The notes under the pieces were generated by a model. The model did no database searches. It was not told the origin of the DNA and worked only from the letters and a program-made list of their open reading frames with translations. DNA of 53,863 nt from Candidatus Asgardarchaeum abyssi (GTDB taxonomy: Archaea; Asgardarchaeota; Asgardarchaeia; Asgardarchaeales; Asgardarchaeaceae), in NCBI GenBank assembly GCA_040225955.1, contig JBECUL010000010.1:1-53863 (forward strand), given 5' to 3'. This document shows positions 1-53,863 of this stretch, piece by piece (position 1 is the stretch's first letter; each line of letters starts with the position of its first letter). The translations under genes and the position numbers were made by a program.

Positions 1-134
1 ATCGGTAAATAATACGTATGATGAAAAAAATCTTTTCGTCGGCTATTTCATATAACATTGTTTTAATCAACAAAGCATAGATATAATAAAATTTATATTG
101 CTAGTCATAGAATATGTAAAACGAGGGTGAATAT

Positions 135-407
135 ATGTTTGAGAAGTATCCTCCAGAAATCAGAGAGACATTGAAGAAAGTATACGAGGAATGGTTAGCA
201 ACGTCTAGTGAGAAGACGGGAATTTCCTTCTCTAAATTTGCAAGCGAAAAATTAGGATACAAATATTACAAAGAAATACTGGAGATTGCAGAGGAAATAG
301 ATAAAAATAGAAGTAAGAAAAAGAAATCCGTCGTGGCAGCGGCATTTGCCTTAGCTACCGCTGTAATCATAGGATTAAGCAAAGTTATGAGAGCTCAGGA
401 AGATTAA
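135..407 (+). CDS. small hypothetical protein with C-terminal hydrophobic helix (tail-anchor-like)
   Basis: 90-aa ORF. SD-like GAGGGTGA and TTTATA TATA box upstream. Helical charged domain, then KKKK, then VVAAAFALATAVIIGL. Confidence 0.6.
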   Translation: MFEKYPPEIRETLKKVYEEWLATSSEKTGISFSKFASEKLGYKYYKEILEIAEEIDKNRSKKKKSVVAAAFALATAVIIGLSKVMRAQED

Positions 408-631
408 CTGAGCTCATTTATTAGCAATATTAATGAATGCTCTTTATTACAAATTCGACTTTTTCCTCAGATCGTGAATAAGTTCTTTACTAATTACTCT
501 CTCTTTTTTCATTTTATCTAAAAAATGATGAAAAGTTGCAGATCATAATCTTATTGTTTCTTGAAATTTAAATATTGATTAAATAATGATAATTATCGTA
601 TTTAAAGGTATAAAAAGAGATGATGGTTAAA

Positions 632-1402
632 TTATGAGATATATGATTGAGGACCCTCCTCAGAGGGGCCCTTTTCTCGAGGTGTTACTTCTCTTTCAAG
701 AGCTTTTCTTTCTTTCTCTAGGATTGCAATTTTTTTATCAAGATTTGATAGATCTACATTAAGATTAAATAAATCATTTAAAACTCTCACAATCGATTTA
801 GACGCTTTTGGATCTACTTGATCTCCAATGCCAGGAGTTTCAGCTAATAGACAGATACCATCTATTCCATGAAGCTCTGAAGCTAAAACTGGAATTAATC
901 CATTACCTCCACTAATAACACCATTTTTAAAAGGAACTGAGAGAGGGTGATTGAGAAACTTTTTCATTAATTGTTCATTAGCTGTTGTAACATGAACTTT
1001 TGGATCACCAGTTATTATTGGGGTCACACTTGCGGCGCAAGCGATTACTAAATTTATCCCGAATTGTTTTATGTATTCTATAAGCTCATTAGCAAATCTA
1101 TATTGACCTTCTATGGAATATGGTTGAGCATCGGACGTAATTAAAATTACGTCATTTTCAGCATTTTTGCGTTTCCAAAGGTATACACTGACTTTTATAG
1201 CTTTAGGAATCCCCTTTGAGTCCACAACAACTCTTGGAGGAAAATCAAAAGGATATAAATCTGCAATCTTTTTCGGCTTGCAATATTCAATAATAGCATC
1301 AACAGCAAGTTTTCCTACTAATCCTATTCCAGGCAAACCTACTATGACTATAGGGTTTTTTAAATCATCCTTATTAATCGATAAATATTCTTTTCGTAAC
1401 AT
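632..1402 (-). CDS. PAC2-family proteasome assembly chaperone
   Basis: GLPGIGLVGKLA N-terminal motif, ISGGNGLI, CLLAETPG, DPKAS and a C-terminal YIS tail typical of archaeal PAC2 proteins. Confidence 0.9.
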   Translation of the reverse strand: MLRKEYLSINKDDLKNPIVIVGLPGIGLVGKLAVDAIIEYCKPKKIADLYPFDFPPRVVVDSKGIPKAIKVSVYLWKRKNAENDVILITSDAQPYSIEGQYRFANELIEYIKQFGINLVIACAASVTPIITGDPKVHVTTANEQLMKKFLNHPLSVPFKNGVISGGNGLIPVLASELHGIDGICLLAETPGIGDQVDPKASKSIVRVLNDLFNLNVDLSNLDKKIAILEKERKALEREVTPREKGPSEEGPQSYIS

Positions 1403-1485
1403 ATTTACAGCACCTGACGTGAGTTATAAATAAATGTGATAATTATATTTTTAAAGTTATTCTTTCTAGTTAAACTCGATAAGAA

Positions 1486-2082
1486 ATGACAAGAGTGAAT
1501 ATTTACAAGAAAGGAATTAGAGTTCTAGGTATAGCAGAAAGTTTTAGGAAAGGGGTTTCAAGAAAGGCAGTACTAGTCGGAATCGTTATGAGAGGGGATT
1601 TTTTAATCGACGGATTTAACTTAGGATTTACTACTGTAGGTGGTTTAGATTCAACGGATAAGATAATAGAACTTTATAAAAATTTAAATAGAACAGATAT
1701 AGGCGCTATATTGCTAAATGGCTGCATAATAAGCTGGTTCAATATTGTTGATTTAGAGAGGGTATTTGAGGACACCGGAAAACCAGTCATATGTATAACA
1801 TATGAAGAAAGTGATGGAATAGATCGTTATCTTATGGAATACTTTCCAGATAGTTGGGAAAAACGATTAGAAATCCATAAAAGAAACGGTGATCGTGTAC
1901 GTATCCTTTTAAAAACAAGACATCAAATTTACATTCAAGCTAAAGGAATTTCTACCAGAAAGGCTTTAATTCTTATTAACAAATTTACAAAAAACGGAGC
2001 CATTCCCGAGCCTCTTAGAGTTGCAAAAATAATTGCAAATGCTATTAATCAGAAAATCAATAAAGAAATATTGTTTGGCTGA
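1486..2082 (+). CDS. DUF99 / UPF0215 family endonuclease V-like protein
   Basis: RVLGIAESF, TVGGLDST, GCIISWFNIVD and IPEPLRVA motifs. Confidence 0.85.
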   Translation: MTRVNIYKKGIRVLGIAESFRKGVSRKAVLVGIVMRGDFLIDGFNLGFTTVGGLDSTDKIIELYKNLNRTDIGAILLNGCIISWFNIVDLERVFEDTGKPVICITYEESDGIDRYLMEYFPDSWEKRLEIHKRNGDRVRILLKTRHQIYIQAKGISTRKALILINKFTKNGAIPEPLRVAKIIANAINQKINKEILFG

Positions 2083-3229
2083 CTTCTTTTATTAGAAGAT
2101 TGTCTATTTTTAATTTTACTTTTACAATTATGCTTTCATTTACTAAATTGAATGGTGTTCTCCAAGAAATAGTTTCAACTCTTTTTACATTAGGCTCCAA
2201 TACCACAAAAGCTTCATGAATTACATTCTCAACATCCTTTGCAGTATAACTTACTATAAGATTACAACTGATAGTATTATCGGTAATGTTTCTAATATTC
2301 ACATTGAAAGATAGTAAATCATCAGTAGGCGCAGCGGTAGGGAGATTTTTAAGGGCAATTTCAATAGATTCTGAAGGTACTTTACGAGGAGTTTCATATA
2401 TCTTATCAATGTATTTTCTTCCTTTAGGCCAGCTAGGTATTCTACCCAACTCAAATAATCTTGCTATAGATATTTTTACCTCCCTTGTTGACACTCCGAG
2501 ATCCCGTGCGCAGTCTTCTACATTAAAGACACCATCATGATGAATATAATAATTAAGAACCTTTTCATCAAAATTAGCAATATCAAGTACTTTACTCAAA
2601 GAAGCTATTATAACATCAGGCAGCTGTTTTGCTTCACGAATATCAAAATATTTGCCATTACCTTCATTTGCTAATACAAGAAATGAATCGTGAACATAAG
2701 GATTACAACCAACTATAAAGAAAAGCATATCAGGTTTATCTTTAATGTTATGAACTATATTTAAAATGTCAAGACCAACAGGACACCCATTAGGCCATCT
2801 ATCTTTAACCCCATAGATTTGTGGTGCAAATTTTGTATAGCCATGTGGTGGTGCATCACCTATCAAAATTATGATTTTATAGGCATCACGACGCCATGTA
2901 GCGTTATAGGCAGCCCATAAACCGTCAGCGACAGCTTCAGGAGGATCGCCACCACCACCTATTTCAAGCTCACTAATGAATCTTAACACAGCATCTATAT
3001 TATCCGTGGGCGGGTAAAACTTTGTGACAAATGTTTTATCCTCAGGAGGGTGATCTCTATATGCAACCATGCCAAATCGAATGTCCAATTTTTTCTTCTT
3101 TTTCTTAAGAGTGTTAACAATATCATATAAGCTCTCTTTGACAATATTTATATCATCAGCCATAGAACCAGTAGCATCTACCACAAAGATAACGTCAATA
3201 ATATAATGTGATTTTTGGCCTCGAAGCAT
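2057..3229 (-). CDS. vWA-domain protein with winged-helix and C-terminal Ig-like region
   Basis: MIDAS DATGSM, GGGDPPEAVADGL, IIILIGDAPPHG. HTH-like VEDCARDLGVSTREVKISIARLFELG. Beta-rich C-terminus. ATG at 3229 follows a GGTGA SD. Confidence 0.8.
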   Translation of the reverse strand: MLRGQKSHYIIDVIFVVDATGSMADDINIVKESLYDIVNTLKKKKKKLDIRFGMVAYRDHPPEDKTFVTKFYPPTDNIDAVLRFISELEIGGGGDPPEAVADGLWAAYNATWRRDAYKIIILIGDAPPHGYTKFAPQIYGVKDRWPNGCPVGLDILNIVHNIKDKPDMLFFIVGCNPYVHDSFLVLANEGNGKYFDIREAKQLPDVIIASLSKVLDIANFDEKVLNYYIHHDGVFNVEDCARDLGVSTREVKISIARLFELGRIPSWPKGRKYIDKIYETPRKVPSESIEIALKNLPTAAPTDDLLSFNVNIRNITDNTISCNLIVSYTAKDVENVIHEAFVVLEPNVKRVETISWRTPFNLVNESIIVKVKLKIDNLLIKEVSQTIFLY

Positions 3230-3330
3230 GAGCTTCACCAAAGTTCTCTTTAAAATAATATTCTAAACTTTGCATTTAACATTTTCCTATCTTATTAGAT
3301 TACAATTGAAATGGTATACATAAAACAAAT

Positions 3331-4350
3331 TCATTGATAACTATATAGTTTGGTTTTTCTTATCTTAAGTATGCTATATGCAAATAAAATGTAAAACATA
3401 AATGATGAAATAATTAAAATTATTGTTATCGCGATTAGGTTTAACTGCTGATAAATGTAAATGCTAACAAACACAGCTGCAACTAAAATTCCAATGAAGC
3501 TAGTTTGCATTTTTTTCTTTTTCATACCGCTAACAGTCCCAAATACAAAAACCATTATGACTATTGCCAGTGCAATATTGTTAATGTAAAAAAATATAAC
3601 ATCTCTTAGTTCTGAAAAATACAGCCATATAACGGCTAGTGTGAGAAAAAAACAAAGTTCAAAAATTCGAATAGCATGGTATGGCACATCGGTTGTCTTC
3701 ATGCCAATAATATCTATTTCCTTGTGTATTTTATACAAGAAAATTATTTCAATCAAAGATCCATATGCTAAAGAATTTGCAACCCAAATTGATAAAGCAG
3801 CTATTATTTCTATATGTTGATACCATACAACAATAAGTGAGAAAACAATTCCAACCATATTAGAAAATACCAATATTGCTATGAAATATCCTAAGGTAAG
3901 AAGAAGAATTGTTGAAAAAATAGACCATAGAATCCATATCAATTTGCCATGTTTCTCTATATCTATTAAGTGGCTCACAATCCTTCCTGCAATGATAAAA
4001 CACATTACTATGGTAAATAAAGGAGTTACTAAAGGAATTATGAAAAAGGTTGCAACAATGAGAGCATTAACACCATAGAATATTTTCCATTTAAGAGGAA
4101 TAAGGCTTGTAGTATTTTTTAGCTCTATAAAGGCTTCTGGCAGTATATTTCTTAATTCATAGATAAGAAATATCCATGGAAAAGAAATTACTAGGGCTGT
4201 TAATATCTTTATTGCAGTCTCAGGTATGGGCAATGGCACAACAACGTTACCTATTTCTGGAATTATAAATACTAGAATTATGAAATATATCGGCGTTAAA
4301 AGTGCTAATATGAGTGTTAATAGTTTTGCGTAGAAAATTTCTTGAGTCAT
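3331..4350 (-). CDS. multi-pass membrane protein of unknown function
   Basis: About 9-10 hydrophobic segments. Probable ATG at 4350. Confidence 0.7.
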   Translation of the reverse strand: MTQEIFYAKLLTLILALLTPIYFIILVFIIPEIGNVVVPLPIPETAIKILTALVISFPWIFLIYELRNILPEAFIELKNTTSLIPLKWKIFYGVNALIVATFFIIPLVTPLFTIVMCFIIAGRIVSHLIDIEKHGKLIWILWSIFSTILLLTLGYFIAILVFSNMVGIVFSLIVVWYQHIEIIAALSIWVANSLAYGSLIEIIFLYKIHKEIDIIGMKTTDVPYHAIRIFELCFFLTLAVIWLYFSELRDVIFFYINNIALAIVIMVFVFGTVSGMKKKKMQTSFIGILVAAVFVSIYIYQQLNLIAITIILIISSFMFYILFAYSILKIRKTKLYSYQ

Positions 4351-4392
4351 GAAAAGCACCAAAACTTCTACTAAAAATAATTTATCTTTTGT

Positions 4393-5262
4393 TTATTTTT
4401 TCTTTTTCTTTTTTGCAATTTTCTTAAGAAACCTTTTCTCGTAGGATATTCTTTTAGTTATGAATATGAGTCCAATGCCAATCAACATTGTTATTACTCC
4501 TGTTTCAGCAAAGTAAAAGATTACATTTTCTTTAATAGGTGTCGGATAGAAGTAAGTTATATTATTTCCACTAAGTTCAATATAACGAGCTGATCGTGGA
4601 AGTGAAATATTCCCATAGAGCCTAGCTTTATTATCTTCTATTGTTATATTTGCGACAACATGGTTATTTTCTGTTACATTCCATTTTTCTATTGGATAAT
4701 CAGAAAAACTGTCAAAGATAAATACGTCAGTAGAATTCCACGTCACATATGATACATTATATTCTGAGTATGCTGGAAGAGACACTTTGAACTTAACATC
4801 TATTTTAGTGCTTTTCCACGAAGTTGAAAATGTATAGCCGTTAGTGAGTGTTATTGTTTTTCCGTATTTTTCCATTTTAGGATGATATATAATTCCCGAT
4901 ATTTCAAACATAATTCTCACAGAATTTGTATTATCAGTAAATTTTATTACTGGAAAAGAAACACGCCCTCCTAGGTCCTCTCCTATAGTTTTATTATACG
5001 CATCATATATTTCAGAAAGAAACTCCAAAGAGTTGTTCTTGAATGCAAATCTCGTTAGATTAAATAAGGAAATAGTTACATTTTCGTTTATCTTAATAGT
5101 TTTATTAATTTGTACTTCTAATACAACATAAATTTTCTCATCCTCAACCACAGTACAACTAATAGAACTTGAATTCTCAAAATTAGCAGCATAGACATTC
5201 TGTAGAGGAATTAATAGTAATAACAATAATAATGCTAATATATATGTGCGTCTTAGCATCAT
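4393..5262 (-). CDS. signal peptide-bearing, C-terminally membrane-anchored surface protein
   Basis: N-terminal RR+LLLLLL...VYA signal, many N-x-S/T sequons, C-terminal TM followed by a poly-Lys tail. Confidence 0.75.
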   Translation of the reverse strand: MMLRRTYILALLLLLLLIPLQNVYAANFENSSSISCTVVEDEKIYVVLEVQINKTIKINENVTISLFNLTRFAFKNNSLEFLSEIYDAYNKTIGEDLGGRVSFPVIKFTDNTNSVRIMFEISGIIYHPKMEKYGKTITLTNGYTFSTSWKSTKIDVKFKVSLPAYSEYNVSYVTWNSTDVFIFDSFSDYPIEKWNVTENNHVVANITIEDNKARLYGNISLPRSARYIELSGNNITYFYPTPIKENVIFYFAETGVITMLIGIGLIFITKRISYEKRFLKKIAKKKKKK

Positions 5263-5384
5263 TGCACACCATTTTACACTTTAACATAAGAATTCCGTAA
5301 CAATCATACGTGAATTCTCAATCAACTATAAAAGTAAATAAGTTTTACGGATAAATTAGCTTGTTTATTAGAAGAATTTCATTA

Positions 5385-5477
5385 CGGGCCCGCTGGGATT
5401 TGAACCCAGGGTCTCCGGCTTTCTCCATAATTATCATTCCGAAGGCCGGCGCCTTATCCAAACTAGGCCACGGGCCC
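5385..5477 (-). tRNA. tRNA-Arg(TCG) with 18-nt intron at 37/38 (intron 5421-5438)
   Basis: Reverse complement folds as GGGCCCG acceptor stem, CCGGC/GCCGG anticodon stem and TTCAAAT T-loop. Intron AATGATAATTATGGAGAA forms a bulge-helix-bulge with CUUC/GGAG. Confidence 0.95.
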
Positions 5478-5490
5478 AATTAAAAATAAG

Positions 5491-5565
5491 CGGACCCGGG
5501 GGGACTCGAACCCCCGACCCCTGCCTTAGAAGGGCAGTGCTCTATCCAAGCTGAGCTACGGGTCC
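5491..5565 (-). tRNA. tRNA-Arg(TCT)
   Basis: GGACCCG...CTGCC-CTTCTAA-GGCAG...GGGGG-TTCGAGT-CCCCC-CGGGTCCG cloverleaf. No encoded CCA. Confidence 0.97.
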
Positions 5566-5731
5566 ATATTTTTCATATGTAGAAATAGGTTATCAATATT
5601 TAAGTTTTTAGATATTATTTTATTCTAACCCTAAGGAAAAATAGGAAAAATTAATTAGCCATCATGTGAGGGATATATTAGAAGACAATCTTATATAAGT
5701 ATATTAAATTTTGACCAATGAGGTGCAAATT

Positions 5732-6436
5732 TTGGGAGTTCTAGACAAATTAAAATCTGTTCTCTTTGGAAAAGGAAAAAGAGGGAAGAAGATATCCAGA
5801 GAAGAAGCAATAGCGTCAATAATAGATACTGTGGAGCTTATGGAAACAAGAGCAAGAGAGTATGAAACAAGAGCTTTAAAGTCAAGAGAAAGTGCTAAGC
5901 TAGCACTAAAGCGTAATAATGAGAAACTTGCAAAGCAGCATTTACGTGAGTGGTATTATAGCACTAAGATGAGTAATCAATATAGAAATATTGCTCTTAA
6001 TCTTCAGCAGCAATTAGATAAAATAAAACAGGCAACTGATATGCAGAGAATTGCTCAAGAGCTTAATAAAGTTAAGCAAATTTACCAAGAAATAACACAA
6101 TTGACCTCTGTTGAACAAACAGTGCGAGATGTTATGGAAGTAAAGGTTATGAGTAAGCAAGTTGATGCTGCAATGAGAGTATTTTCTAAACAATTAGGAA
6201 TTCCAACTGATGTGGAGGCTAATGAAATATTAGAACAAGAACTAAATTTGCTCCAGGAGGAAATAGCTGCTGAAGCTATTGCAGGTTTGCCACTTCCAGA
6301 AGAGGGCGAAAAAGAAGAGATTAAACGCGAAGAGACTATCAGTGAAAGTTCTACTACACCTATCTCAGACGATGAAAAAGAGATCAAAAAGCTTCTAAAA
6401 AAGCTTAAAAAAGAAGCTTCTAAAGAAAAAGAATAA
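5732..6436 (+). CDS. ESCRT-III (Snf7-family) protein
   Basis: N-terminal amphipathic helix MGVLDKLKSVLFG (TTG at 5732 after GAGGTG SD). Long helical hairpin with AKLALKRNNEKLAKQHL. Acidic tail with LPLP and a terminal EIKKLLKKLKKE helix. Confidence 0.85.
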   Translation: MGVLDKLKSVLFGKGKRGKKISREEAIASIIDTVELMETRAREYETRALKSRESAKLALKRNNEKLAKQHLREWYYSTKMSNQYRNIALNLQQQLDKIKQATDMQRIAQELNKVKQIYQEITQLTSVEQTVRDVMEVKVMSKQVDAAMRVFSKQLGIPTDVEANEILEQELNLLQEEIAAEAIAGLPLPEEGEKEEIKREETISESSTTPISDDEKEIKKLLKKLKKEASKEKE

Positions 6437-6463
6437 AATAATAATTAGGATTTTGTTCATTTA

Positions 6464-7942
6464 TTACCTTATCATATATAACCTTTCAAATTCATTTTTT
6501 AATCTAAAATATTCGATATAAAGCTCGGTATATCGTTTTATATAATAGTTATAAGGAATTTTCCCCATTTGGAAATCATTTTTTAATTTTTCAAGCTCTT
6601 GCATTATTTCATTAATCCTAAATGTTAGAGATGAGCGGATAAGCTCAGTTTCATAATCGGTAGTGTCTGGAATAAGAGGTATTTCATGTGGTTTATTATG
6701 TAATTTATCAATAGAAACCTTACGAGCCTTGGGATTTCTTAATTTTTTTACTAGTTCAGATAGTTTCGTTTTTACATTTGATAATTCTGGTTCAAAAGCT
6801 ATTGTTGTAACTGACTGAAAAACTAATGATTCTCGTAGATTACTATCATACTTAATTCTATTAAATAGATTTTCAAATCTCCTTAAATTAGCATCATTAA
6901 ATTTTGCATCGATAAATCCAAGCGTTGTTTGAATTCTACACCTCTTTCGAACTATACCAACAATATTAATGGAAAGTATTTGTTCTGGATCTAATGAGAC
7001 CACTTTACTGTTTTTTTTAAGCAGTATCCACTGTCTATCGGATATTACTAGTTTAAGCTGTCCCTTAGCATCTAAAAAATCACTGCCACGAAGCTCAAAA
7101 TCAAAATACCCAAGAATCATTTCGTTAGGAGTTATGTTCAGCGTATCCTTGATATTTGTTATATAATTTTTGAATTCTTGAATTCTTATTATTTTTTCAT
7201 GAATATCGGGGATCCTTGAGTTCGCTTCTTCAACAATTACCTTCGAATATCTAATAAGATTATTTACGATTCTTCGCATATTTTCAACATTATTTATTAA
7301 ATTTGTAAATTCGTTAGGGTTGCTAAAGTAAAAATCTTTATCATCTATTATGTTTATATCGCTTCCTAGAAGGATATCTAAGTGTGTTTCTATTTCTTTT
7401 ATTGCTTTATTTATCATAAGATTTAAGTCCATAAGCTGCCTATCAACATCTATATCAATAAAAAAGCCTTGGTCTCTGAGGGCTACGAGTTTTTCTTTTG
7501 AATTTTTTAACTCAACAATTATCTCTGAAAGAGGCTGTATAAATTTTGTTAATTTAGATACTAATTCCCTAAAAGTAGAATTAATCTCTTTCCACAAGAG
7601 GTTTATGTTTCTTACTTCTTTTTTACAAATAGGGCAAAGTCTACTTATTCGATTTCCAATGCTAATATTTCTAGAGCCACAATCGAGGCAAATCATAAAA
7701 TGTATGTTTCCAGTATTAACTTCTTGGACATTAGTACTGCCACATTTATTGCAGAATTGAAAAGTGATCTCTTTACTATTTGTACATTTTTGACAAAACA
7801 CTTTTTTGCAATTTGTACATATATACTCTGCTGGTTCTACGCCGCACTGATTGCAATACACTACCAACTCATTCTCCTCCAAATAATAGCTTTTTAATTT
7901 TTGCTTTTCTACATATTTTAATTTTAAACAAATGATATTCAT
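6464..7942 (-). CDS. multi-domain protein: Cys-rich Zn fingers, coiled coil, PH/GRAM-like domain, C-terminal Vps23/Vps37-like steadiness box
   Basis: Six CxxC pairs, heptad region, PNEMIL...GQLKLVISDRQWIL PH-like signature, and C-terminal LKNDFQMGKIPYNYYIKRYTELYIEYF. True start may be TTG at 7867 (GGAGGAG SD). Confidence 0.65.
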   Translation of the reverse strand: MNIICLKLKYVEKQKLKSYYLEENELVVYCNQCGVEPAEYICTNCKKVFCQKCTNSKEITFQFCNKCGSTNVQEVNTGNIHFMICLDCGSRNISIGNRISRLCPICKKEVRNINLLWKEINSTFRELVSKLTKFIQPLSEIIVELKNSKEKLVALRDQGFFIDIDVDRQLMDLNLMINKAIKEIETHLDILLGSDINIIDDKDFYFSNPNEFTNLINNVENMRRIVNNLIRYSKVIVEEANSRIPDIHEKIIRIQEFKNYITNIKDTLNITPNEMILGYFDFELRGSDFLDAKGQLKLVISDRQWILLKKNSKVVSLDPEQILSINIVGIVRKRCRIQTTLGFIDAKFNDANLRRFENLFNRIKYDSNLRESLVFQSVTTIAFEPELSNVKTKLSELVKKLRNPKARKVSIDKLHNKPHEIPLIPDTTDYETELIRSSLTFRINEIMQELEKLKNDFQMGKIPYNYYIKRYTELYIEYFRLKNEFERLYMIR

Positions 7943-7996
7943 AAAAACAGGCCATAAACTAATAACTGGCGCTTATATTTATCGCATACGCTATGA

Positions 7997-10249
7997 TTAT
8001 TCTTGAATTACCAATGTTTCTCTATACAAGTTTAATAACAATTTTCTCTCCTTTAATAACGGTAGCTCTCCATCAGAGATTCTCTTTATATTCTCCCAGT
8101 TTTGTTGAGCCATTAAATAGCAAAGTTGGCTCATTTTCTCACAAAAGCTTGAAACATTTAAAAAGCCAAGTTTATTAAATACAGTACTAGCTCGTTTATA
8201 TAATGTATATGCTGATCTAAAGTTATTTACTGATGAATCACAGTACGTATATGCCTTACTCCAATTTTTTAAATGAGCATAACATTCATGTAAAGCGTCA
8301 TCCTTGGCTCCCTGAAATCTTTCAATCTCTGCATTATAAAAAATAAGTGCTGCCTCCTGGATATCTATTAATTTTTTTATAGATTTTCCTATGAAGTTGC
8401 TTTCTTTACTTTCATTATAGCTTTTAAGTCTTAACTGACTAATCTTAGATATCTCCTTCAAGAACTCGATAACTTCGTTATGGCAGTCTGATATATCCTT
8501 TACGTCTTTATCACATATTTTGCTTTCTGAAAATGATCGATAAAGTAATTCGCGCAAATCTTTACATTTTATTACACTTTGGTTTGCATGTTCTACTAAA
8601 ATTCTCTCCGCGTATTTCGCACCATCACCTAATGCAAGATTTGCTAAATCACGATGGACCTCTTCAAGATTTTTTTCATTCGCTAGCTTATAAAATCTTG
8701 AAGCTTCGTTAGAAAAAATATGCTCTAAAACTCTAAAACGTATTGTTTCAAAGTCATTGTCACTGATGTCAGAGTTTCTATACACTAGCAAGTATCTTGA
8801 TGTCATCATAAGAGCTTTTGATAAGTTGATTAATACTTCTTTCTCTTGAATATTTTCAGATATTCTAAGAAGTTTTAATGCTCTTGATGCCGATTCTAAT
8901 ACTTTCCTCGCTGATTTTGCGTTTATGACATCATCTACTTCGTCCTTTGCATCACTTAGTAAATCTTTAATTCTCTGAGTCAATGTGTAACTTCTAAATT
9001 TTTCCGCAAATTCTATATTTTCTTTTATACCTTTCCAGTTTCCTTTTTGGACTTCAGAAATTAGATAGTGTATTATATGTTCCTCTTCGGTCAAAAAAGT
9101 CTTGAGATCCCCATCCATAAGTTTTTGCCTTATTTCATCAATCTCTTCTAAAATTTCATTTAAATCAGCTATTAGCTTTTCTCCATTACCGCTTGCCTCA
9201 TCATTTTGAAGTATATTCTTTTTCACATCAAAAATCTTATTTATTAGTATCTGCGCCTTTGAAATGCCAATATTTCTTAACCATATAGTATTATTACGTT
9301 TAAAACTTGTAATATCTTCAGATAGAGAGATACAAGATTCGAACTCATTTATAGCCTTTTCTAAAAGGCTTTGAGCAACTTTTCGATTATAAATAAGTCC
9401 TAAGTCTCCTAAAAGTTTGCAATATTTTCCCTTTGCATCGTGTTTAAGTATCTCTACTTTTCTAAAGTAAAGATTTAACCTTTGATTTTTCATGAGTGAG
9501 TTTTTGTCGACCGTCTTCAATAGAGAATGTGTTATCGAATGTATTACATACTCGAAAATATATCTTGTGAGTGCCATTTCAAAGGGATATATTGCCAACC
9601 AGATTTTCCATTCCTTTTTCTCAAAAAGTCGAATTATATAATCTTCAAAAAATGATGATAGCTTTTCAAGCAGGTTCAATAATATGTTTTTCCCCTCATC
9701 TTTCTCTTTATTGCTTTTCCATAAGAAATAGTCTATAAGAATTTCTCTTAGTAGTCTAATTCCATCAACTTTACTAATTTTATCTTGAATGTTTTGAGAG
9801 GAATTTTTTATTAAATCTCTCATGGAGAATAGTATTCCTTCTAAGTCAATAGAACTAGAGATTGATAAATCAGGCAAATCTTCCACTTTAAGAAACTTAG
9901 AAATTAATTTAACAGTTGTTCTATATACATTATATCTCCATACAGCTAAACTTGCCATTTCTTGTCTTTTCTGTAAGTTTTTTATTTTTTCTTGTAAGAT
10001 TTCCCGCTGCTCTGAAATTTGCAATCTTTTTAACACACTACTATGTCTTCTTAGCTCCTCCTCCAGTAAAGATAATTCCAATTTATTATATTCAAAAAGG
10101 TAATCATAGATATTATAAAGACTTTCTAGAGCAGCGTTGATAGTGATATCTTTATTGTTCTGGAAGACATTAGTAATTACTTCATTTAGAACATCATAGA
10201 CTTTCCTTTGTAGTGGTAAAAGCATGGTAATTATTCCTTTATCTTCCAT
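7997..10249 (-). CDS. large all-alpha (TPR/solenoid-like) protein of unknown function
   Basis: 750 aa, almost entirely amphipathic helices with TPR-like A/Y/F patterns. Confidence 0.7.
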   Translation of the reverse strand: MEDKGIITMLLPLQRKVYDVLNEVITNVFQNNKDITINAALESLYNIYDYLFEYNKLELSLLEEELRRHSSVLKRLQISEQREILQEKIKNLQKRQEMASLAVWRYNVYRTTVKLISKFLKVEDLPDLSISSSIDLEGILFSMRDLIKNSSQNIQDKISKVDGIRLLREILIDYFLWKSNKEKDEGKNILLNLLEKLSSFFEDYIIRLFEKKEWKIWLAIYPFEMALTRYIFEYVIHSITHSLLKTVDKNSLMKNQRLNLYFRKVEILKHDAKGKYCKLLGDLGLIYNRKVAQSLLEKAINEFESCISLSEDITSFKRNNTIWLRNIGISKAQILINKIFDVKKNILQNDEASGNGEKLIADLNEILEEIDEIRQKLMDGDLKTFLTEEEHIIHYLISEVQKGNWKGIKENIEFAEKFRSYTLTQRIKDLLSDAKDEVDDVINAKSARKVLESASRALKLLRISENIQEKEVLINLSKALMMTSRYLLVYRNSDISDNDFETIRFRVLEHIFSNEASRFYKLANEKNLEEVHRDLANLALGDGAKYAERILVEHANQSVIKCKDLRELLYRSFSESKICDKDVKDISDCHNEVIEFLKEISKISQLRLKSYNESKESNFIGKSIKKLIDIQEAALIFYNAEIERFQGAKDDALHECYAHLKNWSKAYTYCDSSVNNFRSAYTLYKRASTVFNKLGFLNVSSFCEKMSQLCYLMAQQNWENIKRISDGELPLLKERKLLLNLYRETLVIQE

Positions 10250-10252
10250 TTA

Positions 10253-11035
10253 TCACTCCTCTCTTAAAACTTTTTGAGCGAACGTCAAATAACCTGTATG
10301 AGCAATCATTCTTGAGGATGGTCGAGTTTTCCCCGGTCTAACAAGTATGTCTCGTAATAGACACTCAATAGTATATACATTTTTAAATCCTTTACTTTCC
10401 TCCAAAGCGCTAACGGTCTTAATTACTTGTTCTATTGTTGGAGAGTACGATATAAAAACGCCTCCGTTTTTTAGGGATTCATAAGCATGAGGAACTACTT
10501 TCCATGGAGTTGCCATGTCTAGAATCACTACATCTATCTCCTTCTCATAAATTCCCTCACAAACATCTTTATTATATATAGTTACATATTTTTCTAGTGA
10601 TAATCGCTTTATATTCTTCCATGCAACTTCTATAAACTCCTTTCTAATCTCATAAGAATATACATGGCCAGTGGGACGTACATAATATGCTAGTACTGTT
10701 GTTAATGCGCCACTTCCAGTACCAGCCTCAACTACGATACTACCAGGTCCAATCCCAGAGTGCAGAAGTATCAATCCTGCATCTTTTGGATAAATAATAT
10801 TTGTATTTCGTATGACATTTAAAACAAAATCAGAAAGTGTTGGTTTTAAAATGTAAAATTTGACCCCTTTATTGCTCTCAATTGATGATCCCCATTCCTT
10901 TCCGATGGCATTTGAAAGATTTATAACACCTTTATGAGTATGAAATACTTTATCCTTAGTAACCTTCAAAAGCCAATTCCGTTTATTATCTAAATACAGT
11001 TTTATATAGTCGCCTTCTTTTATAAGAGTCTTCAT
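10253..11035 (-). CDS. trmI: tRNA (adenine-57/58-N1)-methyltransferase
   Basis: FHTHKG, IIYPKD, VEAGTGSGALT, LDMATPW, HTGYLTFA. The real start is ATG 11035 (MKTLIKEGD); the ORF-track extension overlaps the upstream gene. Confidence 0.95.
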   Translation of the reverse strand: MKTLIKEGDYIKLYLDNKRNWLLKVTKDKVFHTHKGVINLSNAIGKEWGSSIESNKGVKFYILKPTLSDFVLNVIRNTNIIYPKDAGLILLHSGIGPGSIVVEAGTGSGALTTVLAYYVRPTGHVYSYEIRKEFIEVAWKNIKRLSLEKYVTIYNKDVCEGIYEKEIDVVILDMATPWKVVPHAYESLKNGGVFISYSPTIEQVIKTVSALEESKGFKNVYTIECLLRDILVRPGKTRPSSRMIAHTGYLTFAQKVLREE

Positions 11036-11048
11036 TTTCCAGTCCCTG

Positions 11049-11402
11049 CTATTTGAAAAATGCCGGCCTTTCTGAGACCTTAATAATTGGTACGTACTGA
11101 TATCTTCGCTCTTCCATACTATTCTTATAGAGTACAGTCTCTTCTGGATCGGTAGTATAAGCAATAAATTTACCCTCTGGTGGTTTATCAAGCTCTACAT
11201 AAACAATTAACGGAAGACCATGAAATTGATAGTATCCAAGAGTTGTCGTTAGTGTAAATAAATAGTGCTTTCCATTTTCCTCCAAATAAAATACTGCTTG
11301 AGGATTATGTCTCATAGTCCAAGTTATTATCAACCTTGCTAAATCCTCAATACTTGCTAATTTTATTCTTGTTGCGGGTGGAAGAGATTCAGCTTTACTC
11401 AT
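11049..11402 (-). CDS. conserved archaeal hypothetical protein (TACK/Asgard type)
   Basis: IKLASIEDLAR...GLPLIVYV...YVPIIKV pattern, AGGTGA SD. Confidence 0.65.
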   Translation of the reverse strand: MSKAESLPPATRIKLASIEDLARLIITWTMRHNPQAVFYLEENGKHYLFTLTTTLGYYQFHGLPLIVYVELDKPPEGKFIAYTTDPEETVLYKNSMEERRYQYVPIIKVSERPAFFK

Positions 11403-11475
11403 AATTATCACCTTCTAGATATACTGAAAATCTTTTTTATGTAGAATGTAATTAATTTTTCTGAAATGCTCTTCT

Positions 11476-12687
11476 TTGGGGATGAAGATGAAAAAACGGA
11501 TTTACATCGCAGCTTGTGGCATTGGACTAGGACATGTAAGTAGATGCATAGCCATAGCTAATGAAATAAGAGAAAAAAAACCAGATGTTGAAATATTTAT
11601 ATCAACATATGGAGATGGAATTGATTTTGTTAAAAAACACAATTATCCACTTATGGTAGTTCCTCCTATGAAATTAGTCGAATCTCCTGATGGTTCTGTT
11701 GACGCAAAAAGAACAGCTATTGGTGCAATAAAGGGAATTATAACTTTTATAAGGCAAGTTATTCGTGAGATTAGGTATATAAAGCGTATAAATCCTTCGA
11801 TAATAATTAGCGATACTAGATTGTCAACTGTTATAGCTGCTTGGCTTCTAAGGAGAAAAGTCTATTTAATTACAAATCAACTTCGGATTATAATACCTCA
11901 TAGAAAAAAACTAACACCTCTAAAGAAAAAGATAAAACGATTTGGCGAAATAATCATATTACATGTTATCATGCTCCTGTGGAACCGAAGTGAGAAGATT
12001 TTTGCCGCAGATTTTCCTCCCGAGCTTACAATTAGCAGAGATGTCCTTAACGTTCCTCAAAAATTATCTAAGAAAATAAAGTTTATTGGACCAATTCTAA
12101 ATGTACCTCATTTTGAAGAGTATGAAATTGCTCAGATTCGCAGTCAATTCCTAAAGAATGCTGAAAGATTAATATACGTAGGATTAAGTGGTACAAGAAT
12201 CGAAGTTGAAAGTTTAAGGAAAAAGTTAGAAGGATTATTTTTAAAATTTCCAGAAAAATACCTATTTGTTATGAGCCTAGGCCGTCCATCTAGTAAATAT
12301 TTCTTGTATCGGAAAAGAAACCTATATGTTTATAATTGGATTCCTGAAAGAACCAAGCTAATGGCAGCTTCAGATGTATATATTGGTCGCTCCGGCCAAC
12401 TTTCAGTTGCAGAGACTTTTTATCTAGGAGTCCCTGCAATTTGGATACCATCAATAGCCCATACTGAACAAATAACTAATGCACTATCATCAGTTAAATT
12501 GGGAGTTGGCCTTTTAATAAGCCAAAAAAAGATAACTTATCAAAAATTGTTTGACGCTATAAATCATTTACTTTTTAATTATGCCGTAAAGGAAAAGTTA
12601 AGGGAGATTAAAAGACGGGTTAATGAATATGACGGAAAAAAGTATTTAGTGAATTTTATACTCTCAAAGCTTAATAACATAGGATAA
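11476..12687 (+). CDS. GT-B glycosyltransferase, family 28 (MurG/MJ1255-like)
   Basis: CGIGLGHVSR, IIISD, GRSGQLSVAE, HTEQITNA motifs. Confidence 0.9.
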   Translation: MGMKMKKRIYIAACGIGLGHVSRCIAIANEIREKKPDVEIFISTYGDGIDFVKKHNYPLMVVPPMKLVESPDGSVDAKRTAIGAIKGIITFIRQVIREIRYIKRINPSIIISDTRLSTVIAAWLLRRKVYLITNQLRIIIPHRKKLTPLKKKIKRFGEIIILHVIMLLWNRSEKIFAADFPPELTISRDVLNVPQKLSKKIKFIGPILNVPHFEEYEIAQIRSQFLKNAERLIYVGLSGTRIEVESLRKKLEGLFLKFPEKYLFVMSLGRPSSKYFLYRKRNLYVYNWIPERTKLMAASDVYIGRSGQLSVAETFYLGVPAIWIPSIAHTEQITNALSSVKLGVGLLISQKKITYQKLFDAINHLLFNYAVKEKLREIKRRVNEYDGKKYLVNFILSKLNNIG

Positions 12688-12720
12688 TTTTAACTATAGT
12701 CGCAAAATATCAGAAAGTCC

Positions 12721-13578
12721 TTAAGGTAGGAATGGTATTGTGAAAAAGGAAATCAATGCAATAAACATCGCTAAAAGTATCATCTTTTTTGACTTTAATG
12801 CTTGATCTTTACTGCTGTCTTTTAAAATAATCACTAGTGCTTTAATAAAAACAAGATCGGAAATTGCAACTATTATTAAATATGTAATTCCTGCATACCT
12901 TAAAATATATGGTAATGGGCTTAAAATTATAGCAGCTATTATGAAAAAAGCAGCAAGCTTCGCTGCGATTTTTGGACCATATTTGACTGCAACGGTATTA
13001 TAATTTTTAAGTCTATCACCTTCTATATCAGCTATACCTTTTATTATCTCACGGCCAGTATTTGCAAGAAAAGCTACCGTAAAAAATATCATTATTAGTG
13101 GACTTATTGTATTCTCTATCACTACAGCACCAAATACAAAAGGAATAGCAACAGAAGAACTTACAATAAAATTACCAAGCAATCCTGTTCTTTTTAAATA
13201 AATGTCATAAAGAGAGGATAGAATAAAATAAGCAATTGCAATTACCAAATTCAATAAACCTATGAATGATGAAAAAAGTATGCCAAGAAATCCTAAAATA
13301 ATATAATATGCGAGCGCGACTTTTGGATGAATTATACCAGCGGGAAGAGGTCTATTAGGAGCATTAATTCTATCCACAGGTAAGTCAATATAATCATTTA
13401 AAACCATAGCAGCTCCTGTTAGAAAAAAACCTGTAAAAAAAGCGAAAATGGATTTGTAGAGGGGCAAATTAAATTTTGCCACAACAATTTCACCAATTAA
13501 TATACCAATACCTATCATTATGCAATTAATAGGACGTATTATTGAAAAAAAAGCCTTTAACGTTCTTATTTTAGGCAT
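12721..13578 (-). CDS. UbiA-family prenyltransferase, likely digeranylgeranylglyceryl phosphate synthase
   Basis: IRPINC, NDYIDLPVDRINAPNRPLPAG, REIIKGIADIEGD motifs, multiple TMs. Confidence 0.9.
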   Translation of the reverse strand: MPKIRTLKAFFSIIRPINCIMIGIGILIGEIVVAKFNLPLYKSIFAFFTGFFLTGAAMVLNDYIDLPVDRINAPNRPLPAGIIHPKVALAYYIILGFLGILFSSFIGLLNLVIAIAYFILSSLYDIYLKRTGLLGNFIVSSSVAIPFVFGAVVIENTISPLIMIFFTVAFLANTGREIIKGIADIEGDRLKNYNTVAVKYGPKIAAKLAAFFIIAAIILSPLPYILRYAGITYLIIVAISDLVFIKALVIILKDSSKDQALKSKKMILLAMFIALISFFTIPFLP

Positions 13579-13641
13579 ACCATCACCTTAAAGCCATATT
13601 GTATTTCTTTTTAAAAACATTATTACGGCACTAACAGCTAT

Positions 13642-14271
13642 CTATGACTCTTTTAACTTTTTAAGTTTTTCCTTAACTTTATTAATCTCTTCCTCTAATG
13701 GTTCAGGGAACTCAATCTCCTCCGCTTCTTTAATGGTAATGCCTAAACTTTCCTCTAATTGATCCAATTCGGCTTCTAATTCCTCATCTGAAATTTCTTT
13801 TGCAGAAACTTTTGGTTTTACTGCTGTTAAAACTTCTTCTTTAACACCTTCTATTTGCTCAACCATCTTGTTTATTTTCTCCGCCTCATTTGTAATGCGC
13901 TTAAGAGATGGCATGGAAACTAGGATGTCTTTAAGCATCACACGAACTTCGGATATGACTTTTACAGCCTGATCCATTATTTGTGCTTGCTCTAGTTGAA
14001 AGGTGAGAGCATCTATACTTGCCTTATATTCATCTATACTCATTGCTTTGGTTAAATACTCATGATACAACTTTAGATACTTTTTAGCTTGCTCACGATG
14101 CCCCATTTTAAGATATTTTAATGCTTTTTGTCTATGTTCTTCGGCTTTTTGTTCGAGCTCCTGCCTATTTATATCAAGAAGCTCACTGAATGTTTTTAGA
14201 TGAATAATCAGATCTTGTGGTGACCTCTTAGGAGATAGCCAATTTCGAATACTTTCGATAAATCTGCCCAA
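13642..14271 (-). CDS. ESCRT-III (Snf7-family) protein
   Basis: MGRFIESIRNWL amphipathic N-helix, KALKYLKMGHREQAKKYL, DEELEAELDQLEE, C-terminal EEINKVKEKLKKLK. Divergent from vps4. Confidence 0.88.
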   Translation of the reverse strand: MGRFIESIRNWLSPKRSPQDLIIHLKTFSELLDINRQELEQKAEEHRQKALKYLKMGHREQAKKYLKLYHEYLTKAMSIDEYKASIDALTFQLEQAQIMDQAVKVISEVRVMLKDILVSMPSLKRITNEAEKINKMVEQIEGVKEEVLTAVKPKVSAKEISDEELEAELDQLEESLGITIKEAEEIEFPEPLEEEINKVKEKLKKLKES

Positions 14272-14407
14272 TATAATTCACCAATCATAAGTATTGATTA
14301 TACACATTTACATTTTCGATACTTATTTATGTAACTATTAGAGAAATGATAAATAAAAACATTATTCAATTATTTGGCTGATAATAAAATAATTGAAGGG
14401 AGCTCTA

Positions 14408-15580
14408 ATGAGTTTTGATTCGCTTCAGCAGAAAGCAAAGATTCTTGCAAAGAAGGCCATTGAACTAGATTCTATGGGCAAAAAGGAAGAAGCATATAAA
14501 TATTACCTTAAAGCAGCTGAAATTCTCTTAAGATTAGCTGAGATTGCAAAGATTAGAAGACGAAAAAAAGAGTTCCACTCTCTAATTTATTTCGCAAATA
14601 AATATATTCAAAGATGTTATGAAATAAAGGGTATTGAATTCGAGGAGGGGAAAGAAGAAAAAAGAGAAAAAGCTATTACAAGAGAGAGAACAAAAGAAGA
14701 GGACAGAGAAACATTTGAAATAATATCAGATCTTGTAATTAGGGAAAAACCTAATGTTTCATGGGATGACATAGCAGATTTGGAGCAAGCAAAACTTGCT
14801 ATAAAAGAAGCTATAATATTGCCATTGCGCCATCCAGAATGGTTTAAAGGCGCAAGAAAACCATGGAGGGGGATTTTATTTTTTGGTCCACCAGGATGTG
14901 GAAAAACCTTATTAGCTCGTGCAACAGCTTCAGAGATAGATGCTACATTTTTAAATGTGGATGCAGCTTCGATTTTTGTTAAATGGGTGGGCGAATCAGA
15001 GAAAAGAGTTAAAGCATTATTTAAATATGCAAGATCTGCAGCTCCAGCAATAATTTTTATTGATGAAATAGATGCTATGATATCTTCTAGAGAGATAGAA
15101 GGAAGCTCTGGTGTCGAACACCGGATAAAAACACAATTTTTGACGGAAATGGATGGCGTGTTAAAAAAAGATGATGAACGAGTGCTTGTTTTAGCAGCGA
15201 CTAATATGCCATGGATATTAGATATAGCAATAAGAAGAAGGTTTGAAAAGAGAATATATGTTCCTCCTCCAGGATTAGAAGCTAGGAAAAAAATTTTTGA
15301 AATACATTTGAGAGGTTTAGATTTATCAGAAGATGTTGACCTTGACTTACTAGCTAAAATAACTGAGCTTTACACTGGAGCTGATATAGCATTAATTTGT
15401 AGAGAGGCTGCAATGATGCCTATAAGAGAACTAAAAGATATTGAGGCTGGAGAAAATATTTCTCCTAGATCAATAAGAATGTCGGACTTTGAGGAAGCTT
15501 TAAGACGCATAAAACCTTCTATTTCAGAGAAGGAACTTTTAAGGTATGAAAAATGGGCTAAAGAGTACGGAAGTGCTTAG
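14408..15580 (+). CDS. vps4: Vps4/CdvC AAA+ ATPase with N-terminal MIT domain
   Basis: MIT (AKKAIELDSMGKKEEAYKYYLKAAEIL), Walker A GPPGCGKT, KWVGESEK, Walker B IIFIDEID, RRRFEKRIYVP, C-terminal YEKWAKEYG. No eukaryotic beta-domain. Confidence 0.93.
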   Translation: MSFDSLQQKAKILAKKAIELDSMGKKEEAYKYYLKAAEILLRLAEIAKIRRRKKEFHSLIYFANKYIQRCYEIKGIEFEEGKEEKREKAITRERTKEEDRETFEIISDLVIREKPNVSWDDIADLEQAKLAIKEAIILPLRHPEWFKGARKPWRGILFFGPPGCGKTLLARATASEIDATFLNVDAASIFVKWVGESEKRVKALFKYARSAAPAIIFIDEIDAMISSREIEGSSGVEHRIKTQFLTEMDGVLKKDDERVLVLAATNMPWILDIAIRRRFEKRIYVPPPGLEARKKIFEIHLRGLDLSEDVDLDLLAKITELYTGADIALICREAAMMPIRELKDIEAGENISPRSIRMSDFEEALRRIKPSISEKELLRYEKWAKEYGSA

Positions 15581-15581
15581 T

Positions 15582-16223
15582 ATGGAAGCTACCAAAGTAA
15601 AAGAGAAAGAAAAAATAAAGGATAAAACGGTAAAAGAAAAAGAAAGAGCTTCTATAGAAGAAAAAGTTATTATGACAACAGAAAAAGCTCTACCGAAGAT
15701 TACTATTGAAGAGGAGGAAATTTTTCCAGAATTTAGAGAATTAGTTCATATGTATTATATACCCAAAAATAAAGATTTGTTAGAACACTGGTTAAAAGAA
15801 TGGGGCGATTTTTTAATAAAGTGGGCGTCGTTTCATAAGAAGTTAATTGTAGGAATAAAGGATATTCAAGAGAGTAAAGCCTTTGAATTTAACAAACACA
15901 AGCTTAGTTTAAATGCTATTGTTAAGATTTTTGAGTACTTAGTAAATAATAAATTAGCAACATGGATAGATAAGCAAAAATTACGAATAAGAATTCTTTG
16001 GAAAACCGATGAGGAAATAGCTGAAGATATCTATAAATGGGCTTGGCAAACAGGCTTTCTTATACTTGACGTTTATCAACTTTTCAAGTCTGAAGAATAC
16101 TGGAGTTCGCTACCTCCCGAATATTTAGAGAAAATAATTTATCTGCTAGTAGAGAGAAAGAGAGCAGAATGGATCAGCAAAAATAAAAAAATAATTAGAA
16201 TAAAATTGAGGGACTTTATATAA
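15582..16223 (+). CDS. vps25: ESCRT-II subunit Vps25-like (tandem winged helix)
   Basis: MYYIP...WLKEWGDFLIKW, WKTDEEIAEDIYKWA, LVERKRAEW. ATG 1 nt after the vps4 stop. Confidence 0.82.
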   Translation: MEATKVKEKEKIKDKTVKEKERASIEEKVIMTTEKALPKITIEEEEIFPEFRELVHMYYIPKNKDLLEHWLKEWGDFLIKWASFHKKLIVGIKDIQESKAFEFNKHKLSLNAIVKIFEYLVNNKLATWIDKQKLRIRILWKTDEEIAEDIYKWAWQTGFLILDVYQLFKSEEYWSSLPPEYLEKIIYLLVERKRAEWISKNKKIIRIKLRDFI

Positions 16224-16986
16224 CTAGTAGCCGTGACAAATAAATTAATAAAACTGTTACAAATGCTATAAAGATTGACGTATTAATAGGTAGATCGTAT
16301 ATTTCTCTGACGCCGACGCCTATCAAAAGAGTAACCCATATTGCAAAAACATATTCCAACAGATGTGCTATAGCATAAGCTTGGGAGTTGAAATATAGAG
16401 TTACTAGATCTGGAAAAGCAACAATTGGAACACTCGCAGGAACAGGAGGTATAATAAAGATAAGAAGTATTGCAATAATTTTGTGGATTAGAAAAGGAGC
16501 TGTCGACATTAATAATATTGCAAAGGATCTGGAAAACTTACTCTTATCAGTAAATATTCTGGTGATTACGTACAAGAGTAATGAGTAAAAAATGTATGCA
16601 ATGATAAATACTAATAAGTCACCTATTATCACTGAAATCATAGAAGATATAAAACTCCAAAGAAAAATATCGGAAAATCCAATTACAAAAGTAGAGAGAG
16701 AAAGAAAAAGTAAACCATCAAGAAAAACATTTAGAAAAAGAAACATAAATGGAATACTTGATCTAAACGTAATCGCATAATCCTGGAAAACAAGACCTGG
16801 ATATGTAAAGATATAAAAAATCATCTCTCTTATTGTCAAGGGTTTAAATTGTTCTTTCTCTACTGGTCGTAGTAATGGTAAAACACGTTCTAAAAATTCA
16901 ACTCTTAATCTTGAACCACATACAGGACATACTACATCATCTGGAGATATAGGAGCTCCACATTTAGGGCAATTTGTTATTGCCAC
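16216..16986 (-). CDS. zinc-ribbon + Yip1-domain membrane protein
   Basis: CPKCG-x8-CPVCG N-terminus, then IFTYPGLVF and five TM helices with Yip1-like W..LLIGVGVREIYDL. Confidence 0.75.
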   Translation of the reverse strand: MAITNCPKCGAPISPDDVVCPVCGSRLRVEFLERVLPLLRPVEKEQFKPLTIREMIFYIFTYPGLVFQDYAITFRSSIPFMFLFLNVFLDGLLFLSLSTFVIGFSDIFLWSFISSMISVIIGDLLVFIIAYIFYSLLLYVITRIFTDKSKFSRSFAILLMSTAPFLIHKIIAILLIFIIPPVPASVPIVAFPDLVTLYFNSQAYAIAHLLEYVFAIWVTLLIGVGVREIYDLPINTSIFIAFVTVLLIYLSRLLVI

Positions 16987-17034
16987 CTTGGATACCCCAA
17001 TTCATGAATTTGTGTATTTAGAAACCAATAAAAA

Positions 17035-17529
17035 TTATTCACGCCTTTTGAAAATTTTACTTGGCTTAATTAATCCTTCCTCTTCTATTGCAGGCTCACT
17101 TTTTCTTGGTTGTTGAGAAGGCATTGATATCTGTTGCGCAACTTGTACAGGAGAACCTGATTGTTGAGTCAGCCCTAATCTATTAACAACATCCGTAAGA
17201 AGCAAAGCTGTTAAAGTCTGGAGATTTTTCTCTAGGGAATCTCCTTTGCTTTCCTTTTTAAGCCCCTCTAGTTGGTTTGCTAGTTCATCTATCTTTCCTA
17301 AAAGCAACATTATTTTGCTATCGAGTTTATTTATTGAATCTATTATCTGCTGTAAAAGAAGCGTTGGAGAAATTTTTGGTTTGGCAAGCTGAGGTTTAGA
17401 TTCTTCAACAACTACTTGTGATTTTTGGGTATCCTCGGAGATTACTTTCCCCGATTCTTGAACACTTTCTTTCTCTAAAAAGGATTCTTGTGATTTTTTA
17501 GCTTGCTCATTTGTATTATACTCACTCAT
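17035..17529 (-). CDS. hypothetical coiled-coil protein with disordered termini
   Basis: Probable ATG at 17529 (MSEYN). Central heptads, Q/P/S-rich linker. Confidence 0.6.
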   Translation of the reverse strand: MSEYNTNEQAKKSQESFLEKESVQESGKVISEDTQKSQVVVEESKPQLAKPKISPTLLLQQIIDSINKLDSKIMLLLGKIDELANQLEGLKKESKGDSLEKNLQTLTALLLTDVVNRLGLTQQSGSPVQVAQQISMPSQQPRKSEPAIEEEGLIKPSKIFKRRE

Positions 17530-17621
17530 TATCAACACCATAGGGTATGATATTTGAAATATGGACATATAACTATAAAAAATTTCTTTAATGTTAATCA
17601 TAAAAACTAAGAATTATTTTT

Positions 17622-18959
17622 TCATGGGTGGTATATGAATTTTGAAATAAAAAATCCTTTTGTTTTATGAATATGCGGGAAAGTTCTTTTGATATACTCA
17701 CTTATTTCGTATTTAGAATATCCATGCTCTCCAATAATATCTGGTGGCGCCAGTTCGATTTTTTTCCCAAATTCGTTTTTAAGCCAAATTATCTGCTCTT
17801 CCCCCTCTTGAGGAAGTATAGAACACGTGCTATAAACAACTATTACATCATTTTTGATATTGTTCAAAATCCCCTTTAGGAGTCTTCTCTGAAGAGTTAT
17901 GAAAGATCTTAGCTTTCTAGGAGTTACACGCCATTTAAAATCAGGGTCTGATTGAAAAACTCCTGTGGAAGAGCAAGGTGCATCGATTAGTACCTTTTCA
18001 ATATCAAGTTTTATCGAGAAAGTCTCAGCATTAGCTATAAACCACGAAACATTAGATACGCCTAATAGGTTTATATTTTCTATAGCTTTTATTGACCGTT
18101 TTAATGAATAATCGGTTGCTATCACAATTCCTGTGTTATTCATTAGTTGCGATATTAGTGTAGTTTTCATAGCAGGCGCAGCGCAAGAGTCCCAGATCGT
18201 CTCTCCAGGGAGAGGATTTAATGCAAAAACTGTAACCATACTTGCTTTATCTTGTATTGTAACCATACCACTCTTAAAAGTTTTAGATAATGAGATAGGA
18301 ACTTTTGAACGTTTAACCATAAGAGCTATAGGATAATCAGTATCTACTTTGACTTCGATACCTTCATTTTTAAGGGATTTTAGTGCACCCTCAACCGTTG
18401 TTTTTAAAGTATTTACACGAATCCAAGTAATACGCTTTTTAGAGGTATAAGAAAGCAGGGCCTCCACTTCAGAATATGGCATCACTTTAAGTAGTTCAGA
18501 AACTATCCATTCTGGATAATAATATTGGTAGCTTAATTTTTTAGTTGTGCTATGTTTTTTTAATGCACGCTCAAGGTTAAAATTCTTTATTTTCTCTTCA
18601 TACGGCTTAATTAAATCATATTGTGATTTATCTTTGATATATTCTGTAAAAGAAGATAGGGTTCTATGCTTAGAAGAACTATCAGAGTACGTCTCCCACT
18701 TTAATAAGAATGTGAGAAGACGCAAAGTATTTTTAAGGGTCGTATTCATATTCTTAAAATTACCTCGCGTTAATTTCAATAAAATAAAATCTATTGTGTT
18801 TATTCTTCTAACTACTTCTACCACATAGTGAAATATTGCTCTACGATTTTCGATGGAAGAGATATTGGATGTTATAGAGTAAAAAATAGTCCTTAAAGGT
18901 TTTCTCGATCTTTCAAAATCATTAAGGATCAATATTGTCTTTTCATAGACATCTTTCAT
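17622..18959 (-). CDS. RsmB/NOP2-family RNA m5C methyltransferase with NusB-like N-terminus
   Basis: RVNTLK, IQDKAS, DSCAAPAMKT, DAPCSSTG, YSTCS, GFFIS. Confidence 0.92.
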   Translation of the reverse strand: MKDVYEKTILILNDFERSRKPLRTIFYSITSNISSIENRRAIFHYVVEVVRRINTIDFILLKLTRGNFKNMNTTLKNTLRLLTFLLKWETYSDSSSKHRTLSSFTEYIKDKSQYDLIKPYEEKIKNFNLERALKKHSTTKKLSYQYYYPEWIVSELLKVMPYSEVEALLSYTSKKRITWIRVNTLKTTVEGALKSLKNEGIEVKVDTDYPIALMVKRSKVPISLSKTFKSGMVTIQDKASMVTVFALNPLPGETIWDSCAAPAMKTTLISQLMNNTGIVIATDYSLKRSIKAIENINLLGVSNVSWFIANAETFSIKLDIEKVLIDAPCSSTGVFQSDPDFKWRVTPRKLRSFITLQRRLLKGILNNIKNDVIVVYSTCSILPQEGEEQIIWLKNEFGKKIELAPPDIIGEHGYSKYEISEYIKRTFPHIHKTKGFFISKFIYHP

Positions 18960-19056
18960 GATTTTTGCATTAATCTATTTTAATATAAAAGTATAGCAAT
19001 CTATTTAAGAATTATTTGAACACTTAACATCAGCTATACTTTAATCATTAAATTAT

Positions 19057-20421
19057 ATGGGTGATAGAAATATGGTTAAGAAGCTTATCGAAGGTGGCAT
19101 AATAATAACTATGGATAAAGATCGTAGGATTATAGAAGATGGATATATAGTCATAGAAGACAAGAAGATCAAGGCTGTGGGAAAATGGAATGATGTAAAA
19201 GATGAAGCAAGTGATGTAGAAGAAAAAATAAGCCTTAAAAAAAGAATCATAATTCCTGGAATTATATGCAGTCATACTCATCTTTACGGAATTCTTCTAA
19301 GAGGCGCACCTCTAAAAATAAAACCACCCACAGACTTTATGCAGATTCTTAAGCGGATATGGTGGTTTGAGGATGAAGCAATGAACTATGATGATGCATA
19401 TGGAAGTGCTTTAGCAGCAAGCTATGAAATGTTAAGAAGCGGTACTACGCTTTTTGCTGACACATATAGTGGACCAAACTCGATAGAAGGTGTTCTAGAC
19501 TATATCGAGAAAGGGGTTAGAGAGGTAGGAATTAGAGGAATATTAGCTTTTGAGTCAACTGAACGACGAAGTGTTGAAGAGGGAGATAGAGGAATAAAAG
19601 AGAATGTGAGGTTCATTAAGAAATTAAGCTCAGCAAATGACAATAAAATATTTGGCATGTATAGCATTCATGCGTCATTTACAGTAAGCGACGAACACAT
19701 TAAAAAAGTGCTAGAATATGCAAAGAAATACCCTGCCCCTATAACTATTCATACTAGCGAGGGATTAGTAGATTTGTATCATAATATAGAAAGATATGGA
19801 AAGAGAACGGTTGAACGATTATACGATGTAGGACTTTTAGGCCCTAATACTGTATTGGCTCACGCAGTTCATGTTAATGACGATGAACTTGAATTGATAA
19901 AAAAGACAGATACTAAAGTTGCACACAACCCTATGAGTAACATGTTAAATGCAGTAGGTGTTTCACCTGTACCTAAAATGCTTAACCTTGGAATCACCAT
20001 CGGTTTAGGAAATGATGGATTCGTATTTGATTCTTTTGAAAATATAAGAACAGCGTTTTTAATACATAAACTTAATTTAAGGGACCCTCGAGCAATGTCG
20101 CCCATGCAAGTATTAGAAATGGCTACAATAAATGGTGCTAAATTATACGGACTCGAAGATAAATTCGGAAGTATAGAAGTAGGAAAGTATGCAGATATAA
20201 CAGTTCTGGACCCAAAGCCTGCGCCTACACCTGTATATGCAGATAGTGCAGTAGGTCATATAGTCTATGGTCTAGGAGCTAAAAGTGTGGATAAGGTATT
20301 CATTGATGGAGAACTTGTAGTTGATAATGGGGAAGTATTAACAGTAACAGCGAAGTATGTTGAAGAGAAACTACAAAAGTCATCTACTGAACTCTGGAGA
20401 CGACTTGGTATTGACATTTAA
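19057..20421 (+). CDS. amidohydrolase-family deaminase (SsnA/MTA-SAH deaminase-like)
   Basis: PG.I.SHTHLY, IHTSEG, LAHAVH, HNPMSN, GLGNDG, GSIEVGKYAD. Confidence 0.9.
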   Translation: MGDRNMVKKLIEGGIIITMDKDRRIIEDGYIVIEDKKIKAVGKWNDVKDEASDVEEKISLKKRIIIPGIICSHTHLYGILLRGAPLKIKPPTDFMQILKRIWWFEDEAMNYDDAYGSALAASYEMLRSGTTLFADTYSGPNSIEGVLDYIEKGVREVGIRGILAFESTERRSVEEGDRGIKENVRFIKKLSSANDNKIFGMYSIHASFTVSDEHIKKVLEYAKKYPAPITIHTSEGLVDLYHNIERYGKRTVERLYDVGLLGPNTVLAHAVHVNDDELELIKKTDTKVAHNPMSNMLNAVGVSPVPKMLNLGITIGLGNDGFVFDSFENIRTAFLIHKLNLRDPRAMSPMQVLEMATINGAKLYGLEDKFGSIEVGKYADITVLDPKPAPTPVYADSAVGHIVYGLGAKSVDKVFIDGELVVDNGEVLTVTAKYVEEKLQKSSTELWRRLGIDI

Positions 20422-20437
20422 AACTATGTTTCAACTC

Positions 20438-21574
20438 TTATCTTTTTCTGTATTTTATTTTTATTATATAGCCACCAATCACAGCTAATATGACCACCAA
20501 TATGGTGATTCCAAGAACTTGGAAAAACGTATATCCGCCCCAAACCCATGGAGATTCTTCATTCAGTGATAACAAAGCGTCTAGTTCGGCTAGAATTAGT
20601 AATGCTAAGGATGTTGCAATAGGGTTGGATTCCATTTCATCGTAATATGTAAAGCCACCATCTGATCTCTGTAAACTAAGAACCCATGATACAATAGCTT
20701 CCTTTTTTCCTGATAGTTCTTCAAACTCTTTGAGCAGAAGAACACCATAATATGTTAAGTAGATATTGTAAATTTCTTTTTCTGCATCTCTATAGAAGAA
20801 TCCAGAATCATTATATAGAGAAATAACCCACGCTTTTAGACTATTAGTATCTATTTCGTCTTCAGCATTGAGTATTCTAAGTGATTTCCAAGCCATATAA
20901 GCTGCGTCAAGTGAAACATCAGTTGAATTTGGGAACATAGCAAATCCACCATAATTACTACTATTTTCATCTAGCAACTGTAAGTTTTTTATCCAATTAA
21001 TTGTTATAGTTTTATTTACAATATCATCAACTGCGTTTAATGAATTTAAAATCATCAATGCCGCGTATGTTGTTGATAAAGAGGACTTGTCACCAGGTGC
21101 CATTGAAAAAGATCCATCTTCATTATAACAGCTATTAACCCATGAAATTAATGCTGTCTTATTAATTAAATCCTCATCCTCTAATTTATTTAGTTTATCT
21201 AGTAGCAAGACTGCATACATACTTGCATAAATATCAACATGATCAGACTCAGGTTCGGAAAACGCCCCATAATTTGGTGATTCTTTATCGCTGATTTGTC
21301 TGTTTTTTAGCCAATCACTCATAATTGTAGTATTTACTTTCTCATCAAAGTCCTCAATCTCAAGAAGACTTAGTGCACTATACGCATAATATGAGACTTT
21401 TATTGACAAGTGTCCTCCTTTAGTAAGGAAGAATGCTCCTTCTTCCTTATCATAATGATTCAAAAGATAATTAACAACGAGGTCCTTTCTGCTAGTGGCC
21501 GATAGTGCTGGAGAAAAAACACTTACCAAGAGGATTGAAAGAATTAATACCATTATAAAGGATTTATTGCTCAA
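20438..21574 (-). CDS. secreted, membrane-anchored prenyltransferase/squalene-cyclase repeat (alpha-alpha toroid) protein
   Basis: Signal peptide (TTG at 21574 after GGAGG), repeated W..SLQ..DGGF...TY.A units, C-terminal TM plus a basic tail. Confidence 0.8.
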   Translation of the reverse strand: MSNKSFIMVLILSILLVSVFSPALSATSRKDLVVNYLLNHYDKEEGAFFLTKGGHLSIKVSYYAYSALSLLEIEDFDEKVNTTIMSDWLKNRQISDKESPNYGAFSEPESDHVDIYASMYAVLLLDKLNKLEDEDLINKTALISWVNSCYNEDGSFSMAPGDKSSLSTTYAALMILNSLNAVDDIVNKTITINWIKNLQLLDENSSNYGGFAMFPNSTDVSLDAAYMAWKSLRILNAEDEIDTNSLKAWVISLYNDSGFFYRDAEKEIYNIYLTYYGVLLLKEFEELSGKKEAIVSWVLSLQRSDGGFTYYDEMESNPIATSLALLILAELDALLSLNEESPWVWGGYTFFQVLGITILVVILAVIGGYIIKIKYRKR

Positions 21575-21644
21575 TGCTTTACCTCCTTTCAGTATTAAAC
21601 AGCATGGTGTGAAATAAAACAAACATAAGTTATAAAATTAGTGG

Positions 21645-21998
21645 TTAATCAGTTTTATCAAAAACGGTATTTAAAATGTTATTAAGAAATTTCTTTGCTT
21701 CCCTCATTGCTATCTGTCCCTTTTCAGTTATAACATAATACTTCCTGTCAGGACGCCCGTCTTCACCTTTTTGCCATTCTGTTGTTACAAGTCCCTCCTT
21801 TTTCAGTTTATATAATACCACATATGATGTAACTGCGGCTGAACTAAAATTGAAGATTTCTTTTATTTTTTTTCTAAGTTCATATCCATACATAGGTCTT
21901 TCTTGTAGTAATCGGAGAACATAGATCCATAAGTTCTCCTTAGTAAGTTTTTCTTTCAATCGTTCAACTGCCGATATCTTTTCACTCACAGCAACCAT
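21645..21998 (-). CDS. PadR-family transcriptional regulator
   Basis: LLQERPMYGYEL, Y.VLYKLKKEGLV, RKYYVITEKG. Confidence 0.92.
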   Translation of the reverse strand: MVAVSEKISAVERLKEKLTKENLWIYVLRLLQERPMYGYELRKKIKEIFNFSSAAVTSYVVLYKLKKEGLVTTEWQKGEDGRPDRKYYVITEKGQIAMREAKKFLNNILNTVFDKTD

Positions 21999-22051
21999 AC
22001 CTCTTGCTATGCGGATTTATTCATATTAATAAGATAATTTCACTTTATAAA

Positions 22052-22085
22052 ATATTCCATCGATGTGGAACATAGAATCGATCTA
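22052..22085. promoter_or_regulatory. candidate operator palindromes between divergent padR and roadblock promoters
   Basis: ATATTCCA-TCGATG-TGGAACAT inverted repeat followed by TAGAATCGATCTA. Both have an ATCGAT core and lie between TATA-like boxes. Confidence 0.4.
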
Positions 22086-22138
22086 AAATTATATCGGAGT
22101 TTTTAAACATAATTAGCAGATCTTATAATGTGATAACA

Positions 22139-23068
22139 ATGCTACAGAAAGATGATTTGCTTGAAGAAATAAATAATATGTGTGAGACCGTACTCAAGGT
22201 TCCAGGAGTTTATAATGCTACGATAATTCAAGTAGATGGTTATCCTTTAGCGACAACAGGTGTTTGGCTAGCCGAAGATGAGGTATTTGATTTAGGCGCA
22301 ATAGTTGCAGCAATAAGCATGGCAGCAAGAAAAATAGAGAGAAAACTTGATTATATTCTCGTTGAAGGAACTGATAGCAAGATAGCAATTTTTAATCTAA
22401 TAAAAGATAAAATAATTTTAGCAACAACTACATCAAAAAATGTTAATCTGGGCGCACTTTTCATACAAGCAAAAAGACTTAAAAAAAGCATTAACCCATT
22501 AGAAAGATACGTAGATCTTCTTGTTAAAATGCCACTTATAGAGTTTAATGAAAGTGAGAAGAGAAGGCTCATTGAAAGAACTAAGACACATAACTTATAT
22601 GATAATAGTTTTATCTCTATAGGGAGACTCTGGATGCAGATTACACCAGCACTGTACGAAGAAATTAGTAGCATTATTAATGAATTTAAGAGAAATTTGA
22701 ATCAGAAGATAGAAGTTTTATTGATAGCAAACAACGCTTTCCAAATATTTCCATTAACAAATACAGAACCATCAGCTAACCCCTTAGCGTTTTCACTATT
22801 TGATATCTCAAGAAAATTATTAAGGGTTTTTAGACAAGAGGATATTGAGCAGTTAATGATATCTTTTAGTACGCAGGATATTTTCATTTACGACTTCTTT
22901 GGTGGAATAATTGTCATTAAGATAATAGACAAGAATTTTAAAATTGGACTTATTCGTCTTTTGGGATTCACACTAAGGAAAAAGCTCTCTACGGTGTTCG
23001 AAAAACATTCTGTTAATATTAAGAAATTAAAACCAGAAATTAATTTAGCGGATATTTTGAGTGATTAA
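22139..23068 (+). CDS. tandem roadblock/LC7 (MglB-like) domain protein
   Basis: First domain VPGV..ATII.VDGYPLA...ILVEG..SKIAI...VNLGAL is canonical roadblock. The second half repeats the alpha-beta-beta-alpha-beta-beta-beta-alpha pattern (FKIGLIRL). Confidence 0.8.
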   Translation: MLQKDDLLEEINNMCETVLKVPGVYNATIIQVDGYPLATTGVWLAEDEVFDLGAIVAAISMAARKIERKLDYILVEGTDSKIAIFNLIKDKIILATTTSKNVNLGALFIQAKRLKKSINPLERYVDLLVKMPLIEFNESEKRRLIERTKTHNLYDNSFISIGRLWMQITPALYEEISSIINEFKRNLNQKIEVLLIANNAFQIFPLTNTEPSANPLAFSLFDISRKLLRVFRQEDIEQLMISFSTQDIFIYDFFGGIIVIKIIDKNFKIGLIRLLGFTLRKKLSTVFEKHSVNIKKLKPEINLADILSD

Positions 23069-23069
23069 T

Positions 23070-23945
23070 ATGCTTTCACCAATCCCATATCTAATGGGTA
23101 TGGGGTTTAGCATTCAAGAGTTAGGAAAAATAATATACTTATTATTCATCAGATCTCCTATTGTTATAATTGGAAAAGATAATGAGAAAAACAAGCAGTC
23201 GGTAAAGGCAATAGTAAAATTAATGCCACATAGGAGAGTATATTACTTTGGAATAGATTTCTTTGAGGAAAATGAAGTTAAAGAGATAATTAACAATGAA
23301 AAACTCGATTATAATGTTCCTAGAGCTATCTTTTGTGCCTTTCCTAATAATAGTAAGATTGCACTCAAAAAATTTAATAACTTTTACAGCTGGGTTTTAG
23401 GGATCATGGATCAAGATTCTATACATGATAATTATATTGACATAGAACACTTTTCAGTAGTAAATGTAGACTCATTAAAGATCACAACTCCAAATAGGAT
23501 TACATCTAGATTAAGCTTTGAAACTCAAATCATTAAGAACTCTATTAAGAAGTCAGAAGAAGTTATAGTTAGATTAAAAAGAGTTTTAGAGAAAAAAATA
23601 TCAAAAAATAAGAACTCTTCGCCATTTCTTAAAGAGTTGCTGGATTTTGATGAGGAAAAAGCTACTATTATTAATGATTTTTACAATGAGGCAATAATGG
23701 AGTTCATGCACGCTGCCAAAAGAGTATTAGCTATATTCTTGAGAATAAAAGCTCTGAAGGATTTGGGAATATATAACTTAACAATTTCCGAGGCAAATAT
23801 TAAGGAGGCTATAAATTATAGATTCGTTTCACTACAAAGAATTTTAGATTTTATATATCATGAGTGGGGTGAGGACTTTAGAAATATCCTAACTAACAAT
23901 AAGAGTGATGTTCTTGGAGACTGGATTGATAGTTTGTGGGGATAA
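23070..23945 (+). CDS. DENN-like (cDENN/dDENN) domain protein
   Basis: IIYLLFIRSPIVIIG...SVKAIVKLMP and SWVLGI resemble the cDENN core. Helical C-terminal lobe. Coupled to the neighbouring genes. Confidence 0.5.
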   Translation: MLSPIPYLMGMGFSIQELGKIIYLLFIRSPIVIIGKDNEKNKQSVKAIVKLMPHRRVYYFGIDFFEENEVKEIINNEKLDYNVPRAIFCAFPNNSKIALKKFNNFYSWVLGIMDQDSIHDNYIDIEHFSVVNVDSLKITTPNRITSRLSFETQIIKNSIKKSEEVIVRLKRVLEKKISKNKNSSPFLKELLDFDEEKATIINDFYNEAIMEFMHAAKRVLAIFLRIKALKDLGIYNLTISEANIKEAINYRFVSLQRILDFIYHEWGEDFRNILTNNKSDVLGDWIDSLWG

Positions 23946-23947
23946 AT

Positions 23948-24514
23948 ATGATTATTGATTGGTACAATCACAAAATTATAGTAAAAATAGTATATTACGG
24001 CCCAGCGATGAGTGGGAAAACAACGACAATTAGGGGAATTTTAAAAAAATTTGGACAAGAGGACGTTTTACAATCACTAGAAACAACAACAGGAAGAACA
24101 TTATTTTTTGATTTTGGCTTCATTACAAAACAAAATGGAGATTGGACTATTATGATTAACTTATGGTCAGCAACAGGACAGGATTACTACATTGCAACAA
24201 GAGAAAGCGTACTTAAGGGCGTTGACGGTGTAATTTTTGTGGCTGATGCTTCTCCAAATAGAATTGAGCATAATAAGCAAAGCTGGGGAGAATTACAAAA
24301 ATTTTTGCTAAATGATATAAGCAATATACCAGTTGTAATAGCATTAAATAAGGTGGATATCAATGGTGCGATAGACGAAAAGACACTCATAAATGCTTTG
24401 AAAATTGATACGAAAAATCATCCTATATTTAAGACTATTGCAAAAGATGGAATGAATATAATGTTGCCATTAAAAGTAATATTGAAAGAAATCTTTAAAC
24501 TTATTAATACATAA
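23948..24514 (+). CDS. MglA-like small GTPase
   Basis: KIVYYGPAMSGKTT (G1), GRTLFFDF (switch I with intrinsic Arg), SATGQ (G3), NKVD (G4), TIAKDG (G5). Confidence 0.9.
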   Translation: MIIDWYNHKIIVKIVYYGPAMSGKTTTIRGILKKFGQEDVLQSLETTTGRTLFFDFGFITKQNGDWTIMINLWSATGQDYYIATRESVLKGVDGVIFVADASPNRIEHNKQSWGELQKFLLNDISNIPVVIALNKVDINGAIDEKTLINALKIDTKNHPIFKTIAKDGMNIMLPLKVILKEIFKLINT

Positions 24515-24546
24515 AATAAAACAGCTAAAACGAAAAATTGAGACTT

Positions 24547-24837
24547 CTAAATAAAACGTTGCCTTCTTAGCTTTCTTTCTTCTTCAGCTCTAATTTTTAC
24601 AATACCACGGTGAACCGCGCAACTTATGCAATAATATTTAACTTCCGTTCTTACTGGTATATACGCGCCTTGCTTACGTAACTCTCTGGCCAACTGAGGA
24701 TCTACCAGTGATACTCTTACAGTAACTTTTTTAGCCTTATCGCGTGGAACTAATCGTCCACATGCACTACATTGTACAGATCCAGGACGACCACTACCAC
24801 CTTTTGCACGACCTCGGCTCTTTCTCTTCTTAGGCAT
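24547..24837 (-). CDS. rps26e: 30S ribosomal protein S26e
   Basis: MPKKRKSRGRAKG...CSACGRLVPRDKAKK...YCISCAVHRGIVKIR. Confidence 0.97.
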   Translation of the reverse strand: MPKKRKSRGRAKGGSGRPGSVQCSACGRLVPRDKAKKVTVRVSLVDPQLARELRKQGAYIPVRTEVKYYCISCAVHRGIVKIRAEEERKLRRQRFI

Positions 24838-25065
24838 TACAAATTCCTCCAGTCAATAAAATTAAGCTTACTAATGTTTCATAGATTACTCTATAAAAAT
24901 CTTATCATAGCTAAAATTATATACAGATCATAATTTATGTTTTTAACCCAGCACCAACAGTTAAATGGTTAATTAATTTATTTTTTACACAAATCACATA
25001 AAGCGATAAATTTATATTACCATTCTTATTGAATAATGTTGAAATACCCACCCCATAATAGAGAA

Positions 25066-25140
25066 AGCGGGGTGGGGTAGCCAGGTTAGCCCGCGGGGCT
25101 CATAACCCCGAGGTCGGTGGTTCAAGTCCACCCCCCGCTA
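25066..25140 (+). tRNA. initiator tRNA-Met(CAT)
   Basis: AGCGGGG...CCCCGCT with A1:U72. Consecutive G:C pairs in the anticodon stem CGGGG-CTCATAA-CCCCG. Confidence 0.96.
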
Positions 25141-25225
25141 TACTTTTATATAATATGACTATATTACTTTATTACAAAAATAAGATGCTATTATTTCCTT
25201 ATTCCTAGCTTAATCTAAAAATGGT

Positions 25226-25310
25226 GCCGGGGTGGCGGAGTGGCTGACGCGGCGGACTGCAGAGGTTTGCAGTAATCCGCTTTACCTGGGTTCAAATCCC
25301 AGCCCCGGCT
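25226..25310 (+). tRNA. tRNA-Cys(GCA) with 12-nt intron at 37/38 (25263-25274)
   Basis: GCCGGGG acceptor, GCGGA-CTGCAG[AGGTTTGCAGTA]A-TCCGC, TTCAAAT T-loop, U73 discriminator. Confidence 0.92.
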
Positions 25311-25498
25311 CTATCTTATTTTCCAAATTGATGTGTCTTAACTTAATTTTCTTACTAAGATGAAAGTTAAAATGATATACAAGAAACATATTTAAGCAAA
25401 AAAAATAACTGTCACTATACTTTTAGTTATTTTGCTGAGACGATTTCAAAATATTTAAATTAAGAGAGGGTCTTATTTAGATTAAGGAGAGAAATGAT

Positions 25499-26122
25499 AT
25501 GCCTAAAGATAAAGAGCTTGATGTAAGGATAAAAAGGCTTGAGAAAAGAGTAGAGGATACTATATGGAAAGCAGCTCTTGTTATCAGTAAAACAATCCAG
25601 AAGGTATATCAAGAAGTCGAATCAGTAAGAGCAGATGTAACAGCATTATCTAACAGAGTTTCTGAAATTGAAAAACGTCTTACAGATATCGAAAAGAAAG
25701 GAACGTCAATACAACCAGCGGTACCCACACAACAACCACAATATTCTCAACCTGCAACAACTTCAGCAACATCAACACCTCAAACGCCTCAAACTAGGCC
25801 AACCCCACCATCAATGTCTCCTCAAGTTTCGCAACCTCAACCTCAATATACTCAGCCCATGGCAACTCAACAACCTACGCAAATGAGACCTGTTCCACCA
25901 GCTGCTACAACAGTATCTCAACCTCAAACAGTATCTCAACCTCAAACAGTATCTCAACCTCAAACAGTATCTCAACCTCAAACAGTATCTCAACCTCAAC
26001 CAGCAGCACAGCCAACGCCTCAAGCAAGGCCAGCTAGTTCCCAAGCGATATCTGGAGTTAACTTACAACAAGAACTCCTTAGCGAGTTAAAATCTCTTTT
26101 CAGACGAAGTAAGGAAGAGTAA
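25499..26122 (+). CDS. coiled-coil / Pro-Gln-Thr-rich linker / C-terminal amphipathic helix protein
   Basis: 207-aa ORF with AAGGAG SD. N-terminal heptads, low-complexity linker, terminal LQQELLSELKSLFRR. Confidence 0.75.
   Translation: MPKDKELDVRIKRLEKRVEDTIWKAALVISKTIQKVYQEVESVRADVTALSNRVSEIEKRLTDIEKKGTSIQPAVPTQQPQYSQPATTSATSTPQTPQTRPTPPSMSPQVSQPQPQYTQPMATQQPTQMRPVPPAATTVSQPQTVSQPQTVSQPQTVSQPQTVSQPQPAAQPTPQARPASSQAISGVNLQQELLSELKSLFRRSKEE
25910..25999 (+). repeat. perfect 18-bp coding tandem repeat x5 (ACAGTATCTCAACCTCAA; TVSQPQ)
   Basis: Five identical in-frame units read directly from the sequence. Confidence 0.95.
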
Positions 26123-26305
26123 CAATATCTTTCTTGTTTGGCTATTTTTCAAAACACTTTAGCTCTGGAAGTTAATAAAAATCATAGATTAAATAACTAC
26201 TTATGAAAAGAAGAAAAATAAATAAATTTCAACTTTTGAAAAGCCAACCTTGAAGTAATTACTTAGTATTTACTTAGAAATATAACGATCTCTGAGGAGA
26301 GAAGG

Positions 26306-27400
26306 ATGCTTTATTTCATTGTACTAACACAAGTTTGTAATCTTAGATGTAAGTATTGCGGAAATACGCCAGACCCTACAATAGCTCCAGTGCGTTTAAA
26401 TTATAATTTAGACACACTAAAAGAGTTTATTAAGAAGGATAATGCACCACACATATGTTTTTATGGAGGAGAGCCTTTACTGGAAATACCTCTAATGGAA
26501 AAAATTATGGATGAAATTCATGCGGAACGATATATTTTACAAACAAACGGTCTTCTTTTATCAAAATTAAAAACAGAATATCTTTTGCGCTTTGACACAA
26601 TCCTTGTATCTATTGATGGTAGAAAAGAAGTAACTGACTACTATAGAGGGAAAGGTGTATATGAAAAAATTATCAAAAACGTCCGAGACATAAGAAGGCG
26701 TGGCTTTAAGGGAGATTTAATAGCTAGGATGGCCATTTCTGGGAACTCTGATGTTTATCTTGATGTAAAACACCTAGTTGAACTAGAGGATCCTCATTTT
26801 GATCATGTTCACTGGCAATTAGATGTACTTTGGGATTATCCACCTAAACAAAGGTATGATGACTTTGAAAGATGGGTGAACGAATCGTATAACCCTGGCA
26901 TAAAAAAACTAATAAAATACTGGTATGAAAATATGGCAAGAAAAGGAATAGTTCTAGGAATAGTTCCATTTTTAGGAATTATGAAAAGTCTATTGTACAA
27001 TGAAAGAACAGAGTTACGTTGTGGTGCGGGAATTAATGCCTTTACCATCACAACAGCTGGTGAAATAATAGTATGCCCAGTAGCTCCAGAATTTAATTTT
27101 GCGAAAATAGGTGATATATTTTCTTCTGATCCTAAAGAGTTGCCATATAAAGTAACTATTGGAGAGCCATGTATTTCTTGTGAATATTATCACTTATGCG
27201 GTGGCAGATGTCTCTTTGCTAATAAAACAAAACTCTGGGGAGAAAAGGGATTCAGAGAAGTTTGTAATACAATTAAATATCTCATAGATAATTTAATATG
27301 CATAAAACCGAAAGTTGAAAAACTGATAGAGAAAGGAATCATTAATAAAGAGGAATTTTATTATCCACCATATAATAACTCAACTGAAGTAATTCCATAG
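26306..27400 (+). CDS. radical SAM/SPASM protein (TIGR04084/AF0577-like)
   Basis: CNLRCKYC, FYGGEPLL, SIDG, CGAG...CP...CISC..Y.LCGGRC, PPYNNSTEVIP C-terminus. Confidence 0.9.
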   Translation: MLYFIVLTQVCNLRCKYCGNTPDPTIAPVRLNYNLDTLKEFIKKDNAPHICFYGGEPLLEIPLMEKIMDEIHAERYILQTNGLLLSKLKTEYLLRFDTILVSIDGRKEVTDYYRGKGVYEKIIKNVRDIRRRGFKGDLIARMAISGNSDVYLDVKHLVELEDPHFDHVHWQLDVLWDYPPKQRYDDFERWVNESYNPGIKKLIKYWYENMARKGIVLGIVPFLGIMKSLLYNERTELRCGAGINAFTITTAGEIIVCPVAPEFNFAKIGDIFSSDPKELPYKVTIGEPCISCEYYHLCGGRCLFANKTKLWGEKGFREVCNTIKYLIDNLICIKPKVEKLIEKGIINKEEFYYPPYNNSTEVIP

Positions 27401-27464
27401 AAAATCTAAGTTAAAGAGCAATTTACTGAGTTGGCTATATGAAAATAAGTAAGGAGGAAATAAA

Positions 27465-28232
27465 ATGTACTTTGAAAAACCACAATATGTTGTAGTTGTT
27501 TTAGGGCCTGCAGGCTCTGGTAAAAGTACATTGGTCGCATCATTTTATGAGTGGCTACATGAAAATAATGTTAGCGCAAAATGCGCAAATTTGGATCCGG
27601 GAGCAGAATATCTTCCGTACGATCCTGTTTGGGATATTAGAAAGTATTTTACAATATCACAAATAATGAAAACTAAGAAACTTGGACCAAACGGCGCAGT
27701 TATAGAAGCGATGAACATATTGTTGCAAAATGCAGATAAATACATTAAAGAACTTTCAGAAATAAAAACCGAATATCTATTGTTGGATACACCAGGACAG
27801 CTTGAAGTTTTCGCTTTTCGTGATGTTGGAGTGACTTTTCTTGACTTATTACAAAAAAGAATGGTAGCTCATGGACTTTTTCTTATAGATGGAGAGATGT
27901 TTAATGATATAATAAGCCTTATCGTCGCAAAAGTTCTTTCTCTAGCTGTTGAATTAAGGTTATCTATACCAATTATCAGTATTATAAATAAAGGCGATTT
28001 GATCGATCAAAAGGTAGTAAAATTGCTGGATGATCCTAAAAAGGTTAAAGAAATAATTATTAAAAGCAATAAGGGAGAGTTAATTGAAGTAGCGTTACAC
28101 TCTTACGATCTGCTTCTTAAACTAAAAGCAGCATTGAGACCTATAATTGTCTCATCTACAAAAAAGGAGGGATTCGAGGAACTATATGATGTACTTCATG
28201 AAATTTTTTGTACATGTGGAGATTTGACATAA
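27465..28232 (+). CDS. GPN-loop GTPase
   Basis: [32 protein letters not shown]-terminal CTCGDLT. Confidence 0.93.
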
Positions 28233-28300
28233 CTTTAATAAGATTTTTAAACAAATATGGAATTTTTAATTTTGAGATAACTGCCTTAATGGTGAAAAAA

Positions 28301-28834
28301 ATGACTATTGTTATGGATATTATTAACGATTTAATAAATATCAGAAAATATAAGAAAATATCCGAAGAGAAGAAGGAGTGGGGGATCGAGGTTCTGGCAC
28401 AAAATCAGAAAGGCGAAGACGTACTTATTTGGGGATTAGAAAAAATAAAAATAGTAGGCATAAAATGGGTTAGAGTTATGGCCGCGGAAATGAAAAAACG
28501 AAACATCCCACTTGGAATAATTGTTGGCGGTAGCAGATCTACGAAAGCTGCTCTCAAAGCAGCAGAGGAGAGCAATATAGATGTTATAACAAGAGAATTA
28601 CAATTATCACCTATTTTGAAACATAAACTAGTTCCAGAGCATCAAATAATGAGCGAAGAAGAAGTAGAAGAACTTTTAAAGAAAATGGGTATTAAGAAAT
28701 TCCAACTCCCGTGGATAAAATCAACCGACCCTGTAGCGAAAGCAATTGGCGCAAAACCAGGTGATGTTATCAGGATTATTAGAGAGAGTCCAATAGCTGG
28801 GAAAACATACTATTACAGATATGTCGTATCGTAA
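28301..28834 (+). CDS. rpo5: RNA polymerase subunit Rpo5/RpoH with RPB5-like N-terminal domain
   Basis: C-terminal HKLVPEH...[29 protein letters not shown]...YYRYV. Extra ~100-aa N-domain containing VGIK. ATG at 28301 after GGTGA. Confidence 0.92.
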
Positions 28835-28881
28835 TGGAAAAATTAAAATATCATTTTTATTTTAACACTTTTGATGCTAAT

Positions 28882-28955
28882 GGGCGGGTGGTCTAGCCTG
28901 GTATGATGCCGCCCTTACGAGGCGGAGGTCCCCGGTTCAAGTCCGGGCCCGCCCA
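28882..28955 (+). tRNA. tRNA-Val(TAC)
   Basis: GGGCGGG...CCGCC-CTTACGA-GGCGG...CCCGG-TTCAAGT-CCGGG-CCCGCCCA cloverleaf. Confidence 0.96.
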
Positions 28956-29021
28956 TTCTAAATTAATATAAATTTGGCATTAGCTATTTGGGTTGAATGG
29001 CGATTTTTTGGGGGTTTTTTC

Positions 29022-30752
29022 TTGATTGATGACATGGTAATAAGGGCTATTCGAAAACACGCTCTTTTAAACGCTATAAGACATAATGGAAAAGCTTCTA
29101 CTAAAGCGGTGATGAGTAAAGTTATTGGTGAGTTCCCTGATTTAAGAGGGATAATAAAAGATCTAATAAGTGTTGTAGAAAAAGTAGTGGAGGATATAAA
29201 TAAGTTAACTATAGATCAGCAAGAAAGAATTCTAAGTGAAGAATTTCCAGAAGTTCTAAAGGAAAAACCAAAGGAAGAAGTAAAAAGACTGCCTCCTCTT
29301 CCAAATGTTAATAAATTTAAAAAAGTTGTTATGAGATTAGCGCCCTATCCTAGTGGCCCTCTTCATATAGGTAATGCAAGAATGGCTGTATTAAATGATG
29401 AGTATGTAAAAATGTATAATGGTAAGTTAATTCTTGCATACGATGACACTATAGGAAGTGAGGAAAAAACAATTTTACCTGAGGCATATGATCTTATAAA
29501 AGAAGGTCTTGAATGGCTTGGTGTGAAATGGCACGAGACTATATATAAAAGTGATAGGATACATCTTTTTTACAAATATGCCAAGAAACTAATTGAAATG
29601 GGCCACGCTTATGTCTGCGTGTGTGATCCAGAAACATTTCGAGAAGAATATAAAGTCAAAAGAAGGGCTTGCCCTGACAGAAATTTACCTATAGAAACTC
29701 ACTTGGAACGATGGGAAAAAATGCTTGAGGGATATTACAAAGAGAGGGAGGCTGTTGTTCGACTTAAAACAGGAATGGATCTGGAAAACCCTGCTTTCAG
29801 AGATGTACCAATATTAAGAATTAGTTATAGAGAGCATCCAAGAGTTGGGCAAAAATATATAGTTTGGCCTCTTCTTGAATTTAATTGGGCAATCGATGAT
29901 CATTTACTTGGAATTACACATATTCTTCGGGGAAAGGACTTAATCAAAGAGGATTTTGTTGAAGAATTTGTTTGGAATTTATTTGGATGGGAAAAGGCCG
30001 AATTTATTCATTATGGCATAGTTAAGTTTAAAGGTATATCATTAAGCAAATCTAAGGCGAGAAGATTAATAGAGCAAGGAGTCTATAGAGGATGGGAAGA
30101 TCCTAGAACATGGAGCCTTCAATCTCTAAAAGCAAGAGGTATAAGACCAGAAGCAGTCAGACAAGCGCTTATAGATCTTGGTCTAAGTCTTACAGATATA
30201 GAGTATTCCCCGGAGATTCTTTATGCGTATAATAGAAAAATAATAGATAAGGAGGCAAAAAGGTTATTCTTCATAGCTGATCCTATAAAATTGAAAATAG
30301 AAAATATACCCGAGGATGAAAAAATTGCAAAACTTCCTTGGCACCCAGATTTTCCTGAACGAGGTTATAGAGAAATTCGTCTAAAGATAGTAGATAGCAC
30401 CACAGAAATAATAATAAGCAGGAATGATTTCGAGAGCGTCAAAAACGGGGAAATTATCCGGCTCAAAGAACTATTTAATATAAAAATAGAAAATAAAGAA
30501 TCATTTACAGCATCATTTCACAGTAAAGATTTAGATATTGCGAGAAAGTATAAGGCAAAAATAATTCACTGGCTAACTGATGAAATGAGTAAGAAAATGA
30601 AATTAATAATGCCAGATGGAAATGAGATTGAAGGATTTGTTGAAAATAACATAAATCAAATAGAACCTGGTTCAATTGTGCAATTTGAAAGATTTGGATT
30701 CGCTAAGATACATTCAATAGAGCCAGCATTTGGATATTTTACGCATAATTAA
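29022..30752 (+). CDS. gltX: glutamyl-tRNA synthetase (archaeal type)
   Basis: RLAPYPSGPLHIGN, DDH..GITHILRGKD, LSKS, QFERFGF. Start is TTG 29022 or ATG 29034. Confidence 0.96.
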   Translation: MIDDMVIRAIRKHALLNAIRHNGKASTKAVMSKVIGEFPDLRGIIKDLISVVEKVVEDINKLTIDQQERILSEEFPEVLKEKPKEEVKRLPPLPNVNKFKKVVMRLAPYPSGPLHIGNARMAVLNDEYVKMYNGKLILAYDDTIGSEEKTILPEAYDLIKEGLEWLGVKWHETIYKSDRIHLFYKYAKKLIEMGHAYVCVCDPETFREEYKVKRRACPDRNLPIETHLERWEKMLEGYYKEREAVVRLKTGMDLENPAFRDVPILRISYREHPRVGQKYIVWPLLEFNWAIDDHLLGITHILRGKDLIKEDFVEEFVWNLFGWEKAEFIHYGIVKFKGISLSKSKARRLIEQGVYRGWEDPRTWSLQSLKARGIRPEAVRQALIDLGLSLTDIEYSPEILYAYNRKIIDKEAKRLFFIADPIKLKIENIPEDEKIAKLPWHPDFPERGYREIRLKIVDSTTEIIISRNDFESVKNGEIIRLKELFNIKIENKESFTASFHSKDLDIARKYKAKIIHWLTDEMSKKMKLIMPDGNEIEGFVENNINQIEPGSIVQFERFGFAKIHSIEPAFGYFTHN

Positions 30753-30844
30753 AAAATAATTAAATAATTAATTTTTATTTGCAATATTTTTATTTATCAG
30801 GCTTTTATAAAGTTGGATCATATGAGATTTTTGGTGGAGATAGA

Positions 30845-32095
30845 ATGAAAGCAGTTATTCTGGCCGGTGGAGAAGGGACTCGCCTTTATCCAATAACTGA
30901 AAAAATGCCAAAGCCCATGATACCATTAATGGGAAAACCTATATTGGAACATCTATTAATCCAAGCAAAGAACGTCGGAATTACCGATTTCTGTATAGTT
31001 ATAGGAAACACACATAATAGCATCGCGGAATATTTTGATGATGGGAAAAATTGGGAAGTTAATATAAAATATGTACAACAAGCAGAGCCAAAAGGAGTCG
31101 TAGATGCTATCACGAAAGCAGAAGACTTTATTAAAGATGAGGACTATTTTCTTGTTTTTTACTCGGATGTTATCTTATGCAGCGAGTTTATACAAAGAGT
31201 ACTTAATACGCATAATGAGCTTAGATGCTCGGCTATTGTTGGTGTTACAATAGTAAACAATCCAGAGTATTATGGTGTTGCAGAGTTGGATTCAGACTCA
31301 AGAATATTACAAATCGTTGAAAAACCTAAAGAAAAACCAATCAGTAATTATGCGTTGGCAGGTATTTATCTTTTTAGCAAAGAAGCTTATGAAATAATTA
31401 AGAATGAACCACAGCTAGACGCAGCTTTAAAGAAGATTATTGAAAAAAATGGAGATGTGTATGGAGTGATTTGGGAAAAGGACTGGGTTGAAATTACATG
31501 GCCTTGGGACTTACTATCTGCTAATAAGTTACTCTTGAAGCAAGCCAGTAAGGAGTGTAGGGGGACATATATTTCAGGTACAGCAAATGTATCAGAGAGA
31601 GCAAATATTGAAAACTTTGTTGTTATAGACGATAGTGCTATAATAAGAGCAGGAGCGCAAATAACAGGACCAGTATATATTGGTAGAAATTCATATATTG
31701 GTAACAATTCACTAATAAGAGATTATACATCAATCAGTGAAAACGTTACAGTTGGGTTTAGCGTTGAAATCAAGAATAGTATAGTTTTACCAAATGCATT
31801 TATTGGACAACTATCTTATATTGGAGATAGCTTAATTGGAACCTCTGTCAGAATAAGCTCTGGATTTCAAACATGGAATAAACCATTTGAAAAAGAAATT
31901 CTTTATGAGTGGCAAAATGTAAAGATAAGAATCCCAAGGAAAAAATTCGGAGCTGTTATAGGATCCAACACACAAATAGGAATGAATGTTGTTACATTTC
32001 CAGGAATAAGTATAGGATGTAATTGTAGAATATACCCAGGAGTTGTACTTAATAAAAATGTAAAATCAAATAAAGTAATTAAGAGAAAAAAATAA
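30845..32095 (+). CDS. bifunctional sugar-1-phosphate nucleotidyltransferase/acetyltransferase (archaeal GlmU-like)
   Basis: MKAVILAGGEGTRL.P.T..PKPMIP, IVEKP, hexapeptide-repeat C-terminus with SYIGDS and KFGAVIG. Confidence 0.88.
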   Translation: MKAVILAGGEGTRLYPITEKMPKPMIPLMGKPILEHLLIQAKNVGITDFCIVIGNTHNSIAEYFDDGKNWEVNIKYVQQAEPKGVVDAITKAEDFIKDEDYFLVFYSDVILCSEFIQRVLNTHNELRCSAIVGVTIVNNPEYYGVAELDSDSRILQIVEKPKEKPISNYALAGIYLFSKEAYEIIKNEPQLDAALKKIIEKNGDVYGVIWEKDWVEITWPWDLLSANKLLLKQASKECRGTYISGTANVSERANIENFVVIDDSAIIRAGAQITGPVYIGRNSYIGNNSLIRDYTSISENVTVGFSVEIKNSIVLPNAFIGQLSYIGDSLIGTSVRISSGFQTWNKPFEKEILYEWQNVKIRIPRKKFGAVIGSNTQIGMNVVTFPGISIGCNCRIYPGVVLNKNVKSNKVIKRKK

Positions 32096-32102
32096 TTTTC
32101 TG

Positions 32103-33365
32103 TTATTTTTCTCTCTTTTTTGTCAGATACGATGACACTTTTAGCTTTAATTTCTTTAATTTTCTTCGTTTGAGAAAAGAAATTATAGTTGCTATTATAG
32201 GAATTGTTGTTACAAAGGGTAATAGAATCATTATTGAGAACTCAGGCGCTAGTATATCCACACTTTCTAGTATCTGAGGAGATATTTGAACATATGAATA
32301 TACAATTTGAGGGTTTATAACAATGTACGACACTCCAGCAAAAATAAAGAAGTGAATTATAATACTTATAGCAGCAATTAAAATGATGTTTAAAAATGAT
32401 GGATAGGCAAATTCACCTTTTAATGAGCGAATTAAGTGCGGTGCTTTCTCAGCAATCTGAGTTAGGTAAGCATTTAATTTTCTTATTTCATGAATGGATA
32501 CTAGTTCTTCCTTTAGTCCTTTTCTTCTGAATATTCTTTTTTCAATTATTTCTCTAATGAAGTTAAATGCGGAAACGCTATATTTTGCACGTGTATAAAA
32601 TGATACCGGAAGTGTGCCTTTTACTAAGGTGTCCACCGCTGCTTGTTTTTTTATCTGTTCAATTTGTCGCTCAACAAACCTACTATGTAGAACAGCAGGG
32701 TCTAAGAGTCTTCTGATATAATCCAAATATAAATTATATAGTAAAAATCCAAAGTATAATATCAAATAAACGAAATTTCTTTGAGTTATAAATTTCAAAA
32801 AGTCATACTCATTCGCCAAGTTTAGTGATATATTGATTTCTCCAATAAAATGGCAAATTATCAGAGTTATCAGAGTTACTATTAATATTGAATATGCAGC
32901 GCGAGTTCCTTGTGTAATTAGGTAGGAGAGAAACGATAAAGCAGCTATAAAAGCTAATATTATAAGAATAGAAAAGATAAATGGTTTTAAAATTTCGTAA
33001 ATCATATTAAGAATTAAAAATGGCGACTCCGGCATAGAAATCTCTGGAAGTGTTAACTCACTTGGAATGCCCCAAAAAGACGATAAGAACTTTTGCGCCG
33101 ATTCTGTAACGATAGGTAATGTATAAGGAGGAAAGGCTAAAAGGCGATATAAAATTAGATTTATCGCATTAACAGTTGCATATATCATAAATGAAATACC
33201 GAAGAAACCGATTATTGACCATATTATTCTCGATGATTGATATATATAATCTAGATCCCATATATGTCTTGGAATCATTACAAAGTAGGTCTCATATAGC
33301 AATATAGCTGCAAATGCAATGCCTAAAACTCTTAAAATATAAATACCTATCCTCACTTTTATCAC
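32103..33365 (-). CDS. multi-pass membrane protein (last gene of MoxR operon)
   Basis: About 7 TM segments. Abuts the DUF58 gene. Confidence 0.7.
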   Translation of the reverse strand: MIKVRIGIYILRVLGIAFAAILLYETYFVMIPRHIWDLDYIYQSSRIIWSIIGFFGISFMIYATVNAINLILYRLLAFPPYTLPIVTESAQKFLSSFWGIPSELTLPEISMPESPFLILNMIYEILKPFIFSILIILAFIAALSFLSYLITQGTRAAYSILIVTLITLIICHFIGEINISLNLANEYDFLKFITQRNFVYLILYFGFLLYNLYLDYIRRLLDPAVLHSRFVERQIEQIKKQAAVDTLVKGTLPVSFYTRAKYSVSAFNFIREIIEKRIFRRKGLKEELVSIHEIRKLNAYLTQIAEKAPHLIRSLKGEFAYPSFLNIILIAAISIIIHFFIFAGVSYIVINPQIVYSYVQISPQILESVDILAPEFSIMILLPFVTTIPIIATIISFLKRRKLKKLKLKVSSYLTKKREK

Positions 33366-34688
33366 CTACGTCATTCCTAAACCGAGTTTCTTGGCTCGCA
33401 AATATTGAGTTATAACGGTTGGTAATATGTCATCAGGACCTACACTTATAACTGGAACTTCCATTTTTGCAAGAATCTTAGAGATCTCCATACGTTTTTC
33501 CCACAACTCATATGATACTGCTTCAACAACTGCCTTATCCGCAGGTGATAAATCATATGGAGGCACTTCAAACCAGGGACCAAAAGGAGCAATTACAAGA
33601 ACATGATGTCCGTTTGCCCTTAAAATTTCAATTCCTTTTTTAATGATTTCCTTATCGCCCTCTAAATCGGATAGTATTACTATAAAAGATACTCTTTGAA
33701 GTTTAGAAATTGTATACCTAGCCACCCTAATAAAATCGGATCCTCCGCTAGCCTCTATAGGAGCTAAAGCATCTAGAACTTCATATATGAAATCTCGTCT
33801 TGATGAGGGAGCTAGATAAGTGTTAACCTTATCTGAAAAGATAAGCAGCCCAACCAAATCATTTCTTTCAAGGGCTAGACTTGTCAGAACAACGGCTGCA
33901 CGAATACTATATTCTAACTTAGTTTCACCAGTAGCCCCAGCACCCATACTGCCACTATTATCTAACATTATTAGTATTCGAATATTCTTTTCAATTTCAT
34001 ATTCCTTGGTATGCAGTCTCCCAGTTCTTGCAAATGATTTCCAGTCAATAAATCGTAATTCATCAGACGGATTATATAACCTAATAGCAAAGAATTCTGT
34101 CCCCATACCACGTTGCTTTGTCTTATGGACCCCATAAAGTATTCCTAGTTGTCTTTTATGGGATAATGCTTTTAACTTGCGAACATCTTCATATTGTGGA
34201 TAAACTAGTATATAATCATACTTATGAACTATTCTCTCCTCAAAGTTCATACCTTTTTTATCGTACACGATTATCTTCATAGGTCCGAGCTGATATTTAC
34301 CGCGTAATGGACATTGGACAATATAAGAAAATGATATTTCTTCGTGACCTCTTAATCTTGTTTTTATACTATTACTTCCTACAGCTAGTTTAAAAATTTC
34401 TGGATACCCATCAAATATTTCAATATAATCAAATGAATGAATGCTCTTGTTTCTCACCCTCACAGTTACTAATAGAAAGTCTCCGGCAAAAATGCTTTTT
34501 TTATCGATTTCACGGGTTACTTCGATCTGAGTAGGATCCGCAACGTATGCAATTTGAGGCATACTGATTATTGATGACATTATAAAGAATATGCCAAGGA
34601 CCACAAAGAATAAATTAGCTAAGCTATAACCACTAGCCAATATGAATATTCCAATCATTAAAGTAAGAACTGCACGTGATGTGAGCAT
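33366..34688 (-). CDS. DUF58 / vWA-domain protein
   Basis: GTEFFAIRLY...DELRFIDWKSFAR, LDNSGSM MIDAS, N-terminal TMs. Confidence 0.92.
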   Translation of the reverse strand: MLTSRAVLTLMIGIFILASGYSLANLFFVVLGIFFIMSSIISMPQIAYVADPTQIEVTREIDKKSIFAGDFLLVTVRVRNKSIHSFDYIEIFDGYPEIFKLAVGSNSIKTRLRGHEEISFSYIVQCPLRGKYQLGPMKIIVYDKKGMNFEERIVHKYDYILVYPQYEDVRKLKALSHKRQLGILYGVHKTKQRGMGTEFFAIRLYNPSDELRFIDWKSFARTGRLHTKEYEIEKNIRILIMLDNSGSMGAGATGETKLEYSIRAAVVLTSLALERNDLVGLLIFSDKVNTYLAPSSRRDFIYEVLDALAPIEASGGSDFIRVARYTISKLQRVSFIVILSDLEGDKEIIKKGIEILRANGHHVLVIAPFGPWFEVPPYDLSPADKAVVEAVSYELWEKRMEISKILAKMEVPVISVGPDDILPTVITQYLRAKKLGLGMT

Positions 34689-34694
34689 TCACCA

Positions 34695-35666
34695 TCAGCT
34701 CGGTGCTGGAACCTCTTCTATTATTTTCTTAATTATTTCTTCTACTGTAACACCCTCCAATTCGGCCTCTGGTTTTATTATTAAACGGTGATTCAAAGTT
34801 GGATATAATATCTGCTTTACATCGTCAGGAATTACATAATCACGGCCATTCATTGCAGCTATAGCCTTTGCGCCATTAAGTAATACAATAGAAGCTCTTG
34901 GGCTTGCTCCAAGTAGAATATTAGGATCCGTTCTTGTTTTATTAACAATCTCAGCTATGTATTGCATTATTTCTTCGGAGGTATAAACATTTCTTACAAT
35001 TTTCTGCACATGAATAATTTCCTCAGGAGAAGAAATTGTTTCCACTTCGATATCCACTGGGTTGCTTTTCCTTCTTATAACCTCAATTTCTTCTTCTAAC
35101 GTTGGATAATTTACATCCAGCTTAAAGTAAAATCTGTCCACTTGTGCTTCTGGAAGAGGATACGTGCCCTCAAATTCAATAGGATTCTGTGTTGCGACGA
35201 CCAAGAAGGGTTCAGGTAATTTAAAGGTTGCACCCTCAACAGTTACTTGTCTTTCCTGCATAGACTCAAGAAGAGCACTTTGAGTTTTTGGTGGTGCTCT
35301 ATTTATCTCATCAGCAAGAATAATATTAGCAAATATAGGCCCTTTTCTAAATTTAAATACACCTTCTTTTTGATCAAAAATATGTGTTCCGATAATATCG
35401 GATGGCAGTAAGTCTGGTGTAAACTGTATACGCTTAAACGTACAACCAAGAGTTCTCGCGAAGTTGTTAGCTATAAACGTTTTTGCAACCCCAGGGACAC
35501 CTTCAAGTAGGATATGTCCGTTACTGTACAAGCCTATTAGTAAATGTCGAATTATATCTACCTTCCCAACAACGACCTTTTTTAGTTCCTTTATCACTCT
35601 TTCACTAAGATCTTTTACACCATAAACATCGAGTTCTTCAACCTTACCTTCTCCCACGGGCTTCAC
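34695..35666 (-). CDS. moxR: MoxR-family AAA+ ATPase
   Basis: LLEGVPGVAKT, RIQFTPDLLPSD, LADEINRAPPKTQSALLE, ATQNPIE.EGTYPLPEAQ.DRF. Confidence 0.96.
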   Translation of the reverse strand: MKPVGEGKVEELDVYGVKDLSERVIKELKKVVVGKVDIIRHLLIGLYSNGHILLEGVPGVAKTFIANNFARTLGCTFKRIQFTPDLLPSDIIGTHIFDQKEGVFKFRKGPIFANIILADEINRAPPKTQSALLESMQERQVTVEGATFKLPEPFLVVATQNPIEFEGTYPLPEAQVDRFYFKLDVNYPTLEEEIEVIRRKSNPVDIEVETISSPEEIIHVQKIVRNVYTSEEIMQYIAEIVNKTRTDPNILLGASPRASIVLLNGAKAIAAMNGRDYVIPDDVKQILYPTLNHRLIIKPEAELEGVTVEEIIKKIIEEVPAPS

Positions 35667-37029
35667 CTCTAACTCCTTTCATTATTGATTCAAACACAAG
35701 AAAAACTTTTGTGAACTCATCCTTAGAGATTTGTTTTAATTTTCCAGCTTCCAAATCACGAATTATTTTTCTTAGATTTTTAGATTCAAAATCTGGGTTT
35801 ATTTGAACTAATTGATTATATATCTTATCAGCCGTAACAGGCGGTGGAATCTTGTATTTCTTAACAAGTTCACGTTTCCATTTCCTATACAGTATTTTAA
35901 GAACATGAACGTAGGCATCATATGATTTATAACGTCTAATCATTTCACTGAAGTATGATTCTCCACGCCGTCTAAATACCTTAGTTGGAGTTAATGGAGT
36001 TGCTTTTTTAGCTTTTGGTAACCATTTTTTAGCAAAGTATACTGAAAATACTGGAAAGAGGGGGGCTAGAATCCAGTTGCTACTAAGTAAGGTAACATAT
36101 GTCATTATCACGCTAAAGAACATTATATCACTAACTGGTAATCCTAGATGCCCCTCATCAAATATAATTAGCCTACTTCTATTATTATTAGCTAGCCAGT
36201 TAATAGTGTTAATAGCAAACTGTAGATTATCACCATAATTTAACATAAGGTTCGTAAATAAGCTTGGATCACTAACTAACATGAGTTTACCAGCATTAGG
36301 TATTAACATACTCAAATCTATTGCAGATATAACGGTAAAGGGACCCGGACTTTCTACTTCAGGGTCTGGAAATAGATCACCATCTATATCTACCCAGCTC
36401 ATATTACTACTAACTGCTAAGGGAGGGACTGTACCATTAATTATGGTTGCATAGTTCAACACAAGCTCACGGACTCCATCAAGTAATCCTTCAGTTCCTG
36501 GAAGTGGAATAAAGGTTTTTATTACGGGTAGTACAGGTCTTTGCTTATAATTATAAAGAACATCTACCAAAATCCCCGGACCAAATGAAATATTTATACC
36601 AACCATTGCAAAGTACGATAATAATGTATTTGCACTTCCCTCATCATCGGAGATTAATATGCTTCCTCCGTTTAATAGAAAATCTAATATTGCTAAGGCA
36701 TCGGGCAACTCATAAGCTCTTTTCGGTCCAAGAATTATTAATACCCCGGGAATATCAAGTTTATTAAGCGTACTCAGTGAAGAATACAGCGGTTTAACAG
36801 TATATCCCTCATCTTCGATATACTTTTTAAAATTAGAAGCTCCAAAATCCGAGGTATTATATATTGAAAAATCGGCATTAAAAGAAACTTGAAGACCTAG
36901 CACTGGTATAATAAACGGAGCCCAAGAAATAATAAATAGCGTAAAGAATACAACCTTGCGAATTATTTTTGATTCCTTTTTCCTTCTAATACGCTTTTCC
37001 TTTCGTTTTTTTCGGCTAGGCAAATACAA
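35644..37029 (-). CDS. DUF4350-type membrane protein (GATase-like extracellular domain)
   Basis: FSIYN...GAS.F, GGSILISDD.G.AN.LL, SDPSLFTN.M, IFDEGH. MoxR operon context. Confidence 0.78.
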   Translation of the reverse strand: MYLPSRKKRKEKRIRRKKESKIIRKVVFFTLFIISWAPFIIPVLGLQVSFNADFSIYNTSDFGASNFKKYIEDEGYTVKPLYSSLSTLNKLDIPGVLIILGPKRAYELPDALAILDFLLNGGSILISDDEGSANTLLSYFAMVGINISFGPGILVDVLYNYKQRPVLPVIKTFIPLPGTEGLLDGVRELVLNYATIINGTVPPLAVSSNMSWVDIDGDLFPDPEVESPGPFTVISAIDLSMLIPNAGKLMLVSDPSLFTNLMLNYGDNLQFAINTINWLANNNRSRLIIFDEGHLGLPVSDIMFFSVIMTYVTLLSSNWILAPLFPVFSVYFAKKWLPKAKKATPLTPTKVFRRRGESYFSEMIRRYKSYDAYVHVLKILYRKWKRELVKKYKIPPPVTADKIYNQLVQINPDFESKNLRKIIRDLEAGKLKQISKDEFTKVFLVFESIMKGVRGEARGRR

Positions 37030-40000
37030 ACTCCTCCCCAGTTAATAGAGAGTATAATCTTGCAAAACTTTGGATTGTCTGAATATAATCATCTTTGGTT
37101 ATAGCTCGTGTTGAGAACTTTGCTTTTTCATATGGTACTAAGAAGTCTTCAACATCTCCTACAGAAATGCCATATTTAGCTGCCACTCTGTAAAGGTACT
37201 CTCTAAATGTCTCATAACTCGCTTTTGTTTCTCCTTTAAATTGAGTGAGTATTGTTAATAGTATCCTATAAGCAATAAATATACCGTCTTTATATCGTTC
37301 AGTTTCAACTATTGATGCCAATTCTTTTAACATTCCATGAATTTCTGGTGGAACAGCTGATCTTCTTCCTAAGAGCACACCTAATATGTTTTTAGGTATG
37401 GGTATTAAGTGCGGGTATTTATATAATATTATAGCAACCGCTGCAAGTGCAATAATTGGAAGCAGATAATATAAAAGAGACGTATCCAACTGCATAGGAA
37501 TTACACCACCAGAAGGTTGGGGTTGTTCCTTTTCTTCAGCCAAAATATGTATATTCTTACTTTCACTACTTATTAATACATTTCTCCCAACTAATACAGC
37601 ATAAATTGTTATTGTTTGATTTTCAAAACCTTGAGGGACAGTATATGTTAAATTAAAACTACCGTCTTTAATTGTTAGATTTGCAATTAGGATGGGTGAC
37701 GATGAATTTGTTGTGTTAATAAAGACTTTGACCATTCTGTCATTAATCGGTCTATTATATTCGTCTAAAACTGTACCATTTATATAGAGAGTTTCGCCAA
37801 CACTTACATTATAGTATGGAGAAACATTCAATGTTATCGTTGCATTCTTAAAGATAAAAACAGTTACGTTTGAGCTAGAAGAGGACCAATAGTAAGTTTT
37901 TCCATTAAATGATAAAGAGATATTCATAGCTGGTTGAGTATAATCATTAGGAACATTAATAACTAATAAAATAGCTCCTGTTGTTGTAATTGCGCCGAAG
38001 CTAGGCATACCATTTATATATACTGTAAGATTTCCAGGAACCGGTTGATTACTATCATCTACTACAACTGCAGTTACATTAACTTGCTCTCCAGGCATCG
38101 TGAAGGACGGAGTTCTCTCTATTATTATCGTTTTTGTGAAAGACCAAACTTCTATGTAATCCGAATCTGAAAATGGTTCATATAAATTGCTGGTTACGGA
38201 GGCTGTAATTATATATAATCCAGTTAAGTCCGTTGTAGCATTAAGAGTTATTGAGTATGTTCCATCGGAATTTGATGTAATCCTTGCTGATGTACCACCC
38301 ATGATAGGATGTGCCGTGTTATTGAATAGCATTATCAACTCCACATCAGGGAATGGATTGCCCTTGTCATCATAAACTGTACCATTGATTGTAAATTGTT
38401 GGGTATGATTAAGAGTATGAGGGGTTACGGACACAGTGATTGTTACATTCATATAAATAATAACATTTATTGTTGTAGAAGTTGAATCTAATATGTAAGG
38501 ATACGACGAATCGAAAAAGGCATATAAACGTACTTGGTATGGTTCGTGATCTGGGCTTATATTGTATGTAAAGTTGAAAGCACCATTATGATCTGTGCTC
38601 TGAATACTAATTATATTATCAGTAGTATTAATCCAATGAATTTCTATATCTTCTGATTCCATCACAGTGTCATTTATTAAAACCAAACTGCCGTATATCA
38701 TTAGTGACTTACCGCGTTCTACCCTCGTTTTGTCAACATTCAATAAGAGAATAGGCCTTGTTTCTACGGTTACAGTTAAATTATTATCAGAGCCATACAA
38801 TGTAAGATTCCCCATAAAGACTACGTTAACTGTATGATTTCCTAATGATATGGTATACGGATCCATATAAATCGGGAACTTATACTGTCCATTATCATCG
38901 GTGAAGACATCAGCTACCTTATTTCCATCAAAGAAGATACTTACATTCTGACCACTAACACCTTTTCCATTTAAAGGATCAAAAAGTTTTCCTGAAATAA
39001 TTAAATTTGAGCCCCAAAGTGGCTTATCTGAAGAAACATCAATAGATATGGACGTATTTCCACTCAGGAAGACGACAGTATAATTGGATGCGAAATCAGA
39101 GGTTATTAATAAATTATGTTGCCCAACAACGAAATTATTATCGAAAGTAATATTAAACGTCACAAGGCCCGAAGAGTTTGTGGTTTCTTCAGAAAGTAAC
39201 ATATTCTCAGTCAAGTCATAAACACGGACAGAAATATTTTCTGCAGGCATCTTATTTTGGAGGACTTGAGCTGAAAAAGAAAACGTTTCATTCCTATTTA
39301 CAAAGAATGGGGGATAATCCACTATATTAAGTTCGTATGTTATACTTACAACATTTTCATCTTCTTCTGGCAAGAGTTCTTTTGGCAATGGTGTTGGATC
39401 AAACTGTACCCACATTCCACCATCTGGTGTAGGTACCCATACGTCAACCCAAACGTGAAAATTAAGTACATATACCTTTCTAACATCACCTTCAACAAAT
39501 CCCGGTGTGAAACCAAAAACCGGTCTGGCTGCTATACCATTCAATCTGAGAGTTATAGCAAAAGCTGTAGCAAAATGAGCAGATGTTCCACCACCTCTAT
39601 TTAAAAACCAAGCAACTACGTCCTCGTCAGGAGATGGACCACCACCATTTAGAAAAATGTCATAATCGAAATAGAAATGAGTCCTAAAATAGGCCATTAT
39701 TATCATTGCTCTATAGAATGTATCGCCGCTTAATCCAGAAAACTGAGATGCAAACACTTGAACACTAGGATCCAGATTTGATGGGACTTGCAAATATTTA
39801 TCTTTAATATATTGAGGTGTGTATTCAGGAGGTAAAGCAGAGTCTTTAATACTATCTAAATCAACACTATACGACGTTGTGACAAATTGAAATTCAGACG
39901 TACCACTCTCAGTAAAAATAGTGTCCATTATTAGGCAATCATAATCATCTTCGTAAAATGTAACTAAAAAAGCATCAGGAGAATTATATGAGAGAATTAG

Positions 40001-40522
40001 AGGTTTCGGCCATAAAGTTGGAATATAACGCGAGTCTGTCGATGTATGAGTTAAATTAAGAACTATAGTATATTCGGTTTCACCAGTTGGACTATCTAAA
40101 CTTTGTTTTTCCACTTTATCAAGCATCGTCTTATTCCACGAATGCCCATCAAAATAATCATATGTCTCTAAGCGCCAATATCGTGGGGGTGATGTAGGCG
40201 TTACAGCGAAAACCAATTCATTTGGGTTTACAAGGCCACTACCAAACAATGGCAAAAAGTCCGTAGTTGGAGGATATGACAAATTAAATGTTGGCTGCTG
40301 GCCTGTAGACATGTTAAAATAGTCATCCCAATTAAATGTTTCATTAAATGTGGGAGCATCCTCAGGAGGAACATGAGAAACCGCTTTAGCAATAAAATCT
40401 TCTGAGTTCATAATTAATGGTTGAAGAATCATTGGATTAAAGAGAATTGATAATAGCAAAATCACTACAAGTAACTGCTTTGACTTGGTAGTGGAAGAAA
40501 TACTTTGCATTTGTATCGCCAT
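37016..40522 (-). CDS. large surface protein: transglutaminase-like (TgpA-type) domain, Ig-like repeats, TM, DUF4129-like tail
   Basis: RYWRLETYDYFDG, GTSAHFATAF...R..GI.AR.V.GF, HVWVDV, WVQFDPTP, Ig repeats (TDDNGQY), ETFREY...YEKAKFS. Confidence 0.88.
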   Translation of the reverse strand: MAIQMQSISSTTKSKQLLVVILLLSILFNPMILQPLIMNSEDFIAKAVSHVPPEDAPTFNETFNWDDYFNMSTGQQPTFNLSYPPTTDFLPLFGSGLVNPNELVFAVTPTSPPRYWRLETYDYFDGHSWNKTMLDKVEKQSLDSPTGETEYTIVLNLTHTSTDSRYIPTLWPKPLILSYNSPDAFLVTFYEDDYDCLIMDTIFTESGTSEFQFVTTSYSVDLDSIKDSALPPEYTPQYIKDKYLQVPSNLDPSVQVFASQFSGLSGDTFYRAMIIMAYFRTHFYFDYDIFLNGGGPSPDEDVVAWFLNRGGGTSAHFATAFAITLRLNGIAARPVFGFTPGFVEGDVRKVYVLNFHVWVDVWVPTPDGGMWVQFDPTPLPKELLPEEDENVVSITYELNIVDYPPFFVNRNETFSFSAQVLQNKMPAENISVRVYDLTENMLLSEETTNSSGLVTFNITFDNNFVVGQHNLLITSDFASNYTVVFLSGNTSISIDVSSDKPLWGSNLIISGKLFDPLNGKGVSGQNVSIFFDGNKVADVFTDDNGQYKFPIYMDPYTISLGNHTVNVVFMGNLTLYGSDNNLTVTVETRPILLLNVDKTRVERGKSLMIYGSLVLINDTVMESEDIEIHWINTTDNIISIQSTDHNGAFNFTYNISPDHEPYQVRLYAFFDSSYPYILDSTSTTINVIIYMNVTITVSVTPHTLNHTQQFTINGTVYDDKGNPFPDVELIMLFNNTAHPIMGGTSARITSNSDGTYSITLNATTDLTGLYIITASVTSNLYEPFSDSDYIEVWSFTKTIIIERTPSFTMPGEQVNVTAVVVDDSNQPVPGNLTVYINGMPSFGAITTTGAILLVINVPNDYTQPAMNISLSFNGKTYYWSSSSSNVTVFIFKNATITLNVSPYYNVSVGETLYINGTVLDEYNRPINDRMVKVFINTTNSSSPILIANLTIKDGSFNLTYTVPQGFENQTITIYAVLVGRNVLISSESKNIHILAEEKEQPQPSGGVIPMQLDTSLLYYLLPIIALAAVAIILYKYPHLIPIPKNILGVLLGRRSAVPPEIHGMLKELASIVETERYKDGIFIAYRILLTILTQFKGETKASYETFREYLYRVAAKYGISVGDVEDFLVPYEKAKFSTRAITKDDYIQTIQSFARLYSLLTGEEFVFA

Positions 40523-40676
40523 AAGATATAGTAGGAAAGTTAAGATTATAATATTTTCTGTTAGCCTACTATATATCTATAAGAGTAAATAATGTGAAAA
40601 GTAAATAAACTAATCAAGCCACAATAAAGAAAATAAAATAGTAATGGGAGAGGTACAAACCACTATCAAATATAAT

Positions 40677-42017
40677 TTATGAGATTACTTCTTTTAATGA
40701 TTCCTCAAATAATTCAAATCCCATATCAATCTGTTCCTTGGTTATTATCAGTGGCGGAGCTATTCGTATGCTTGTTTCACCAGCTCCAAGCAACAATAGA
40801 CCCTTCTTAAATGCTCTCTGTATTAGTTCATTTCTTGTCTTCTTTATAGGTTCCTTAGTTCGTCTATCTTTAACAAGCTCAATGCCTATCATTAATCCAA
40901 GTCCACGAACATCTCCGATTATTTCATACTTTTCTGCCAATTCATTAAACCTCTTTTTCATGTATTCTCCTAATTCTGCAGCTCGCTCATCAAGTTTATT
41001 TTTTATTATATAATTAAGGACAGCTTTAGCAGCTTCCATTACAACGGGGTTGCCATTCAACGTCCCTTCATGGGCTCCTGGCCCCCAATCCATGACCTCA
41101 GCCTTAGTTATGACAGCACCAGCAGGTAAACCATGTGCAATAGCTTTGGAAACAGCTAAGACATCAGGCTCAACATTCCAGTGCATGCATGCAAACATTT
41201 TACCCGTTCTAGCAAATCCTGTTTGCACTTCGTCCACTATAAAAACTATTCCATTATCATTAGCTAGTTTTTGTAGCTTAGGAAGAAATTCCTTTGGAGG
41301 GACTATATATCCACCGGCGCCTTGTATAGGCTCTATTAGAATAAATGCTGTTTCATCTGGGGGAGCTAATTTCTTGAAAATTATATTTTCAATATAGTCG
41401 AAGCAATATAAACCACAATCAGGATACTCTTGCTTGAAGGGACATCTGTAACAATATGGGTAATGAGCATAAACGGCTACTGGATATAATGGAAAGTAAC
41501 CACGTCTGGCAGCAAGATCAGTAGTTGTGAATGTTACCGCTCCAAGGGTTCTTCCATGAAAACCATTAATAAATCCTAATCCATAGTATCGCCTTGTATG
41601 CCATTTTGCAACTTTGATTGCAGTATCGATGGATTCACTACCACTATTTGTATAGAAAATTCGTTTTTTAAAGTTCCCCGGGGTTACCTTAAAAAGCATT
41701 TCAGCGTACTCTACTTGAGGAACTGTATAGTAGTCAAGACTATTAGCATGAATAAGTTTTTCCACTTGGGCCTTAATTGCTTGAACAACCACTGGATTTG
41801 TATGACCTACGCTGACAACTGCAATTCCTGAGCCCCAGTCTAGGTATACATTTCCGTCAACATCTTCAACAAATACACCAGATGCTTTATATGCAACTAA
41901 TGGAGCCGTTCTTGTTAAAGAAGGAGAAAGCATTTCATGATCTTTTTCAATAATTGCTCTAGCTTTCGGACCGGGAGGTTCAACAATAATTTTTGGTTTT
42001 GTATATTCAGATCTCAT
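40677..42017 (-). CDS. class III PLP-dependent aminotransferase (acetylornithine/4-aminobutyrate family)
   Basis: DVDGNVYLD, NSGSES, FHGRT, EPIQGAGG, DEVQTGFARTG, SKAIA, IRIAPPL. Confidence 0.92.
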   Translation of the reverse strand: MRSEYTKPKIIVEPPGPKARAIIEKDHEMLSPSLTRTAPLVAYKASGVFVEDVDGNVYLDWGSGIAVVSVGHTNPVVVQAIKAQVEKLIHANSLDYYTVPQVEYAEMLFKVTPGNFKKRIFYTNSGSESIDTAIKVAKWHTRRYYGLGFINGFHGRTLGAVTFTTTDLAARRGYFPLYPVAVYAHYPYCYRCPFKQEYPDCGLYCFDYIENIIFKKLAPPDETAFILIEPIQGAGGYIVPPKEFLPKLQKLANDNGIVFIVDEVQTGFARTGKMFACMHWNVEPDVLAVSKAIAHGLPAGAVITKAEVMDWGPGAHEGTLNGNPVVMEAAKAVLNYIIKNKLDERAAELGEYMKKRFNELAEKYEIIGDVRGLGLMIGIELVKDRRTKEPIKKTRNELIQRAFKKGLLLLGAGETSIRIAPPLIITKEQIDMGFELFEESLKEVIS

Positions 42018-42283
42018 AACCAACACCGAGTTTTTTGTTATAGGCTAATACTCAGAGCGTATCATTTTTTTCATAAATCTTTCTAAAAACATTTTTTAAA
42101 AAGAAAGCAAATTTATGTGTTCTCTGTTCAAAAAATAAATATTTTGTTACAATTGTATATAAAAAACCAATCATTATTGGGGTAAATGTTAGAAAAGTAT
42201 GTTTGAATTTTAAAAAATCATATGAAAAATTTATAACACTGTCTTTAGTGTGTCTTCTTAAAAGAGTTTTGAGGTGTATAGGA

Positions 42284-44260
42284 ATGACATCATATATTAT
42301 TGAAGATTCCCCTGGAAAGCGATACCTATTGATGGGTAATGAAGCTATTGCAAGAGGAGCTATAGAGGGTGGAGTGCAAGTAGCAGCAGCTTATCCAGGA
42401 ACCCCAAGTTCTGAGATTTTAGAAACACTAACCGCAGTAGCTAAGGATTTAGGAATACATGCTGAGTGGAGTATAAATGAAAAAGTCGCTTTTAATGTAG
42501 CTGCAGGTGCAGCAATTGTGGGGGCTAGGGCGTTATTTGCATGCAAAAATGCTGGTTTAAATTGGGCAATGGATGATTTTGTTACATTAGCGTATACTGG
42601 TATTCGTGGTGGTTTTGTAGTTGTTGTAGCTGACGATCCTAATGCACACTATAGTAGCACTGAACAGGACACAAGAATGCTAGCAATGCACGCAGGAGTA
42701 CCAATATTGGAACCCATGGATGCTCATGAGGCAAAAGAGATGACTAAAGAGGCATTTGATATTTCTGAAAAATTACAGCTACCTGTGTTCTTAAGATCGG
42801 TTACTAGAATAGGTCATGCTAGCGGCGATGTTACGTATGGCGAAATTAGGAGAGTTAAAAATAAAATAGCTTTCGATAAACATTGGGGCCTACCATTCCG
42901 TTGGGACGTTTATGGTCCACCTGGACCAGTAGGTAAAAGAGAATGGCAATTTGAACAACTTAAAAAAGCAGAGGAATTAGTCGAGGAATTGCGGTTTAAT
43001 CAACTTAAAATTAATGGAGATAATCTTCCAGGTATAATATCATCAGGAATCGCTAATTCATATGTTATGGATGCTTTGAAAAAACTTAACCTGTCAGATA
43101 AAATGAATTTTTTGAAGATAGGTACTCCATTCCCATTACCAAAGAAAAAACTTAAAGCTCTACTTGAAAAATCTTCCAAGGTCATGGTTGTCGAAGAAGG
43201 AGATCCTGTTGTTGAGATGCAAGCCAGAGCGTATGCTCAAGAGCTTAAGTTAACAATCGAAATTGTTGGGAAAATGTACGACGATAATGTCTTACCTAAG
43301 TGTGGCGAATTATCCCCTGATATGGTAAATGAAGCAATAGCTAATTTTGCAGGCATTAAAATTTCTAAGGATAATAAAAGAAGTGAAATTAAGAAAGAGG
43401 TTTCAAAATTAATAGCACCTAGAAGTAGTATGTGGTGTGCTGGCTGCCCGCACCTTGGAACATTTTGGGCTTTAAGAAGAGCTCTTATAAAGAAAAAAGC
43501 TAAGGTACCAATAATTAATGTTGGAATAGGATGCTATGAAATGTCAGGATATGGTGTTTATGGAAGAGAAATAAAGGCAGAGTACACAGAAGAGTCAAAA
43601 GGATATCCTATAGCAACGATTTATCCATATGAAATGTCAGATGTAGAATATGTTATGGGCACTGAGTGGGGTATGGTACAGGGTGAATATCAAGCTGGAT
43701 ATAAAGATGGCCCAATAATAGGAATTACAGGAGATTCGTCATTCTTCCATGCAAATATTCCAAACCTTGCAAACGCTGTGTATAATAATGTAAAAGCTAT
43801 ATTTTTGGTTCTAGATAATCACTGGACTGCAATGACTGGGCATCAGCCAAATCCGTCAACGGATAAACTACTAGGCGCTGCTCCTGCAAATGTTCTAAGC
43901 ATGGAGGATGTTATTAAAGCTATTGGTGTAAAATTCGTAAGGGTTGTGGATCCTTATAATTTGGAGGAATGTGAAAAAGCTCTTCTTGAAGCACTAGATT
44001 ATGATGGACTATCAGTAATTATATTCAGAAGAGAGTGCGCTCTTCAGGCGTTGAGACACAAGAGGTTAATACCTACCAAATACGTCGTGTCCGAGGACAA
44101 ATGCATTGGCTGTAGGCAGTGCGTAATGCTCGGATGTCCAGCTATTGGCTTCAATTTCGATAAGAAAAAAGCCTTTATTGATCCATTACTTTGCGTAGGA
44201 TGTAATATATGTGCTCAAGTTTGTCCAAGTAATGCTATACATAAGGCAGGTGATGAGTAA
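42284..44260 (+). CDS. iorA: indolepyruvate:ferredoxin oxidoreductase alpha subunit
   Basis: MGNEAIARGA, YPGTPSSE, NEKVA, CAGCPH, GDSSFFH TPP motif, TAMTGHQ, C-terminal 2x[4Fe-4S] ferredoxin. Confidence 0.92.
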   Translation: MTSYIIEDSPGKRYLLMGNEAIARGAIEGGVQVAAAYPGTPSSEILETLTAVAKDLGIHAEWSINEKVAFNVAAGAAIVGARALFACKNAGLNWAMDDFVTLAYTGIRGGFVVVVADDPNAHYSSTEQDTRMLAMHAGVPILEPMDAHEAKEMTKEAFDISEKLQLPVFLRSVTRIGHASGDVTYGEIRRVKNKIAFDKHWGLPFRWDVYGPPGPVGKREWQFEQLKKAEELVEELRFNQLKINGDNLPGIISSGIANSYVMDALKKLNLSDKMNFLKIGTPFPLPKKKLKALLEKSSKVMVVEEGDPVVEMQARAYAQELKLTIEIVGKMYDDNVLPKCGELSPDMVNEAIANFAGIKISKDNKRSEIKKEVSKLIAPRSSMWCAGCPHLGTFWALRRALIKKKAKVPIINVGIGCYEMSGYGVYGREIKAEYTEESKGYPIATIYPYEMSDVEYVMGTEWGMVQGEYQAGYKDGPIIGITGDSSFFHANIPNLANAVYNNVKAIFLVLDNHWTAMTGHQPNPSTDKLLGAAPANVLSMEDVIKAIGVKFVRVVDPYNLEECEKALLEALDYDGLSVIIFRRECALQALRHKRLIPTKYVVSEDKCIGCRQCVMLGCPAIGFNFDKKKAFIDPLLCVGCNICAQVCPSNAIHKAGDE

Positions 44261-44874
44261 TGGTTAAAGATGAATTAAATATTATAGTTTGTGGAGTTGG
44301 AGGACAAGGTAGTGTTAGGCTCAGTCATATAATTGCAGCAGCTGCTGTAAAAGCAGGACTAAATGCTAGAGTTGGAGAGAAGTTCGGAGCTGCTCAGAGA
44401 GGTGGTGCAGTCGCAAGTCATATTAGGATAGGAAAAGATGTTCATGGACCAATGGTTGAAGAAGATGGAGCTGACTTAATTATAGGTCTAGAGCCTCTAG
44501 AGACATTAAGAGTTGCAACTAAATACATTTCACCAGATGGGGTTATCGTTATGGAGGAAAGAAATATACCATCAGCGGATATAAACTTTGGTTTTGCAAA
44601 GTACCCATCGATGGAGGAAATTATTAACGGATTGAAGAAATTGGCTAAAGACGTATATGTACTAAATGGAACAAAATTAGCCTTGAATGCCGGCAATATA
44701 AGGACATTAAATATTGTAATGCTAGGCGCTGCAGCAGCTCTTGGGATATTTCCATTTGACAATGAGATATTAAAAGAGACCGTAAGAGAGATGGTCCCTC
44801 CAAAAACTATAGATGCTAATATGAAGGCTTTTGAACTTGGTTACCAACATATGAAAAAACTCTTAACTAAATAA
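44260..44874 (+). CDS. iorB: indolepyruvate:ferredoxin oxidoreductase beta subunit
   Basis: GVGGQG, GAAQRGGAV.SHIR, NIVMLGA, N.KAFELG. Overlaps the iorA stop. Confidence 0.92.
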   Translation: MVKDELNIIVCGVGGQGSVRLSHIIAAAAVKAGLNARVGEKFGAAQRGGAVASHIRIGKDVHGPMVEEDGADLIIGLEPLETLRVATKYISPDGVIVMEERNIPSADINFGFAKYPSMEEIINGLKKLAKDVYVLNGTKLALNAGNIRTLNIVMLGAAAALGIFPFDNEILKETVREMVPPKTIDANMKAFELGYQHMKKLLTK

Positions 44875-44892
44875 CAGTAAACAACTTTTTTC

Positions 44893-45573
44893 CTATTTTC
44901 TCTTTACAATGCGATAAGTTTGGGGTTTGGGTTCGTATATATATCCGTTATTTGATAATATCTCTATTGCTCTCTTTAGATCCATCTCTGAGCATCCAAT
45001 TTCCAATATTCTCTTTAGTAAAGTGTCGTATGTTATTTCATTATCTTCGGCTTCTATAAATAGAGCCTCTATGTACTTGAGCAATTTTTGCATACTGCAA
45101 GAAGACACTCTTTTATCATAAATACTATTAACAATTCTTATTTTATCTGGTTCAGGGAATATTATATACCCTTCTTCATTTAAATTCTCCAATATCAAAG
45201 AGGCTTCGTCCCAAGGAATGCCTTCAGATTCCACTATTTCTACAAATTTATTTAGATCGATATCACCGAGTTCATTTGACTGTTTCTTTAGAAGGGTAAC
45301 TATTTCTTTTCTGAGTTTATGTAGATACGTTAAACGTTTTTTGCCTTCAATGATTACTTGTTTCTTCTTTTTTGCTCTACTAAGTATTTCTTTCTTATTG
45401 AGGTACTGAATTATTGCTTTTGCGTCATGTATTCTCGCTACTTCTTTAATTCTTCGATCTAGTGTTAATTTAAATACCTTTCCGCAATAAGGACACTGAC
45501 GAGCTTTAGTTCCTACGCGTGAATATGTGAAGTGCCCACAGCGAGGACAACGGACTATTACATATCCAGTCAT
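44893..45573 (-). CDS. DUF1922-like zinc ribbon + two winged-helix domains
   Basis: CPRCG...CPYCG, then two repeats ending L..EGYI.(F/E)P.P..(I/Y)RIV. Confidence 0.7.
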   Translation of the reverse strand: MTGYVIVRCPRCGHFTYSRVGTKARQCPYCGKVFKLTLDRRIKEVARIHDAKAIIQYLNKKEILSRAKKKKQVIIEGKKRLTYLHKLRKEIVTLLKKQSNELGDIDLNKFVEIVESEGIPWDEASLILENLNEEGYIIFPEPDKIRIVNSIYDKRVSSCSMQKLLKYIEALFIEAEDNEITYDTLLKRILEIGCSEMDLKRAIEILSNNGYIYEPKPQTYRIVKRK

Positions 45574-45718
45574 TTCAATCCCGTATTTTAACTTGCTTTT
45601 CTTTTTAGGATTAGTAAGTAACAGAATTAATAAATATCTCTATTAATAATAATCGCTAAAACAGTCGAAAAATAATAATGCTTAATTATTATGTATTAAC
45701 GAATATATAATAAAGCTG

Positions 45719-46300
45719 GTGATAAGTTTGAATGGTGAGGCTACTAAAGATTTAGCAGAACTAAGAGCTTTTGTTCAGAGGCAAATAGAGGAAACAGAGA
45801 AGAAAATTCGAGACTTAGAATACGAATTAGAACAGTTAAAACGTGTTTTAGAAACAATTGATAGATTACTAATGAGAGAGAGTTTTAAACCAGCCACAGA
45901 GTTATTACCAGAAACTGAGAAAAAAGAGGCTGAGACTGAACAATTAGAAAAAATAGAGGCACTCTATTCAAAAGATGGAAAGCTTCTTGCTAGAGTTTCA
46001 ATTAAAAATCAAACTATCATTATAACTCCAGCAGAGGGATTAACATTCGACATGCGTGCATCACCTTTCACAAAGTTTTTCTTAAATAAAGTCTTATTGT
46101 CATTGCAACGTGAGGATATAGATGCAGTTAAAGATGGAAGATTGTCAGAGGATAAAGTATTAGACTACGAAATCACCGCAAAGGAACGTATAATTGAAAG
46201 AATTGTTATTAAGAATTATAGAACAGATAGAAGGCTTAAAAGAATTTTAAATGCACTAAGATGGACACTAGAGGAGTTAGTGAGAACTAGTGAGTCTTAG
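45719..46300 (+). CDS. conserved hypothetical protein (N-terminal coiled coil)
   Basis: Heptad N-terminus, PF.KFF..KVL, IKNY...RL..I.NALRWT. Archaeal conserved pattern. Confidence 0.65.
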   Translation: MISLNGEATKDLAELRAFVQRQIEETEKKIRDLEYELEQLKRVLETIDRLLMRESFKPATELLPETEKKEAETEQLEKIEALYSKDGKLLARVSIKNQTIIITPAEGLTFDMRASPFTKFFLNKVLLSLQREDIDAVKDGRLSEDKVLDYEITAKERIIERIVIKNYRTDRRLKRILNALRWTLEELVRTSES

Positions 46301-46323
46301 CATGATAATATAGTGAGGAAAAG

Positions 46324-46890
46324 ATGTCAATTATAAACACTGAAAAAGGTTTTTTGAATATCCCTTCTATATTAAAGAAGGCGTATATAAAAGGTATTAG
46401 ATTAGGGTTAGACGATAGAACATTAATAAGATCGCTTATAATTTTGCATCGCTATTTAAATAAGGTTAGTTGGGTTAAAGATACAGAAGCCCTAATGTGT
46501 GCTGCTTTTTACATTGCAGACAGGTTTGCAATTAACTATCCAAGTTCATTTAAGGTAGAGGATTTTGGTAAATTATTTGACATCAAGCCATCATCCGTGA
46601 AATGGTATGTAGAGAAGATTATTAAGAGATTAAATATCATTACCATACGAGACTTTAAAGGACACTCATATTACTTAGATCCAGAAAGCTTCGAATTCAA
46701 ACTAATTGAAAGTCTTTCTAAAAAAATATTAGAGGAAAATAAAATAAAAGAACTAGTTGGTATAATGAGTATAGACATTGACATGTTAGCGGACCATATT
46801 GCGGATTATGTAACGTCAACTAGGATCATATCAAGTGTTTTTAAATATTCACTAAGAGGCATAATCTATAAGATTCTTTGCGGGAAATGA
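46324..46890 (+). CDS. cyclin/TFB-fold-like protein
   Basis: LGL.....A..I...Y...ALMCAAFYIA.R....VEDFGKLFDI..SSV....KI.KRL resembles a TFIIB cyclin repeat. No zinc ribbon. Confidence 0.55.
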   Translation: MSIINTEKGFLNIPSILKKAYIKGIRLGLDDRTLIRSLIILHRYLNKVSWVKDTEALMCAAFYIADRFAINYPSSFKVEDFGKLFDIKPSSVKWYVEKIIKRLNIITIRDFKGHSYYLDPESFEFKLIESLSKKILEENKIKELVGIMSIDIDMLADHIADYVTSTRIISSVFKYSLRGIIYKILCGK

Positions 46891-46892
46891 TT

Positions 46893-47201
46893 TTATTCTT
46901 CCTCAGCTTTAATTGTGACCTCTTCAACCATGACACTACCAGCAACTACTTGATCTATACTATGAATAACAGTTCCATATTTTTTTAGAGTGTCCCTAAT
47001 AAGTTCATAATTCAGATTAGTTCCTTCAATCGTGATTTTTATACTTTCCGTTTTTGCATCTATTTCAATAAGTGAAATATTAACACCAGAGACTCCTGGT
47101 AATTCACTAATTTTTAAAGCTAAGTCAGGTAAAAGTGGCTTATGAGGTTTTAAACAATCCAAAACAAGACGGATTATACCTCGCTCAACTTTCTCTGTCA
47201 T
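46893..47201 (-). CDS. DUF211 family protein
   Basis: RLVLD.LKPH.P, GV.GVNI, EID..TE, IHSIDQV. Confidence 0.9.
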   Translation of the reverse strand: MTEKVERGIIRLVLDCLKPHKPLLPDLALKISELPGVSGVNISLIEIDAKTESIKITIEGTNLNYELIRDTLKKYGTVIHSIDQVVAGSVMVEEVTIKAEEE

Positions 47202-47301
47202 ATCTTAGAGTATCCTCCTTTTTAAAGGGCATATGAATATTCATTAACTATATTATATTATAAATTTTTTTTACACTCAAAATTAAAACCCCTCGTATAA
47301 T

Positions 47302-49092
47302 TTAAGGAGATGGCTCTTCTTCTATTTTTCTTAATTGTTGCCGATACATCTCTATTATTTCTTTGGTTGTTGTAGCATCTTCTGGAGATTTATCATCACG
47401 CCATCTGCCAGTGAATCGTGGGAATCTAATTGCTAGCCCAGCATCTTTTTGAATAACACCCCAACCACATGTATGAACTGGACTTAGAGTAATCTCATCT
47501 CCAATTATTTCTATAACTTGCTTAGGTTCAAGCCAAACATCGGGCTCCATCTTGGAATCCACTCTGGGGTGTTTCTTATCAATTTTATATTGATCCAGCC
47601 TTTTAGGTAAAGCATCAAGATCCTCATCAGTAAAACCTGAACCCACTTTACATATAGTTTCAAAAACATCTCGCTCATGATTATAAACGGCTGCTAAAAG
47701 TGCGCCATAAGTTCCACTTCTACGGCCCCGACCATAAAATGCACCAACAATTACCACATCAACGGGCTCTATCATTTTGCTCTGATAAGACTCTTTCAAT
47801 TTTATCCATAGCCAAGATCTAGCTCCTGCCCTATAAATAGAATCAAGTCTGGGAGATTTTATTACTAGCCCTTCACAACCATTATTTAGTGATTCATGAA
47901 AGAACACTGTTAATTCATGAGGATCGTTTGTTAAGATGAAGGGAACCGTGGTAACTTTATCATCACATGTAACGATTTCTCTTAACCTTTTAGCTCTCTC
48001 AATAAATGGTTTTTCTGTTAAATCTTCACCATCAATATAAAGGCAATCAAATAGATAAAGTCGAATGCCTATTTTCTGCATCATTTTTTCGATATCATAT
48101 TTTCTTCTTCTATGCATAAGTTCTTGAAAGGGAAGGATCTCTCCTGTATCGGGGTTTATTGGAACTGCTTCACCTTCCACTACAGCATCTTTTGCTTTTA
48201 CGTGCGTTTTGATGTATTCTACACCATCAGGATACATTGATGTTATATTTTCCAACCGTCTACTGAAAATTTGTACATTATCACCTTGTTTATGACATTG
48301 GAACCTTTCTCCATCTAATTTATACTCGCCCCAACTTAATCCGCCTAGTTTTTCAATTATTTCTTCGCTACTTGAAAGTCTTTGAGCTAACATCATTCTT
48401 ATCGGTCGGCCAAGGGATATAGTTAGATTTTTTACAGCCTGGATGCCTTGCATCTTTAGTACTTTAGCTACATATCCTAAGTCACTGGTTATATTATAGG
48501 CTCTTTCTAAAATAGGTCTAAGATGCGCCCCACCAAAGGCTATAGCTAATGCATCCAACATTGTCATGTCCGCAATACCAAGTCTCATCTTGCCAGTAAC
48601 TATTCTTATAAGATATTTAGCCTCTATTGGAGTTGCTTTTGAAAGTAAACCATATAAAATCCTAATACGTCGACTTATTGTCCCTTCACCAGAAGCTTCA
48701 GCTATTTTAACTAATGAATTATAAACCTCACCAACCGAAAGAGCTTCCTCTTCACCAGTAAAAAACATATCTAGTGTAGTGCTCGGCTTTTTAGAAATCA
48801 ATTCTTCAGCTACCAACCCTAAATCGCCTTTCATCTTATAAGAACTTTCAATTTTCTCCTCAGGCAAACTGGTAACCATTGACAACGCTCGAATCGCTAA
48901 TTTGTCAGCAATTCCTAGTTCCGGGCGACCTGTCCAATCCGGATAAAGTTTACCTTGGGTAAGATAAATGACCTTATCGATATCTTCTGCGGGAGTCTCT
49001 TGAAAGAGAGCAACCAGAAAGTTAGTCATATCTTTACGTTTTGTTGTGGCTTCAATCTTAGAATAAAACTCACAAACCCTTTTAAATTTCAT
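47302..49092 (-). CDS. lig: ATP-dependent DNA ligase
   Basis: EYKLDGER adenylation motif, EGLVIK, WIKLK, RFPRF, PIP-like TLDMFF. Confidence 0.97.
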   Translation of the reverse strand: MKFKRVCEFYSKIEATTKRKDMTNFLVALFQETPAEDIDKVIYLTQGKLYPDWTGRPELGIADKLAIRALSMVTSLPEEKIESSYKMKGDLGLVAEELISKKPSTTLDMFFTGEEEALSVGEVYNSLVKIAEASGEGTISRRIRILYGLLSKATPIEAKYLIRIVTGKMRLGIADMTMLDALAIAFGGAHLRPILERAYNITSDLGYVAKVLKMQGIQAVKNLTISLGRPIRMMLAQRLSSSEEIIEKLGGLSWGEYKLDGERFQCHKQGDNVQIFSRRLENITSMYPDGVEYIKTHVKAKDAVVEGEAVPINPDTGEILPFQELMHRRRKYDIEKMMQKIGIRLYLFDCLYIDGEDLTEKPFIERAKRLREIVTCDDKVTTVPFILTNDPHELTVFFHESLNNGCEGLVIKSPRLDSIYRAGARSWLWIKLKESYQSKMIEPVDVVIVGAFYGRGRRSGTYGALLAAVYNHERDVFETICKVGSGFTDEDLDALPKRLDQYKIDKKHPRVDSKMEPDVWLEPKQVIEIIGDEITLSPVHTCGWGVIQKDAGLAIRFPRFTGRWRDDKSPEDATTTKEIIEMYRQQLRKIEEEPSP

Positions 49093-49598
49093 TTAGAACC
49101 CTCCCCTAAGAGTAAATATATCCAATCCGTCTCCATAGTTTTCCTATATTCCTCACTGAGATCTTTCACATCATCAGCAGAAATTTTAGAAAGCAATATC
49201 GAAGAAATTACTTCAACTATTTCATTTAGATCCTCCAATTTTGTATGCGTTACAATTTTATTATCTCGATAAGTGAATACACCCTCTACACTTAACACAT
49301 CTGTTTGAGGATCGCTATCATACCATCTAATGTATGCTTTTTTATTATTCTTCGTCATGGTTACAAAAATAGCACCCTTCCCAGCATTCTTTAAGAACGC
49401 AATCGCTTCTTCAATATCATTAAAATGTTTTGTTTCCTGTGGAGTATCCACCCAAATGCCCTCATCTTGTAAACTCCAACCTCTGTTTAAAATTTCTTTT
49501 ATGGACTCCTTAAAGAAGCGAAGTGTTAAGTCATTTTTTCTAATTGCTTTGTCAACATAGTAGTTATTGAATGTTCCTTTCTTAAAGGTAGCAATCAT
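49089..49598 (-). CDS. hypothetical protein translationally coupled to DNA ligase
   Basis: ATGA overlap with the lig start. GGTGAT SD before ATG 49598. Confidence 0.6.
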   Translation of the reverse strand: MIATFKKGTFNNYYVDKAIRKNDLTLRFFKESIKEILNRGWSLQDEGIWVDTPQETKHFNDIEEAIAFLKNAGKGAIFVTMTKNNKKAYIRWYDSDPQTDVLSVEGVFTYRDNKIVTHTKLEDLNEIVEVISSILLSKISADDVKDLSEEYRKTMETDWIYLLLGEGSK

Positions 49599-49728
49599 AA
49601 GTATCACCAAGTATTAATTCTCATTTACTACCTAACTATTTATTGATTTATATCTTTTTACCATCTTGAATGAAAAAGCAAAATGTTTATTACATTTTTA
49701 CTCCTCGTTGTTTAATTGGTGAATTTAA

Positions 49729-51237
49729 ATGCCACTAGAGCTTGAAGTAAAAATACTTGATTTCTGTAGCACAAACAGCATTGTAATTATGAATAACAAT
49801 GATGCAAATAGCCTGGGAGTGCATCTATATGATAGAGTCAAGCTGACGCACAAGAACAATAATTTGACTTGTATATTGGAGATTACTCAAACATTCATTC
49901 CTGCGGGAAAAATTGGTGTTTTTAAAAATGTAGCAGAAAAATTGGATTTAAAAAGCGGAGACAAAGTTGAGATTGATTATGTTGTTAAACCTATTTCTAC
50001 TGATTATATCAAGAAAAAAATGGAGGGAGATAAACTCTCCCGCGATGAAATCTTTGAGATAATAAGAGATATGGTTAATGGCTCTCTAACAGAACTGGAA
50101 ATACTAGCGTTTGTAATGGCTCAAAATTTTGTAGGAGTGAGTATGGATGAGATTGCCTATCTCACAGAAGCTATGGCAAAAACTGGTGAAATTATAGATT
50201 TTGGAGAACCAGTTTTCGATAAACATAGTATCGGGGGAGTCCCAGGAAATAAGGTTACATTATTAATAGTTCCAATAGTTGCAGCAGCAAATTTATTAAT
50301 TCCAAAAACAAGCAGCCGATCTATTACAAGCCCATCTGGAACTGCTGATACAATGGAAGTATTAGCACCTGTCGAGTTTTCCGCTGAAGAGCTAAAGAAA
50401 ATTGCTAAGAAAACAAGAGGCACTATTGTATGGGGTGGTTCATTAAATCTTGCACCAGCGGATGATATAATTATCAATGTTAAACGTCCTTTATCAATAG
50501 ATCCACAAAAACAAATGATGGCATCAATAGTAGCAAAGAAGTTAGCTGTTGGAGCTAAGTTTTTAGTAATAGATATTCCCATGGGGCATGGAGTAAAAGT
50601 ACAAACATTAGAAAAAGCTAATGCGTTGGCTAAGGACTTCATAGAACTCGGGTCAAGAGTTGGTATAGAAATAGAAGCAGCAATAACATATGGTTCTCAG
50701 CCAGTAGGTCACACTGTCGGGCCAGCACTCGAAGCAAAAGAAGCATTGGAAGCCTTAATGGGAAAAGGACCTACATCCTTGATTGAAAAAAGCACGGGAT
50801 TGGCAGGAATATTATTAGAGATGGGAGGTATAGCAATTCGAGGTAAAGGTAAGAAGATAGCTAAAGAAATACTAACGAGCGGAAAAGCTCTTAAGAAAAT
50901 GAGAGAAATCATAGAAGAACAAGGAGGAGATCCTAATATTAAGCCAGATGACATACCAATCGGCGATAAAAGTATTACGATAAAGTCTCCAGCAGATGGG
51001 TACATAACATTTGTGGATAACATTGCTATTAGCCAGATAGCAAAAGCAGCCGGAGCTCCTTCTATGAAAGGAGCAGGGATAGTTCTTCATGGGAAAATAG
51101 GATATAAAGTTAAAGAAGGAGACCCTCTCCTAACAATATATTCGGAAAGTGAAACAAAATTAAGTAAAGCATACTCTCTCGTACTAACTCTAAAACCAAT
51201 AACAGTTGAGGGTATGATTCTACATAGAGTAAAATAA
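49729..51237 (+). CDS. AMP phosphorylase (thymidine phosphorylase family)
   Basis: N-terminal double-psi-barrel-like domain, DKHSIGGVPGNK, KTSSRSITSPSGTAD, APADD, GPALEA. Confidence 0.93.
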   Translation: MPLELEVKILDFCSTNSIVIMNNNDANSLGVHLYDRVKLTHKNNNLTCILEITQTFIPAGKIGVFKNVAEKLDLKSGDKVEIDYVVKPISTDYIKKKMEGDKLSRDEIFEIIRDMVNGSLTELEILAFVMAQNFVGVSMDEIAYLTEAMAKTGEIIDFGEPVFDKHSIGGVPGNKVTLLIVPIVAAANLLIPKTSSRSITSPSGTADTMEVLAPVEFSAEELKKIAKKTRGTIVWGGSLNLAPADDIIINVKRPLSIDPQKQMMASIVAKKLAVGAKFLVIDIPMGHGVKVQTLEKANALAKDFIELGSRVGIEIEAAITYGSQPVGHTVGPALEAKEALEALMGKGPTSLIEKSTGLAGILLEMGGIAIRGKGKKIAKEILTSGKALKKMREIIEEQGGDPNIKPDDIPIGDKSITIKSPADGYITFVDNIAISQIAKAAGAPSMKGAGIVLHGKIGYKVKEGDPLLTIYSESETKLSKAYSLVLTLKPITVEGMILHRVK

Positions 51238-51239
51238 AG

Positions 51240-51428
51240 TTATCTAGCTTTCACAGCTTTAACTACTGGGGGTCGACGTTTTATGAAGATTTTACTACCG
51301 CAATATCGACATACAAAAAACTGAGATGGTGCATCAATATTTAACTGTACTTCACGGCCACACTTATAACAAACATATGTCATTATTCGGCCTTCGTGTT
51401 CAAACCTATCCTCAGAAAAACGACTCAT
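51240..51428 (-). CDS. rpo12: RNA polymerase subunit Rpo12/RpoP
   Basis: YVCYKCGREV...CRYCGSKIFIKRRP..VK.VKAR. Confidence 0.9.
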   Translation of the reverse strand: MSRFSEDRFEHEGRIMTYVCYKCGREVQLNIDAPSQFFVCRYCGSKIFIKRRPPVVKAVKAR

Positions 51429-51553
51429 TTTTTTCACCAAATAGAATTATTGTTTCTATTTTTCAAAAATAAGTTTTTCATTTAAATCTTTTGTATTACT
51501 TAGAATATACATGACACAAAATAAAGAATTAAAATAAATTAATTGGGTGAGGA

Positions 51554-53188
51554 TTAAAATTCAGGGGATGTCTCGCCTTCCTCTGGTGGCTTTGATGGAG
51601 TTTTTGGTGTTGTTTTCTTGGCAATTATTACGTCGTCTATCCTTAAAATCATGCTTGCTGCTTCAAATGCTGATTTAATTGCTTGAGTCTTTGATCTTAG
51701 TGGTTCAAAGACCTTTAGCTCTTTCATGTCAGTAACTCTTTCATTGAATATGTCCACGCCGGCCCATACTTTGCCTTCTTGATGTGCCTTTCTTAACCCA
51801 GTCAGTATCTCAATGGGATCAAGACCAGCATTCTCTGCCAAAGTTCTTGGAATAACTTCTATTGCATCAGCAAATCCCTTAATAGCAAGCTGCTCCTTTC
51901 CAGTAAATTTCTCTGAATATTCTCTTAAGGCTTTTGCAACTTCGGCTTCTGGAGCGCCTCCGCCGGCAACGATTAATTGATCTTCAATGGCATTTCTAAC
52001 CACACATAGAGCATCATGAAATGCTCTTTCAGCTTCGTCTACTATTCTTTCAGTACCACCACGTAGTAAGACGCTTACCGCTTTTGGATTCTTACAGCCT
52101 TCAACGAATACCATTTTGTCATTACCGATCTTCCGTTCTTCAACCAATTCTGCCTCGCCTAAGTCTTCGGATGTTAATTCATCAATATTGTTGAGTATAC
52201 GTCCGCCAGTAGCTTTTGCCAATTTCTCCATGTCACTCTTCTTAACTCTTCTTACTGCTAGGATTCCCTTCTTAGCTAAGAAATGTTGCGCCCTATCATC
52301 AATTCCTTTCTGACAGAAGAGTACATTAGCACCAGTTGATGCTATTTTTTCTACCATATCTTTCAACATATTTTCTTCTTGCTGTCTAAATGCCATAATT
52401 TGATCAGGGGATGTTATTCTGATCTCAGCATTAAATTCTGTTTTTTCGATCTCTAGAGCTGCATTGATGAGTGCTATTTTCGCGTTTTTCACACTTTTTG
52501 GCATGTCTGAGTGAACTACCTCTTTGTCGATAATTACACCTCTAATGAATTTAGAATCTTCGATAGACTCTCCTGCTTTTTTAACCACTTGTACTAAATC
52601 TATGTTGACTCTAAATTTACCATCTTTTTCTTCAAGTATTTGTAAAGCTGCGTCGACTGCAATTTTGGCGAGCTTGTCTCTTTCTGCACCTACTATTTTA
52701 CTTGTCATGGAAGTTTTTGCTATCTCTTCAAGAATAGCTCTATCTTTGGGGTCTATCTTAATGGCTATGTTTTTCAAAATTTCTAATGATTTTTCTGCTG
52801 CGAGTTTATATCCATGAATGACAACTGTAGGATGTATTTTCTTTTCTAAAAGTTCCTCGGCCCTCTTAAGCAGCTCACCTGCAATAATTACAGCCGTTGT
52901 TGTACCATCACCAACTTCCTTGTCCTGAGCCTTAGCAACTTGTACCATCATCTTTGCTGCAGGGTGTTGAACCTCCATCTCATCTAAGATTGTCCGTCCA
53001 TCATTTGTTACAACTATGTCACCTATTGTATCGACTAGCATTTTATCCATACCGCGTGGACCTAAAGCTGTTCTCACAGCCTCAGCAATCGCTCTAGCAG
53101 CCATTATATTTTGTTTTCTTGCATCCTCACCGTGGGAACGTTTTGTTCCCTCTTTTAAAATAAGAACTGGTGCTTCAACCAGTGCCAT
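51554..53188 (-). CDS. ths: thermosome (group II chaperonin) subunit
   Basis: [35 protein letters not shown]. Confidence 0.97.
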
Positions 53189-53261
53189 AGTGACACCCCA
53201 TTATATTATTCGGAAGTAATGTACTAACACTTCTATATAAATTTTTTGGAATTTTTTGTGG

Positions 53262-53360
53262 GGTAACATTCGAAAATGGGTGATTTATAAATGATTTACC
53301 ATGAGCCTTCAACTCCTAAGTGCTAAAACAGTGTTATATCACCTATTCTCAAATGTTACC
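53262..53360. mobile_element. 99-bp MITE with 26-bp imperfect TIRs and 8-bp target-site duplication
   Basis: Left TIR GGTAACATTCGAAAATGGGTGATTTA versus reverse complement of right TIR GGTAACATTTGAGAATAGGTGATATA (22/26). Flanked by TTTTGTGG at 53254-53261 and 53361-53368. Confidence 0.8.
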
Positions 53361-53447
53361 TTTTGTGGCTTCATAAAGCGCGTGTTGATTTATAAGTTTG
53401 CTTCCAATAGGCGTTAAATATTTTAATCCCTGCTTAAGAAATATTTA

Positions 53448-53507
53448 TGGCGATGACGAGGGCCTTCCTAACCGAATGAATGAGGAATGGAGGACCTATC
53501 TGAGCTA
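53448..53507 (+). ncRNA. C/D box sRNA (2'-O-methylation guide)
   Basis: C box ATGACGA (53453-59), 12-nt guide, D' CCGA (53472-75), C' ATGAGGA (53480-86), 13-nt guide, D CTGA (53500-03). Terminal UGGC/GCUA stem, T-rich terminator downstream. Confidence 0.78.
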
Positions 53508-53527
53508 AAAACTCTTCTTTTAGTTAA

Positions 53528-53863
53528 TTGACCTCCTTCCCGCACTAAAGTGCGGGGAATCCTAAGATTCCCCGGCGGGGAGGTTCGACCATCCTCCACC
53601 GGGAAAAATCCCAGTAGAGTGGCCTGGGCCGGGCCATCGGCCCGTTAGGGCTATCCCGCAGAAACGCGGGATTCACCCGTATTGGTGCTCTCTTATGTGC
53701 GATATTAAAGGCGGCCACACAATCCGCATGAGCCACGAAACCACAATTCTTACAAACAAACAGCCCCCTGTACGGCCTATTCTCGCGACTATTATACTCA
53801 CACACCGGGCAAGTCTTTGATGTGTGCTCCTCCCCCACAACCACAACTTTTATGCCGTATTCA
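53528..53863 (-). mobile_element. IS200/IS605-family element, right end (partial)
   Basis: Abrupt GC increase. On the minus strand, CCCGCAC-TTTA-GTGCGGG hairpin followed by AAGGAGGTCAA, the typical IS605 right-end layout. Confidence 0.8.
53545..53862 (-). CDS. tnpB: TnpB RNA-guided endonuclease, C-terminal part (5'-truncated by the window edge)
   Basis: Frame is open to the window end: EYGIKVVVVGEEHTSKTCPVC...FVCKNCG...HADCVAAFNIA (Zn finger + RuvC III). Confidence 0.9.
   Translation of the reverse strand, partial: EYGIKVVVVGEEHTSKTCPVCEYNSRENRPYRGLFVCKNCGFVAHADCVAAFNIAHKRAPIRVNPAFLRDSPNGPMARPRPLYWDFSRWRMVEPPRRGILGFPAL

Follow-up and report, generated by a model that had tools for sequence, protein, structure and literature searches.

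A predicted DENN-fold protein encoded between a tandem roadblock protein and an MglA-type GTPase in an Asgard archaeal operon

To our knowledge, the DENN, folliculin and C9orf72-type regulators were long considered specific to eukaryotes, and every characterised DENN-fold protein that we know of is a regulator of GTPases. Bacterial MglB is sufficient on its own as a GAP, and the RomR and RomX proteins of Myxococcus are now proposed to act as an adaptor or effector that binds the GTP form. For Asgard archaea, Liu et al. predicted an operon that combines Roadblock, small GTPase and DENN proteins, and put forward the idea that it is a FLCN-like GTPase regulator (bioRxiv 10.1101/2020.10.19.343400).

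Here we describe a locus of this composition within a window of 53,863 nucleotides (the whole stretch of DNA that was analysed). The study by Liu et al. is said to have been published in Nature in 2021. The finding is not new, because these authors had predicted the same operon composition: the operon has been known since their 2020/21 prediction, and its three components and its conservation in Asgard archaea as a putative operon are reproduced here. What we add are only refinements, namely that the GTPase is MglA-type rather than Rab-like, that the roadblock protein is a tandem duplicate, and that the predicted DENN protein is longin-less. We consider it likely that the locus represents the "Roadblock + DENN + small GTPase" operon of Asgard archaea in one more genome and that it works as a self-contained small-GTPase switch.

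The tandem roadblock protein and the GTPase

Gene 1 (P0001; 22139..23068, plus strand) encodes a 309-residue protein in which the initial annotation, made from the letters alone, saw two roadblock-like domains. Pfam and the AF2 model bear this out, and orthologues of the gene adjoin the DENN gene in 45 of 49 loci. Domain 1 (residues 1-128; 22139..22522, plus strand) is recognised by Pfam Robl_LC7 at residues 12-87 (E 9.1e-6; 25.8 bits, where the cut-off is 23), and VIA matches it to the Roadblock protein 3kye_C (Z 13.4, rmsd 1.2, 113 residues aligned), MK-D1 Roadblock3 9jue_B (Z 13.0) and MglB 6izw_C (Z 12.8, rmsd 1.8, 120 aligned). It is also the better conserved half of the protein, with G23, V24, D33, G34, P36, G41, E48, I59, E76 and N103 invariant. 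The AF2 model (pLDDT 82.2) contains one alpha-beta-beta-alpha-beta-beta-beta-alpha unit at residues 1-128 and another at 170-291, joined by a linker that is weakly modelled (residues 150-163, pLDDT below 50).

The initial annotation left the class of the second domain (residues 170-291; 22646..23011, plus strand) between roadblock and longin. Its DSSP order, H-E-E-H-E-E-E-H with a helix at the N-terminus, is that of a roadblock and not that of a longin, and in hhalign its profile matches that of domain 1 over 117 columns (probability 90.5%, E 1.3e-6). Because the topology and the internal profile match agree, we assign domain 2 as a roadblock, which by the same model-derived topology and profile comparison appears to be a diverged internal duplicate of domain 1. 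Gene 1 thus encodes a fused roadblock pair, which within a single chain takes the place of a roadblock dimer of the MglB or LAMTOR type.

Gene 3 (P0003; 23948..24514, plus strand) encodes a 188-residue small GTPase, assigned from its motifs, Pfam and solved relatives. It carries a P-loop (G-P-A-M-S-G-K-T), a switch-I G49-R50-T51, a G3 motif S-A-T-G-Q that includes Q78, and N-K-x-D. Its best solved relatives are MglA 3t12_A (E 1.6e-28) and Myxococcus xanthus MglA (E 1.2e-27), and the next solved family, Arl8A, follows at E 6.8e-10. R50 aligns with the R-T of Thermus thermophilus MglA, and G49, R50, T51 and Q78 do not vary among 22 orthologues. Where the canonical G3 motif has aspartate, each of the 22 aligned sequences has S or T, and MglA reads T-V-P-G-Q here. 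Judged from these alignments, the GTPase of gene 3 is MglA-type and supplies both the switch-I arginine and the catalytic glutamine itself; the initial annotation had likewise read it as MglA-type with the intrinsic arginine. Pfam gives Arf at E 1.4e-10 and Gtr1_RagA more weakly at E 1.8e-5; since the GTPase, with MglA as its nearest relative among solved structures, is not Rag-type, we rejected membership of a Rag/Ragulator system.

The genome also holds MglA-like paralogues on contig 7 (36099-36704) and contig 13 (34732-35301). The orthologue profile gives 275 bits for the operon GTPase and 110 bits for the next paralogue in this genome. Pfam recognises no roadblock neighbour for either paralogue, and the 135-residue protein next to the contig 13 copy does not match the gene 1 profile.

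When complex prediction was run with the DENN partner against the roadblock protein plus the GTPase, the score was 0.55 (runs of 0.58, 0.55 and 0.02), whereas the controls, one of which swapped the roadblock protein, gave 0.00 as the best of 3. Of 80 solved complexes, 58 reach the mark used for such scores, as do 2 of 110 mismatched pairs, but only 7 of those 80 do so with scores of 0.60 or under, together with both of the passing mismatches. Between runs, at least 60% of contacts are shared, and the partner has a pLDDT of at least 78; no interface was reported. The predicted docking is lost when the roadblock protein is replaced. These models hint that the DENN protein may bind the roadblock protein and the GTPase.

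The same three proteins could be read in another way, as an MglA/MglB-style polarity or motility switch in which the DENN-fold protein, as an effector or a localising adaptor, would bind the GTP form instead of serving as a GEF or GAP. It is true that the GTPase and the first roadblock domain come closest to MglA and MglB, and it is established that bacterial MglB needs no partner to act as a GAP. However, no motility or pilus genes adjoin the trio in the window, where it lies beside genes for PadR, eS26, a prenyltransferase-like protein and an amidohydrolase, and the regulatory role established for characterised DENN-fold proteins argues against an adaptor, as, more faintly, does the disappearance of the predicted docking with a replaced roadblock. 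We regard the polarity switch as unlikely and prefer the self-contained GTPase switch.

The DENN-like fold of the middle protein

Gene 2 (P0002; 23070..23945, plus strand) encodes a protein of 291 residues (about 290-310 in its orthologues), which AF2 models with high confidence (pLDDT 91.3, pTM 0.88) and which AF2, VIA-align and the ESM Atlas together characterise as a longin-less DENN-fold protein. The model begins with an alpha/beta core (residues 1-140; 23070..23489, plus strand) whose strands, at residues 31-35, 56-60, 86-90, 108-113 and 129-132, have helices between them. A central DENN domain is described as an alpha/beta sandwich of three layers, its sheet made up of about five strands (PMC3521125); the modelled core agrees with this, and it aligns with the DENN domains of DENND10, FLCN, DENND1A and SMCR8. 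It is followed by an all-helical lobe resembling dDENN (residues 149-290; 23514..23939, plus strand), with helices at 149-178, 194-231, 241-248, 255-266 and 278-290, and the alignments with DENN modules extend into this lobe as far as residues 264-278. An N-terminal longin (u-DENN) is absent from the chain: residue 1 of the 291 already belongs to the alpha/beta core.

An exhaustive VIA-align comparison of the model with 48,161 chains placed five DENN-module chains at the top of the ranking. The best match was DENND10 8p0v_M (Z 13.1, rmsd 4.2, 187 residues aligned), with FLCN 6nzd_H (Z 12.2, rmsd 3.3, 181 aligned), FLCN 3v42_B (Z 12.1), DENND1A 6ekk_A (Z 11.4) and SMCR8 6lt0_B (Z 11.2) behind it; GspE 2oap_1 and C9orf72 7o2w_A came next, tied at Z 10.7. 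Every one of the DENN matches covers residues 1 to about 270. Rows 2-8 of the ESM Atlas search were likewise the Avl9/DENND11, SMCR8, MTMR13, DENND1A, DENND6B and Afi1 families, together with an unnamed cluster that has Pfam DENN, with TM values of 0.51-0.56 as against 0.36 for the next, non-DENN rows. Foldseek against the PDB was less discriminating: its E-values were weak (8e-3 and above, none at or below 0.001), and because it mixed DENN chains with AAA+ ATPases, VIA-align was needed to separate them. On the strength of the model, then, gene 2 is predicted to have the cDENN plus dDENN fold of the eukaryotic DENN, folliculin, SMCR8 and C9orf72 proteins without their longin. The DENN-like character that the initial annotation gave the middle protein might have been contradicted by an unrelated nearest fold, but DENN modules came out closest, and the reading stands.

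At the level of sequence, DENN membership is only weakly suggested. The window's own copy of gene 2 matches no Pfam family, Pfam and NCBIfam giving noise only. Folliculin_C is the sole Pfam family matched by more than two of 35 relatives (three of them, best E 4.8e-4), and PF02141 (DENN) is touched by one of the 35 at E 0.09; for neither family was the gathering score shown to be passed. A profile search of PDB sequences returned no DENN protein, giving instead ferritin-like chance matches to the helical part (E 0.008), and eight distant relatives matched no Pfam DENN or longin family. Two longer relatives, P0024 (400 residues) and P0058 (370 residues), were considered as candidates for a fused longin and were rejected, as they have no Pfam DENN or longin match.

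Could the middle protein be no DENN homologue at all, but an alpha/beta domain like that of P-loop NTPases, now degenerate and carrying a helical lid, that is similar to DENN proteins in general architecture only? GspE (Z 10.7) and FlaI (Z 10.1) do match it from residue 1 to 255, many AAA+ and RFC chains reach Z values of about 8 over residues 1-135, P-loop ATPases (Z of about 8-10) are aligned with the core alone (model range 1 to about 135), and the weak Foldseek E-values, like the failure of any DENN family to pass its Pfam threshold, are what such a protein might give. But DENND10, FLCN, DENND1A and SMCR8 outrank all ATPases, and do so over both lobes, with C9orf72 tying GspE; the Atlas TM values set the DENN families well apart from the best non-DENN row; and the core lacks a Walker A motif, its invariant residues being R28, P30 and R55. 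The standing of Folliculin_C as the only Pfam family to match more than two members, and neighbours (roadblock and small GTPase) that are the partners of DENN modules, also speak against a P-loop origin, which we therefore consider very unlikely compared with a DENN fold.

Operon layout and conservation in the phylum

The ORF listing gives three open reading frames on the same strand, at 22139-23068, 23070-23945 and 23948-24514, and the letters at the junctions agree with the initial annotation of a co-oriented trio with gaps of 1-2 nucleotides. Between genes 1 and 2 the sequence reads TAA-t-ATG (23066-23072), a 1-nucleotide gap, and between genes 2 and 3 TAA-at-ATG (23943-23950), a 2-nucleotide gap, so that both downstream genes have ATG starts. 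GTG alternatives are present at 22130 (gene 1), 23061 (gene 2) and 23936, and their use would make the genes overlap. The trio is bounded by minus-strand genes on either side, PadR (21645-21998) and eS26 (24547-24837). The intergenic region upstream of gene 1 (21999..22138, plus strand), which also serves the divergent PadR gene as its upstream region, is a candidate promoter region for the operon; on reading the sequence it has TATA-like A/T-rich stretches at about 22044-22052 and 22100-22107, although such strings are common because the genome has about 30% G+C.

The arrangement extends well beyond this window. By profile, the gene 2 family is present in 110 of the 201 sampled genomes of the phylum (64 of the 86 of high quality), mostly in single copy, and the order roadblock, DENN, GTPase is found in 45 of 49 relatives' loci, which come from eight families besides the window's own; the flanking genes vary from one locus to another while the order of the trio stays. 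The initial annotation had proposed operon conservation in Asgard genomes as a check, and these counts answer it favourably. In 17 of the 26 families sampled, among them f4 with 0 of 21 genomes, the profile did not find gene 2 relatives, and because of this, conservation "in most Asgard" should be taken either as limited to some lineages or as masked by orthologues that are too diverged for the profile. The nearest named relatives are MAG proteins from Asgardarchaeia, Baldrarchaeia and Promethearchaeota, and public records name the proteins "hypothetical".

The three genes are thus tightly packed and stay together in a constant order over much of the phylum, and together they make up a genuine Asgard archaeal operon. 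That they are mere neighbours without a common function is a reading to which we give almost no weight, since gaps of one and two nucleotides and an order retained in 45 of 49 loci with differing flanks mark the trio as more than a chance neighbourhood.

Proposed switch and comparison with known systems

In the self-contained switch that we favour, the tandem roadblock protein would bind the GTPase 1:1, as the MglB dimer binds MglA, and would stimulate hydrolysis by positioning the GTPase's own arginine and glutamine. The DENN protein would dock on the roadblock protein, such that roadblock and DENN in trans would resemble a longin-DENN module, and once docked it may serve as a co-regulator (an exchange factor or a GAP cofactor) or as a localiser.

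We are more hesitant about a further step, a possible but on balance doubtful one, in which the DENN protein, lacking a longin, pairs stably with the tandem roadblock protein, the heterodimer being a "split" DENN module that acts on an MglA-type GTPase. The loss of predicted docking with a replaced roadblock is the one hint, a slight one from the models, that goes beyond the published prediction. If the idea is right, the split module would be a surviving example of the state before fusion from which the eukaryotic longin-DENN regulators arose, with the roadblock in the longin's place. The initial annotation had raised both a "split ancestral DENN module" and a "Rag/Ragulator/FLCN-like circuit", and the locus might be interpreted along either line; its GTPase is not of the Rag type.

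The operon offers a simple three-protein archaeal system in which to probe how such regulators act and how the longin-DENN module of eukaryotes came together. It bears on the origin of eukaryotic GTPase regulators, for which the credit belongs to the 2020/21 prediction of Liu et al.; this locus adds one copy, found in a lineage to which Asgardarchaeia are the closest relatives with a name, along with the refinements given above.

Among known systems, the bacterial and archaeal MglA-MglB pair of GTPase and GAP (T. thermophilus 3t12; M. xanthus 6izw and 6h5b) shares with this locus the intrinsic switch-I arginine, the catalytic glutamine and a neighbouring roadblock gene, but here two roadblock domains lie in one chain in place of a homodimer, and a DENN-fold gene stands between the roadblock and GTPase genes. 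The Ragulator-Rag-FLCN lysosomal circuit likewise brings together one or more roadblock platforms, a small GTPase and a DENN-fold regulator. In our case, however, the GTPase is a single domain of 188 residues without the C-terminal roadblock domain of Rag/Gtr proteins, and there is no longin subunit with an Arg finger, so that the likeness is best taken as an analogy of parts and not as membership. Unlike the eukaryotic DENN modules, gene 2 has no longin (uDENN) in the same chain, the roadblock protein being encoded separately upstream; its putative client is MglA-type and not a Rab, Rag or Arf; and sequence similarity is at or below detection. Like DENND1A/B-Rab35 (3tw8, 6ekk), FLCN-FNIP2 (6nzd), C9orf72-SMCR8 (6lt0, 7o2w) and DENND10 (8p0v), with Z values of 10.7-13.1, it is predicted to combine a cDENN core with a dDENN lobe, and like those modules it is associated with a small GTPase and a platform of the roadblock/longin type.

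Genes and genomic setting of the trio

Three plus-strand ORFs in the window, at 22139–23068 (gene 1), 23070–23945 (gene 2) and 23948–24514 (gene 3), encode a tandem roadblock protein, a protein predicted to adopt a DENN fold without a longin domain, and an MglA-type GTPase, respectively. The stop/start junctions, TAA-t-ATG for genes 1 and 2 and TAA-at-ATG for genes 2 and 3, match exactly the 1–2 nt spacing described in the initial annotation. Because both flanking genes, that of a PadR regulator on the upstream side and that of ribosomal protein eS26 on the downstream side, lie on the minus strand, the trio looks from the gene layout like a stand-alone transcription unit. The G+C content of the window is low (about 30–37%), the assembly that holds it as contig 10 is Asgard archaeal, 2.6 Mb in size and 93% complete, and the window's proteins have their nearest named relatives in MAGs of Candidatus Asgardarchaeia, Baldrarchaeia and Promethearchaeota.

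Genes further out encode housekeeping proteins (an RsmB-like methyltransferase, an amidohydrolase, a prenyltransferase-like protein, a radical-SAM enzyme, a GPN-loop GTPase, Rpo5 and GlxRS), and among the genes around the trio in the window we found nothing pointing to the output of the GTPase switch. Several of the neighbors have features of their own. The GPN-loop GTPase gene (27465–28232) directly precedes that for Rpo5/Rpb5 (28208–28834, plus strand), whose product has a long N-terminal part matching Pfam NA-iREase1 (E 3.8e-6), an inactive restriction-endonuclease-like domain, ahead of the Rpb5 C-terminal domain. A 207-residue protein (25499–26122, plus strand) combines an N-terminal coiled coil with a long Pro/Gln/Thr/Ser-rich stretch containing perfect TVSQPQ repeats; its sole match, to DUF1664, is weak. 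On the minus strand, 20438–21622 encodes a prenyltransferase/terpene-cyclase-like alpha-alpha toroid repeat protein (Pfam Prenyltrans, E 7.6e-45) with hydrophobic segments at both termini, and it may therefore be surface-anchored instead of acting as a lipid-synthesis enzyme.

Folds and family assignments of the three proteins

The gene 2 protein matched no Pfam or NCBIfam family. An exhaustive HMMER search gave 67 representative relatives, almost all of about 290–310 residues, and from 35 of these AlphaFold2 predicted an alpha/beta core (residues 1–140) followed by a helical lobe (149–290), with a pLDDT of 91.3 and a pTM of 0.88. Foldseek matches in the PDB were weak (best E 8e-3), with C9orf72, DENND1A/B and FLCN interspersed with AAA+ ATPases. 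VIA-align, run on the Foldseek candidates and, as an independent search, on the full set of 48,161 representative chains, placed DENN-module proteins at the top (DENND10, Z 13.1; FLCN, 12.2 and 12.1; DENND1A, 11.4; SMCR8, 11.2; C9orf72, 10.7), each covering both lobes from residue 1 to about 270. Secretion ATPases were close behind (GspE, Z 10.7; FlaI, Z 10.1), and the remaining P-loop proteins aligned to the core only, at Z about 8. The core of the gene 2 protein lacks a Walker A motif. Shape searching of the ESM Atlas separated DENN from other folds better than VIA-align did: after a Thorarchaeota cluster of the protein's own family (TM 0.83), the next seven rows were all DENN (Avl9/DENND11, SMCR8, MTMR13, DENND1A, DENND6B, Afi1 and an unnamed Pfam-DENN cluster; TM 0.51–0.56), after which the score fell to 0.36. 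At the sequence level, Folliculin_C was the sole recurring Pfam family among 35 relatives (three members, best E 4.8e-4), and Pfam DENN was matched once (E 0.09). As modeled, the fold is that of DENN (cDENN plus dDENN), and the protein is likely to be homologous to DENN, an assignment made by fold rather than by sequence-level family membership; the longin domain, which is defining for DENN, is absent from the chain. R28, P30 and R55 are invariant among the relatives aligned.

Two longer relatives, P0024 (400 residues) and P0058 (370 residues), carry extra N-terminal sequence that matches no Pfam family. Three ORFs of about 320 residues each in other sampled genomes (G001:C1:65637-65813, G111:C56:10093-10251 and G034:C4:25703-25870) match the DENN-fold profile at positions ~1–60 only (E 1e-5 to 5e-4); they may be remote paralogues that have the beginning of the alpha/beta core in common.

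In gene 1, Pfam places a Roadblock/LC7 domain at residues 12–87, slightly over the curated cut-off. The AlphaFold2 model (pLDDT 82), made from 26 orthologues picked as neighbors of DENN genes in relatives, contains two alpha-beta-beta-alpha-beta-beta-beta-alpha units, at residues 1–128 and 170–291, joined by a poorly modeled linker. The fold-search hit lists were taken up by domain 1, which superposes on Roadblock 3kye_C (Z 13.4, rmsd 1.2, 113 residues aligned), MK-D1 Roadblock3 (Z 13.0), MglB (Z 12.8–12.0) and LAMTOR2 (about Z 11.9). Domain 2 was assessed by comparing profiles of the two halves, which hhalign aligned in register over 117 columns (probability 90.5%, E 1.3e-6). Since this second domain begins with a helix in the model, the roadblock rather than the longin order, it is predicted to be a roadblock, which settles the choice between roadblock and longin posed in the initial annotation. 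The invariant residues among the 26 orthologues lie mostly in domain 1.

For gene 3, the closest solved relatives are MglA of T. thermophilus and M. xanthus (E 1.6e-28 to 1.4e-27), with Arl8 and Rab7 trailing (1e-9 to 1e-7). The P-loop, switch-I G-R-T, G3 A-T-G-Q and N-K-x-D motifs are invariant over 22 orthologues, which, as in MglA, have Ser or Thr at the usual position of the G3 Asp. Among at least 17 small-GTPase matches in the window's genome, gene 3 stands in a group of its own: its score to the operon-GTPase profile is 275 bits, vs 110 bits for the runner-up. Two further MglA-like paralogues in that genome, on contig 7 (36099–36704; L051) and contig 13 (34732–35301; L052), score 110 bits to the same profile; neither has a recognizable roadblock gene beside it.

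Conservation of the trio across the phylum

The trio is real and well conserved. Of 201 genomes sampled across the phylum, 110 had a match to the gene 2 profile; among the 86 high-quality genomes, 64 did. The family is single-copy in nearly all genomes with a match and concentrated in nine of the 26 sampled families; the profile did not find it in the others (for example, 0/21 in family f4). The order roadblock, DENN, GTPase is retained at 45 of 49 loci from relatives, which cover eight families in addition to that of the window. Of the four exceptions, two are truncated by contig ends, a third is a distant paralogue, and at the fourth the DENN gene stands by itself. The flanking genes vary between families, so that the trio itself is the conserved unit. 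It had already been described by Liu et al. (bioRxiv 10.1101/2020.10.19.343400), who predicted an Asgard operon of Roadblock, small GTPase and DENN genes and proposed that it acts like folliculin; the window's copy adds refinements only. The passages on Asgard GTPases and roadblock proteins in the later paper PMC10933270, and on longin GAPs in the likewise later PMC12290439, contained no experimental characterization of this biologically attractive trio that we could find.

The locus with the DENN-fold gene alone (L020, G137:C139:17956-21846; gene at 1498–2394, plus strand) is the sole complete one of the 49 to lack both partners, roadblock and GTPase; the ORFs beside the gene, of 230 and 426 residues, are unrelated. 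At L042 (G182:C66:66754-72713), the plus-strand ORF at 2492–3463 encodes a divergent 323-residue DENN-fold paralogue (profile E 2e-25, phmmer E 1e-5), preceded by a 293-residue ORF with no match to the tandem roadblock and with no GTPase gene adjoining; it may represent a second DENN-like family.

Predicted complex and proposed mechanism

A single complex prediction was made from the three alignments, with the DENN protein scored against the roadblock protein plus the GTPase. It scored 0.55 (runs 0.58, 0.55 and 0.02), and the best of three controls, one of which had the roadblock protein replaced, scored 0.00. Of 80 solved complexes, 58 pass the mark for this score, as do 2 of 110 mismatched pairs; with scores of 0.60 or lower, only 7 of the same 80 solved complexes pass, plus both passing mismatches. 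The runs share at least 60% of contacts, and partner pLDDT is at least 78. The prediction weakly supports binding of the DENN protein to the roadblock protein plus the GTPase, and hints that docking would occur via the roadblock protein.

Beyond the identities of the three proteins and the linkage of their genes, we infer a mechanism from what is known about MglA/MglB (Miertzschke et al., 2011, cited by PMC10933270) and about DENN modules (PMC3521125). The tandem roadblock would most likely serve as a platform for the GTPase, as the MglB dimer does for MglA, boosting hydrolysis via the GTPase's own Arg and Gln, and the DENN protein would most likely be an addition to that platform. Roadblock and DENN together would tune exchange or hydrolysis, or localize the switch, and this module assembled in trans would resemble the longin–DENN module.
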